Shown: one piece after another, positions 1-64,000 of the stretch
Layout: every line of letters begins with the position of its first letter
Position numbering within the stretch: the first letter of the stretch is position 1
Source of the DNA: Heterodontus francisci
Lineage: Eukaryota
Length of the DNA: 64,000 nt
Direction: 5' to 3'
Assembly (NCBI RefSeq): GCF_036365525.1
Contig: NC_090392.1
Span: 75,036,345 to 75,100,344 of the forward strand
Notes under the pieces: generated by a model
The model's input: only the letters and a program-made list of their open reading frames with translations
Told to the model about the DNA's origin: nothing
Databases searched by the model: none
Made by a program: the position numbers and the translations under genes

Positions 1-835
1 AAATGCAAAGTGTTGTTGCTGCATTTCATTTAAGTAACCACCCAGACCCACCATGCGCTCTGACCTGTAGCATCCATTTCCAATGGCCATCAGTGAAACG
101 CTTTGGTTAAATGCACTGCATGATCTCATATTGTTGTTGAATATCATTGGAAAATCATGCGCGCAGCATTCCTTCTCTGGCCTTGGACCTTCTGTAAAGT
201 CTGGCTTATATGGAGGGCCTGAGTGTCAAGCCACCCCTGACCACAAGAAATGGCAGCCAGCAGAGCTGGCAGTGGCAATCATTTGCATTCAATGGCACTT
301 CTGCCTCTGAAGGGCCCTTGAAATACCAGCTCCTGAGGTGGATCATAAACCTTTCACTGTCCCCCCCCCCGCCCCAACTTTAAGGCAATAGAGCCACCTC
401 ATTTAAAGTATGACTGCCAAAATTAAGACTATTGTTGGGAAAGATTAGGAGCAGTGAATCATTACATGAGGAAGAAGCTCCATACGACACTGAGGACATG
501 GGAAAGGTGGCAGCCTAATGTCATTGACTTCTCTCTTGACACATTTAAGCAATGCACTGATATATTCAAATTGTTATCACATTTCTCCATTGGCGTTAGT
601 TTGCTGTTCGGAGTAGTGCTACTGTTGGTGATACTATAATTAGGGATACTAGGGAAATTGAGATGGAAAGTCATAACCACCCCCTCACCACCATCCCCCA
701 CCAATCCCATCACTGCATGGGTCCAAGTCTAGAACTTGACTGCCTTCCATTCTCTCTTGCACTGGAAAATGGTGCATGGCGGAAAGGGACGTAGAGTGGA
801 GAAGAATGTGAATTTTAATCAGTTTGCTCACTTAC

Positions 836-1471
836 AATTAGTGGCCTCATGACATAACAAATATTACTTAATATTCCAAGGATTTTTGAGATTATTCAAC
901 TTGACATCACCTCCTCCTTTGATGACTGTTTCACTGAAGTGTCAGAACACAGCAATTACACATTGATTTCAATAGGATCTACTCTCAGATGAAGCAACAA
1001 CTTGAATATCTATGGGCTTATACATTCCTTTTGGGTCTTACAATTATTTGTCATCTTAAGAATCAATGTTAAGTAAAGATATGAATTTTAAGTCATATTA
1101 ATTCAGTCTCGCCATGAATACTCTCAGAAATGAGTACCTCAGAGAACCTTCAGAGCACACACTTTTACCAGGAATGTTCAAACACTGGACACTATAAACT
1201 CAACAACAAGTGGGATGTCGGACTGGGCCTGGTCTTGATCGGATTAGAAGTCCAAGTCTCCATTGGAAATTCCACTGGGAGATCATAAAAGAATCTAAGG
1301 ACAATGCCAATGTCCAAATTGGCATTGAGCCAAACCCAGGTAAATCTCTAAAGAGAGGGAATAGCAATTGGAAGGTGAATCATTCACTGACAGCTGGTTG
1401 AGAAGCTAAGGACAGGGAAGCAGCTGCTGGTCCTTTCAGCCTGGGAATGCTGTGTCGCACCAGGGAGGAAC
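836..1471 (-). other. Candidate internal (probably 5'UTR) exon of the minus-strand host gene; 3' boundary uncertain
   Basis: Strong acceptor on the minus strand (tttattctgctttattcacctctttcag|G at 1471). Possible donors are CTG|GTAAAA (~1168) or ATT|GTAAGT (~836). Unique, non-repetitive sequence with no long ORF. Confidence 0.35.
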
Positions 1472-2069
1472 CTGAAAGAGGTGAATAAAGCAGAATAAAC
1501 ATTTGAAATAACGAACTAATGGCATTTTAAGAAATGAACACATAATTTAATTCTGTCTCACGACAAAAAATAAATTGATTCAAATGTTGTTTACCTATCA
1601 GATTGAAGGTCGTCTAACATTGCGCTGTGTGAAGTTCAGAAACATCAGCCATGATCTCTGAATGAGTGAACACAAGGTGGCGCAGAAAGTATGCAGGTAG
1701 TAATGGTATTTTTAACCTGTTCTCGTCAAGAAGTTAGGCCTTTTTTTATAAACTAATATGAGAAAAAAGCTACTTGAGTACTAACATTCTTGGGATCATT
1801 ACTAAAATGCCAGCTTAATGTTACTTCAATATGGTCAGAGTTTGATTACTGTTTGGTGACTGAGTGGACTTTGCTGACACAGAGAATGAACACATGTTAA
1901 TGTCAAGTGCTGCGGAGTGATCAGGTGAAGTTTCATTTCCATGACTATCCCACACAATAAGTTTCAGTTTTTCCTCAGTGAATAACCTAATCTATGTGGC
2001 TCATCTAACTCATAAACTCACTAGATCCTGTGCTCTCTGATTTATATTAGCTCTGGTTCTAGCAACCCC

Positions 2070-2435
2070 TCGATTTCAAAATTCTCATCCTTGGGTTCAA
2101 ATCCCTCCATACCCTCCACTCCCTGTCCTTTTCTCTGTAATCACCTCCAGCCCTACAACCCTCCAAGACATTCATGCTTCTCCAAATCTGACCTCTTGGT
2201 GGATGTGTCTTCAGCTGCCTCGGCACTAATTGTCTCCCGAAACCTTGCTAGCTCTCTTCCTCTCTTTCCTCATTTACGTCGCTCCTTAAAACCAACCTCT
2301 TTGACCAAGCTTTTGGTCACCTGTCCAAATATCTCTTTGTGGCTCGGTGTCAAATGCTGTTTGACAATATTCCTGTGAAGAGCCTTGGGATGTTTTACTA
2401 TGTTAAAGGTGCTATAAAAATGTAAGTTGTTCTTG
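2070..2435 (+). mobile_element. L2/CR1-group LINE 3' end relic
   Basis: aaaattctcatcc...aaatccctccat...gctccttaaaacc..ctctttgaccaagcttttggtcacc...aaaggtgctata..gttgtt tail; same family at 18675-18715/21008-21120 and 50300-50640. Confidence 0.7.
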
Positions 2436-2545
2436 TTGGTCATAGGGGCCTCTATTCAGTTATTAGTCATTTTCTTCCCTATTTTAGCACCGCCTCCTCT
2501 CCCTGCAACATTCCCTGGGCTACAATGAACACCAAGTCACTATAG

Positions 2546-2904
2546 TTTTAGTTTAGTTTTAGTTTTAGAGATACAGCACTGAAACAGGCCCTTCGGCCCA
2601 CTGAGTCTGTGCCAACCATCAACCACCCATTTATACTAATCCTACACTAATTCCATATTCCTACCACATCCCCACCTTCCCTATATTTCCCTACCAGCTA
2701 CCTACACTAGGGTCAATTTATAATGGCCAATTAACCTATCAACCAGCAAGTCTTTGGCATGTGGAAGGAAACCGGAGCACCCGGAGGAAACCCACACAGA
2801 CACAGGGAGAACTTGCAAACTCCACACAGGCAGTACCCGGAATTGAACCCGGGTCGCTGGAGCTGTGAGGCTGCGGTGCTAACCACTGCGCCACTGTGCC
2901 ACCC
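2546..2904 (-). mobile_element. HE1-like tRNA-derived SINE (V-SINE type)
   Basis: Minus strand GGGTGGCACAGTGGCGCAGTGGTTAGCACC (A box) ...CCGGGTTCAATTCC (B box); CR1-like tail gggccgaagggcctgtttcagtgctgtat; short (ctaaa)n tail. Confidence 0.9.
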
Positions 2905-4994
2905 CAGTGAAGTCGAGGAATGTCCCTGGATGGAGGAAAGTTCGAAGACTAAGCACTCTATATTTTCTTGCGTATGTCCTCAGTTGGTTTTACAGTGAAC
3001 GAGCACCATCGACTACAGATGTGCAACACCACTGTGGCTGTTGGTACTCTTCAATATAAAGCAGCAAATCTCTGGAAAGCCAACAGTATTGCAAATTGGT
3101 ATTTTCATTGGGTTTCCTGTTATAATTAAAAGAGCAGTACCAGACTGCATTCCTTTTAATGATAAGAATGGTGGGTCTGTGGCTTTAATTGACAGTGGTG
3201 GCAGGAATAAATCTAAATAAGGGGTTTTCAGTGGTGTTGGAGCACATGGGGGGTTTCTGCTCATAACTGGGATCAGATTGTGTAGAGTAAAAGGGATACT
3301 ACTGGCTGAAGTTTAAGCGAGTAGGAAGGTCACTCTTTCCTTATTGTGGCCCAAAGAATGCTGCAGGAGGACATGATGATAAAGTAGGGGGGGGGGGGGG
3401 GGGGAGGGAAATAACAAATAAATGGATGGAGGGTCTTATGACTTAGTGAGTAGTTGAGCCATTTGGAACAGATCCGTGCTGTGTTAACTGATGATAATGA
3501 TGCTCTAACTGACCTCAGCACCTCTGGGAGGGAGGGAGCAGGTGGAAATTAGTCATAATTCCCTGATCCCTATTCAGTGACTGTTATGAGGAGTATATGT
3601 GAAGGTGAGGGTGGGATGAGGTATGGCTGTGATGTCCTCTTCTGTGGTTGAGCCACTTGCTGTCACTTATTGCTTTGTACACGAATGATGGCATCTTGAG
3701 AAAGTTATAGGAAACCAACAGTAACTCATATCCTAGTAAGGAGTTAAAACCTTCAGGAAAGGAAAACAAAATAAATAGTGGAGGTTACAGTAGATAAAAA
3801 GAATGGGATCCATGACACAATTCATACAGAGATCAAAGTTGATGCCACATTTGGACATTGTATCGTGGAGAGAACTGTTCTTGCACTGGTGAATGGGGCA
3901 CTTAAATGAAGGTCTCATCAAAGAAGGCCTGCCAAATCACTCGTATGACCTGCACTTGGCTGTGGATGAATGTTCTTTTGATCCTTTGAAAGACAAAGGT
4001 GTGGAGTGAGCAGCAAACACGGCTGTGTGTTTGCTATTGGTCGTGGCTGTCTCAGATATGTCCAAAGCCAGAGATGAAGAGGGTAGCCATATCTCTGAGA
4101 ACCTCCTTTCTTTCTTTCGTCAAATAACCCAGACACGGTAGATTGCCTGGAAGCAAATGCATCTTGGCTGCAGCCTGGGAAGCAGTCAGTCACTTATATG
4201 GTCCTGTTACGATGGTCAAAGCTAACCTGTATGCTAATGGATTGGAAGTCTGTGTGATGCATAAAGCCAATGGGATTGTGTGCAAGAGCTGTATGGGGAC
4301 ACAGCACTTACTAGTTGAGAAAATTGCACTGCTCTCCCATTCTACTGCTGATTGTCCATTGGGAGCATGAAAGCATTATTTATCCCAGGGAATAATGCAA
4401 CAGTTACCTGCTTGATATATTTCTGAACAGTAATGCACATTTCTGCATTTTTATCATTTGTTTCTAAATTAAAGACAAATGACTGAGTATAAGCATGTAT
4501 TTTCCTGCAAACCGATGCTTGGTCCAATATTAGATAATGTCAATGTCTTTTCAAATCTGGCGACAGGATTCAATTCAGCGCACAAGACAGGATGAATGTC
4601 TCCTGTCATATAATTGTCCCAAGAGACCTACCTGAGTTTAAGCTGCCTTTATGCAGCTCCCTGTGGGCCTGTTTACAGCACAAAGCTATCAATACATTAG
4701 GTACTAAATTATATTCATCCAGTCATCTTGTCTTGAAAGGTCATAGGAACAGAAAATGTAGGAATTCATAACGGCACATAGGAGATTCTTGGCGGCAGGT
4801 GGGATTAAGCAGACTCAGGAAATGTTCTGCTTTAATAAACTTCCTGGACAGGATAAGAGTCTTGTGGGCTGTTCTTCTTGCAGGACTATTATCCAGTTCT
4901 CTCTTTCTAGCTGATATCTAAAACAAATGGGTTACCGTTGCCACTAATTTAATGTAACCAGAAAATCACAACTTCTCTTGTCCTTCCCTGTCAC

Positions 4995-5029
<35 letters not shown>

Positions 5030-5324
5030 CTTTTACCAAAAATATTATGGTTGGTGCTCTCCTTCATTTTGCTGTCTTCTTCCTCTTACTCTCCAAATTA
5101 AATGGTTGTGCAATCTCTTTCTCCTCTTTGCATCCTCAATGTGTTGAAATCAAATCTCATTGCACGGTCATAAACTCATTCTTTTCCAAGGCTTCCAAAT
5201 TGTGGATCTGCTCACCTCTCCAATCTTCCCTTCCTCTGAAAATGTACAGGTTTTAAAACTCAAGCTTGGCATCATCTGACAACACTTCTAGAGTTATCTC
5301 ATCTTATTTCCTACTGTTTTTAGA

Positions 5325-6250
5325 GGGGCAGTAGCATAGTGGTTATGTTGCCTGACTAGTAATCCAGAGGCCTACACTAATGATCCAGAGAGATGGGGCT
5401 GAATTTTGCCCCAATATGCGGATGCATAACTTTGCGCCATGAGCCATGTTCCCGGAGGCAGGATCAGGGTGGAAGGGCTACCCACCCACAAGCAGCAGGA
5501 GGCCAATTAAGGTAAGTTTAAGGCCAATTATCAAAGACCGAGTGGAATTTAGAGGGGCTTCCCCTCCACAATGGTGGCCTGGCAGCTTCGGCTATTTTTA
5601 GTTCAATTTCTTTAAATTTGCTGAGAGGGCACCTCAAGGTGGAGGAGCCCTCTCTCTCCCTTACCTGCAATGGCAGGCTGCAGCTCCTTCCGTGCTGGAG
5701 TGCCTCCTACTGGCCCTCCAGCTTTGAGAGCCCACTCGTCATCCTTAATGGGATGGCGAGTGTGCCCTCTGACCACCAGTTGGCCAATTCAGGGGAAATC
5801 ACTGTTGGGTGACTTTTCTCGACACAGTGCAGGGTCAGGCGCCCACTTGACCCCGACGTTGGGGTTTTGACCCCAAACCCAAAATCCTGCCTATAAGTTC
5901 CAAATCCCACTACAGTAGCTGGGAAATTTAAATTCAATTAACTAAATAAATCTGGAATACAAAGCTGGTATCAATAATGGTGATCATGAAACTACTAGAT
6001 TGTTGCAAAAACCCATCTGATTCACTAATGTCCTTCAGAGAAGGAAATCTGCTGTCCTTACTTGGTTTGACCTATATACAAATCCAGACCCACAGCAATG
6101 TTGTTGACTCTTAACTGCCCTCTGAAATCACATAGCAAGCCATTCAGTTGTATTCAAGAAGACAGCTGACCACCACCTTCTCAAGGGCAATTAGGGAGGA
6201 GCAATAAATGCTGGTCTTTCCCGTGATACCCACATCCCATGAATGAATAA
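5325..6250 (+). mobile_element. tRNA-derived SINE (second family) interrupted by a MITE
   Basis: ggggcagtagcatagtggttatg..gactagtaatccagagg head; resumes at 5893 with agttccaaatccc; ends cacatcccatgaatgaataaaa; same family at 9290-9680 and 10520-11590. Confidence 0.8.
5396..5892. mobile_element. PIF/Harbinger-like MITE
   Basis: TIRs gggctgaatttt / aaaatcctgcct; ~3-bp TSD ATG/ATA; splits a SINE. Confidence 0.65.
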
Positions 6251-6390
6251 AAGAATGGTTGTGTGGTTCTTGCCCGTTCTTATTAATAAAAAGCTGGGCC
6301 CTCCCGAATTTGAACATGACTATTGATGTAGACACATGTATCCTTGTTGCTGTAAGATAATGCAAGCAGTCACAAAGACAAAAATACTGT

Positions 6391-7114
6391 GACCAGAATT
6401 TTACGCCCCCAAACTCACGGGCCGAGGTGGTGGGGGGGGGGGGGGGGGGGGGGGTGGCGGGAGGCTGTTCCCGAACTCCTTCCGCCCCCATTGTAATTCT
6501 ACACGGGGCGGCGACAAGAAAAGGCCCGCCAGCCCCAAGCCAATCAAGGCCCTGAAGTGGCCAAATAACTGACACTTAAGGGCCTCTGCCCACTGCCGCG
6601 GGTGTTTTACCCTTGGCTAGCAGGCAGCCTAGGCCTCAAAAAGCCCACCTGGCGAAACCAGCTAACCTTTTTCTAGGCTGGTGGGGGGCCTTCCTGATCG
6701 GGCACCCTGTGCCCCATGGAGGACTGCCCCCCAAAGCCCCAATTGCCCCCAACCCACAACACTCACCCCGCCCTCTTAACTGAACCCCCCCTTGCCTCAC
6801 CAGGTCTCCGACCAATTGTCCTCGGTGAGGCCCTGAAAACGTACCTTTTTTCCAGGGCCATCCTTCCTATTGGTTCCAACGGCTGGGTGTAGTCCCAGCA
6901 GTGACCACCGTTCCCTGTGGTGCTGCAGGGACTAAGAGCTGGTGGACCCACTGATTGGCCAGCAGCTCCATTAGGTGGAAGTCCTGCCCAAGACGAATTA
7001 TGGGCCTGGGAAGCGAAAAATCCCAGTTTGGCTCCCCAGGCTCGGCGGAGGTGGGCTCGCCACCAACTTTTCGGCTGGTGGATGGGGCCTCCCGCCCAAC
7101 GAAAAATTCCAGCC
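6391..7114. mobile_element. PIF/Harbinger-like MITE
   Basis: TIRs gaccagaatttt / aaaaattccagcc; 3-bp TSD TGT; GC-rich interior similar to 5396 and 10607. Confidence 0.7.
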
Positions 7115-7282
7115 TGTGTATCTCTCTCCCCATCATGTCCAACTCAAACATGCAAAAGCTCACGTGCACATACTGTGCAGTCACATGTACATGGGTGCGC
7201 ACACAGCTTTATGCACAGTCACACATATTAACAACCCAATAAGTTATAACATGAATTGATCCGACAGTGGATTTAACAGTGG

Positions 7283-7680
7283 AACATAGGAACAGGAGGA
7301 GCTCTTCGGACCTGCTCTGCCATTCAGTTAGATCATGGCTGATCTGTACCTCAAAACCATTTTTCCACCTTTGTTCCATTTCCCTTGATACCCTTACCTA
7401 ACAAAAATCTGTTGATCTCAGTCTTGTAAGCTCCAATTGTCCCAGCATCCACAGCCTATTTCGGGGAGAGAGTTCCAAATTTCTACCATCCTTTGTGTGC
7501 AAAATGGCTTCCTGATTTCGCTCCTGAATGGTCTAGCTCTAATTTTCCAGCTACCCTATCAAATCCTTTTAACATTTTGAACACCTTGATTAGATCTCCC
7601 CTCAATCCTATATACTCAGGGAATGAAAGCCAAGTTTATACAACCTGCTCTGACAATTGGACCCTTTAAGCTCAGCTCTG
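7283..7680 (-). mobile_element. CR1 LINE 3' end relic
   Basis: gaacataggaacaggag..ccattcagttagatcatggctgatct...cccttgatacc, the typical reverse-complement CR1 3'UTR/ORF2 end. Confidence 0.8.
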
Positions 7681-7944
7681 AACCTGCAGAGGAATTTAAG
7701 ATTTTCACCATATCAATATAATAACTACATCACTTCTGCCACTGGTCAGTTCTGTTATACATTTCCAGATATCCTTGATTCTTTCACATAGCTGAACAAA
7801 CAGAGCTTGCAATAACATGATCAGAGAAGCATCCTTGAAGATTTCATGGTCTCAGCATGTAGAGTCGAATAAATATTCTGCACTGTAGCATGCATTACCT
7901 TGCTGTATATCTCTGTCTCCCTATAGAAAACCCAACCAAGCCTT

Positions 7945-8380
7945 GAGCAGCCATGGCTCAGTGGGTAGCCCGCTCATCGCTGAGTCAATAGGGCATGGGT
8001 TTAAGTCTCACCCGTGAGATCTGAGTGGACATTTAAGGCTGACACTCTGGTGCCTTACTGAGAGAACACTATAAAATTGCCTTCAGCTGAGATGTTAAAC
8101 TGAGTCCCTGTTTGCCCTCTCAGGTACATAAAATACCTCATGACACTATTTCAATGAAGAACAGAGGACTTCTAATCAATAGATTATCCTGGCCAATATT
8201 GATCCCTCAAACAATGCCACAAAGCAATCCAAATTATCTGGTCATTGATGTTTCTGGGACCTTGCTGTATGCAAATTGGCTGCACTACAACAATGACTAC
8301 ACTTCTAAATTACTCATTGACTGTAAAGTGCTTTGGGATATCCTGAAGTCATGAAAGGTGCTATATAAATACAAGTCTTT
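7945..8380 (+). mobile_element. Deu-domain (SacSINE1/AmnSINE-like) SINE
   Basis: tRNA-like head gcagccatggctcagtgggtagc; central gatgttaaactgag..ccctg / cctggccaatatt / gggaccttgctgt motifs; tail aaaggtgctatataaatacaag shared with the L2 relics. Confidence 0.7.
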
Positions 8381-9289
8381 TTTTCCCCCAGTTCTTATTT
8401 GAAAAGTAAAGACCCTTTCTGGTCTACCTTCCACGCCCAGCAAAAGTTAATCTTGCACATTGCAGCTGATATCCAAGTTGTGCGTCAAAACAAAATTATT
8501 TCAGAATAGTTTTTTGGAGGAATGTTGTAATGTATTTTGCCTCAGGCAACACAGAATAATAATGGAATCTTCAAAGCAATGTTATTTCCTAAATCAATTT
8601 AATGTTTGTTTCTTCCTTCATTCATTCTAAATCTACATTAGGTATTGTTATGGTCTAGGTTATTTGCTTATTGACTATAAATTCTACGCAAGTTTTGAAA
8701 TTCTTTACAGCTCAGTCCTAATTCATTTTTTCTTCCATGTTTATTGTAAACATTCGAATTTCTTAACCATTATGAAAAACCCTCCAAACACAAATTAATT
8801 TAGTGACCATGTGATCTTTGCAAATAAAACTTGTTTGGAATATAAATAATCTGGTGCCATTCCAGTTTCCACAGGTGCTTCAAATTCTGTAACATAATAC
8901 CTTAAAATCCTATTCTTTGTAATCTGTGGAGAATCAAAATATTTCCTACATGAGTCACTTAATGCGATGTGAATGTAACATTTTATGCCAGTCACAACAC
9001 ACAATGTTCAATGACCTTAGGAGATACAATATATTGATTAATCACTTATCTGCCTGCCAGGTCTTTTAAGTTTGTGGGTGTCACTCTTGGGTCTCTAACT
9101 AAATCAATGGTACATATGGATAATAATTTATCCCCCACTAACTTAATGCACTTGCAAAATGCACATACTTTCAAGCTTGGTAATCAAAGAGTTAAAAATC
9201 AGAACCCTGATGTTATCTTAACTCATTCTCACATAAAGCAGGAGGAGAGAAACAAGTGATAATCAGGCAGCTGGTATGATTTTTTTAAA

Positions 9290-9680
9290 AAATTATTAAT
9301 TCACAGGACGTGGGCATCATTGGCAAGATCAGCATTTATTGTCCATCCCTAGTTGCCCTTGAGGAGGTGGTGAACAACTAAGTGGCTTGCTCGGCCATTT
9401 CAGAGAGCAGTTAAGAATCAACCCCATTGCTGTGGGTCTGGAGTCACATATAGGCCAGACTGGGTAATGACAGCATATTTCCTTCCCTAAAGGACATTAG
9501 TGAACCAGATGGGTTTTATAGCAATCCAGAAGTTACATGATCATCATTATTTTAATTAATTAATTAATCAACTGGATTTAAATTCCCCAACTACCATGTT
9601 GGGATTGAAACTCAAGTCTCAGAATGGTTAGTCCAGGCCTCTAAGTTACTAGTCCAGTAATATAACCACTATGTACTGTA
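9290..9680 (-). mobile_element. tRNA-derived SINE (second family)
   Basis: Reverse complement of the 5325-6250 family (ttactagtccagtaatataaccact; ccttccctaaaggacattagtgaaccagatggg). Confidence 0.8.
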
Positions 9681-10519
9681 ACCCAGAATGTCTCTCTTCA
9701 TATCATGCCAAAGAGAACAGTGCAGCTTCATGAAAGGATGTAAGTAAGATATAACAGAAAGAGGAAATCTCTGAATCTGAAACCACTCTTCATCCCCACC
9801 CTCCTAAATCTCCTACGCTTGCCCCGTTCTTTCCAGCCCCACTACAAACTTGCATATATTGTATGTTTTCTTTACAGAACAGTGTTTAAATAAATGACCA
9901 CCTTTATCTAAAACAAGCTGGGTAGAAAAAAAGAGGTAGGTAGGTAGTTCGATAAGTATATAGATAAGCAGTTTCATATTCAAATACAAAACATAAATCT
10001 ATGTATCAGTCATATAAGTGTATTAGTCACACCCACTTTAAAATTGCCTTTTTAATAAACTCTCTATGAAGTGCATTGGGTTTATAAGCCATGCCCTGTA
10101 GTTAGTGGTAACAAAACACACATGAAACTGCAGTCTATACACAAGATATGATGGTAGATACTAATATGAGTCAGAACAGTATTGATGATCCTGCCTTTGT
10201 CTTGACAGATAGAAACTGTTACTAGTGTCTTTGTTCTTATTTTGATTTTAATGCTGAAATCCCCTTTCCCCGTGTCCGCAATAGTTTCACACTTTCTAGT
10301 GTTCCTGGTATGTATGAGGGCTGTCTATAACCAGAACCACATCTTTTCAGCAACAGTAATGCACAGATTGATCTCCAAATCCAGCCTGCACTATAAACAG
10401 GGCAAATTTGGAACATAGGAAACTGTGCCAGTGCAGAGCAGCTTTCACTGCTCATAACTCCAAGATGGATTTGGGTAATAAATACTTTTATCCCATTGAC
10501 CTGTTAGAATTTTCAAACT

Positions 10520-11590
10520 ATTTTTTTAAATATTTGTTCCTCAGATGTGGATGACACTGGCAAGTTGACATTGATTGGCCATCTTTAATTGTCCTGAGAG
10601 AAGTAAGAGTTGGATTTTACTAGCCATCTGGAGGCAGGCTGGGAGGTGGGAGGGCTGGTAAAATGGCTGTGTATGGCATTGAGAGGGGAGTGTGATGTCT
10701 TCCCACTATGACAGCATATTACCAGCGGCGGGCACCTCAGCGGCGTGGCTGCCCACTGTGTGGCCATTTAGGCCAGTTAAGTGCCCAATTAAAAGCCACT
10801 TCCTGCTCCCACCAGCATTTTACCAGTTTCAGAAGGCGCTGCCAGCACATGGGGAGACTGCCAGGTCAACCCTGGCGGCCTCCCAGTGGGTTCCAGGGGT
10901 GGGAGGGGGGGGGGGGGCCTGCTTTATGGCTGCTCCATGGCCCATGGAAGGCCCCCCCTGGTGGCAATAGCCATCCCTGCGGCTACGGCACCACCAATGG
11001 AGGATGCACTCCACTCCCCGGATTGTTGGGGCCTGCCGAAAAGAACTTCTGAGCTGCCCCCTCCTTCAACTTGCAGCCTCAGCAGTGGCCACCTCCAACT
11101 GTGGTGCTGCCAAGGCTGCCGAGCTGCTGGCCCTCTGATCAGGCCGGCAGCTCTGGGATGCGGGCTGCACCCTCAGTTGGACAGATGACCCAGCAGTGGC
11201 CTCTTAATTAGTCACCACCAGTAAAATGCAGCCCTGGGTTCCACCGCCACTGGTGTGGGTTTGGGTTTGCTTTTGGTCCCAGTGGCAGGACCACTTACCT
11301 TCTCCAAAAATTCAGCCTTAAGAGTCAACCATGGTGTATGTTGCTGGAGTCAGGGTTAGCACAGGCATGATAGGGCTCGCAGGTTCCCTTTCCTGAAGGG
11401 CATTCATGAACCAGTTGGGTTTTTAACAATCATCTGTTGTTATTTTTCCCCATAGTAATTTTATCCAATGCTAGCCCACAAATTATCTCATTTGCTAAAC
11501 TCAGTTTCCCTGTTTACTATGATAGGATTTGAACTCACAAATTCTAACATTGCTAGTCTATTCCCCTATCCATTTGTCTACTGTACCCTT
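10520..11590 (-). mobile_element. tRNA-derived SINE (second family) interrupted by a MITE
   Basis: SINE sequence continues across the insertion (..aagTAA | TAAgagtcaacc..). Confidence 0.7.
10607..11318. mobile_element. PIF/Harbinger-like MITE
   Basis: TIRs gagttggatttt / aaaaattcagcct; exact TAA TSD (10604-10606, 11319-11321). Confidence 0.75.
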
Positions 11591-12910
11591 CTTAATAGCC
11601 ACCCTGAAAATAGATTCATCTTGAAGTTGTTTGTGGGATCTTGATGTGGGCAAAATGCTGTCTTTGCTTACATAATAAGAACCATTGTACTTCAAAGTAA
11701 TTTATTGCATGTGAAGTGTTTTGAGATGCTTCTAAACAATACGTTAAGGTACCACATAAATGCATGACTTTCTTTTGGACATAGAATTTAGAAAATATCT
11801 CAGGGGAATCATTGGACTGTCTTTACATTATTAATATTCATAAAAAGCTGACAAGACAGTCAGTTCTTCACTATGTTTTAAATAAGCAGACAGCTTCATT
11901 AATGCCTGGCCAACTGAAGCAATCTAGCATATCGCTATGCTTCCAGCTGATTGTGCGACAAGGCATCACACTGGTTATTGGGGCTACCCCATTAAATAAA
12001 CAGTATGGGGCATGTCTTTCCTTGTGTTTCATTATGAAGCAACAGGAAAAGACAGTCCGACAGATCAAGTTCTGAAGCGCTTGACTCCCGATTAGAATGC
12101 TCCAGCTTCCAGCCCTGTGGCTATTTCAGATGGCTGAGCCTTATCTGTTCTGAGCTTGGTTACTCAATGTTATGCCATTTGGAAGTGTGGCATTACATCT
12201 TAAGAAGTAAGGGGAGTGGGAAGAGAATGACTGATACAGCCTCTCTAGATGTTACCAAATTGTGTACCTATTTTAGATCACACATAGCATTTGGACTACA
12301 AGGCCAATTATTTGTGTCTTGAGAGGTTGCTTGGTGATGAGAAAAAGCTGAATTGGAGACTGGAAAGAAATTGAATATACATACTCTGAAGCTCTCTGTG
12401 TTAACTTGCTAATGATAGACATTTATTGAAAAACCCGTTTTGTCTGCTAAAGATTATGCAGGACCAAATAAGCTTTCTTTATAATGCAGAACATGTGCAC
12501 AGTGCAAAATGTACACAAGGGTGCAAACAGAATTAAATTAGAAACTTAATTCTGCATATGTTTAAAGATAGATAAGTGCCACAAAATCTATAGTGTAAAC
12601 CTCAGCAATCTTTAAATCACACACTTATATTACTGTTGCCATTTAGTAATGAGTAAAAAATAGAGTGAGCTTCATGTTTACACTTCTTTCCTATATTTAG
12701 AAAACATCAAAGTGTACATGAATATGTGACTCATGTACTGTATCTTATATTTACCCCTCAAGCTGAATATGAAAATAGGTTCTAATACCATTTGGTTAAG
12801 ATCACAGCATCTCAGTTTCAGAACCATGCACAGTGATAAGAATCTAATTATCATCTACATACTTACATACAGAAGGAGGACACCATAATATCTAGTGTAA
12901 ATGTCACAGC

Positions 12911-12911
<1 letters not shown>

Positions 12912-12937
<26 letters not shown>
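12912..12937. repeat. (TA)n microsatellite
   Basis: Direct reading. Confidence 0.95.
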
Positions 12938-12943
<6 letters not shown>

Positions 12944-15900
12944 CATTCCTATTTTATCATTGCACTTAAAAATACACTTTGAATCAACAAGTATAGATTT
13001 CTGTTTTACATTTAAGGTACATTAAAGTGTGAATGGAAATCTGAATCATCCAAAGCCAATCACAGTAGATAGTTAGAGAGATAATAGATATAGCTGCTCC
13101 CTATCTTACACTATGCGACCTAAATCTTGGGTGCATAGTTTGTGTAACCTCTATATAACAGCAAGAATATGAAAACTTGTAAATAAGGTTTAGTATGATA
13201 CAGAAAATATATAGCAGGACAGGTATGTGGAAGAATTATCAGTTGTTATCCCACTTTGGAGCTCACAGGGTCTTCAGAAATCACTGGAACTTTCCTCTTT
13301 GAATGTTTCATACCCTCAGATCCCCTGAATCACAGTCTTATCATTCTTGTTTGGGTGTCCCTTTCTTTCTTTCTCTCTCTCTTTCTCACTCTATTCATTC
13401 TTCAATACATATCATTTTCTCACCAAATTTTAGCTGAAATTTAAATTTAATCAATAATCAGGATAAACAGGTCCAAAATCTCATTATGAGAGTTATACTG
13501 TGTATCAATTGAAAGCACATATATTGACAGAGAGAGAAAATTTAAACTTAACTGGAGAGATGTAACGATGGGCTCCCACAGAAAAAAGATAACTAAACAA
13601 GGTACAACCAAGAATGGATATTCAATCTGAGTAATTGATTGTCTAAAGGCACCTTTCCAGAACCTTAAATAACACAGTAAAGCATTTTACAAATGATCAA
13701 TGCTGTATTCCTAAACTAGCGTCATTGGAATTCATTAACATCAGTTCTTAATTTCTACTTTCTCTACTATATCTGTCATCAATAATACAGTGAAGCAAAG
13801 ACACTGAGCTGAAGGTGGAAATTAGACTGTGGCTGAAACACAAACACTGTGCAACTAATATTCTCATCCAGTTCCTATGAAACAAAGCTCCCAGTTGCCT
13901 GCTGAAGAAACAGGTGTGGCTGAAATGTAACATTCTGTGATAGCATTGCAGAAGATTTCCATGATGTAATTCATTTAGAGGATAAGCCAGAGTTAACCAA
14001 TATCATTTATAAAACAAAACACATTTTGATGCAGATAAACACACATTGCTAATGGTAAACCATTCAAAATAAGAATCCATTTAATATAGTACTGTTGAAT
14101 AGTGCAGGCAGATTTCAGGACAGTACAGCTTAAGAGAGTGCTTTCTTACAACACAGCATTCATTGTATTGAACATTGTTCAAGACTAAACCCTATTTCTG
14201 ATGAAAAATTCCATGAATGATTATTTAATTTCACTAGTTCTATATTTTATTGAAGTACCTATCCTCCCAAGTCTTGGTATTTAAATCTGTGTGCACCATC
14301 TGAATATGGTAATTCCTTTCACATCATTGAGTATTTTAATTAAGGGTACAGTTTTATCTGAGAATGCCTGAAGGAGGGCTTTCATTGTGTGAAGACTCCT
14401 TTATCACCAATGGTCTACTGAGCACTGAACGTTTCCATTAACAATAGAAATTTGGACCCATCCACCTCACTGAGATAAAATGAGCGCTCACAAAGCAAAG
14501 ATGAGCTAATTAACATCATAAGATGTAATCCATAAAGCTGGTCTGCATCCTAACAATAGAACCGAGTCTCCAGTGAATGTTGTCTCTGTTGTGTCACTGT
14601 TCCTGTGCTATAGGGCTTACTAGTCATACTCCATTCAAACCCCAGCTTTCGAGATCAAAAGTCTTCCATATTAAAAGGACAAATGTGAAAATCTAAAGTT
14701 GCAAAGTGTGTTATGAAAAGACAGAAACCTTAAATTCAACATTTCAAAATCTTAGCATTATTATCTAAAAAAAAAAGACTGCCAGCCATAACCAGCATAA
14801 ACATCCCATTGTGCAATAAGCAATAGCTAAATGAAAGAGCTGGACAGCACTCTCTTGAAGCGTTGTTCAGAAGTTCCTGCCGACCTGAGTCTGTGTTTAA
14901 ACACATTTTATGTATAGAATTATAAAAATAATGAGGATATATCCAATTCTGATCATTTTACTGACAGCTGGTTTCTGTAGCTTATTACAGCATGGATAAT
15001 TACGATCTATTTCTCATTCACTACCAGTTGTTTTTTTTTTCATTCATTCAACACATCTAGGGAAACTGGTTTTGTGTATATGTAGATATGTTTATAAATG
15101 TGTGTCTATAAGTGACTGATTTCAGTGTGAGCATATTTCTGTGCACATGAACCTGACTCTGTATGAGAGAGAAATGGTTGTGTTCCTGTGTGAGTTTGTT
15201 GGTTAAGTGCATGTGGAACTGTGCGGGTATAAAATCAGAATGTAAATAGTTGAGTGTTCATTAGACTTCAATCAGTTTTAAAGACTACACTTCATCTTTA
15301 TCATTCCACAGGTATGAAAGTATGTATGATTGCAACCAGCAACATGAATTACAGTGAAGGTGAAGATACATATTTGAACATTTTCAGCTTTGGGGATGTC
15401 CGAAATAAATAAAAGCTGTCTCACTTTTTAAGACAGTTTTGAAGATCAGCCGCCCTCAGACTTCAGACGCCGGAGTTAAGCTTAAAGGGAAAAGCTGACG
15501 GTTCCTTGAGAGATGCTTTTTGATGTGATTAAGCCTTTTGATTGTTGCGAACAGGACTCGCGTTTCAAAGTAAATGAAACGCTAAACCATCAAAAAAAAA
15601 ATCATCGAAATTAACTGATCATACAGCTGAAGCCTTGTTAAAACTGAAATAATATTTCCTTTCATTCTCAACCAGCACCCCTGGAGGGGTGGGATTTCTT
15701 CAAACAAGCACCGTACTCAACACTGACACGCTACAGTATCTTCTATCAATTCTTAAGTGACGCGGCAACTAGCTTAAAATCCTAGTTTCCATGTAAATTG
15801 ATTTAAAAGGTTATTCCTTTAAAAGTTATACCGTAGCAAATATCTTGATCAAACCCCATTATACCGTAGTTTGACACGGCCACTATTTGCCAACAAGAAA

Positions 15901-16001
15901 GTTTGTTTAATTTGTGCAGTTAAATGGTTTTCATGTCCCCACCCCCCAAAAAACAAGACGTGGACACATTTTGATCCGTCCAGCTAGAATCTGTATCTTA
16001 C

Positions 16002-16350
16002 CTTAACGAGCCATAAAATGTCCAAATTCGCTTCCAAATTGGCTGCAGAAAAAGTCCTCGTCCCCTGCTGGTATAATCCAACCACAAATTTGGGCAAAGT
16101 AAAAGAGGAAAAAGAACCAAAAAAAAAAGTCCTTTTCAGCAAAGGTGTGGGTCAGGGGGAAAGGTGGGAGAGCCACTTCGCCATGGCTGGGTTGGGCGGC
16201 AGCACACGGTAGACGAGCCAGTGGCTCCGTCCCTCTCCTTGGGAAGGTGTTGAAGAAGTGAGAAGATCAGCACCAGCTCCAGTGGACAGCTCCGAGTGTC
16301 TGCGCCCAGTGCGCAGTGGAGCCGCCGTGACAGGCATCAGCAATCCCAGA
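16002..16350 (-). other. Probable non-coding first exon (5'UTR with uORFs) of an unidentified, likely neuronal gene
   Basis: Strong donor AAG|GTAAGA (exon ends 16002); local CpG enrichment; uORF MAKWLSHLSP* with Kozak CCAGCCATGG (16184-16152); uORF MAR* (16014-16003); adjacent TE-free DNA. Confidence 0.6.
16266..16293 (+). promoter_or_regulatory. Non-canonical (expanded-spacer) RE1/NRSE REST-binding site
   Basis: ATCAGCACC-agctccagt-GGACAGCTCC: both RE1 half-sites near-perfect, with a 9-bp rather than 2-bp spacer. Confidence 0.7.
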
Positions 16351-16870
16351 CTGAGAGGGAGCTTCGGAGAGAGTGTCTGAAACCCGGTTCAAGAGCTACT
16401 CAAAAAATAAAGGGAGAGCTGGCAATGCAAGGCTGTCAACCTCACAGATCGTGAGCTGTGCAGGAAAAAAAAGAAACCCCTAGCAATATTTACAGTAGAT
16501 CCACATTCTGCTCTGAGCGCTGTCAGCTGTTATAAAAGCCCCACTTTTTTTAGTTTTACTTTGTACTTTTTTAAAATTTCATTGTATTTTGGTTTGCTTC
16601 ATCATTACACTTCTTTTTTTACCATGTGCCTGCCCACTTTTTTTCATGTCTTGCTTTTGGCTAGGGCTTTCATTATTCTGTCATTTGACACCCTTCCTGC
16701 ACTAACGCTTTGTATTTCACCACACCATTAACACACTCTTTGTCTTTGCCCCATGACCTCCTTGTCAGTTATACTCTGTGACCCTCTGTCCTAGCAACCT
16801 TCCAATTTGTTCTCTTTTGCGCCACTCCCACTTTATTTGCTTAAAACCTATTACATTTCTAACCTTTGCC

Positions 16871-16907
16871 AGTTCTGATGAAAGGTTGCTGACCTGAAAC
16901 GTTAACT
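16871..16907 (+). ncRNA. Minimal type I hammerhead ribozyme motif (PLE-associated)
   Basis: AGTT-CTGATGA-A-AGGT(tgctg)ACCT-GAAA-CGTT-AACT: stem I AGUU/AACU, conserved core, stem II, palindromic ACGU stem III. Confidence 0.75.
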
Positions 16908-16966
16908 TTGCTTCTCTCTCCACAGATGCTGACAGACCTGCTGAGTATTTCCAGTACTTTTTGGTT

Positions 16967-17548
16967 ATAGAGTCATTGAGTTATACAGCACAGAAACAGG
17001 CCCTTTGGCCCATCATGTCTGTGCCGGCCATCAAGCATCTATCTATTCAAGTCCCATTTTCCAGCACTTGGCCCTTAGCCTTGTATGCTATGGTGCTTCA
17101 AGTGCTCATCTTTATTTTTTTTTATTTAGAGATACAGCACTGAAACAGACCCTTCAGCCCACCGAGTCTGTGCCGACCATCAACCACCCATTTATACTAA
17201 TCCCATTACCCTCTCACATCCCCACCTTCCCTCAATTCCCTACCACCTACCTATACTAGGGGCAATTTATAATGGCCAATTTACCTATCAACCTGCAAGT
17301 CTTTGGCTGTGGGAGGAAACTGGAGCACCCGACGAAAACCCACGAGGTCACAGGGAGAACTTGCAAACTCCGCACAGGCAGTACCCAGAATCAAACCCAG
17401 GTCGCTGGAGCTGTGAGGCTGTGGTGCTAACCACTGTGCTGCCCCTAAATACTTCTTAAATGTTGTGAGGGTTCCTGCCTCTACCACCCCTTCAGGCAGT
17501 GTATTCCAGATTCCAACCACCCTCTGGGTGAAAACATTTTTCCTCAAA
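16967..17548 (-). mobile_element. CR1 3' end, itself interrupted by an HE1-like SINE
   Basis: ORF 17281-17547 begins RKNVFTQRVVGIWNTLPEGVVEAGTLTTFKKYL (CR1 ORF2 C-terminus); 3'UTR at 16967-17112. Confidence 0.85.
17113..17444 (-). mobile_element. HE1-like SINE
   Basis: Highly similar to 2546-2904. Confidence 0.9.
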
Positions 17549-17628
17549 TTTCAGATTTCCAGCATCTACAGTATTTTGCTTTTATTGTATTGTTATAAGC
17601 ACCTGTCCTGTTATAGGGCAATCTATAT

Positions 17629-18538
17629 TGTCATGCAGGCCCCCACCTGCCAAGCATGAGGCATATTAATTTTGCCACATGGACATTAAATTTCAAACTG
17701 TTGTTGAAGTGAAGAAAGGACTTGCTTTAAAAAATTGCCAGATCTTGGCTGGAAAGACAATTGCATATTAACAGACAGTGTTTGGAAGGACAAAACAGCC
17801 ATTCCCTGACTTATTCAACCCACAATGGACCCTTGTCTGGAAAGGCATTTGCATATGACCGGACAGTGCTTGGAAAGGACAAAGGACCATTCCCTGACAC
17901 ATTCAACCCACAATGGACTTTTGATCACCAGACATTGAAGGTGGGGGAGCTCGCATTCTAAGTTTTCGGCTAAGATGGCCGAATACACAAATGTACATGG
18001 ACAAACCAGCTAGTCACATGACTAACTTGCTGGGCAACCTGAGTTTTTTGAATTTGTACAAACAGTTTGGGCGGAAAGCAGAATGCTCCTGGACTGAGAA
18101 GATCTCTCCTGGCTGGCTCACCACAGCCCCTCCTGTCTGCCTGCTCCCATGTCTTTCTCACAAGCCTCTTAATCCACTGAAGACACATGAACTTCAAGAG
18201 AGAAAAGTCTCCTACAGCGAACAAGGTTTAAGAAGAATACTGGGCCCCAACAAAAAGCGAGATCTACCTACAGTCAAGGACTCGACAGTGAGCTCGAAGA
18301 TCCATAACAAAAACTCTTTAGAACTTGCCTCAAACTTTTCCACTCTATTTTTCTTCTGCCCTTTTCTATCACTATTTGCATGTGTGTATCACATATGAAT
18401 ACCAGCATGGGCGTATCATGTATCCGTAGGCGTTAACTGAATTAGAGTTCAAGTTTAATAAATTTCAAACTCTTTTACGGCAAGACCAGATAAAGGCTGA
18501 GAGGGACCCTGAGACACCTTTCTCACCTGGTCATAACA
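17629..18538 (+). mobile_element. Solo LTR (family A)
   Basis: TGTCATG...CATAACA termini; 4-bp TSD ATAT (17625-17628, 18539-18542); aataaa near the 3' end; homologous to 32784-33648 but with an internal deletion near 18475. Confidence 0.85.
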
Positions 18539-18715
18539 ATATCACATACAAGCTTTCAACCCACCCAGAATCATTGCATATAGCACAGTTTCACCGCAGT
18601 TTGTAATTGCATGTTTACCTGTTACAAACAAATATGTTACATTTCATTGTATTTATGTTGCAATGGCTGAATGAATCCTTAAAACCTACCTCTTTGACCA
18701 AGCTTTTGCTCACCT

Positions 18716-21008
18716 AATGAGAAAGGATTAGTTAACAATCTTGTTGTGCGGGGTCCCTTGGGGAAGAGTGACCATAACATGATGGAATTCTTCATTAAGA
18801 TGGAGATTGAGAGAGTTGATTCCGAGACTAGGGTCCTGAATCTAAATAAAGGAAACTTTGAAGGTATGAGGTGCAAGTTGGCTATGCTAGATTGGAGAAC
18901 GTTACTTAAAGGGTTGACAGTGGATAGGTAAAAGCTAGCATTTAAGAGTGCATGGATGAATTACAACAATTATTCATTCCTGTCTGGCTCAACCGTGGCT
19001 TACATAAGAAATTAGGGATAGTATTAGATCCAAGGAGGAGAAATCTAAAATGGCCAAAACAAACAGCAAATCTGAGGATTGGGAGCAGTTTAGAATTCAG
19101 CAAAGGAGGACAAAGGGATTGATTAAGAAGAGGAAAATAGAGTATGAGAGTAAGCTTGCAGAGAACATAAAAACTGACTGTAAAAGCTCCCATAGATATG
19201 TGAAGAGAAAAAGATTAGTGAAGACAAATGTGGGTCCCTTACGGTCAGAAACAGGGGAATTTATAATGGGGAACAAATAAATGGCAGACCAATTAAATGC
19301 ATACTTTGGTTCTGTCTTCACAAAGGAGGAGACAAATTACCTCCCAGAAATGTTGGGGAACATAAGGTCTAGTGAGTAGGAGGAACTGCGTGAAATCAGT
19401 ATTCGTAGGGAAATGGTGTTTGGGAAATTGATGGGATTGAAAGCCAATAAATACCCAGGGCCTGATAATCTACATCCCAGAGTACTCAAGGAAGTGGCCG
19501 CAAAAATAGTAGATGCATTGCTGGTCATTTTTCAAAATTCTATAGACTCTGGAACAGTTCCAACAGATTGGAGGGTAGCTAATGTAACCCCACTATTTAA
19601 AAAGAAGGTAGAGAGAAAACAGGGATTTATAGACTGGTTAGACATCAGTTCTGGTGAAAATGCTAAAGTCCATTATAAAAGATGTAATAGCAGAGCACTT
19701 GCAAAACAATGACAGGAACGGACAAAGTCAACATGGATTTACGAAAGGGAAATCATGCTTGACAAATCTACTGGAACTTTTTGAGGATGTAACTAGTAGA
19801 ATAGATAAGGAAGAACCAGTGGATGTGGTGTATTTGGACTTTCAGAAGGCTTTCGATAAGGTCCCACATAAGAGATTAGCATGCAAAATGGAATCGGGGG
19901 TAAGGCACTGACATGGATAGAGAACTGGTTGGCAGACAGGAAACAAAGAGTCGGAATAAATGGGTCTTTTTCCAAGTGGCAGGCAGTGACTAGTGGGGTA
20001 CTACAGGGATCAGTGCTAGGATCCCAGCTATTCACAATATATATTAATCATATAGATGAGGGAATTAAATGTAATATATCCAAGTTTGCAGATGACACAA
20101 AGCTGGGTAGGAGTGTGAGCTGTGAGGAGAATGCAGAGAAGCTCCAGTGTGATTTCGACAGGTTGAGTGAGTGGGCAAATGCATGGCAGATGCAGTCTAA
20201 TGTGGATAAATGCCACTTTGGTGGCAAAAACAGAAAGGCAGATTATTATCTGAACGGTGATAGATTGGGAAAGGGGGAGGTGCAGCGAGACCAGGGTGTC
20301 CTTGTGCACCAGTCACTGAAAGTAAGCATGCAGGTACAGCAGGCAGTTAAGAAGGCAAATGGCATGTTGGCCTTCATAGCGAGAGGATTTGAGTACAGGA
20401 GCAATGATGTCTTGCTGCAATTATACAAGGCCTTGGTGAGACCACATCTGGAGTATTGTGTGCAGTTTTGGTCTCCTTATCTGAGGAAGGATGTTCTTGC
20501 TATGGAGGGAGTGCAGTGAAGGTTCACCAGACTGATTCCTGGGATGGCAGGACTGACATATGAAGAGAGATTGGGTCAATTAGGCTTGTATTCGCTCGAG
20601 TTTAGAAGAATGAGAGGGGATCTCGTAGAAACCTACAAAAGTCTAACAGGACTGGACAGAGTAGATGCAGGAAGGATGTTCCCAATGGCAGAGGAGTCCA
20701 GGACCAGGGGTCACAGTCTAAGGATAAGGGGTAAGCCATTTAGGACTGAGATGAGGAGGGATTTCTTCAACCAGAGTGTGGTGAACCTGTGGAATTCTCT
20801 ACCACAGAAAGAAGTTGAGGCCAAATCATTAAATAAATTCAAGAAAGAGTTAGATATAGTTCTCAGTGCTAAAGGGATCAAGGGATACGGGGAGAAAGAG
20901 GGAATAGGGTACTGAGTTTGGATGATCAACCATGATTGTATTGAATGGCAGTGCAGGCTCGAAGGGCCGAATGCTCCTATTTTTTCTATGTTTCTTTCTA
21001 TGTTTCTA
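18716..21008 (+). mobile_element. 5'-truncated, degenerate CR1 LINE (ORF2 RT region)
   Basis: Broken ORFs with SDHN, PGPDNLHPRVLKE, QHGFTKGKSCLTNL, YLDFQKAFDKVPH, KFADDTKL, RPHLEYCVQFWSP; (tatgtttc)n tail; inserted in an L2 relic. Confidence 0.95.
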
Positions 21009-22555
21009 ATATCTCCTTAAGTGTCTCAGTGTCAAATTTTGTTTAATGACCCCTCTTGTGCAGAGCGTTGGGACCTGTGTTACTTTAAAGATCCTAAATG
21101 AATACAAGTCATTATTGTTGTCCTGGCTTCTGATCGGTATCTCTTTTGATGGGATTAAGTAGTTCAACCAAGTATTTACACTTTGCACTTGTTGTGAATG
21201 TTTCAAGAGAGGCGTCTTCCTAGTTTAAGATGTTCACCTTTTTGGTAAATATTTGTGCATTGGTCCCAGTTAAAGGAAATATCCTGGTCAATGCATCTTA
21301 AAGACAAAAAATAAATAATTCCGATGAACTTAAACGTCCTTGTTTTTCTCTGCAGCATTTTTAATGTTGTTTAAACAGTAAATGTTGATGGCTTCATGAG
21401 GGAGTTGGTTCGAATGAGGTGGTGAGCCCCTTAGGGCGAGAGGAGGGATTTAGTGTCGTTAAGCAGAAGTCACAAACCTGGAGGGCACTAATGATCTTAC
21501 AAATTCAAAAGATTATTTTGACTCAGTTCCTTCCCAACTAGAGGTTAGTCTTAGTGTGTTCCCAGCAGCTACTGAGGCCAATTTTATAGACATCTAGTTG
21601 GAATGCAAAAAAAAAAGTGTTCACTTATTTCTTTATTCTGAACTGTTTGATTTTAAGGGAGGAACTGATATTGACATTTCCTCTTTAAGAATAACACTTG
21701 AAAAAATGCTGACAATAGTTTCCAGTTTTAGGAACAGGTAGATGTGATGTTTGGGTTTAATGTAGGTACATTTATAAGACTTTAAAAAATGCAGTACAAG
21801 AAATTAGTTTGTGACCGATGCATTGCACCTGATACACATAGAGCTAAGATAAAGTGAGTAAGGCTGAAAGACAGATTGCAAGTTGCAGTGTTGACCATTG
21901 TTCAGTTAGAGAGAGAGCTATTTAGGGTGCTCACTGATGTATTAAAATGGTCAAGTTTTATTTTCTCCTTCTTTGTTTTATTTTCTCCCATGACAAATGT
22001 TATATCTTAATCAAGAGAACAGGAAGGAAACATACATCTCAGCTTCTGCTGTGCAATGTCTTCAGTGAGATATAGGCACACTTGCAGCTTGTCCCTTTCT
22101 AGATATTTGAAATGGAGGGAAGCTGGAACAGTACACTAAGAATATAACATAACAAATACAAATAATCCCCCTCTTTTGTCCAACTGCTTTTCCTTCTTCG
22201 AGATGTATATTAGCTGGCAGAATTCCAGTGTGTTGGTTGAATGAAGGAACATTTCAGAAGGGATGGGTTTTCTTTTGATATCTGCTCCACACTATCTTGT
22301 TCCGTCCAGCAGGAAAGTGGTGGACTTTTAACAGGAAGCTGAGAGTTCAAATCCCCGTTCCAACTGCCCCGATTGGTTGTTTGAAGCTGAACCACCAAGA
22401 GGCGGGGGGAGGTCCTATGTGAGAACAAAGCATTCCAGCTCAGGGTGGGGATGTGGACAGATAAATTAGAGGGGCTATTCCTTCCCTGTAAAATTTTCTT
22501 TCAGCCAATTGACCAAAAAAGGGACAATTTTGAACAATGGCTGGATAGTCCCAAC

Positions 22556-22850
22556 TGGGTGGCGCAGTGGTTAGCACCGCAGCCTCATAGCTGCACTGAC
22601 CCGGGTTCAGTTCTGGGTACTGCCTGTGCGCAGTTTGCAAGTTCTCCCTGTGACTGTGTGGGTTTCCATTGGGTGCTCCGGTTTCCTCCTGCAGCCAAAG
22701 ACTTGCAGGTTGATAGGTAAATTGCCCCTAGTGTAGGTAGGGGAATGGTGGGGATGTGATTGGGATTAATGTAAGATTAGTATAAATGGGTGGTTGTTGG
22801 TTGGCAAAGACTCAGTGGGCCGAAGGGCCTGTTTCGGTGCTGTATGACTA
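22556..22850 (+). mobile_element. HE1-like SINE
   Basis: gggtggcgcagtggttagcaccgcagcctc..ccgggttcag..gggccgaagggcctgtttcggtgctgtat. Confidence 0.9.
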
Positions 22851-23288
22851 ACTAACTTGAGGTTAACTGTGACGATGCATTGAAATGAAATGTAGGTAAT
22901 TATCCCTTTCAAGATAGAATGTCAGTATCCAAGCCCCTTTAAAATCCAGCCATTTGCAAAGAGTTGTCATTGAAAACTTTTTCAGCATTGTGTTCATCCA
23001 TGTTAATTTCAGTTTAAATATATTTGTGTTTTGTTTCAATATTGATAAGTGTTGGTGCAGAATCTTGGTGCAGGGCACACCTAGGTTGAAAACAGTAAGA
23101 GACAGGGAGGCAAGGCAAACCAGAATGTCAAGTTTTGATGATGCCAAGTTTGGGTTATAACATACCTGTAGGTTGGAGAAGGAAGGAAACCCTGAGAAAT
23201 GTAAAGAACTGCATAATCTTGAGAAAGAATGTTGGAGTGGGAGGTGGTGTGATGATTTGTCATTTTAATGCAATGAGAATTGAAGGAG

Positions 23289-24070
23289 TGTTATGACCAG
23301 GTGAGAAAGGTGTCGAGGGGCCTTTTGCTGTCTTCACCTGGTCTTATTGTAACAGGGTTTTATTTTTAAGCACAGTGTTTTGAGCTCCCCCTTTGTGAAT
23401 CCTTGTTCAGAGCTTTCCAATTATAAGGCAAAGAAATGAGCATAAACAGGCTTTCTCAGGTTTAAAGAAGAAATGTGAAATTTTATTAAAACTTGAACTC
23501 TAATATGGTTAACGCCTAAGGATATATGATACGCCCACGCTAGCATGCACAAGCGATATACACATGCAAATAGGGACGGAAAAGAGGAGAGGAAAATATA
23601 GTAGACAGGGTTTGAGGCAATATCAGAAGAGTTTCTTGTTTACTGTGCTTCGAGCTCACCTGATTGTAGGTAGTCTTGCTATTCTTCGGGTCCCAGTGTT
23701 TTTCTTAAACCTTGTTCACGTAGGAGGCTATTCTCTCTTTGAGGTTCACGTGTTTTCACAAGATTCAGCTCCCTGAGAGATGAGCAGGCAGCCAGGAGAG
23801 AGGTCTTCTCAGACCAGGAGCCAAGAGCTTTCAGAGTTCAAATCCTTTGTTGGAAGTTCAAATCTCAAAGCCAGCTAGCCATGTGACTAAAACTGGTCTG
23901 ACCACTTCTTCTGTGTATTGGGGAAGCAACGACTGGGTCCCCATTGTTCCAACACTGTCTGTTACTATTCAAATGTCTTTCCAGTCAGGGGCTTGTAATT
24001 TTAAGTTTTAATGTTCATGTGGTGAAATCATGTGTGCGTCAGACTTGGCAGGTGGGGGGTTTGCCTGACA
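23289..24070 (-). mobile_element. Solo LTR (family A, diverged)
   Basis: Reverse complement of the 17629/32784 LTR; TG...CA termini; TSD not preserved. Confidence 0.8.
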
Positions 24071-24874
24071 AGATGGAAAAGGGGTGTGTAGCAGAGAATA
24101 CTTGGAACTTAGGAGATACAAGAGAGGACATTTCAGAAAGGCATAGTGCATAATAGTATTGATAATATAGGTTGCATTTCAATGTTAAGTGTGAAAGCCT
24201 TTATTGAGGATTTACCCAGAAAGAAATTACTGGGTAGATCATCCATCGCAAGGGAAGTGAATTAACTTGTATGGTTGAAGTTCAAAATCATTAGAAGTAC
24301 CCTTTACTAATGGTTTCCTCTACTAATTTAGCTCTTGTACCAGCCAGGCTTTTTGATAGAGAAGATAAGTGACTCCATGATGTGTTCATTGAAGCCAGCA
24401 ACACTGACTTGAGTGCCGAGAGACTTTGATCTTCTCAGTAGCATCTTCTGGCCCAATAATGGCAAAGTTTGTCGTTATAGAAGAAGTTCAGGGCAAATAA
24501 TAGTCAATAGTAGGCTTCTAACTTATATCTCCTAGTTAGGAGCCAAATGTTTTAATGCATTTGCTGTCTCCTTGTCAAATATTGAAACTTCCTAGCTTTA
24601 AAATGATACTGCAGGCAGCTGCTAGCTTGTCACAGCTCTCCTCCTCTGCTCCCCTCAAAAATAAAGCTTCAGTTGCTCATTTCATGTGCTGCATATAAAT
24701 TTTATACTATAAATTATTATGATTAAGGCTTTATCTTGGTCAAATAAAATGTATTTTAAACTGCATTCAGTTATGTAAAAACTGGGGTAAAATAGACACT
24801 GCAATATCATAATGCTAAAAATGGCATTATATTTTCTATGGGATTTTCATCTTTAATCTAACTGACAGCATTTG

Positions 24875-25190
24875 AGCTCCACCAAGGGCTCAGTGAGTTA
24901 AACCAGTGAGTCGTTCAGCTACAAAGACCAGGAATGCCCCAGGTGTTCAGTGCCCAGATGGCTGATGCCACCTAGGGTGGCAGAAAGGACCTCTGTATCC
25001 CTGAACTAGAGAGGTGGAAATTGACTAAGATTCCTGCCCCTTTCTGATCACTATCAAATAACTCCTATGTTAGGTTTACTTGTGCCAATGTTTGGGTGAA
25101 ATGGGCTTGACTGTCCTGCACCTATGGTTGAATAGCATGCTGTGTAAGGTACCATGAGTTACTGGCACTCATGAAACTTCTTCCCAGCAT
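24875..25190 (+). mobile_element. Ancient SINE-like repeat (UCON3-like), highly diverged
   Basis: ggctcagtgag..agaccaggaa..cccagg..gctgat..agggtggc motifs recur at ~35780-36030, 37590-37740 and 58420-58750; family name recalled, not searched. Confidence 0.45.
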
Positions 25191-25658
25191 GGGAGAAGTG
25201 GAGGGAAACTAGTATTGGAAAGATAAAAGAAAATGGTTGTCATCCAATACCTGCACACATGCAATACACAGCAGAGATTATTATGCAGCAACCCAGCTAA
25301 TTGGTTTCTCTTCCTAATCCAGGGGTACTGAGTTTAATTGTAGCACTTCTACAGTTATCCCTGCACAAAATTAGCACAGACAAAGGAAGGTTGCGTGTCT
25401 CTGGGCCTAGATGAGACTCTACTTGTTGGCTAATGTACTCACTAGAGGTGCTATCAACAAAGCTCGTTTCTATAATAATCTCTGTGTAACTGTTCTGCTC
25501 TTCAAAACATTATCCTGCTTCCCCAAAATTGGTGCATTTCAAAATGTTATTTTCATCCTTCTATTTTGGTGTTCTTAGAGCTAAGCTATAGATTTACTTC
25601 TTGTACCATTCTTCAATATTTTGTGATTCAGATTCCAAGCATTGTACATTTTGACCTG

Positions 25659-25805
25659 CTGTCTTCACCTGGTGATCCTGTGTCACTACCCTGAATCACT
25701 GTTCTTTACCTAGTTATTCTTTATTACTCCCTTGAAGTGCTGTCTTCATCTAGTGATCCTCTGTGACTCCCTTGAACGGTTGGCTTCACCTGCTGATCTT
25801 GTGTT
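25659..25805. repeat. Degenerate ~40-bp minisatellite, ~3.5 copies
   Basis: Units like ctgtcttcacctggtgatcctgtgtcactaccctgaatca. Confidence 0.7.
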
Positions 25806-26316
25806 GTTCATCACATCAGTATACTTTTCTGTACCTTACAGTGCCTCTATACAGTAAAGTTTGTGAGGTCCCGAATATTACCAGTGTGTACCAGATACGT
25901 ATTGACTGTGAGTGAGGCAGTAGCTTTAGGGCCTCATACAAGTTACATCTATGTTTCTGTACTATTCGTAATTTTGCATTTCTCGGCTATTCCTCTGCAA
26001 TGATAACACAGGTGTTGTGGAGGAGATAAAGTAATATTTCCATTTCTCATTCTGAACCAGGCATTCTTAGTTTATGTGTGATAAGAGCTGACAAATGTTT
26101 GTGAGCAACCCCGGGCATAATAATCTATATTAGTGACCTTGTATGTAATTGGAAGTGAGGCACACTGTGTGTAATAACCTTCCGCTGAACCAGGGACTTT
26201 AATCTTAGTCATTTTATTGTCTTAATACTTAAGAATAAAAATGTATACAATCAAGAGTTAAAGGAGTCATTGTGATCTGAGCATTTGGTATCTTAGAACA
26301 AATTTCCCTTTCACAG

Positions 26317-27110
26317 CCTTTCATTGCAGCAGCTTTTTCGGGAGCAGAGTGTGAGCGAGTGAGCAGCTGGGAAGGTCGGTTTGAAAGTAAATTTAATTTC
26401 CTTTTGTTTTTCGGCGGAGGCCAGGGGGCTGCTGGGTAAGTAAAACACTATATATTTGGGCGGTTTAAAATAACTTTCCTTTCATTGCAGCAGCTTTTTC
26501 GGGAGCAGAGTGTGAGCGAGTGAGCAGCTGGGAAGGTCGGTTTGAAAGTAAATTTAATTTCCTTTTGTTTTTCGGCGGAGGCCAGGGGGCTGCTGGGTAA
26601 GTAAAACACTATATATTTGGGCGGTTTAAAATAACTTTCCTTTCATTGCAGCAGCTTTTTCGGGAGCAGAGTGTGAGCGAGTGAGCAGCTGGGAAGGTCG
26701 GTTTGAAAGTAAATTTAATTTCCTTTTGTTTTTCGGCGGAGGCCAGGGGGTTGCTGGGTAAGTAAAACACTATATATTTGGGCGGTTTAAAATAACTTTC
26801 CTTTCATTGCAGCAGCTTTTTCGGGAGCAGAGTGTGAGCGAGTGAGCAGCTGGGAAGGTCGGTTTGAAAGTAAATTTAATTTCCTTTTGTTTTTCGGCGG
26901 AGGCCAGGGGGCTGCTGGGTAAGTAAAACACTATATATTTGGGCGGTTTAAAATAACTTTCCTTTCATTGCAGCAGCTTTTTCGGGAGCAGAGTGTGAGC
27001 GAGTGAGCAGCTGGGAAGGTCGGTTTGAAAGTAAATTTAATTTCCTTTTGTTTTTCGGCGGAGGCCAGGGGGCTGCTGGGTAAGTAAAACACTATATATT
27101 TGAGCGGTTT
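26317..27110 (+). repeat. Tandem array of 161-bp monomers (~5 copies) forming the CR1 5'UTR
   Basis: tcattgcag starts at 26321, 26482, 26643, 26804 and 26965; copies nearly identical. Confidence 0.95.
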
Positions 27111-27289
27111 CTGAACCCGAGACACCACACTTGTCGTGTCTCCCACCCGCCCTCCTCCTCTAACCAAAAAAAAAAGGACTCGGTGGGGTGTTTATAAGGT
27201 AAGGCATTTTCGATTTCTCTGGTTTTATTGTGATTGGTAAAAACTTTTCGTTCCTTTTTCATTTAACTAAGTTAAACTTAAGATTAAAA

Positions 27290-28237
27290 ATGGCAGGAGA
27301 TCTCAGGCCCGTGTCATGCTCCTCTTGCTCAATGTGGGAGCTCAGGGACATGACTGATGTCCCTGACTCCTTCACGTGCAGGAAGTGTGTCCAACTGCAG
27401 CTCTTGTTAGACCGCATGACGGCTCTCGAGCTGCGGATGGACTCACTTTGGAGCATGCGCGATGCTGAGGAGGTCGTGGATAGCACGTTTAGTGAATTGG
27501 TCACACCGCAGATTAGGATTGCTGAGGGAGAAAGGGAATGGGTGACCAAAAGGCAGAGAAAGAGCAGGAAGGCAGCGCAGGAGTCCCCTGCGGTCATCTC
27601 CCTCCAAAACAAGTATACCGTTTTGGATACTGTTGAGGGAGATGGCTCACCAGGGGAAGGCAGCAGTAGCCAGGTCCATGGCACCGTGGCTGGCTCTGCT
27701 GTTCAGAAGGGCGGGAAAAAGAGTGGAAGGGCTATAGTCGTAGGGGATTCGATTGTAGGGGGAGTAGATAGGCGGTTCTGTGGTCGAAAACGAGGCTCCC
27801 GAATGGTATGTTGCCTCCCAGGTGCACGGGTCAGGGATGTCTCAGATCGGCTGCAGAACATTCTAAAGGGGGAGGGTGAACAGCCAGTTGTCATTGTGCA
27901 CATAGGCACTAATGATATAGGTAAAAAACGGGATGAGGTCCTACAAGCAGAGTTTAGGGAGTTAGGAGCCAAGTTAAAAAGTAGGACCTCAGAGGTAGTA
28001 ATCTCAGGATTACTACCAGTGCCACGTGATAGTCAGAGTAAAAATGAAAGAATAGTCAGGATAAATGCGTGGCTTGAGAGATGGTGCAGGAAGGAGGGGT
28101 TCAGATTTTTGGGACATTGGGACCGGTTCTGGGGGAGGTGGGACTATTACAAATTGGACGGTCTACACCTGGGCCGGACTGGAACCAATGTCCTTGGAGG
28201 TGCTTTTGCTAACGCTGTTGGGGAGGGTTTAAACTAA
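27290..28237 (+). CDS. CR1 ORF1p: zinc finger/leucine zipper plus SGNH/GDSL esterase
   Basis: CSSCSMW..CRKC zinc finger, heptad leucines, VVGDSIV, HIGTND, DGLH; ATG at 27290 (ORF track starts at GTG 27230). Confidence 0.93.
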   Translation: MAGDLRPVSCSSCSMWELRDMTDVPDSFTCRKCVQLQLLLDRMTALELRMDSLWSMRDAEEVVDSTFSELVTPQIRIAEGEREWVTKRQRKSRKAAQESPAVISLQNKYTVLDTVEGDGSPGEGSSSQVHGTVAGSAVQKGGKKSGRAIVVGDSIVGGVDRRFCGRKRGSRMVCCLPGARVRDVSDRLQNILKGEGEQPVVIVHIGTNDIGKKRDEVLQAEFRELGAKLKSRTSEVVISGLLPVPRDSQSKNERIVRINAWLERWCRKEGFRFLGHWDRFWGRWDYYKLDGLHLGRTGTNVLGGAFANAVGEGLN

Positions 28238-31191
28238 TGTGGCAGGGGGATGGGAACCAATTGAGGTCAGTTGACAGTAAAGAGGTAGTAACAAAAGCCT
28301 GTAAGGAACTAGATAATGAAGTCAGTGTGACTAAGGGGAAGAGCAGGCAGGGAGCAGATGATGAATATAAAGGGACTGGTGGTCTGAGGTGCATTTGTTT
28401 TAATGCAAGAAGTGTAGTTGGTAAGGCAGATGAACTTAGGGCTTGGATTAGTACCTGGGAGTATGATGTTATTGCTATTACTGAGACTTGGTTGAGGGAA
28501 GGGCATGATTGGCAACTAAATATCCCAGGATATCGATGCTTCAGGCGGGATAGAGAGGGAGGTAAAAGGGGTGGAGGAGTTGCATTACTGGTCAAAGAGG
28601 ATATCACAGCTGTGCTGAAGGAGGGCACTATGGAGGACTCGAGCAGTGAGGCAATATGGACAGAACTCAGAAATAGGAAGGGTGCGGTAACAATGTTGGG
28701 GCTGTACTACAGGCCTCCCAACAGCGAGCGTGAGATAGAGGTACAAATATGTAAACAGATTATGGAAAGATGTAGGAGCAACAGGGTGGTGGTGATAGGA
28801 GATTTTAATTTTCCCAACATTGACTGGGATTCGCTTAGTGTTAGAGGTCCAGATGGAGCAGAATTTGTAAGGAGCATCCAGGAGGGTTTTCTAGAGCAGT
28901 ATGTAAATAGTCCAACTCGGGAAGGGGCCATACTGGACCTGGTGTTGGGGAATGAGCCCGGCCAGGTTGTTGAAGTTTCAGTAGGGGACTACTTTGGGAA
29001 TAGTGATCACAATTCCGTAAGCTTTAAAATACTCATGGACAAAGACGAGAGTGGTCCTAAAGGAAGAGTGCTAAATTGGGGGAAGGCCAACTATACCAAA
29101 ATTCGGCAGGAGCTGGGAAATGTAGATTGGGAGCAGCTGTTTGAAGGTAAATCCACATGTGATATGTGGGAGGCTTTTAAAGAGAGGTTGATTAGCGTGC
29201 AGGAGAGACATGTTCCTGTGAAAATGAGGGATAGAAATGGCAAGATTAGGGAACCATGGATGACAGGTGAAATTGTGAGAGTAGCTAAGAGGAAAAAGGA
29301 AGCATACATAAGGTCTAGGCGGCTGATGAAAGACGAAGCTTTGAAAGAATATCAGGAATGTAGGACCAATCTGAAACGAGGAATTAAGAGGGCTAAAAGG
29401 GGTCATGAAATATCTTTAGCAAACAGGGTTAAGGAAAATCCCAAAGCCTTTTATTCATATATAAGGAGAAAGAGGGTAACTAGAGAAAGGATTGGCCCAC
29501 TAAAGGACAAAGGAGGAATGTTATGCTTGGACTCAGAGAAAATGGGTGAGATTCTAAACGAGTACTTTGCATCGGTATTCACCGAGGAGAGGGACATAAC
29601 GGATGTTGAGGTTAGGAACAGATGTTTGATTACTCTAGGTCAAGTCGGCATAAGGAGGGAGGAAGTGTTGGGTATTCTAAAGGGCATTAAGGTGGACAAG
29701 TCCCCAGGTCCAGATGGGATCTATCCCAGGTTACTGAGGGAAGCAAGAGAGGAAATAGCTGGGGCCTTAAAAGATATCTTTGCAGCATCCTTAAACACGG
29801 GTGAGGTCCCGGAGGACTGGAGAATTGCTAATGTTGTCCCCTTGTTTAAGAAGGGTAGCAGGGATAATCCAGGTAATTATAGACCAGTGAGCCTGACGTC
29901 AGTGGTAGGGAAGCTGCTGGAGAAGATACTGAGGGATAGGATCTATTCCCATTTGGAAGAAAATGGGCTCATCAGTGATAGGTAACATGGTTTTGTGCAG
30001 GGAAGGTCATGTCTTACCAACTTAATAGAATTCTTTGAGGAAGTGACAAAGTTGATTGATGAGGGAAGGGCTGTAGATGTCATATACATGGACTTCAGTA
30101 AGGCGTTTGATAAGGTTCCCCATGGCAGGCTGATGGAGAAAGTGAAGGCGCTTGGGGTCCAAGGTGTACTAGCGAGATGGATAAAGAACTGGCTGGGCAA
30201 CAGGAGACAGAGAGTAGCAGCAGAAGGGAGTTTCTCAAAATGGAGACGTGTGACCAGTGGTGTTCCACAGGGATCCGTGCTGGGACCACTGTTGTTTGTG
30301 ATATACATAAATGATTTGGAGGAAAATATAGGTGGTCTGATTAGCAAGTTTGCAGATGACACTAAGATTGGTGGAGTAGCAGATAGTGAAGGGGACTGTC
30401 AGAGAATACAGCAGAATATAGATAGATTGGAGAGTTGGGCAGAGAAATGGCAGATAGAGTTCAATCAGGGCAAATGCGAGGTGATGCATTTTGGAAGATC
30501 CAATTCAAGAGTGAACTATACAGTAAATGGAAAAGTCCTGGGGAAAATTGATGTCCAGAGAGATTTGGGTGTTCAGGTCCACTGTTCCCTGAAGGTGACA
30601 ACGCAGGTAAATAGAGTGGTCAAGAAGGCATACGGCATGCTTTCCTTCATCGGACGGGGCATTGAGTACAAGAGTTGGCAGGTCATGTTACAGTTGTATA
30701 GGACTTTGGTTCGGCCACATTTGGAATACTGCGTACAGTTCTGGTCGCCACATTATCAAAAGGGTGTGGATGCTTTGGAGAGGGTGCAGAGGAGGTTCAC
30801 CAGGATGTTGCCTGGTATGGAGGGCGCCAGCTATGAGGAGAGGTTGAGTAGATTAGGATTATTTTCATTAGAAAGACGGAGGTTGAGGGGGGACCTGATT
30901 GAGGTGTACAAAATCATGAGAGGTATAGACAGGGTGGATAGCAAGAGGCTTTTTCCCAGAGTGGGGGTTTCAATTACTAGAGGACACGAGTTCAAAGTGA
31001 AAGGGGAAAAGTTTAGGGGGGATATGCGTGGAAAGTTCTTTACGCAGAGGGTGTTGGGCACCTGGAACGCATTGCCAGTGGAGGTGGTAGATGCGGGCAC
31101 GATGGAGTCTTTTAAGATGTATCTAGACAGATACATGAATGGGCAGGAAGAAAAGAGATACAGAACCTTAGAAAATAGGCGACATGTTTAG
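28237..31191 (+). pseudogene. CR1 ORF2 (AP endonuclease + reverse transcriptase) with one premature stop
   Basis: FNARS, ITETW, GDFN, SDHN (APE); QGSVLGP, FADD (RT); in-frame TAA at 29983-29985 replacing Q of DR-Q-HGF. Confidence 0.95.
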
Positions 31192-31767
31192 AGAGAGGAT
31201 CTGGATCGGCGCAGGCTTGGAGGGCCGAAGGGCCTGTTCCTGTGCTGTAATTATCTTTGTTCTTTGTTCTTTGTCCCCTGAAGAGCGAAGGACAATCTGT
31301 GGGAGGGAATGCATTAGGTGGATCGTACTTTGTCCATTTCATCTCTCTCAATGTTTTCAGGTCAATCTCTCCTAAAATGTTCAATTTATAACTCCTAGTT
31401 GACTGACATTTGCTGAATCCACCCTTGAGTTCCAATAGTCTGCACGATTGTACTCTCATTCTTCTGCTGTTTGATTTTCACTTTGCTTTTCTTCTGCCAT
31501 TACTTCTCTCCTGAATGTGGCAACTCGTGTCAGCATTTGGTTCTGTGGGTGGTTAATGGTATTCAGCATCTTGCCAAAGCTCCATTTTTCATATTGGGGT
31601 TTGGACAGTGAGTGACGGTAAACGTTTCGACTGAAAGTGCCAGCCCAGATATACTGTTCGCACCCATATACCAATGTAAGAATGCAATGGGCAGGAAAAG
31701 ACCAGCTGGTCCATCAAGCCTGCCCCACACCTTGATGGCTGGAGCATCTTGACTAAACACTTCCTCC

Positions 31768-32133
31768 TAAAGGCCTGCTCGGGTCTGCGAAACAAAACCC
31801 AAACCGAGCCCAAAAGAACCACATCTGACCCGAGGCCGACCCGGTCCGAGTCCTTCCATTTTATCCCGCGTCCGACCCGACCTGACCATCAGTTAACTTA
31901 CCTTCCCTTTTTCAGTTTGTTGCTGATCTTCACAAGCTTAAAATAACTGTAACAAAACCACCTTTCTAGTCCAAAAATTAAATTAACATTGGAGCCACTT
32001 ACCTGTGATAGAGCGTGTCCGACCCGCCCCAACCCGAGCCTGAATGCCGGACCCAGAAGTGCAACCCGACCCCACCCAAACCCGACACATGTCATCAGGT
32101 CCCGTCGGGTTGGGGTCGGGTAGCTGGCCTTTT
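31768..32133. mobile_element. hAT-type MITE with (acccg)n subterminal repeats
   Basis: TIRs taaaggcctgct / agctggcctttt; 8-bp TSD CTTCCTCC (31760-31767, 32134-32141). Confidence 0.8.
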
Positions 32134-32235
32134 CTTCCTCCCCACTCCTCCGCCCACAGTTATCTAATTTCCTGGTAGAGGCAAAATAAAAGAGAAAAAC
32201 ACTCTGGGTCAATAGACAGCGATTAGGTTTGAGAA

Positions 32236-32325
32236 AACAAGAAATGCTGGAATCACTCAGCAGGTCTGGCAGCATCTGTGGAAAGAGAAGCAGAGTTAAC
32301 GTTTCGGGTCAGTGACCCTTCTTCG
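32236..32325 (-). mobile_element. 90-bp Penelope-derived insertion carrying a hammerhead variant
   Basis: 15-bp TSD GATTAGGTTTGAGAA (32221-32235, 32326-32340); homologous to 16875-16960. Confidence 0.85.
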
Positions 32326-32783
32326 GATTAGGTTTGAGAATCCTGGTTGCTTTTAGCACTACATATTTGAACATGTGCCTGAGTTTTTTTTTTAATTCAC
32401 CTTTAATTTTTGTCCCTGCTTATGGTTTACAGTTGGATTTTGTATTCTCTGTTGGTGCTTCCGAAAGTTTTTTTAACTGCTGCAATTCACAGTACGATGG
32501 CAGCAGCCTGGTTGTTTTGGCATGCACCTTAACATCATGTGAAAGCGGCAAGTTTTACCACACCATTATACTGGTAGACCAAAGGGATTAAAATAAAGAT
32601 CCTGCAAGACAGAAGTACAGCATTTTCTTAATGCCTAGACTTTTATCAGTACTGGAGGCACTGAAGTTACGTAGATGAGACAGGGAGAGTTAACTTTACT
32701 GCAGTAAGTTTTGAGCTTTGGTATAAATGGAAATAAAGAAAGAGGCTGACTTCAATATCAGGATGTCCAAGACAGCTTTACAG

Positions 32784-33648
32784 TGTCATGCTCAGCCCCC
32801 ATCTGCCACGAATGAGGCACATTAATTTTGTCATGAACATTGATTTTAAACTGTTACTGGATTGAAGAAAGGAAATGTTAATCAGATCAGCCGTGACTGG
32901 AAAATATCTTTGCATATTAACAGACAGTGATTGGAAGGACAAAGGATCCAATCCCTGACACATTCAGCCCCACAATGGACCTTGATCACCAGGTACTGTG
33001 TGTAAGAGGAGCATTCCAGAGACTGCTAAGGTGATACAATCCAAGACGTGGTCAGACCAGTTAGTCACATGACTTTTTCTGAATTGTACAAACAGTTTGA
33101 ACTGAGAGTGTCTGTTTGCTCCTGGACTGAAAAGGTCTCTCCTGTCTGCTCCCATCTCTCTCTCTCACAAGCCTCTGAATCCACTGAAGACACATGAACC
33201 CCAAGAGAGAAAAGTCTCGTACAGCGAACAAGGTTTAAGAAGAATACTGGCCCCCAACGAAAAGCAAGAACTACCTACAATCAAGGAATCTACAGTGAGC
33301 TCAAAGAACCGTAACAAAAACTCTTCAGATATTGCCTCAAACTTTTCACTTGATTTTTTCTTTTGCTCTTTTCTGTCTCTATTTGCATGTGTGTATTGCG
33401 TGGGTGCATCATGTATCTGTAGGCGTCAACCGAATTAGAGTTTAAGTTTAATAAATTCCAACTTTTCTTCTTTAAACCTAAGAAAGCCTGTTTGTGCTGG
33501 TTTCTTTGCCTTATAATTGAAAAACAGTGAACAAGGATTCACCAAGGGGGAGCTAAAAACTGTGTGTTTAAAAATAAAACCCTGTTACGGTAGGACCTGG
33601 TGAAGGCTGAGAGGGACCCCAAGACACCTTTCCCACCTGGTCGTCACA
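32784..33648 (+). mobile_element. Solo LTR (family A) inserted in a Deu-SINE
   Basis: TGTCATG...GTCACA; 4-bp TSD ACAG; SINE resumes ccaatgaagcacttttt. Confidence 0.88.
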
Positions 33649-36039
33649 ACAGCCAATGAAGCACTTTTTGAAATGCAGTTGCTTTTGTAATGTAGGAAAT
33701 GAAGCAGCCAATTTGTACACAGCAATGTGATAATTACCACATTATCTGTTTTCGGTATTGGTTGAGGGATAAATATTGGCCAGAAATGAACAGAAACAAG
33801 GCAAGATAATACTGTATTATTTTTCCTGAAATTATAGACAGGTGGGCAGGCAGGTGGGAGGTGAAGAGAAGAGAGAACACATTATACTAAAAATTCTCTG
33901 CACAGTATTAATGCAGAATTAATACTGTGGAAGTGAAAGTCACATAACATTTTATTCCAAAAGAGGCATCAGTTTCTAAACCTTTAATTTTTTCTGCTCT
34001 TCTTTCAAATATTCCTAGGGGATATTCCCTGTCTACCTGGGAGTGCAGATGAGGCTTCAGTTTAACATCTCATCCAAAAGAAGGCACCTCCAACAGTGCA
34101 GCACTCTCTCATTACCACCATGACTGACACAATAACAACTGTTCATGTTTTCCAAGCCAAAGTAATAAATTGCTAATTTTATCCAGTTGTTGTAGTAATA
34201 CAGATGCATGGGATGTAGAACTAGTAATGAGAAAGGTACAGTTAGTTCAGCATTTGCTGCCCAATGTGGATTTGCCATTGGTAATGTCTGTTGGAAGCAG
34301 ATAATAATTGTGAGCATATGTACTGTACACAAGAGATTTACCATGGTGTAAGGATCTAACAAACCAGCTTCTGAATTATCAATTATGCTGCCACCAGCTG
34401 GTTGGAAACAGACACAAAGAAAGATACTAATTGGCTGAGGCAGGCCTCTCCAAATTCTTTCAAAGTATGTAACGCGTTGAGTGGTTAAAACTCCTTTCTG
34501 CATAATTTAAAGATGAATTGCACATCCTGTGAAACAAATAACCCAAGGGAGCCAAATGGAGGCACTCAACAAGTGATCATCATTTCATATGTCCTAATAT
34601 TAATATGAAAGATGCTTAATACATTCTAAAATATAGTCTTGCATCTACACTGTTGTAATGTAAATTCATTGCACTGTTTTGGATTCTTAGCCAAAGCATC
34701 AAAGTTTTTCCAGCCTCCCATTGTCTCCTGAAGCCAATGATTCGTGCTGGGGGCAAATCTACAATTGCCAGTAGCTATATGTTAGCTCACCTGGTTAGAT
34801 GTTCTTCAAATTCAAAGCGACATTGTGAGTCTTGCCTAGATATTTAACTGTGAGGGCATCACAACTGAGTCCAATCTCGTTCTCATTTGATGGACACTCA
34901 TACATGAGCACTTCTCAGCAGAAGTCAATGAAGAGTAAAAACCCCCTTCCCTAGTCTAAGGCACATTGGTATCACCCCTACTGTTGTCCTGGCTTGTAGC
35001 AGCTAACACTGATCTTCCTGACCTATGCAACTTACTCACTACACCAGGTGACACTTTTACTTTCTCGGCCATTGGTAACCTAACTTTGCTTCTCGATTTA
35101 CGTTATCTTCTTTTTAGGTTTGGGGTATCATGGACTCAGTTTCTTTACCAAGATCAGCAAATTAAAAACAAACTAATGTAAATAGAGTCAGTGAATCAAT
35201 CATTGTACTGTTGAATAATGAGGAGGTGCAAGATTAAAAGCTGTTTTCCATAATCCTGCCCATATCACATGTGGCCTGGGTCTCCCATCTGAGATGCCCC
35301 TGGAATTTTCCCAGTAATAAATAAGTAAAATTTGCACCAATGCCACATGCCAGGTGCCTATCCCATGATGTGGAAACAGCGATTGCTTCCACACCAGGAA
35401 AAAACATACAGGAAGTAGCTAAAGCCTGAATATTTCAGAAACATTACAAGCTAATCCTCTAACTGAATGGCTTTTTGACACATAAACTATTTGAGTGAAG
35501 CTATTTGTAACATTCATCTGAACACTAATAAGATTCCTGCTTGGAAATCAATCCTTGCTATTTGATATTCTTTTCTCATGCCTGTTTTACATGAAGATTA
35601 GTAGCTTTGTTGGTAATTTTATGTTTTTGTTTACGTGTAAAAATCCACTCCATAATCTCATAATGAATATATATTTTCAAAGTCTCTTTTTTTTAAACTC
35701 AATTTTCTCTACTAATTTTCTTTCTTCTATTCTGGGGTAGTATGGGTACTCCTTGCTACCTTGTCACAATGGCACTGTATGTGATAGAGTCAAGGCAGTC
35801 AGTTGGCAGGCAATTTGACCACAGTGGGGGAATCAAAGCTGATCCTGATCCAGTTCCCAGGCACACTTTGAGCAGCTGGTTTCTGAATGGTGATGGGGAG
35901 TGAGCATATGGCTGGTTTCCTTCTCCCTGAACCAGAGGAATCGGAGGTCAATTGTTACCATGCTAGTTGACATAGCACAGCCAGAGAATGGAATCTGCCC
36001 ACATTTCTATCTTGCTCTGTATGGCTCAGTCTGGATAAA

Positions 36040-36415
36040 TTTTTGAAGTCATCGCTAATGAGTCCGTATCACCATACCTAGATTTTAGAATGGTCTCCAT
36101 GGATTGAAAAGTAGCAAACATAACACTGCTGTTCAAGAAAGGAGGGAGAAAGAAAAAGCCGGTTAGCCTAACATCAGTGGTATGGAAAATGCTAGAATCT
36201 ACTATTAGGGACACAGTAAGAGAGCATTTGGAACATCATAATATGATCGGTTAGAGTCAACACAGATTTATGAAATGGAAATTGTGTTTGACAAATTTGT
36301 TAGCTTTTTGAGGTTGTAACTAACAGGGTAGATAAGGGGGACCCTTATCTAGTGTATTTGAATTTTTAAAGGCATTCAATAATATGCCACACAAGACATT
36401 ACAACAAAAAATTAG
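36040..36415 (+). mobile_element. Old CR1 ORF2 internal fragment
   Basis: gtagcaaacataacactgctgttcaagaaagg..ccggttagcctaacatcagtgg..gagtcaaca..gatttatgaa (RT N-terminal region), frameshifted. Confidence 0.75.
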
Positions 36416-37859
36416 GGCCTCAGTTTTACGTCTCAGCTAAAAAACAGCACCGCTGACAGTGCAGCACCCCTTCAGTGTCAGCCTAGATTAGGTGCTCATC
36501 TGACCATCTGGCTCAGACTTGTGAATGCTGCCGTCTCAGCTAAGTGTACCCTCTTTCAGATGCTCATCAACTGATTATGCTGAGCATTTTCTGTTCCTGT
36601 TTCTGACATACTGCAATCACAGATTTTGTTTCACTCTAACTCAACTTAGCTTGTCCCTGAGTTGGGGAAAATGGTTCAGATGAATTTGTTTTTCAAGAGT
36701 TTGTGGAACTTTGACAAGATTGTTGTTGCTGTCCCTTCCTCTATGTGAGTTTTAACAATGGTACAGGTGCATGTGTGGGTAGCAGGCAGAAGGTGGCAGG
36801 CATTGGTAAGGCAGATGAGTAGATCAGTTCAATGCCATTGTTGGCTACAATCCCAGTGATATCCAAGGCAACATACGATTCAGCTCAGAAGTGATATTTA
36901 ATCCCTGTTATTAATTCGGCATGGTTGGATGAGCAATCATCCATCTGGCAACTAACAAGTGCCTGTAAATTGGTAGATTTCTCTTATGATGGTCATTACA
37001 ATTCAGCAGGATTCAGCCGCGTTTGTATTTCAATAGCGGATTCTTTTGTCTTTTGGGACAAGAATCTATTTCTTGTTTTTTCCATTCCCCTGATGGGGAC
37101 ACGTATACACAGGTGCTGCCTACCGTCTTACCCAAGCAGCTATTCTTCAAGTGAGAGCTTAAACCATCAGTTACTGGGAGTTGTTCTTCTTAATTTCGAT
37201 ACCACCTTCCCCTGAGGATAGCGTGAAGTAGCGGAAGAATTCACAGGCTGATTAACAGTCTGACAGGCCACAATGTGATGCTTCTTCCCTGGTTGTAATC
37301 ATCTTTGTTTACCAGCCAATGGGACAGTTGGTCCGAATACAGGAGAAAGTTTTTGTGGGCTCCCAAAACCCATATATTGGGGACTAGGGATGAAGGCATC
37401 TATACCCATGAGATGTGAGTACCTGTTGGATAGCAACTCAGTATTCCAAGCTGGAAATCCTCTTGTGGGATTTGAACCCTGTATCTCCAGATGCAGAAAT
37501 GCTACCATTAGGCCAAAGGCTTGCTCTAATTGGGAGTTATGGGAATGCACTGGAGGTTATCACAATGAAGCCTACTCTTCCACTTACCTGATATCCTCAC
37601 GTGCACACTTTCCAGTGAAGTGCACTGGATAGCACTAGGGAATTCTAACTGGGTTTTTCTCCTTTAACCCAGAAACAGTGCAGCCCACTAATGGATCACT
37701 TGCCGCAGCCCTGACTAAGACCAATCAGCCCAACCTGGGGAGGGCTCAGATCTGAGCGCTTTCTACTCCACATGGCTTGGAAATTGCTACGAGTGTCAAG
37801 TTTTCAAAATGAATCACTTGCTCTTTAGCACAATTACTGCAAAGTAAGGGCCGCGCACA

Positions 37860-38557
37860 AGAGTTATTCACACACGCTGAGCTCGAAGCACAGTAACAAG
37901 ATATTGCTCGAACTGTTCTACTTATCTTTTCTTCTGCTCTTTTCTGTCACAATTTGCACGTGCGTATCACTTGTGCATGCCAGCGTGGGTGCAGCGTGTA
38001 TCCGTAGGCATTAACCGAATTAGAGTTTATTTTTTATTCAGAAATACAGCACTGAAACAGGCCCTTCGGCCCACTGAGTCTGTGCCGACCAACAACCACC
38101 CATTTATACTAACCCTACAGTAATCCCATATTCCCTATCACCTCCCTATACTAGGGGCAATTTATAATGGCCAATTTACCTATCACCTGCAAGTCTTTGG
38201 ATGTGGGAGGACACCGGAGCACCCGGCGAAAACCCACACAGACACAGGGAGAACTTGCAAACTCCACACAGGCAGTACCCAGAATCGAACCCGGGTCCCT
38301 GGAGCTGTGAGGCTGCGGTGCTAACCACTGCGCCACTGTGCCGTTTAAGTTTAATAAATTTCGCTTTTCTTCTTTAAACCTAAGGAAGCCAGTTTGTGCT
38401 CATTTCTTTGCCTTATAATTGGAAAGCAGTGAACAAGGATTCACCAAGGGGATGCTCAAAACACAGTGTGTTTAAAAATTAAACAAAACCCTGTTACAAC
38501 AAGACCAGGTGAAGGCTAAAAGAGACTCCTTGGCACCTTTCTCACCTGGTTGTAGCA
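37860..38557 (+). mobile_element. Partial LTR (family A) with a nested HE1-like SINE
   Basis: Homologous to 33300-33648; ends cacctggttgtagca; 5' boundary uncertain. Confidence 0.75.
38028..38343 (-). mobile_element. HE1-like SINE
   Basis: Highly similar to 2546-2904. Confidence 0.9.
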
Positions 38558-39064
38558 GCATGTTCCCAATGGGTGATACAGCCAGTAGGCAAACACGGTC
38601 CATTTAATGGAAACATAGATAAGGGAAAGGGCACAAATACCAGCTGCAGGTAGCAGCCTTATCCATTGACAACAAGTGTTGAACAATTGTGAACAGTGAA
38701 CATTGAATTTCCATTACACACTTTTACTTAGACAATGCTCCCTGCCAGCAGGAAGGGATGGGAAAATGAGCCCTATAAAATATAAGAGAAACGCTTAAAG
38801 GAGATGGTTAGTGTAGAAAGGAAAATGTTCAGCCTAAGGTATCCCTGTGCTGTTGATATTAGAAAATGGGTATTCAAAAAAACCTCTGTTGTAGAGAATG
38901 TTTGTCAGTGTGCAGTTCCCTCCTTCCCTGTTATATTGTTCTTTTTCCAACCTCCTACAATATTTGTGTCAATTTTAAGGTCAGCATCCTTTCCTATAAT
39001 GAAGCCCAACTGGCAGATTGGGAAGACTTGGCAAGATTCTGCATTGGCCAGGCAGAGCTATGAA

Positions 39065-39222
39065 TTGAGATTGATTAGATTTTTGCCTGAGATTGATGGA
39101 GGTACGGGTATTAAGGGATATGGAACGAAGGCGGGTTGATTGAGTTAAGACACAGAGCAACCATGATCTACCTGAATGATGGATCAAGTTCAAGGGGCTG
39201 AATGACCTACTCCTGTTCCTAT
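39065..39222 (+). mobile_element. Short CR1 3' end
   Basis: gagattgattagattttt..ggtattaagggatatgga..ccatgatcta..gaatga..ggggctgaatgacctactcctgttcctatg. Confidence 0.7.
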
Positions 39223-39875
39223 GAGGTACCACGTAGCTCAAACACTAACTTGGGTATACGCAAATTGATTTTCCTTTGCATCCTTTTCGGTTTGTTAAAG
39301 TGAAGCATAGCCAACAGATTGTGGGCCCACAATCAATTATTATACAGAGCTTATTCATCTGATGGAAAAGTGTACCTATAAAAATACCTTCTTCCCTTTA
39401 CACTGATTTGTAAATCCCAGCCGCAAACACTGTGACTATCTGAATACACTACAGACATACTACATAGAGCTGAAGCGTGGGTATTACCAGAGGCAGAATC
39501 GAAATATTCAACATGTTGAAATGCGAATGGTGTGCTTATAGGAAATTATATTTAAATTAGGCACAAAATAGCTCTTTCAGCCAAGCAATGTTGTGACTGA
39601 GAAACACAATTTATTAGATTTCTGAATTGATATTATATCCCTGGTCAGAGTCCAGTTAGCTTATTAAAGCTGCAGGTGTCACGTTAATGGTTTATTTTGT
39701 AGGGAATATAAATTCTGCAACGAACCAGGAATACAAGTAGCATTGCACACACCGCTGAGACTTTCAGACAATTTATTTCCTTTTAAGGATTATTTAAATG
39801 AGTAGCTGCTCCCCTAGTGGCTTATTTTGGTAAATGCATCATCCACTGATTATTTTTCAGTTACTTTATTAATAA

Positions 39876-41680
39876 GGATGAGCTGGACATACAGCCAACC
39901 AAATCGGAACTCAGTGATGCCATTGATTCCCTAGCCAGCGGAAAAGCCCCTGGGAAGGACAGCATTACCCCTGAAATAATCAAGAGTGCCAAGCCTGCTA
40001 TACTCTCAGCACTACATGAACTGCTATGCCTGTGCTGGGACGAGGGAGCAGTACCCCAGGACATGCGCGATGCCAATATCATCACCCTCTATAAAACAAA
40101 GGTGACCGCGGTGACTGCAACAACTACAGTGGAATCTCCCTGCTCAGCATAGTGGGGAAAGTCTTTGCTCGAGTCGCTCTGAACAGGCTCCAGAAGCTGG
40201 CCGAGCGCGTCTACCCTGAGGCACAGTGTGGCTTTCGTGCAGAGAGATCGACCATTGACATGCTGTTCTCCCTTCGTCAGATACAGGAGAAATGCCGTGA
40301 ACAACAGATGCCCCTCTACATTGCTTTCATTGATCTCACCAAAGCCTTTGACCTCGTCAGCAGACGTGGTCTCTTCAGACTACTAGAAAAGATCGGATGT
40401 CCACCAAAGCTACTAAGTATCATCACCTCATTCCATGACAATATGAAAGGCACAATTCAACATGGTGGCTCCTCATCAGAGCCCTTTCCTATCCTGAGTG
40501 GTGTGAAACAGGGCTGTGTTCTCGCACCCACACTTTTTGGGATTTTCTTCTCCCTGCTGCTTTCACATGCGTTCAAATCCTCTGAAGAAGGAATTTTCCT
40601 CCACACAAGATCAGGGGGCAGGTTGTTCAACCTTGCCCGTCTAAGAGCGAAGTCCAAAGTACGGAAAGTCCTCATCAGAGAACTCCTCTTTGCTGACGAT
40701 GCTGCTTTAACATCTCACACTGAAGAGTGCCTGCAGAGTCTCATCGACAGGTTTGCGGCTGCCTGCAATGAATTTGGCCTAAACATCAGCCTCAAGAAAA
40801 CGAACATCATGGGGCAGGAGGTCAGAAATGCTCCATCCATCAATATTGGCGACCACGCTCTGGAAGTGGTTCAAGAGTTCACCTACCTAGGCTCAACTAT
40901 CACCAGTAACCTGTCTCTAGATGCAGAAATCAACAAGCGCATGGGTAAGGCTTCCACTGCTATGTCCAGACTGGCCAAGAGAGTGTGGGAAAATGGCGCA
41001 CTGACACGGAACACAAAAGTCCGAGTGTATCAGGCCTGTGTCCTCAGTACCTTGCTCTACGGCAGCGAGGCCTGGACAACGTATGCCAGCCAAGAGCGAC
41101 GTCTCAATTCATTCCATCTTCGCTGCCTTCGGAGAATACTTGGCATCAGGTGGCAGGACTATATCTCCAACACAGAAGTCCTTGAAGTGGCCAACACCCC
41201 CAGCTTATACACACTACTGAGTCAGCGGCGCTTGAGATGGCTTGGCCATGTGAGCCGCATGGAAGATGGCAGGATCCCCAAGGACACATTGTACAGCGAG
41301 CTCGCCACTGGTATCAGACCCACCGGCCGTCCATGTCTCCGCTATAAAGACGTCTGCAAACGCGACATGAAATCGTGTGACATTGATCACAAGTCGTGGG
41401 AGTCAGTTGCCAGCATTCGCCAGAGTTGGCGGGCAGCCATAAAGACAGGGCTAAATTGTGGCGAGTCGAAGAGACTTAGTAGTTGGCAGGAAAAAAGACA
41501 GAGGCGCAAGGGGAGAGCCAACTGTGCAACAGCCCCGACAAACAAATTTCTCTGCAGCACCTGTGGAAGAGCCTGTCACTCCAGAATTGGCCTTTATAGC
41601 CACTCCAGGCGCTGCTTCACAAACCACTGACCACCTCCAGGCGCGTATCCATTGTCTCTCGAGATAAGGAGGCCCAAAAA
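39876..41680 (+). mobile_element. 5'-truncated RTE-clade LINE
   Basis: RT motifs FIDLTKAFD, GVKQGCVLAP, LLFADD; C-terminal Cys/His finger CSTCGRACHSRIGLYSHSRRC; 1-bp deletion near 40095. Confidence 0.95.
40152..41630 (+). pseudogene. RTE reverse transcriptase (partial ORF)
   Basis: 492-aa open frame nearly identical to the C-terminal part of 54346-56103. Confidence 0.9.
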
Positions 41681-42146
41681 GAGTCTTACATTCCGTAGAG
41701 GTGCACCTAATCTTTATGTTGGCCCATTCTCTTCATACCAGGCTATATTCTGCCCAGCCTGCTGTGTTTTGTGTTACAGACGTTTCCAGCGGTGTCATTT
41801 AATGAGTAACACAACCCCTGGGACTTGACAGAACCAAAAGAGTGAGTTCTGCAGTGAGTGATCAGCTCCTACTGCTCTCATCATGAAATTTTCTGACAAG
41901 TCCAACTGAAAGAGCTATCCAATTATTTCCACTCTCCTACTCTTTCCCCATTGCCCTCCAAATTCCCTTTTGAAAGTTATCGCTGAATCTGCTTCCACAA
42001 TTCTTTCAGGTTGTGCATTCCAGATTATAGCGACATGCTGCATAAAAAAAAATCTTCCATGTATCTCCGCTCTGTGAGCCCAATCAGTATGGCCAGGCTA
42101 TTGGGCTCTGGAAGGGGACCCTGGCTGATGCTGATCCTTCATCTGT

Positions 42147-42450
42147 AGGGTCAGTTACGAGGGGTCACAAGTTTAAGGTGAGGGGTGGGAGGTTTAAGGG
42201 GGATTTGAGGAAGAACGTTTTTACCCAGAGGGTGGTGACGGTCTGGAATGCCCTGCCTGGGAGGGTGGTAGAGGCAGGTTGCCTCACATCCTGTAAAAAG
42301 TACCTGGATGAGCACTTGGCACGTCATAACATTTAAGGTTATGGGCCAAGTACTGGCAAATGGGATTAGGTAGACAGGTCAGGTGTTTTAATGCATCGGT
42401 GCAGACTCGATGTGCCGAAGGGCCTCTTCTGCACTGTATTATTCTGTGAT
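42147..42450 (+). mobile_element. CR1 3' end
   Basis: ggggtcacaagtttaaggtgagggg..tttacccagagggtggtg..ctggaatgccctgcc..gccgaagggcctcttctgcactgta. Confidence 0.85.
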
Positions 42451-42491
42451 TCATCATCTGAAGTTCATAGTTTCCTTAGTCGAGAAGCACT

Positions 42492-43259
42492 GGGCTGAAA
42501 TTCATAAGCAAGCTGCCGAAATCGGCGGCGGGCGAAAAAAAATGAAGTAGCTCATTTAAATAGCTGGGGCGAGCGGCTCCCCCCCACCACCCACCCAATC
42601 ACATGGAGGGAGCGGACTGTCTGACCCCACCAATGGTGTCAGCTGCCTGTGCGTAGGTGCTGACACATTTTTAAAGGGCTGTTAGTCCTACCGGCATATT
42701 TAAATATTTGAAGAAACATTTAATGAAATTAAATAAATACATCTCCTTTGCTTCTCCCCCACCTCCCCAAAAACAACTAAATTAATTATTTGCTTCCCCC
42801 CCCCAAAGCACTTACCTTTATCATTTGACCTTTGCCCCCAACAACTGCACAAACTTTAAACTACAACCCTTCCCACCATCCCCTACACCCATGATGTTGA
42901 TTTGACCGTCTCCTCGTTCCCCCCCACCCCCCGCACTGAGAAACCTACCTCTGCCCCCCCTCCCCACCAGTGTTGCACCTCGTTTCCCTGGATGAGAATC
43001 TGAAGGCGTGGGAGTGCCGGCTATCGAGCCGAAGATTGCAGTGGGACGTCAAGAGGTGAGGTCAGTTTATTTAAATTAATTATTTTAATTGATTTCAATA
43101 TTTACATTGTGGTCCAGTCACTCAGCAGTGGGACGCTGCCATGGTGCTTTGCCATCACTGGAAGGATCGGGCCAGGCCCTGCTAGCATCGAGTTCCGTGC
43201 CATCTTCAGGCTCCCTCCACCATGGATCTCGAGTTTGAGGGCTCCCTAAAATCCAGCCC
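42492..43259. mobile_element. PIF/Harbinger-like MITE
   Basis: TIRs gggctgaaattc / aaaatccagccc; 3-bp TSD ACT. Confidence 0.75.
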
Positions 43260-43515
43260 ACTAAGTCAAATTGTGGCATTTATAGTACCGCCCTGGCTGA
43301 GGCTATCTCATTCAACATGAGGCAAATATTGAACCTGGAATCTTTCAAGTTATCAGAGAAAGTCTTTAATTTCCGAAAACAAATTTCTAACCCATTGCTT
43401 CCATCTTAACCCCAACTCCCATCTCAAAAAAAAATCTAAACTGTTCTCAATCATCTGTAATGCTTGTGAACTCCTCATGATAGCCTGCCTTTCCTTTAAT
43501 TTCTAACAGTTAATT

Positions 43516-43703
43516 GGGAGCAATTTTAACCTGACCTGCTCATTGAGAAACTAACAGGAGCAGGGTACAATGATGGTTTTACACTGCACTTGATCTTGGC
43601 TTCCCATTAAAGTCAATGGAGATTGATATTGGGCAGGCTGTAGAAGTGGTGTTCTACCCAATCCCATGGGTTCCCTCCTGAGAGTTGGCTTAAAATTATC
43701 CCC
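43516..43703. mobile_element. Short MITE-like relic
   Basis: Imperfect TIRs gggagcaattttaacc / ggcttaaaattatcccc; cccattaaagtcaatgg internal palindrome. Confidence 0.5.
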
Positions 43704-45578
43704 AGAGTGTCTATAACTGCAATACTTGGGGGAACAAGACCCATGTCTTGCTCTGGTGCTTGACACTCCCGGCTCATCTGTCCCTTTCACTCTCGGCAGG
43801 TGATGTTCTCACATCAGGTAAGTTTAGGTTTGGTATGCATAAACACACATTATTGATTTCTTCTGCAGGACTGATATTGCATAATAGATGCCCAGTCATC
43901 CCAAGCCTGCAGGAGCCTCAGAGATAGGAATGCACATCCAAATATTGCTTTAATGTAGGAATGTAGAAAGGAGTAATATTGGGATCATTGCTTTTGATCT
44001 GTCTGAACCCAAAGTTGGCATGGTATCGTGTACAATGGGACTGATAATGCTGTCCCAGAGCAGTGGCAGTAGGAAATCAACTCCGTTTACATCCATCAGT
44101 GCTACTTAAGGATGCAAACACTCTAGGATTGTCCTGGAGTCTGCTGGAATCAAAGGAAAAATATCATAGATGCACAAAAAATTGTGTTTTTTTCATCTTC
44201 TTTGAAAAATTTTGTTGCTGTTAGTTAGGAAATGTTAAAGATGGAAAATGAGGCTGTTTGACTGACAGTCATATTGTCCAAGTGTGTACTGACGAGTATG
44301 TTCACTCATCATTTGCCGTAGGAAGGTCGTGTGCTCCAAGAATGGACATGTTGGGTGACCAATGGTGGGAGGGTGAAGGCGGGGTGGTTGCAGACAGGAG
44401 GTCATGTAATGAAATGTCCTGGAGTACTCCACTCAGGATTGGCAACCCCATTGGTGTTTGCAGTGTGTATAACATGACAAGTGGGGATGCCAAGGGGTTG
44501 AGGATGGAATGTAGGGCACTAGCAGCAATGGAAGTGCATCTGGCTGTCCATTCATTGCTGCCATTTTTCTTACGCCAGCTACTATAAACAGAAACCGGTT
44601 GCAGGATTTGGCTAGCAAAGGCTATAAAAAAGGTTTGATAGGTAAGGATGGTCCAGGGCCAAGGAGAAGGCCATTCTGGATTAAAACAGTTTTTTATTCC
44701 CACCAACTTCCCTGTTTTTGCTCAACAACCACAGCATTGCTCGGGTACCTGAGTGCAATCTGCAGAAATCCTTAATATAAGTAACTGCTGGGACCTTAAT
44801 GAGACTCACAGTGCACTCTGTGCTGTTGTGCCTAAGGTCTCCACGCCTGATAATACAGCGAGCCAGCAATCAGTGTGCCGTGGTGCAAAGTGGACTAGCC
44901 ATTGTGTTACCCACCACTCTTTCTGATAGGCTCTTCAAATACTTTCTCTGTCCAATAATGGTTAAGCATTGCTTATCTTTACTGCGTCTTTCCATTGGAA
45001 GTTTGCTGCTGGGGTTGGCAAGATTTCACAGTGTCACTGATCACTGCCTTTACAGTGACATCTCTGCAGCTCTGTTTCACAATGAAAGGGGGAAGGTGGA
45101 AATTCTGTGTGCTCACTAATTGTAGTGCGTGTTCTTTACAAAAAGTCAGCAGGGAAAGCATTGCTTTGAAGGCTAGTTGTCTTACAATAAAACAAGAACT
45201 GATTTATGTGCTGGGCATGAACTGATAGGAAGAGAGGGTTTTACGAAATAGTACCGAATTTTTACAGAGCTTTAAGACTCCTGTATTTATTATGGCCAGT
45301 TTTTCTGATTGTTCTACTTTGATACTGTGTTACAAGAGTTTTGTTTTTGTATTGAAAACTTAGAATTCTGTGTGTTTTTAAAAACCGAGGAAAGGATTTT
45401 TTCTGGGGACATTGCTGACAATTGGTGGGTTTAGACTGAATGAAATACACAGACTGCAAGGCACCTGTTTCCAAACAAGTCAGCAGGGGAATGACAGGTC
45501 AAGATTTATTATTATCATGTGAGTTGATTGTTGAAGTTAGTTTCAGTTTTGGATTATAAAGAACCAGTGAGTTGGACA

Positions 45579-46272
45579 AGCTGTTTCTTAGGAATAGAAA
45601 GGAAAAAAATAAAATGATTGAGTTTATTACATTCTGGTAGGATCTTTTAGGTACAGTGAGGTGTCCCAGAGTCGAATAGTCGGATGCCACTCAAAGTCTG
45701 TCTATGTGAGGTTGATGAACAGTCAGTGATGGGTAGGCATTCAAGGCAATTTTTCTGCAGCAGGCGTCACACAGGTCTTTCAGCAGGAATGCAGCAATTG
45801 GTGTGCTCAGGAGTCACAGCAGCTTTTGAAATTTGGCTGTGACCTGCCTGGAAATGAGAGAAGAAGACCAGACTCTATAAAGGAAACCTGAATCTCTTGA
45901 AAAGAAATCCTGCATTTGGAAGGTGGCAGATTCTTGTTGCCTCCTGTCTCTGAAGAATTCCTGCATCCGGTGTGATTCCTGTTGTCTCCTATGTTTAGGG
46001 AAACCCTGGAACCTGCAGATAGCTTCTACTGCTGTGTTGCTGCTGTGAGTCCTGAGCACACCAGTTGCTGCACCCCTGTTGAAAGTCCTGTGTGATGCCT
46101 CCTGCAGACAAATTGCCTTGAATGCCTACCCATCACAGACTATTCATCAACCTCACCTGGAGAGACTTTGAGTGGCATCCAACTATTCAACTCTGGGACA
46201 CCTCACTGTATCGATAGTGTAGTGATAAACTCAATCATTTTAATTTTTCCTTTTTATTCCTAAGGAACAGCT
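45579..46272. repeat. Imperfect inverted repeat (arms 45579-45823 and 46039-46272)
   Basis: e.g. gatgggtaggcattcaaggcaat / attgccttgaatgcctacccatc; cagtgaggtgtcccagagt / actctgggacacctcactg. Confidence 0.9.
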
Positions 46273-46582
46273 GTAAACCAAAAATTCTTTTCCATGGTTA
46301 ACCGTTTTTTTTGAATGTATGTGTGTGTGCATGAGGACTAAGGAGATTTTCATATATATAGATTTATCTCGTTAGTAGTTAGGACTTATTATTTCTTTTC
46401 CAATAAATAGTTAATGCTGTTGTTGTTTAAGGAAACCCGGTTTAGTGTGCTTTATTCTGGGGGACAAATAATGTCTCTAATTTGACTATTCTTTGGTAGG
46501 TGGGAAACCTTCTTGATATGCTGTGACCTGTGGAGTAGTGGGACTGAATTAACAGTGCATTACTCCCACCTTGGTCATAACA
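45824..46582 (+). mobile_element. LTR (family B), 3' portion
   Basis: Ends ttggtcataaca like family A; aataaa at ~46402. Confidence 0.6.
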
Positions 46583-47254
46583 ACTGGTACCTGCATTCGA
46601 ATAGTTTGAACCTTCAGGGGGTTATACTGCTGGGTCTGTGCCACTTTGTTAAGGTGTCTCATACTAAAAGGGGTTGGAACTCATCTTGGACAATAGTGCA
46701 AAACAGTGCGACAGCCAGTTGGCAATCTGTTTTATACCCCGCCCATGTTTCTTTTCTGTGGGAAATGCGCTATTACCCAAGGTGAATCACTACCCCTTTC
46801 AGTTAAAGTGAGATCGCACAAGTTACACTGTAGATTGTTGCAATTCAATACAAATTTCATGTCAGAACAATGCAACATGTGCAGCCTTAGTGACCCATGA
46901 AAGTCTAATAACAGTGTTAGTTACCTTTCTATGTGTCCATGGGCTCGTCATCACTCAAATAACATTATAGAGAGAGGCATTTTAATTACAATATCGATTT
47001 TTCATCAACATTCTCTTTACTAAAGCAGTTAAACGTTCAGGCTGATATTTTCCTCTGGGTGTTGGAGTTAACACATCCATAGACAGATGTAAATGTAATT
47101 AACAGATTCTCTATAACTAGCAGACAGGGAAATATTGTGAGAGAACAGGATTTGGAATTTATTGAATAATTTCAAGCAGTTTACATCCCTGTTACTAGAG
47201 GGTGCTGTTTTAATATAATTTCACACAGTTAGAAAATCCTATTTTCTATTTAAC

Positions 47255-47940
47255 ATCATAGATTGGTAGAGCACAGAAGGAGGCCATTTGGCCCTTTCAG
47301 TCTGCGCTGGCTCTTTCAAAGAGCAATCTAGTTAGTCCCACTCCCCTGCTCTTGCTCTATATCCCTGCAATTTTTTTCTCCTTCAAGTATTTATCCAATT
47401 CTCTTTTTGAAGGCTGCAATTGAATCTGTATCCACCACCCTATCAGGCAGTGCATTCCAAATCTTAAACACTCATTGTGTAAAAAAAGCTTTTCCTCATG
47501 TTGCCTTTGGTGCTTCTGCCAATCACATTAAATCTATGCCCTCGGGTTATCAACCCTTCAGCAATTGGAAACTGTTTCTCTTTATTTATCTAAATCTTTA
47601 ATTATTTTGAATACATCTTTCAAATCTCCTCTTAGCCTTCTCTGTTCTAAGGAGAACAACCCCAGTTTCTCTAGTCTATCCATATAACTGGAACTTCCCT
47701 GGAACCATTCTAATAAATCTCGTCTGTATCCTCTCCAAAGCTTTCATGTCCTTCCGGAAGTGTGGTGCCCAAAATTGGATACAACACTCCAGCTAGGGCC
47801 AAACTAGTGTTTTATAAGGTTTAGCATAACCTCCTGGCTTTTGTGCTCTATGCTTCTAGTTATAAAGCCAGCATCCCATATGCCGTATTAAATGCTTTGT
47901 TAACCTGTCATGCTGCCTTCAAAGATATGTGCATAAACAG
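47255..47940 (-). mobile_element. CR1 3' portion
   Basis: Reverse-complement CR1 ORF2 end and 3'UTR. Confidence 0.85.
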
Positions 47941-48977
47941 CTCCGTATGAGGAAATCTTACAGCTTTTTAAAAATTTACTTCTGGGTGTAGGTCTTTGTG
48001 AATGCTGGCATAGTTCAGCCTTTGGTAATGACATTTTAGTGTCATGTATACTATGTTGTTTGCAATACATTGGCCAAGAGTTTCTGCTTTGGGTGCAATC
48101 AGCCATCTGGGTGCAAATTGTATTAGTTTCTAGAAGCATTTTTTTTTGCTGAAGTTTTCACCCATTTATCTCCTTTGCTTATCACCGGATGTAAAATCTT
48201 ACATGAACCAACGCAATCGGACAGCGTTTTAGAAAATAATTTAAAAAGAAATTTGCCCATAAAAATATTTCTTGATATATATTTAAGAGAGATAACTAGT
48301 GCCGTTTGAACATTACAGCTAAAAATGGGTTTATCACAAAAAAAAAGCATTTTTAAAGAGAGACTGATCCACCACCTGTGATAAATCTGATTTTAAATAA
48401 CTGAAAGCGATTTTTTAAAACTATAGTACAGTAGTCGGTTTCTTAGTAAATAACAAAAAAAAATTTAAATGATTTTAAAACGTGTCTTTGAATTTAAAAG
48501 AAAAGTTTTGTCTTAAAAGTCTCTTTGCAGGCCTACAAATGGGCACAATTAGTGGAAACTTTTCATGGTGACTAATCCCATTTGGAGTTCTGGCAGGTTT
48601 CATGGGAGGGGCCATCTTCCAGTGCGATGTTCTTCAAATTAGCCCAACAGATTGTAGAAATTCAACTTGTGCATGAAATTCTGCAATGTTTTGCTCTGGT
48701 TAGGGTGTTTGGGCAAATTGCACTGAGAAAATCAGCACATCCTAACAACCAACTCCTGTGCACTGTGTTTTTCAGGTCCTCAGCTTTTACAGGCCTGTAC
48801 ATGACTTTTAGTTCTTGCTTCTATCGCACTGTAATTATTTTTGTGATTTGGACATTTACTAGTTCTAAAAGCAGTTGCTTTATAGAAATAGATTATTATT
48901 GAATAAATTTCATTATATCCACATTTCTGTGCTTGTATTACAAATTAATGGCACGTTCAGAGTTACCTTCAGGCTTA

Positions 48978-49556
48978 ACATAGGAACATAGGAGCAGGAG
49001 TAGGCCGCTCACCCTCCACCATTCAGTTAGATCATAGCTGATCATCTAACTCAACGCCACTTTCCCACGTTATCCCCATATCCCTTGATGTCATTAGTAT
49101 CCAGATATCTATCGATTTCTGTCTTGAACATGCTCAATGACTGAGCTTCCACAGCCCTCTGGGGTAGAGAATTCCAGAGATTCACCATGCTCTGGGTAAA
49201 GAAATTCCTCCTTATCTCAGTCTTAAATGGCCTGCCCCTTATTCTGAAAATATGTCTCCTGGTTTTGGACTCACCGGCCAGGGGAAACATCCTACCTCCA
49301 CCCACACTATCACGCTCTGTAAGAATTTCGTGAGTTTCAATGAGATCACCTCTCATTCTTCGAAACGCTAGAGAATACAGGCCCGGTTTCCTCAATCTCT
49401 CCTCATAAGACAATCCCACCATCCCAGGAATTAGTCTGGTGAACCTCCGTTGCACTCCCTCTAGGGCAAGTATATCCTTCCTTAGATGAGGAGACCAAAA
49501 CTGTACACAATACTCCAGGTGCGGTCTCACCAAGGCTCTGTACAATTACAGCAAGA
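48978..49556 (-). mobile_element. CR1 3' portion
   Basis: ORF 49051-49545 YRALVRPHLEYCVQFWSPHLRKD... Confidence 0.92.
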
Positions 49557-49704
49557 TTAAGTTGGGTGTGACTTTGGGATTCCCCAGTTTTTCCCCCTCA
49601 GTTCCTGTGGGTGATGAATCTTGTGTGTAGTCCTACTGATGCCTGCTGTCATCTGGTACCTTGACAAACTAGCCTGGACAGACAGCATCATGGAGCTATT
49701 CAAT

Positions 49705-50055
49705 TATAAGTGTTTCCTTAGAGCAGAGTAGCTTAAGAGAAGATTTAATCGAGGTGTTCAAAATCGTTAATCGCAAAAGGGTCAAAAACCAGAGGTCACA
49801 AATTTAAGGTTATTGGCCAAGGAACCAGAAGCAACTTGAGGAAAAACTTTTCTACACAATGAGTGGTTATGATTTGGAATGCACTTCCCTGTATGGTAGT
49901 GGATACAGATTCAGCAGTAGCTTTCAACATGGAATTGGATAAAATTGAAAAACATTGCAGGGATATGGAGAAAAAGTTATGGAGGGGCTAACTGGATTGT
50001 TCTTCCAAAGAGCCAGTACAGATGGGTTGAATGACCTCCTTCTGTGCTGCACTAT
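49705..50055 (+). mobile_element. CR1 3' end relic
   Basis: gaggtgttcaaaatc..ggaatgcact..gaattggataaa..gaatgacctccttctgtgctg. Confidence 0.8.
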
Positions 50056-50299
50056 TCTAGGAGTCTGGGTAAAATCAGGACAGATGAAGAACGGGTTACA
50101 ATGCACTATCACCTGTTGTACAATATTGCACAAAGTCAAGATCTACCCCAAGATATTGGAAATCTGAAACAAAAAAAACTAGAGTGTTGGAAAAGCTCGC
50201 CAGACTTGTGAAAAGAGCAGATAGATGTTCCAGTCCACACCCTCAATGTTAACTTGTCTGCTCTTTCCAGTTTATTTTCATTGAAAGCAGCAAATCTGC

Positions 50300-50640
50300 A
50301 ACAACAACTTGCATTTATATAGCATCTTTAATGTGGTAAAATGTCCCAAAGCATTTCACAGGAACGTGATCAGACGAGAATTGACGCTGAACCAAAGAAG
50401 ATGTTGTTTGGTTAATGAGGTAGATTTTAAGCAATGTCTTAAAGGAGGTGGCAAGGCAAAGAGGTTTGGGGAGGGAATTCCAGAGTTTAGGGACTAGAGG
50501 ACTGGCGGCACGGCTGCCAATGATGGTGTGAAAGGGATGGTGAGGATGTGCAAGAGGTCAGAGTTGGAGGAACACAGAGATCTCTGAGGGCTGTAGGACT
50601 GGAGGAGGTTACTGAGATGGGGATGAGCGAGGCCATGGAG
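50300..50640 (-). mobile_element. L2-group LINE 3' end
   Basis: caacaacaacttgcatttatatagca tail; reverse complement of the 2070-2435 family. Confidence 0.75.
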
Positions 50641-50659
50641 GAAGTACACTGGTTCGTCC

Positions 50660-51205
50660 CCAACTGGAGTATTGTATCCAATCCTGAGGACCACACTTTA
50701 GGAATGATGCAAAGGCGTTGGAGAAGGTGCAGAAAAGATTCATAAGAATGGTTCCAGAGACGAGAGACTTTGGTTACATCGATAGATTATCGAAGCTGGG
50801 GCTGTTCTCCTTAGAGAAGAAAAGATGAAGAGGGGATTTGACAGAGCTGTTCAAAATCATGAGGGGTCTGGACAGGGTAGATAGGGAGAAACTGTTCCCA
50901 TTGGTGGAAGGGTCGAGAACCAGAGGACACCGATTTAAGGTGAATGGCAAAAGAACAAGAGGTGACATGAGGAAAAACTTTTTTATGCAGCGAATGGTTA
51001 GGATCTGGAATGCACTGCCTGAGAATGTGGTGGAGACAGATTCAATCGTGGCTTTCAAAAGGGAATTGGATAATTATCTGAAGAGAAAAAAATTGCAAGG
51101 CTATGGGGAAAAGGCAGGGGAGTAGGACTAGGACTAGGCTATTGTAAAGAGCCAGCATGGACAGGACAGGATGAATGGCCTCCTTCTGAGCTGTAACCAT
51201 TCTAT
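50660..51205 (+). mobile_element. CR1 3' portion
   Basis: ORF ELFKIMRGLDRVDREKLFPL..RTRGH..WNALP. Confidence 0.88.
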
Positions 51206-52152
51206 TTGAACATGAGGATGAGGATTTCCTAATGGATACAGCCACAGTCAAAGCTATAACAATAAACTAATGTCTTTCTTCTTCATTCTTTGTATTTTGC
51301 ATGATGATCCCTTAACAGCTTTCCTTGATCAAACAGAATTCTGCCACATGAGCCAATATTACAACAGGTTTTTTTTGGTAATAATCAGCTTCAATTAACT
51401 TATGTAAATGAGTCCCCAGCTGTGCATTAGGAATTAAAAGCTTAGTTTTTTCAGTGGAACCTCCTTCCCGCCACACACGTTAAGCAGCTCTCCGTTTTGC
51501 TTACAATAAGCGTTAAACAGTGAAATTAATGCAAATAAGCTGTTTATTTACAGTGGAAATTGCATTTTAATTTGGAGTTGATCAGCTGTTCTAAAATTAC
51601 AAGATAATAAAAAGCCTGGGAGCTTGATTTTTTTCTTCACCTGACATTTCTGTCTCCGAAGTTTTTTCTCTCTCCCCTTCTCTGCTCTTGGACTGAGTCA
51701 GAAGATGTGGATTCAAATTCTGTTTTGGGATTTCAGAACTGAAAGTAGATTTAAATTTCAATGAAGTGTGCAAGTGCTCCTGTTTCTGGAGATCCTTTGA
51801 ACAAGACATTAAACCTTTCTGTCATTCTCCTCGCTTTTCAAAGAGCAGGGTCCAGTGTTCTGGTCAATACATCCATCTGTCAACTAGCACCACCACAAAT
51901 AAATTGATTGTCATTCAAAAGAAAGAACTTAAATTTATACAGTGCCTTTCACAATGCTAGGATTTCCAAAGCACTTTACAGCCAAGTAAATACTTTTGAA
52001 GTGCTGTGACTGTTGGAGTGTAGGAAATCAGCAGCCAATTTGTGACAGCAAGCTCCCACAAAGCAGATAATCTGCTTTAGAGATGAGCGTGGATGAGCTT
52101 TCCGGACGTCGATGGTGGGCACTGAGGAAATGGCTTATTACCTGCACCAGCT

Positions 52153-52360
52153 TCCCCCCCCCCTCCCCCCCTTTACCCCCCTTCCACCCTCCCCCACCCC
52201 CGTCCCCTTCCCTGCTCCACCCTCTCAGCTCACCCCCTCACAACCCCGTCCCAGCCCACCCCCCCCTCGCACCATCTTCACCTCACACCCCCTTCCTCTG
52301 CACCCCCCCCCCCCACCCCCTCCCTCTACCCCTCCCCCTTGCATCCCCTCCTCCCACCGG
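52153..52360. repeat. C-rich low-complexity tract in the RTE leader (G4-forming on the minus strand)
   Basis: Many C3-C12 runs. Confidence 0.85.
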
Positions 52361-52921
52361 CACCATCCTACACCTGTGTAGGGGCCCCAACAACCCCACT
52401 GCCTTGTGGGCGTCTCGGGAGAGACCAAGGCTAAGGGAGTAAACCCTAATAGAAAATCCGGAGCGGAACCCCGTAGGCGGTCATGTGTCACCTTTGGCAT
52501 GTTTCCGGCTGTTCCTGCAGCCATACTGGTGCCAAACGTCGTGTCCTGCACTCCTTTGGACCCCACCAGAAAGGCCGAGAGGGGGGTTTTGACGACTGGG
52601 CAACTCTCAACCTCCATAAATTTGCCCAGGCATGCGCCATGGAGAGGTCACTCCATAGTTGCCTCACAGCGACTAAAACAACATGGAAGGCAGCAGTTAC
52701 GGGTTATAAGTCCAGATAAATTGGCGTAGAAACTGGGCGCCACGGGTTGCCTTTGTCGGTGGGAGAGGTCATTGCACCTCACTGGACAGCTACCGCCCGC
52801 CTCAAACCGGGCAGCCCCCGGTCAATAAGGTTCTGTCCCGCCACAGTCTGCCTGCTTCAATGGGTGCTTGGAGCTCAGGGTCATTGCCCGAAAGGTGGAC
52901 TGACACACCGCACCAAACAAC

Positions 52922-55900
52922 ATGAAAAAAGGAAAGAAGGTACCAGCCCTTCGCTTTGCAAGCTGGAACGTCAGAACTATGTGTCCTGGCCTGTCGGAAG
53001 ACCTTACACAAATCAACGATTCTCGGAAGACCGCCATCATTAACAACGAGCTCAGTAGATTCAATGTGGACATTGCAGCACTTCAGGAGACCCGCCTCCC
53101 CGCGAGTGGCTCTCCAGCAGAGCAAGACTACACCTTCTTCTGGCAGGGCAGGGATCCTGAAGAACCAAGACAGCATGGAGTGGGCTTCGCCATCAGAAAC
53201 TCCTTGCTCAGCATGATAGAGCCTCCCTCAAATGGCTCGGAACGCATACTGTCCATCCGACTGCTCACCACCTCTGGTCCAGTACACCTACTCAGCATCT
53301 ATGCTCCAACACTCTGCTCCCTACCTGAAGCTAAAGACCAGTTCTATGAACAACTCCATAACATCATTAGCAGCATCCCCAACACCGAACACCTATTCCT
53401 GCTGGGGGACTTTAATGCCAGGGTTGGGGCCGACCATGACTCATGGCCCTCCTGCCTTGGGCGCTATGGCGTTGGAAGGATGAATGAGAACGGGCAGAGA
53501 CTGCTTGAGTTGTGTACCTATCATAACCTCTGCATCACCAACTCGTTCTTTCACACTAAACCCTGTCACCAGGTTTCATGGAGGCACCCAAGATCACGTC
53601 GTTGGCACCAGCTAGACCTCATTGTCACAAGGCGAGCCGCCTTAAACAGTGTTCAAATCACACGCAGCTTCCACAGTGCGGACTGCGACACCGACCACTC
53701 CCTGGTGTGCAACAAGGTTAGACTCAGACCAAAGAAGTTGCATCATTCCAAGCAGAAGGGCCACCCGCGCATCAACACGAGCAGAATTTCTCACCCACAG
53801 CTGTTACAAAAATTTCTAAATTCACTTGTAACAGCCCTTCAAAACACTCCCACAGGGGATGCTGAGACCAAGTGGGCCCACATCAGAGACGCCATCTATG
53901 AGTCAGCTTTGACCACCTACGGCAAAAGTGCGAAGAGAAATGCAGACTGGTTTCAATCTCATAATGAAGAGCTGGAACCTGTCATAGCCGCTAAGCGCAT
54001 TGCACTGTTGAACTACAAGAAAGCCCCCAGCGATTTAACATCCGCAGCACTTAAAGCAGCCAGAAGTACTGCACAAAGAACAGCCAGGCGCTGCGCAAAC
54101 GACTACTGGCAACACCTATGCAGTCATATTCAGCTGGCCTCAGACACCGGAAACATCAGAGGAATGTATGATGGCATGAAGAGAGCTCTTGGGCCAACCA
54201 TCAAGAAGATCGCCCCCCTCAAATCTAAATCGGGGGACATAATCACTGACCAACGCAAACAGATGGACCGCTGGGTTGAGCACTACCAAGAACTGTACTC
54301 CAGGGAGAATGCTGTCACTGAGACTGCCCTCAATGCAGCCCAGTCATGGATGAGCTGGACATACAGCCAACCAAATCGGAACTCAGTGATGCCATTGATT
54401 CCCTAGCCAGCGGAAAAGCCCCTGGGAAGGACAGCATTACCCCTGAAATAATCAAGAGTGCCAAGCCTGCTATACTCTCAGCACTACATGAACTGCTATG
54501 CCTGTGCTGGGACGAGGGAGCAGTACCCCAGGACATGCGCAATGCCAACATCATCACCCTCTATAAAAACAAAGGTGACCGCGGTGACTGCAACAACTAC
54601 CGTGGAATCTCCCTGCTCAGCATAGTGAGGAAAGTCTTTGCTCGAGTCGCTCTGAACAGGCTCCAGAAGCTGGCCGAGCGCGTCTACCCTGAGGCACAGT
54701 GTGGCTTTCGTGCAGAGAGATCGACCATTGACATGCTGTTCTCCCTTCGTCAGATACAGGAGAAATGCCGTGAACAACAGATGCCCCTCTGCATTGCTTT
54801 CATTGATCTCACCAAAGCCTTTGACCTCGTCAGCAGACGTGGTCTCTTCAGACTACTAGAAAAGATCGGATGTCCACCAAAGCTACTAAGTATCATCACC
54901 TCATTCCATGACAATATGAAAGGCACAATTCAACATGGTGGCTCCTCATCAGAGCCCTTTCCTATCCTGAGTAGTGTGAAACAGGGCTGTGTTCTCGCAC
55001 CCACACTTTTTGGGATTTTCTTCTCCCTGCTGCTTTCACATGCGTTCAAATCCTCTGAAGATGGAATTTTCCTCCACACAAGATCAGGGGGCAGGTTGTT
55101 CAACCTTGCCCGTCTAAGAGCGAAGTCCAAAGTATGGAAAGTCCTCATCAGAGAACTCCTCTTTGCTGACGATGCTGCTTTAACATCTCACACTGAAGAG
55201 TGCCTGCAGAGTCTCATCGACAGGTTTGCGTCTGCCTGCAATGAATTTGGCCTAACCATCAGCCTCAAGAAAACGAACATCATGGGGCAGGACGTCAGAA
55301 ATGCTCCATCCATCAATATTGGCGACCACGCTCTGGAAGTGGTTCAAGAGTTCACCTACCTAGGCTCAACTATCACCAGTAACCTGTCTCCAGATGCAGA
55401 AATCAACAAGCGCATGGGTAAGGCTTCCACTGCTATGTCCAGACTGGCCAAGAGAGTGTGGGAAAATGGCACACTGACACGGAACACAAAAGTCCGAGTG
55501 TATCAGGCCTGTGTCCTCAGTACCTTGCTCTACGGCAGCGAGGCCTGGACAACGTATGCCAACCAAGAGCGACGTCTCAATTCATTCCATCTTCGCTGCC
55601 TTCGGAGAATACTTGGCATCAGGTGGCAGGACTATATCTCCAACACAGAAGTCCTTGAAGTGGCCAACACCCCCAGCTTATACACACTACTGAGTCAGCG
55701 GCGCTTGAGATGGCTTGGCCATGTGAGCCGCATGGAAGATGGCAGGATCCCCAAAGACACATTGTCCAGCGAGCTCGCCACTGGTATCAGACCCACCGGC
55801 CGTCCATGTCTCCACTATAAAGACGTCTGCAAACGCGACATGAAATCGTGTGACATTGATCACAAGTCGTGGGAGTCAGTTGCCAGCATTCGCCAGAGTT

Positions 55901-56103
55901 GGCGGGCAGCCATAAAGACAGGGCTAAATTGTGGCGAGTCGAAGAGACTTAGTAGTTGGCAGGAAAAAAGACAGAGGCGCAAGGGGAGAGCCAACTGTGC
56001 AACAGCCCCGACAAACAAATTTCTCTGCAGCACCTGTGGAAGAGCCTGTCACTCCAGAATTGGCCTTTATAGCCACTCCAGGCGCTGCTTCACAAACCAC
56101 TGA
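52922..56103 (+). pseudogene. RTE ORF (AP endonuclease + RT + C-terminal zinc finger), one frameshift
   Basis: ASWNVRT, AALQETR, LGDFNA, TDH (52922-54406 frame); RT and Cys/His finger in the 54346-56103 frame. Confidence 0.95.
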
Positions 56104-57419
56104 CCACCTCCAGGCGCGTATCCATTGTCTCTCGAGATAAGGAGGCCCAAAGAAAAAAAAAGAATGAGGGATAAATATTGGGCAGGACATCAGGGATAAC
56201 TCCCCTGTTCCTTCAAAATATTGCCATCCACCTGAGAGAGCAGACAGGGCCTTGGTTTAACATTCATCTGAAAAATGGCACCTCTGATTGTGCAGCACTT
56301 CCTCAGTACTGTGCTGGACTGTCAGCCTGCCTTATATCTCTGGACTTGGGATTGAACCCACAACCTTCTCACCTCAGAAGCAAGATTGCTGCTCATTGAG
56401 CCAAGGCCGACACCTAATTTATCTTATTGCAATTTGTGGGATCTTGCTATGTGCAAAATAGCACTTGGGTTTTCCCACATAACAAATGTCACTGCACTAA
56501 GAAGTTACTCATTGTGTGCAAAGTACCTTGAAATTGGGGAGATCAAAGTCTTTCATTGACCTGCTGGCCCCTGAAAGTCCAGGTCTCATGCCCCCCCCGA
56601 AGCTACCCCGACACAATATGCACCACATGTTGGGTGTGGCAGGGAAACGTTGAAATTACGTGACCGTCCATTGTTGTGCCAGGCCATCAGAGGTGCACAG
56701 AGTGTTGTTGATGCAACCATCTTAGCACTAGGCAGCGCCTTCACCATTTTATCAGCCCTGCATTCTTGCGTTGCGCTTTGCCTCCTGGGAGCACGTATGG
56801 GGGAGTGTGGGCACACGTTGCCTTTACTAAATGGAGTGCACACAAATTCCTGATATTTACTCCTGGTTGGGCAGGAGCCAAACCAGCAGTGTGAGTGCAA
56901 CATTACACAGAAAAGATATTTCTCTGTTGACTTGGTGCTGTTGAGCTGTGTCTCTGTCTGCTGTTTTCACCCAGTTTGGTGTTGTGTGTGCCACAGATCT
57001 CAAGTTGCCATGACATTTTTTTCCATCTTTTTTTGGGTGAAATTATGTAAATTCCAAAGATAATGAGAAGATAAGATTGGTTTATCCATAAACCACAGGA
57101 GGAATATTGATTAAATGGTATCAGATAAATCTTTAACCCCTCATTTTACCCCAAGTCCTGTTAAGGAAACTTTGCTTAATATTCACCACATCATCCAAGA
57201 GTTATTAGTTATCTAAATTTGTCACCCATTTCCAATCTATATAACAGCAACCAGATCAGATTGTAATAGGTTAGTCAAATTAAACTTACTACTTATTAAA
57301 CGTAGTACAGTATTAATTGATTGGGGTTACAATTGGACATGGGCAGAGATACAAAACAGAAGGATTTGCATCAGTCACCCATTCGGACCACACACCCAAT
57401 ATTCAGTAAATGGAACTAA

Positions 57420-57600
57420 ATACGAAACTGAACTAATTTGAAGAAAAGCTGTGGAGCTCTCTCCAGTGTCCTGGCCTACAATATCCCTCAACCAACCAAC
57501 ACGTAAAGAACAGTTTATCTGCTCATCGTCACCTGGCTGCTTATAGGATCTTGCTGTGCACAAATTGGTTTTCTATGTTACAACAATGACTACACTTCAA
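57420..57600 (+). mobile_element. Deu-SINE fragment
   Basis: gtgtcctggcc..aatatccctcaacc..ggatcttgctgtgcacaaattgg..tgactacacttcaa. Confidence 0.65.
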
Positions 57601-58880
57601 ACAGATACTGTAATGCCCTAAACTCTAGGTTCTATTACTTTTTTTTGCCAATATTCTCCCCTTGCCTCTTCTCATGATGGACTGAAGCCCTTAGGGGCAC
57701 CAGAGTATTTGCAAAAACTAGTCATTGCACTTTTGAGACATGGGTAAGGCACTGTAGAAATGCAAGGCTGTCTTTCAGTCATTGCTGGTTACTATTCATG
57801 TGCTCTCCTTGAAGGTGAATGTTTGTGAGATGTTAGAATATGACAAGCATCACAATAGTCCTCCTCTCCCTTGGGAGAGGACGATCAGTCAGTGGTCCTG
57901 ATCACTGCTGCTGTGTCCACGGATGACTATAAATAAGAGATTTTAGAAGGAGTCATTTCAAAAGTGCTCAGGCCTCTCCCTAGGGCACTGTGGCTAACAG
58001 TAACATCCCGAACAGTGCAGTTACATTTTGCATTTTGCCTGCCATTCTGCAGGTTTGGTTTAAGTTCTGAAAAGCACATTAAATGCACAGCATTATCTGC
58101 AGTGTCAGGGGACCTTGGGGGATAATTTCTTCCATCAACAGTTTCATTCCTTGTTACTGATTTATTGTCTTTAAGGCAAAGAGCTGCTCCAATGAACATC
58201 TCAATTTTTGTATGTTTGCACTTCCTCTCTGTGTAATAAGATACTCTCCTGACTCGTTTCACTGAACTTCGAGAGCTGTGAATCTACCAAAAGGCCAAAT
58301 TCATTAAAATATCTTGCTTTTGACTTTGTGCTGGATGATAGAATATTGTGCCCGCTCTTTAAACAGCAAGTAACGATGTCTTATTTTCAGTGAAGGCTTT
58401 CTGTTTACTGGCTAAATTAGATCTCCCCAATGGATCAGTAAGTGAATGCACTGCCAGGGTCCAAACAAACCAGCATGATTCACTGATCTTTGCCGAGTTG
58501 GCTGAACTCAGCAAGGGTGGTATTTTGCTGCAATTGACCTTAGCGTTTCCTAGGCTAAAGGAGGATTAACAAGGGTTCTGCTTCTGGTTATTAATCGGTG
58601 ATCCCTGTTGGAGATGTTTGCTTTGAGGACAGAGTCAGGTTCAGCTCTGGTGCCTCTCTCATGGTCAAACAACCTTGCTGGCATTTACTGTCCAGGTTCA
58701 CCAATGAAATTTGGCTACTTGAGTGAACTTTTTTACTGGTTAGCCCGGCATCTGTCATGTTGAAACCTGTCACCATATTTAAGAGAGTGATTGGAAATAT
58801 AGAGTTTCTGTTTTTGTCTGCTAAATGTAAGCCCAAGGAGTTTAGGTTGACATCCAAGGCTTAGGGAACCCCCAGGTGCA

Positions 58881-58904
58881 TGGCAGGGGAAGAAACCATG
58901 ATTA
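58881..58904 (+). pseudogene. U1 snRNA 5' fragment (nt ~10-32) at the Tx1 5' junction
   Basis: TGGCAGGGGAaGAaACCATGATtA vs U1 UGGCAGGGGAGAUACCAUGAUCA: 21 of 23 identical plus a 1-nt insertion. Confidence 0.72.
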
Positions 58905-58942
58905 GTGGCCTTTGATCCTGTTACAGGTATGTTTAGAGTAAA

Positions 58943-60484
58943 ATGGCTCTTACCAATTCTAGAGCTTCAGACCAGGGAATGCATAACACCCTTTGGGTGG
59001 TGGTGAAGGATAAGGAAGGAGGTGCACTGGTTGACCGTACCTTCTTCATCAAGAAAACCCATATTGATTGCTGTTGATTCCAAGCTGCGGACATCTTCTG
59101 CCTGCAGGACTTCTCCAGCAGTGGATATTTCATCGTGACGTTCAAGAACGTGGCGGGATGCATCAAGTTCCTGAAGGTGTTCAAGGAGAAGAGAAACCAG
59201 GCACCGCTGTCGATGCTCACAGTGGAGCCACTCTTCACGCTGCCGTCGCAATGTGATCGGGTGGTGACAATTCACTTCTATAACCCGCATGTTCCTGTCG
59301 TGGATGTACTCACCTTCCTTGCTAGGTACATCAAGGTGGCCAGCAGCAGCACTGATGTCAAGGACATATTTGGGATTTGGACCAGCAAGCGGCATGTCAA
59401 GGTGACCTTGAAGGTCAATGCCAACGGAGCCATCATCCATCCTCCTTCCAGCTTTGGGGGAAGTCGAGGCTTCTTGGTCTATGCGGGGCAGCCCAGAGTT
59501 TGTTGCACCTGTGGCAAATCTGGTCACGTGGCAGCTAACTGCAGCACAGTCATCTGCAAGAACTGCAAGAAGCAAGGCCATCAGACCAAGGACTGTAAGC
59601 AGAGTAAGTGCTGCAACCTGTGCGGTGCGGCAGGCCACCTCTACAAAACCTGCGCCAAACGCTGCCTCAGTTCTGCAGAGGCGGCAAGGTCCAAGGAAAG
59701 GCCGGGAGAAGGAACAGTGAATGCATCTGGTGCTGGGAAGGAGACAAGCAACCTTCTCCGCAGCGAGGAAAGTCTACCTGAGAAGGAGAAGAAAGGTGAG
59801 GCAGCTGCAACCAATGACCCAACACCTACCCCATGCCTGGAAATCCCTCCTCTGCAGACAGAATCGATGGAGGAGGAGGCAGCAGATGGACAAACTGGTC
59901 AGTGGCAAGTGGTATAAAGGAAAACCACAAAGAGAAAACCTCCAAAAAAGGAACATGCCACCACCCAAACCAGTGGCAAGAGGAGGCTACCGTCTGAGAC
60001 AGACTACAGCAGCTCCTCTTCATTGGACGAGGAAGGGCCGGAACGACAGCACCTGCAAAAAAAGCGACAGAACTCAAAGGAGCTGGACGATAAAGCCCCC
60101 CAGCTCCAGGGCACTGGAAGCTGTGATGGTCCCAGCACACCCCAAAACCAAAGCGCCGAACCTAGCAACATGCCCAGCGCATCCCAGCTCCGGGACACCG
60201 AGAACAAAGAAACGTCTGGCGCACTCCAGCTCCAGAAAGCCGGGAGCAGTGATGTCTTCGAGGAGGAACAGAGGGGAAAGACACCATCAGCAAAGGACAG
60301 CCCAAGCTTTGCTGCCTACAAGACCCCCCCCAATGTCATCCCAGCAGAACAAGCCCCCCATGAAAAACCAGAAGGGGTTTCTGAGCCCACAAATGTAAAA
60401 CAGCTTGTGCACACCATGGGTATGCAGGAACATAACCAGGGACTGGGGCTAGCAAGGACATCTGGTGTGGGAAGCAACAACTAA
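58943..60484 (+). pseudogene. Tx1 ORF1 (gag-like, ZCCHC3-related, three zinc knuckles), frameshifted
   Basis: CTCGKSGHVAANC, CKNCKKQGHQTKDC, CNLCGAAGHLYKTC; pieces 59135-59917 and 60023-60484. Confidence 0.9.
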
Positions 60485-60491
60485 CTTAAAA

Positions 60492-63400
60492 ATGGATAGA
60501 AAGATTGCTTCAATTAACGTGTGTAGCATTAAATCCACTACGCGATGTGTTTCAACCTTGGATTACCTCGCCAAGGTCAAAGCCGACCTGATGACAGCAA
60601 ACTGGACGCTACGTCCAGATTCCTAATAGAAACAGTAAAAGATGCCAAGCTGCACAATGTCTTCAGCAAACCTGCAGACGGAGCGCAGCGTAGATACAAC
60701 TGGTCAAGATCGGACGGGTCTACCCATTCCAGGATTGACTTCCTGTTTGTGTCCCGTGCTGTCACGGTCAGATCCACTGACGCCAAGCCGGTGTTCTTCT
60801 CTGACCATTGCCTCTTACTGGCCGACTGTCACTTACAGGATGACCAGTGGGTTGGCAGGGGGACATGGAAGCTCAGTGCTACACTGAGAACGTTGAGGAA
60901 CTCAAAAGTGATTACAAAGGTTGGTGAACTGTGAAGCCCCTCTTTTTGTCTCCAGTTCACTGGTGGGAGGTGATCAAGGAGAACATCAAGAGGTTCTTTA
61001 TCTTCAAAGGTGTTCAGAGGGAGAGAGAGAGACAGAGGGAAATGTCCCAACTCCAGAAAAGAATGCAAAATCTGCTCCGGCTGCGGTCGATGGGGGTCGA
61101 GGTCAAGGAGGATCTCCAAAATGTGAAGGGCCAGCAGGCCTCACTCTTTGCCATGGGGCCTCCAAGATCATCTTCCAGTTCAGTGCCGCTCCGTTGAGCA
61201 GGATGAGACGTGCTCGAATTACTTCTTCCAAAAGGTACACAGAGAGCTCTGTGATCAGCAGCCTGAAGGAAGAAGATGGCTCGGTAACATCTTCGCAGTC
61301 TGACATACTAAGGATCAGCAAATCCTTTTATGCTGGGCTGTACGACGTGAAGCCCAAGGACAGCATGACTTCCCAGTCCTTCCTGTCACTATCACGGAGG
61401 TCTTATATGACAGCATGAGGGAGAGATTGGACAAACCGCTAACTCTGGACGAGCTGACAAACGCCGTCAGGTCCTTCGAGACGAGTAAAACTCCTGGAAG
61501 CAACAGCTTACCGGTGGAGTTGTATTCGGCTCTGTGGGACTGGGTCGTCCCAGACCTACTGGAAGTATACGAGAGTATGCTTCTGGCCGGCAGCATGTCA
61601 GAATCCATGAGGAAAGGCATCATCACCCTCATCTACAAGCGGAAGGGGGAGAGGGCGGAAATCAGAAATTGGCGGCCAATCTCACTGCTTAATGTTGACT
61701 ACAAGATTCTGTCCAAAGTCATCGCCAGTCGGGTCAAGTCTGCTCTGGAGATGGTGATTCACCCTGACCAGACCTGCACTGTACCCGGCAGGAAGATCGC
61801 TGATAGTCTTGTGCTACTCAGGGATACGATTGTCTATGTACGGGACAGGAGGGTGGACACCTGCCTCATCAGCTTGGACCAGGAGAAGGCTTTTGACGGG
61901 ATATCGCACACCTACATGATGGACCTGCTTTCCAAAATGGGTTTTGGGGAGGGAATCTGCAATTGGATCAAACTGCTCTACGCAAACATCAGTAGTACAG
62001 TCTCAGTCAATGGGTGGGAATCAGAAGGTTTCCTGATCCAATCTGGAGTCAGACAGGGCTGTCCTCTCTCCCCTGTCTTGTTTGTTTGCTGTATTGAACC
62101 CTTTGCTGAGTCTATTAGGAAGGATGCGGGCATAAGAGGGGTGACAATCCCAGGCAGTGGAGGCACTTAGGTAAAAACCTCCCTGTACATGGGCGATGTC
62201 GCCGTCTTCTGCTCGGATCTGCTGTCCATGCGCAGACTGATGAGCATCTGCAACCAGTTCAAACTGGCCTCGGGAGCCAAAGTCAACCACGGCAAGAGTG
62301 AGGCCATGTTCTTTGGGAACTGGGCTGACCGATCCTTTGTCCCCTTCACCGTCAGGTCAGATTACCTGGGGAAGGGCTGGGACATGTGCCAAAACCTGGA
62401 AGAAACGAGTAGCCAGGGTACACCATAAACTGAGCATGTGGGAGCAACGATCTCTCTCTATTGTGGGTAAGAACCCGGTCATCAGGCGCGAGGCACTTAC
62501 GTTGTTGCTGTACGTGGCGCAGGTCTGGCCCATACCCCACTCCTGCGCCCTGACGGTCACCCAAGCCATTTTCCACTTTATCTGGAGATCCAAAATGGAC
62601 CGGGTCCGGAAGAACACGATGTTCAAACCTCTGGATAAGGGCGGGAAAAATGTACTCAACGTCGCCCTTATCCTGATGACTACCTTTGTGTGCGGCTGCA
62701 TCAAGCTGTGTGTAGAGCCCCGGTACGCAAACACCAGGTGTCACTACCTGCTGTGGTTCTATCTATCCCCGGTGTTGTGAAGGATGAGTCTGGTCACATT
62801 GCCGCGGAATGCTCCATCCAGTTGGGCCGTGCCGTACCACCTATCCTTCATGGGAAAGTTTATGCGGGAAAACACCTTTGACCACCAATCCGTCAGGCAG
62901 TGGTCTGCATGGAATCGCCTCAAGGCCCTACGGGAAATGAAGATGGTGGATCCTGTTGGATGGTTCCCCGAGCAGACTGCCAAAGTCATTTGGCAGAATG
63001 CCTCATCACCAGAACGTTCAAACAAGCACCAAGACTTAGCTTGGCTGGTGGTGAGAAGGGCCCTCCCCATCAGATCCTTCCTGCACACCTGGAATCTCGC
63101 CACCTCCACACACTGCCCTTGAGGTGGCTGCGGTGGGGAAGAGACAGTTGCCCATCTCCTTCTGGAACATGTCTTTGCAAAGCAGGTGTGGAAAGAGATG
63201 CAGTGGTTTTTGTCGAGGTTCATCCCAAGCAGCTCTGTAACACAGGAGTCTGTGATCTACGGGCTGTTACCAGGGACGCACACCGAGATAAACATAAGCT
63301 GCTGCTGGTGGACCATAAATTCAGCGAAAGATGCTCTTTGGTCTGCCCGAAACTTGCTGGTCTTTCAGCGCAAAGAGCTGTCCACGACCGAGTGTTGCAG

Positions 63401-63497
63401 GCTGGCACATTCCAAAGTCCAGGACTACATGCTGAGTGACGCATTAAAGCTTGGGGCAGCAGCTGCGAAGGCTCAATGGGGAAAGACCACTGTTTAA
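60492..63497 (+). pseudogene. Tx1 ORF2 (APE-RT), multiple frameshifts/stops and an internal deletion in the endonuclease
   Basis: KIASINV, SRIDF, FSDH, NWRPISLLNVDYKILSK, LDQEKAFD, GVRQGCPLSP, YMGD. Confidence 0.92.
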
Positions 63498-64000
63498 GGT
63501 CCTCCCACCATAGTGAACTGAGGGGCTGGACCTATGGGAAACCCGTTGGGCTGTATACACCAAATATGGGTTTGCTGTAAAATGTACCTGGCAGGTAAAA
63601 TGGAATGGAAGGGTTGTGGAGCAACTCACTCCTGTATTGAAGAAAACTGATTTCCTTTGCACTTTTTGGAATGTCAACTTGGTGATGTTATGAACTGTTT
63701 TTTAATGTATCTTTTACAGATTTTTATGAATAAAGTATATGTTGGGGGAAAAAAAACCCAGGTGCATGCAGAAAGCATTGCTAGAACCAGGCAGCCTTCC
63801 AACAAAGTCCTGGAAAATTTCCCACTGCTTGTCCATCTCGGACTACCCTACATAGAATTTATGAGACAAAGCAGGCCATTCGGCCCAACAGCTACATGCT
63901 GTTTATGCAGTGTGTGAAGGGCAGGTGAGGGCAAGGTAATTCTTTGCTGTGAGGCTGCTGCTGTGGAATAGCTTGCCATGCTCACCGCCTCTGCTCAAAA

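Follow-up and report, generated by a model that had tools for sequence, protein, structure and literature searches.

The LINE found in the window (the whole 64,000-nt stretch of Heterodontus francisci DNA that was analysed) is a dead copy, lying off target, of a Keno-type Tx1 family that inserts before nt 39 of U2 and nt 40 of U1 snRNA genes. The short U1-derived sequence at its 5' end is likely the leader of a transcript that began at the U1 promoter of the gene in which its source copy lay.

Results and Discussion

The window element is a dead Tx1-type LINE with a U1-derived 5' end

The element itself spans 58883-63756 and, as the original prediction stated, is bounded by a 12-bp target-site duplication (TSD) with flanks that are not U1 (Table 1). 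Both ORFs are broken and the copy is dead; in ORF2, aa 35-142 are deleted near 60589, and there are frameshifts and stops in addition. The window ORF1 is 73% identical to the intact 508-aa ORF1 of a young copy, L177, and the window ORF2 is about 80% identical to its intact 1135-aa ORF2. Pfam placed both ORFs with Tx1-type LINEs, finding the RT in one of the ORF2 pieces, and the element has the features of that clade, with RNA-binding domains and CCHC knuckles in ORF1, an AP endonuclease (APE), RT and zinc domain in ORF2, an A tail and a TSD. The nearest named matches are amphibian proteins (55-57% over the RT region), and homologs include the Danio 'transposon TX1 149 kDa protein' (47% over the RT region) and Takifugu BAD04856.1 (38% over ORF2), which may be a Keno element.

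In an alignment of positions 58881-58904 to nt 10-32 of the same genome's own U1, 21 bases agree, 2 differ and one extra A is present, in agreement with the 21/23 plus one insertion originally reported. The first two bases of this head, TG, are common to the TSD, leaving U1 12-32 as its unambiguous part. It is the top local match to U1 10-32 within the window (score 34 versus 24 for the runner-up). An Rfam scan of the window region returned no U1 match, the piece being so short, and no ribozyme. The ORF1 ATG lies 38 nt past the end of the head, close to the ~40 nt first estimated. The window head is a 5'-truncated form of the family head, which comprises U1 1-32, and the young subfamily has an upstream ORF of equal length, five codons.

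Table 1. Features of the window element and its target-site duplication
Feature	Position	Strand	Remarks
5' target-site duplication, 12 bp, CCCAGGTGCATG	58871..58882	+	identical to 63757-63768
U1 snRNA-derived head, U1 nt 10-32, AAGAAACC variant	58881..58904	+	first 2 nt common with the TSD
Putative 5-codon upstream ORF	58898..58915	+	ATG within U1 (nt 26-28), TGA end; read from sequence
Segment complementary to U1 head	58905..58931	+	in full-length copies, predicted to form a hairpin that covers U1 nt 3-11
ORF1	58943..60484	+	ZCCHC3-type RNA-binding domains, CCHC knuckles; stops interrupt frame
ORF2	60492..63497	+	AP endonuclease, RT, zf-RVT; broken
3' UTR	63498..63756	+	AATAAA at 63729-63734; 8-nt A tail
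3' target-site duplication, 12 bp, CCCAGGTGCATG	63757..63768	+	identical to 58871-58882

The snRNA head is shared across the family

We searched the 6.0-Gb genome with the 5' 318 nt of the element and obtained 2218 candidates, of which 40 were scored. The head was found in 30/30 loci fetched with a 5' end, at unrelated sites, with 11 of the 30 representing one duplicated locus. In 46 copies the match to U1 begins at +1 and runs on into the element, against 0 for a control. The flanks of dispersed copies are unrelated to one another. A one-off U1-Tx1 chimera, which had been offered as the alternative, or a chance match at the window locus might be suspected of a match that covers only 23 nt and is not called by Rfam, but a head that is family-wide and reaches U1 +1 in 46 copies led us to reject this explanation, to which we assign a negligible probability. 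The head belongs permanently to the element and consists of U1 1-32 and a segment complementary to U1 1-32.

A pattern covering the start of ORF1 had 1069 genome matches, 100 of which were listed. Among the first 30, an snRNA head starting within nt 1-12 was present in 29/30 copies, with 14/15 old copies beginning at U1 nt 1-12 and 15/15 young copies at U2 nt 1-11. The old copies, which are like the window's, are about 90% alike; those of the young subfamily are 98.5% alike, have both ORFs (508 and 1135 aa) intact and, at dispersed sites, carry U2 to nt 53 ahead of a decayed U1 head. Dispersed, off-target copies bear snRNA leaders, as originally proposed.

The heads also vary. Among the 46 copies starting at +1, roughly every second one shows the exact modern form of U1; counted by eye, exact-U1 heads make up about half of an unselected list too, so that the +1 copies are no richer in them. 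Hundreds of copies share a variant head that is absent from every current U1 gene (2 matches, both on elements). Only in L146 and L192 is the AAGAAACC variant of the window copy continued by U1 33-50, a continuation pointing to a lost U1 variant gene as the probable donor. In L192/L305 and L117, U1 leaders extend to nt 51-52 and are followed by the standard head, and in L146 a leader to about nt 50 precedes it. Leaders end at nt 51-55, and not at nt ~32 as had been supposed. L103 and L113 are old, U1-intact types beneath a U2 leader, so U2 was used by old types too. A divergent type with a long 5' UTR (L064, L070, L102, L103) shares the head plus GTGGCCTTTGATCCTG. We also considered whether the segment following the U1 head is a relic U2 leader, and rejected this idea, as the similarity was significant only with very cheap gaps (9, 371 and 936 of 5000).

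Full-length copies lie behind U2 promoters and seed 3' transductions

The element tail joined to U2 gave 251 matches (control, 0), and 94 of the 100 listed were on C41. These junctions are those of the young lineage, the window copy itself being off-target; at the family level, the 3' junction lies at U2 nt 38/39 with the flank TCTGTTCTTATCAGTTTAAT, which is the published Keno target (PMC6136364, PMC4640811). Together with the domains, this junction supports the assignment to a Tx1/Keno-type lineage made in the original prediction. Among mapped array junctions, 14/26 were at nt 38/39 and the remainder at 33-35, 48 and 58. In the 120 kb of U2 array examined, the unit is 577 bp; the promoter end was matched for 49 U2 genes, 28 of them intact and 21 interrupted. 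Ten of the 21 hold a full-length copy, arranged as promoter, U2 1-53, element and the remainder of U2; the 1-53 leader was present in 10/10 of these copies, and both ORFs were intact in 8/10.

Beyond C41, all of the listed U2 junctions (6/6) lacked an upstream U2 leader and had downstream U2 or array DNA, namely U2 38-130, 37-159, 38-214 or longer array pieces. In the copy on C1, a 16-bp TSD (2 mismatches) encloses the element, an A stretch, U2 38-130 and a further A stretch, and on C14 a short TSD surrounds the element and transduced U2. By their structure, these copies are 3' transductions for which array copies act as sources, because the six junctions carry downstream U2 without a leader and the C1 TSD encloses the whole. 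The U2 +1 starts of dispersed young copies and the 3' U2 are what would be expected as the DNA record of U2-promoter transcripts.

The family also inserts in U1 genes

A pattern joining the tail to U1 from nt 34 had 0 matches in the genome, being too long for a site at nt 40/41, and one joining it to U1 from nt 42 had 173 (control, 0). The 173 junctions reduce to five independent loci, every one joined at nt 40/41: an amplified locus, C41:6.05, C41:8.63, C41:8.97 and C13:28.02 Mb. Of the 100 junctions listed, 97 look like the one amplified locus, which has a decayed U1 promoter (5 inspected). The original prediction was therefore right that the family inserts in U1 genes, but the site is nt 40/41, not nt ~32, and the main present-day target is the Keno site in U2.

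At C41:6.05 Mb, a U1 promoter is followed by U1 1-54, U2 3-53, a decayed U1 head, the full element twice and U1 40-164; that is, two full young copies lie within a real U1 gene. None of the 46 copies starting at U1 +1 has U1 promoter sequence upstream, and exact patterns, which would miss most copies diverged by ~10%, found 0 old-type full-length copies behind a U1 promoter in the genome. An exact pattern for modern-U1 double heads, with the same tendency to miss most copies about 10% diverged, also found none. We found no dispersed copies with the U1+U2 leader of the U1-resident pair, as the 2 matches were the C41:6.05 locus itself. At C13:28.02 Mb, an old-type tail (89% to the window copy, 74% to young copies) is joined to U1 40-164 and a second A tail, with no TSD, promoter or U1 5' part at the locus; the element may have entered a processed U1 pseudogene here.

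Common to the U1 and U2 sites are an upstream GATCAAG and a downstream GTTCT..CAG, and their distances from the start site are nearly equal. The likeness of off-target sites to the U1 and U2 targets did not exceed that of shuffles (13 old and 11 young sites, with automatic TSD calls, a few of them doubtful). Because dispersed sites appear to resemble neither target, sequence recognition and tethering are indistinguishable here.

U1 leaders preceded U2 leaders

We built a tree from 84 ORF1 5' regions, leaving out 15 of 99 loci that were too short or duplicate, and labeled heads by simple patterns. The young clade (support 100) falls within a wider set of U1-headed copies. Its sister is L113, which has a U2 leader and an intact U1 head (support 99), and L060 comes next (95). 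Since the young, U2-led clade is nested among U1-headed copies, the U1-led state came first. Head variants required 17 changes on the tree compared with 27.6 if shuffled, indicating that they are partly inherited, though not as clean clades. The old radiation is star-like and dispersed, and the window copy falls in this star-like group; on this placement it belongs to the older U1-headed radiation.

Origin of the U1 head

We propose that a copy inside an snRNA gene would be transcribed from the promoter, which for snRNA genes is external (PMC5493778, PMC4494074), producing an RNA that consists of a leader, reaching nt ~50-55 where the TSD ends, and the element. Many products would land at unrelated sites, keeping the leader and not the promoter, and would be dead ends; re-insertion into another snRNA gene would add a new leader in front and so create stacked heads. 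The sources of the old radiation would have been U1-resident and would since have been lost from U1 clusters; deletion or homologous 5' joining would have reduced their double U1 head to U1 1-32. The lineage would later have moved mainly to U2, with 5' UTR pairing changing from the U1 leader to the U2 leader. For the window's old subfamily, the U1 1-51 leaders and the old tail joined to U1 40-164 make an origin from a U1 promoter reasonably likely. The co-transcription originally suggested is in keeping with copies found directly behind snRNA promoters, but for this old subfamily it is only inferred. Poly(A) signals tend not to be used in transcripts from U1 promoters (PMC2241894), which makes a 5.3-kb A-tailed RNA of this origin a nontrivial product. 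Part of the young element was present in 14 of 17 listed sequencing runs, in every case as contigs, from which transcript starts cannot be read.

The heads could instead have arisen by recurrent template switching, the route that Kojima proposed for SINEU heads (PMC4494074). Sources would always lie in U2 genes, U1 snRNA would pair with CAGGTAGGT, a splice-site-like stretch of the 5' UTR, and the RT would jump onto this RNA within the shared nt 1-32, so that most old copies end at U1 +1. Such switching would fit the U1-intact types beneath a U2 leader in L103 and L113, the frequent changes of head type on the tree, the exact modern U1 form of about half of the 46 +1 copies, and the presence of the splice-site-like motif in old copies but not in young ones, which keep their U2 leaders. 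However, a switch would be needed in nearly every event (14/15 old copies), the +1 copies are no richer in exact-U1 heads than the unselected list is (about half in both, by eye), and the variant head common to hundreds of copies is absent from current U1 genes. Moreover, there are real insertions at U1 nt 40, and these yield the same leaders directly. We therefore consider template switching unlikely.

We give still less credence to a U1 head that was gained once as a fixed 5' end, with dispersed old copies being self-sufficient, whether through a promoter (internal or downstream) or through processing of their RNA at the hairpin base, and with U1 insertions as incidental secondary hits. The star-like, dispersed old radiation is consistent with this, as are the sharing of the head plus GTGGCCTTTGATCCTG with the divergent long-5'UTR type and the failure to find a U1-resident old source among the 46 +1 copies and by exact-pattern searches. 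But the element-specific 5' UTR is only about 40 nt, U1 leaders to nt 51 recur, the closest living relative is demonstrably behind external snRNA promoters, and PMC4494074 reports no internal snRNA promoter. Transcription from the U1 promoter of a resident source copy is thus the explanation that we favor.

Relation to known elements

Keno is a Tx1-clade, APE-type LINE specific for U2 snRNA genes (PMC4494074, PMC4640811, PMC6136364), and the present family resembles it in having two ORFs, APE and RT, the same U2 3' flank (nt 39 onward) and residence in U2 arrays. Unlike Keno, it is not strictly U2-specific, as it also inserts in U1 at nt 40/41 and has hundreds of copies at unrelated sites bearing an snRNA leader, and it has a U1-derived 5' end of its own. 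In the list of PMC4640811, the sole U1-targeting element is Dada-U1, a DNA transposon. We found no report of LINE insertion in U1 genes in the openly accessible papers searched; U1-headed Tx1 elements, by contrast, have already been published for crocodilians.

Those crocodilian Tx1-Mar elements, the partners of SINEU, have heads from U1 (Tx1-2_Crp, Tx1-2B_Crp, Tx1-4_AMi) or U2 (Tx1-11_Crp), as is the case here, cluster with Keno and show recurrent stacking of U1/U2 5' pieces; the U1/U2 junction of SINEU-2, at nt 53-58, is near the leader ends of the present family (PMC4494074). Their target, however, is Mariner-N4_AMi, and their heads were ascribed to template switching, with transcription left open (PMC4494074), whereas the copies described here were caught inside U1 and U2 genes behind promoters and their stacking probably reflects nested insertion. 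Chimeric U6/U1-L1 retrocopies likewise have a 5' snRNA piece fused to a LINE inside one TSD, but these are sporadic and involve truncated L1 (PMC4494074). In the present family the head is found at a fixed junction in nearly every full-length copy, and not sporadically at variable LINE junctions as in template-switch chimeras. R2, in 28S rDNA, has no promoter of its own and is read from the host gene, leaving target-derived 5' sequence on its RNA (PMC4494074), as we infer for this family; R2 differs in its RLE, Pol I transcription and self-cleaving ribozyme, versus APE, a Pol II snRNA promoter and, by Rfam in the window region, no ribozyme.

How snRNA-headed elements without an internal promoter are transcribed is a question left open in Kojima 2015 (PMC4494074). 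One genome here holds every stage of one route: intact sources behind U2 and U1 promoters, off-target copies with a leader, 3' transductions, a head stacked three deep and, dated by the tree, a switch from U1 to U2. The element is apparently active, making the promoter question directly testable, and it offers an APE-type LINE that reaches two multicopy targets and what would be a natural case of a 5.3-kb coding RNA made from an snRNA promoter.

A 5' UTR segment complementary to the snRNA head

A broader hypothesis is possible, though we hold it only tentatively. What guides the family to Pol II snRNA genes may be position more than the sequence preference of its endonuclease: a site about +39/+40 from the start site, reached through RNA pairing or through the machinery that transcribes snRNA. 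Its host promoter would have switched from U1 to U2, and its 5' UTR would have been re-tuned to a hairpin masking the borrowed leader, covering first the U1 splice-site arm and then the U2 branch-point arm. Nested insertion, and not template switching, might then be the general origin of snRNA heads, including those of SINEU.

Leader masking by such a hairpin is at present a lead, not a result, and comes from predicted folds. In old full-length copies, the 30 nt past U1 nt 32 complement the head, with 13, 15 and 52 of 5000 shuffles equaling the score and the L067 fold matched by 1 of 2000; this segment of the window copy also resembles a 5' splice site. U1 nt 3-11 are predicted to be paired at >0.7 in 33/44 copies, compared with 0.04 in native U1. 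Single folds were mixed: z-scores were -2.86 (L008), -2.19 and -1.17, with a weak -1.22 for the truncated window copy. In the young subfamily, the head-complementary segment is degraded and the splice-site-like motif present in old copies is lost. Relative to the old U1 head the young subfamily has 8 substitutions, and every one of them pairs with the U2 leader, 6 improving the pairing and 2 weakening it to G-U; in a post hoc test, 4 and 13 of 3000 random substitution sets paired likewise. Judged on folding energy only, the anti-U2 hairpin did not stand out, as it was equaled by 226 and 246 of 4000 random sets (about 6%).

Tandem, possibly template-switched and divergent element copies

Head-to-tail tandems are common among the dispersed copies of the Keno-type Tx1 element (5 of the 30 in the sample from contig C1). 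In these tandems, the A tail of one copy is followed, after 0-20 nt, by a full-length head. Some of the spacers are the TSD itself, and one tandem (locus L076) has no spacer at all. These spacer types suggest either that a further element inserted at the same nick or that end-to-end template jumps occurred.

Four loci (L064, L070, L102, and L103) hold a divergent type that shares U1 nt 1-32 and the next ~16 nt with the family, but has a longer and different 5' UTR; L103 additionally bears a U2 leader. The young-type copy L187 (C4:82.30 Mb), with near-intact ORFs, starts with a short U1-like head in place of the U2 leader, making it a candidate for a single template switch.

Duplicated insertions, U2 gene classes and U1 retrocopies

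A single old full-length insertion has identical flanks at 11 of the places fetched (L012-L022), which indicates that it was amplified within another repeat. At L264-L291, truncated insertions sit in a U1 gene that has decayed; this gene lies inside a larger duplicated unit, and appears to have been amplified along with it to roughly 170 copies. The U2 loci on contig C41 fall into two classes with unrelated upstream sequences, L193-L200 and L201-L222; insertions in C41 U2 genes were mapped in the 577-bp tandem class. We also found eight dispersed U1 retrocopies lacking a promoter (L293-L300), of which L295 has the AGAAAC variant also present in element heads.

Locations of other LINE remnants in the window and of tandem and duplicated loci in the genome
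Feature	Location	Description
LINE remnant	27203-31191	Esterase-type ORF1, endonuclease and RT
LINE remnant	40095-41630	One RT frame
LINE remnant	52904-56103	Endonuclease and RT element
Head-to-tail tandems	L121-L131, L135, L145-L147, L152, L168	
Decayed U1 gene, L264-L291	C35, C28, C39, C50 and unplaced contigs
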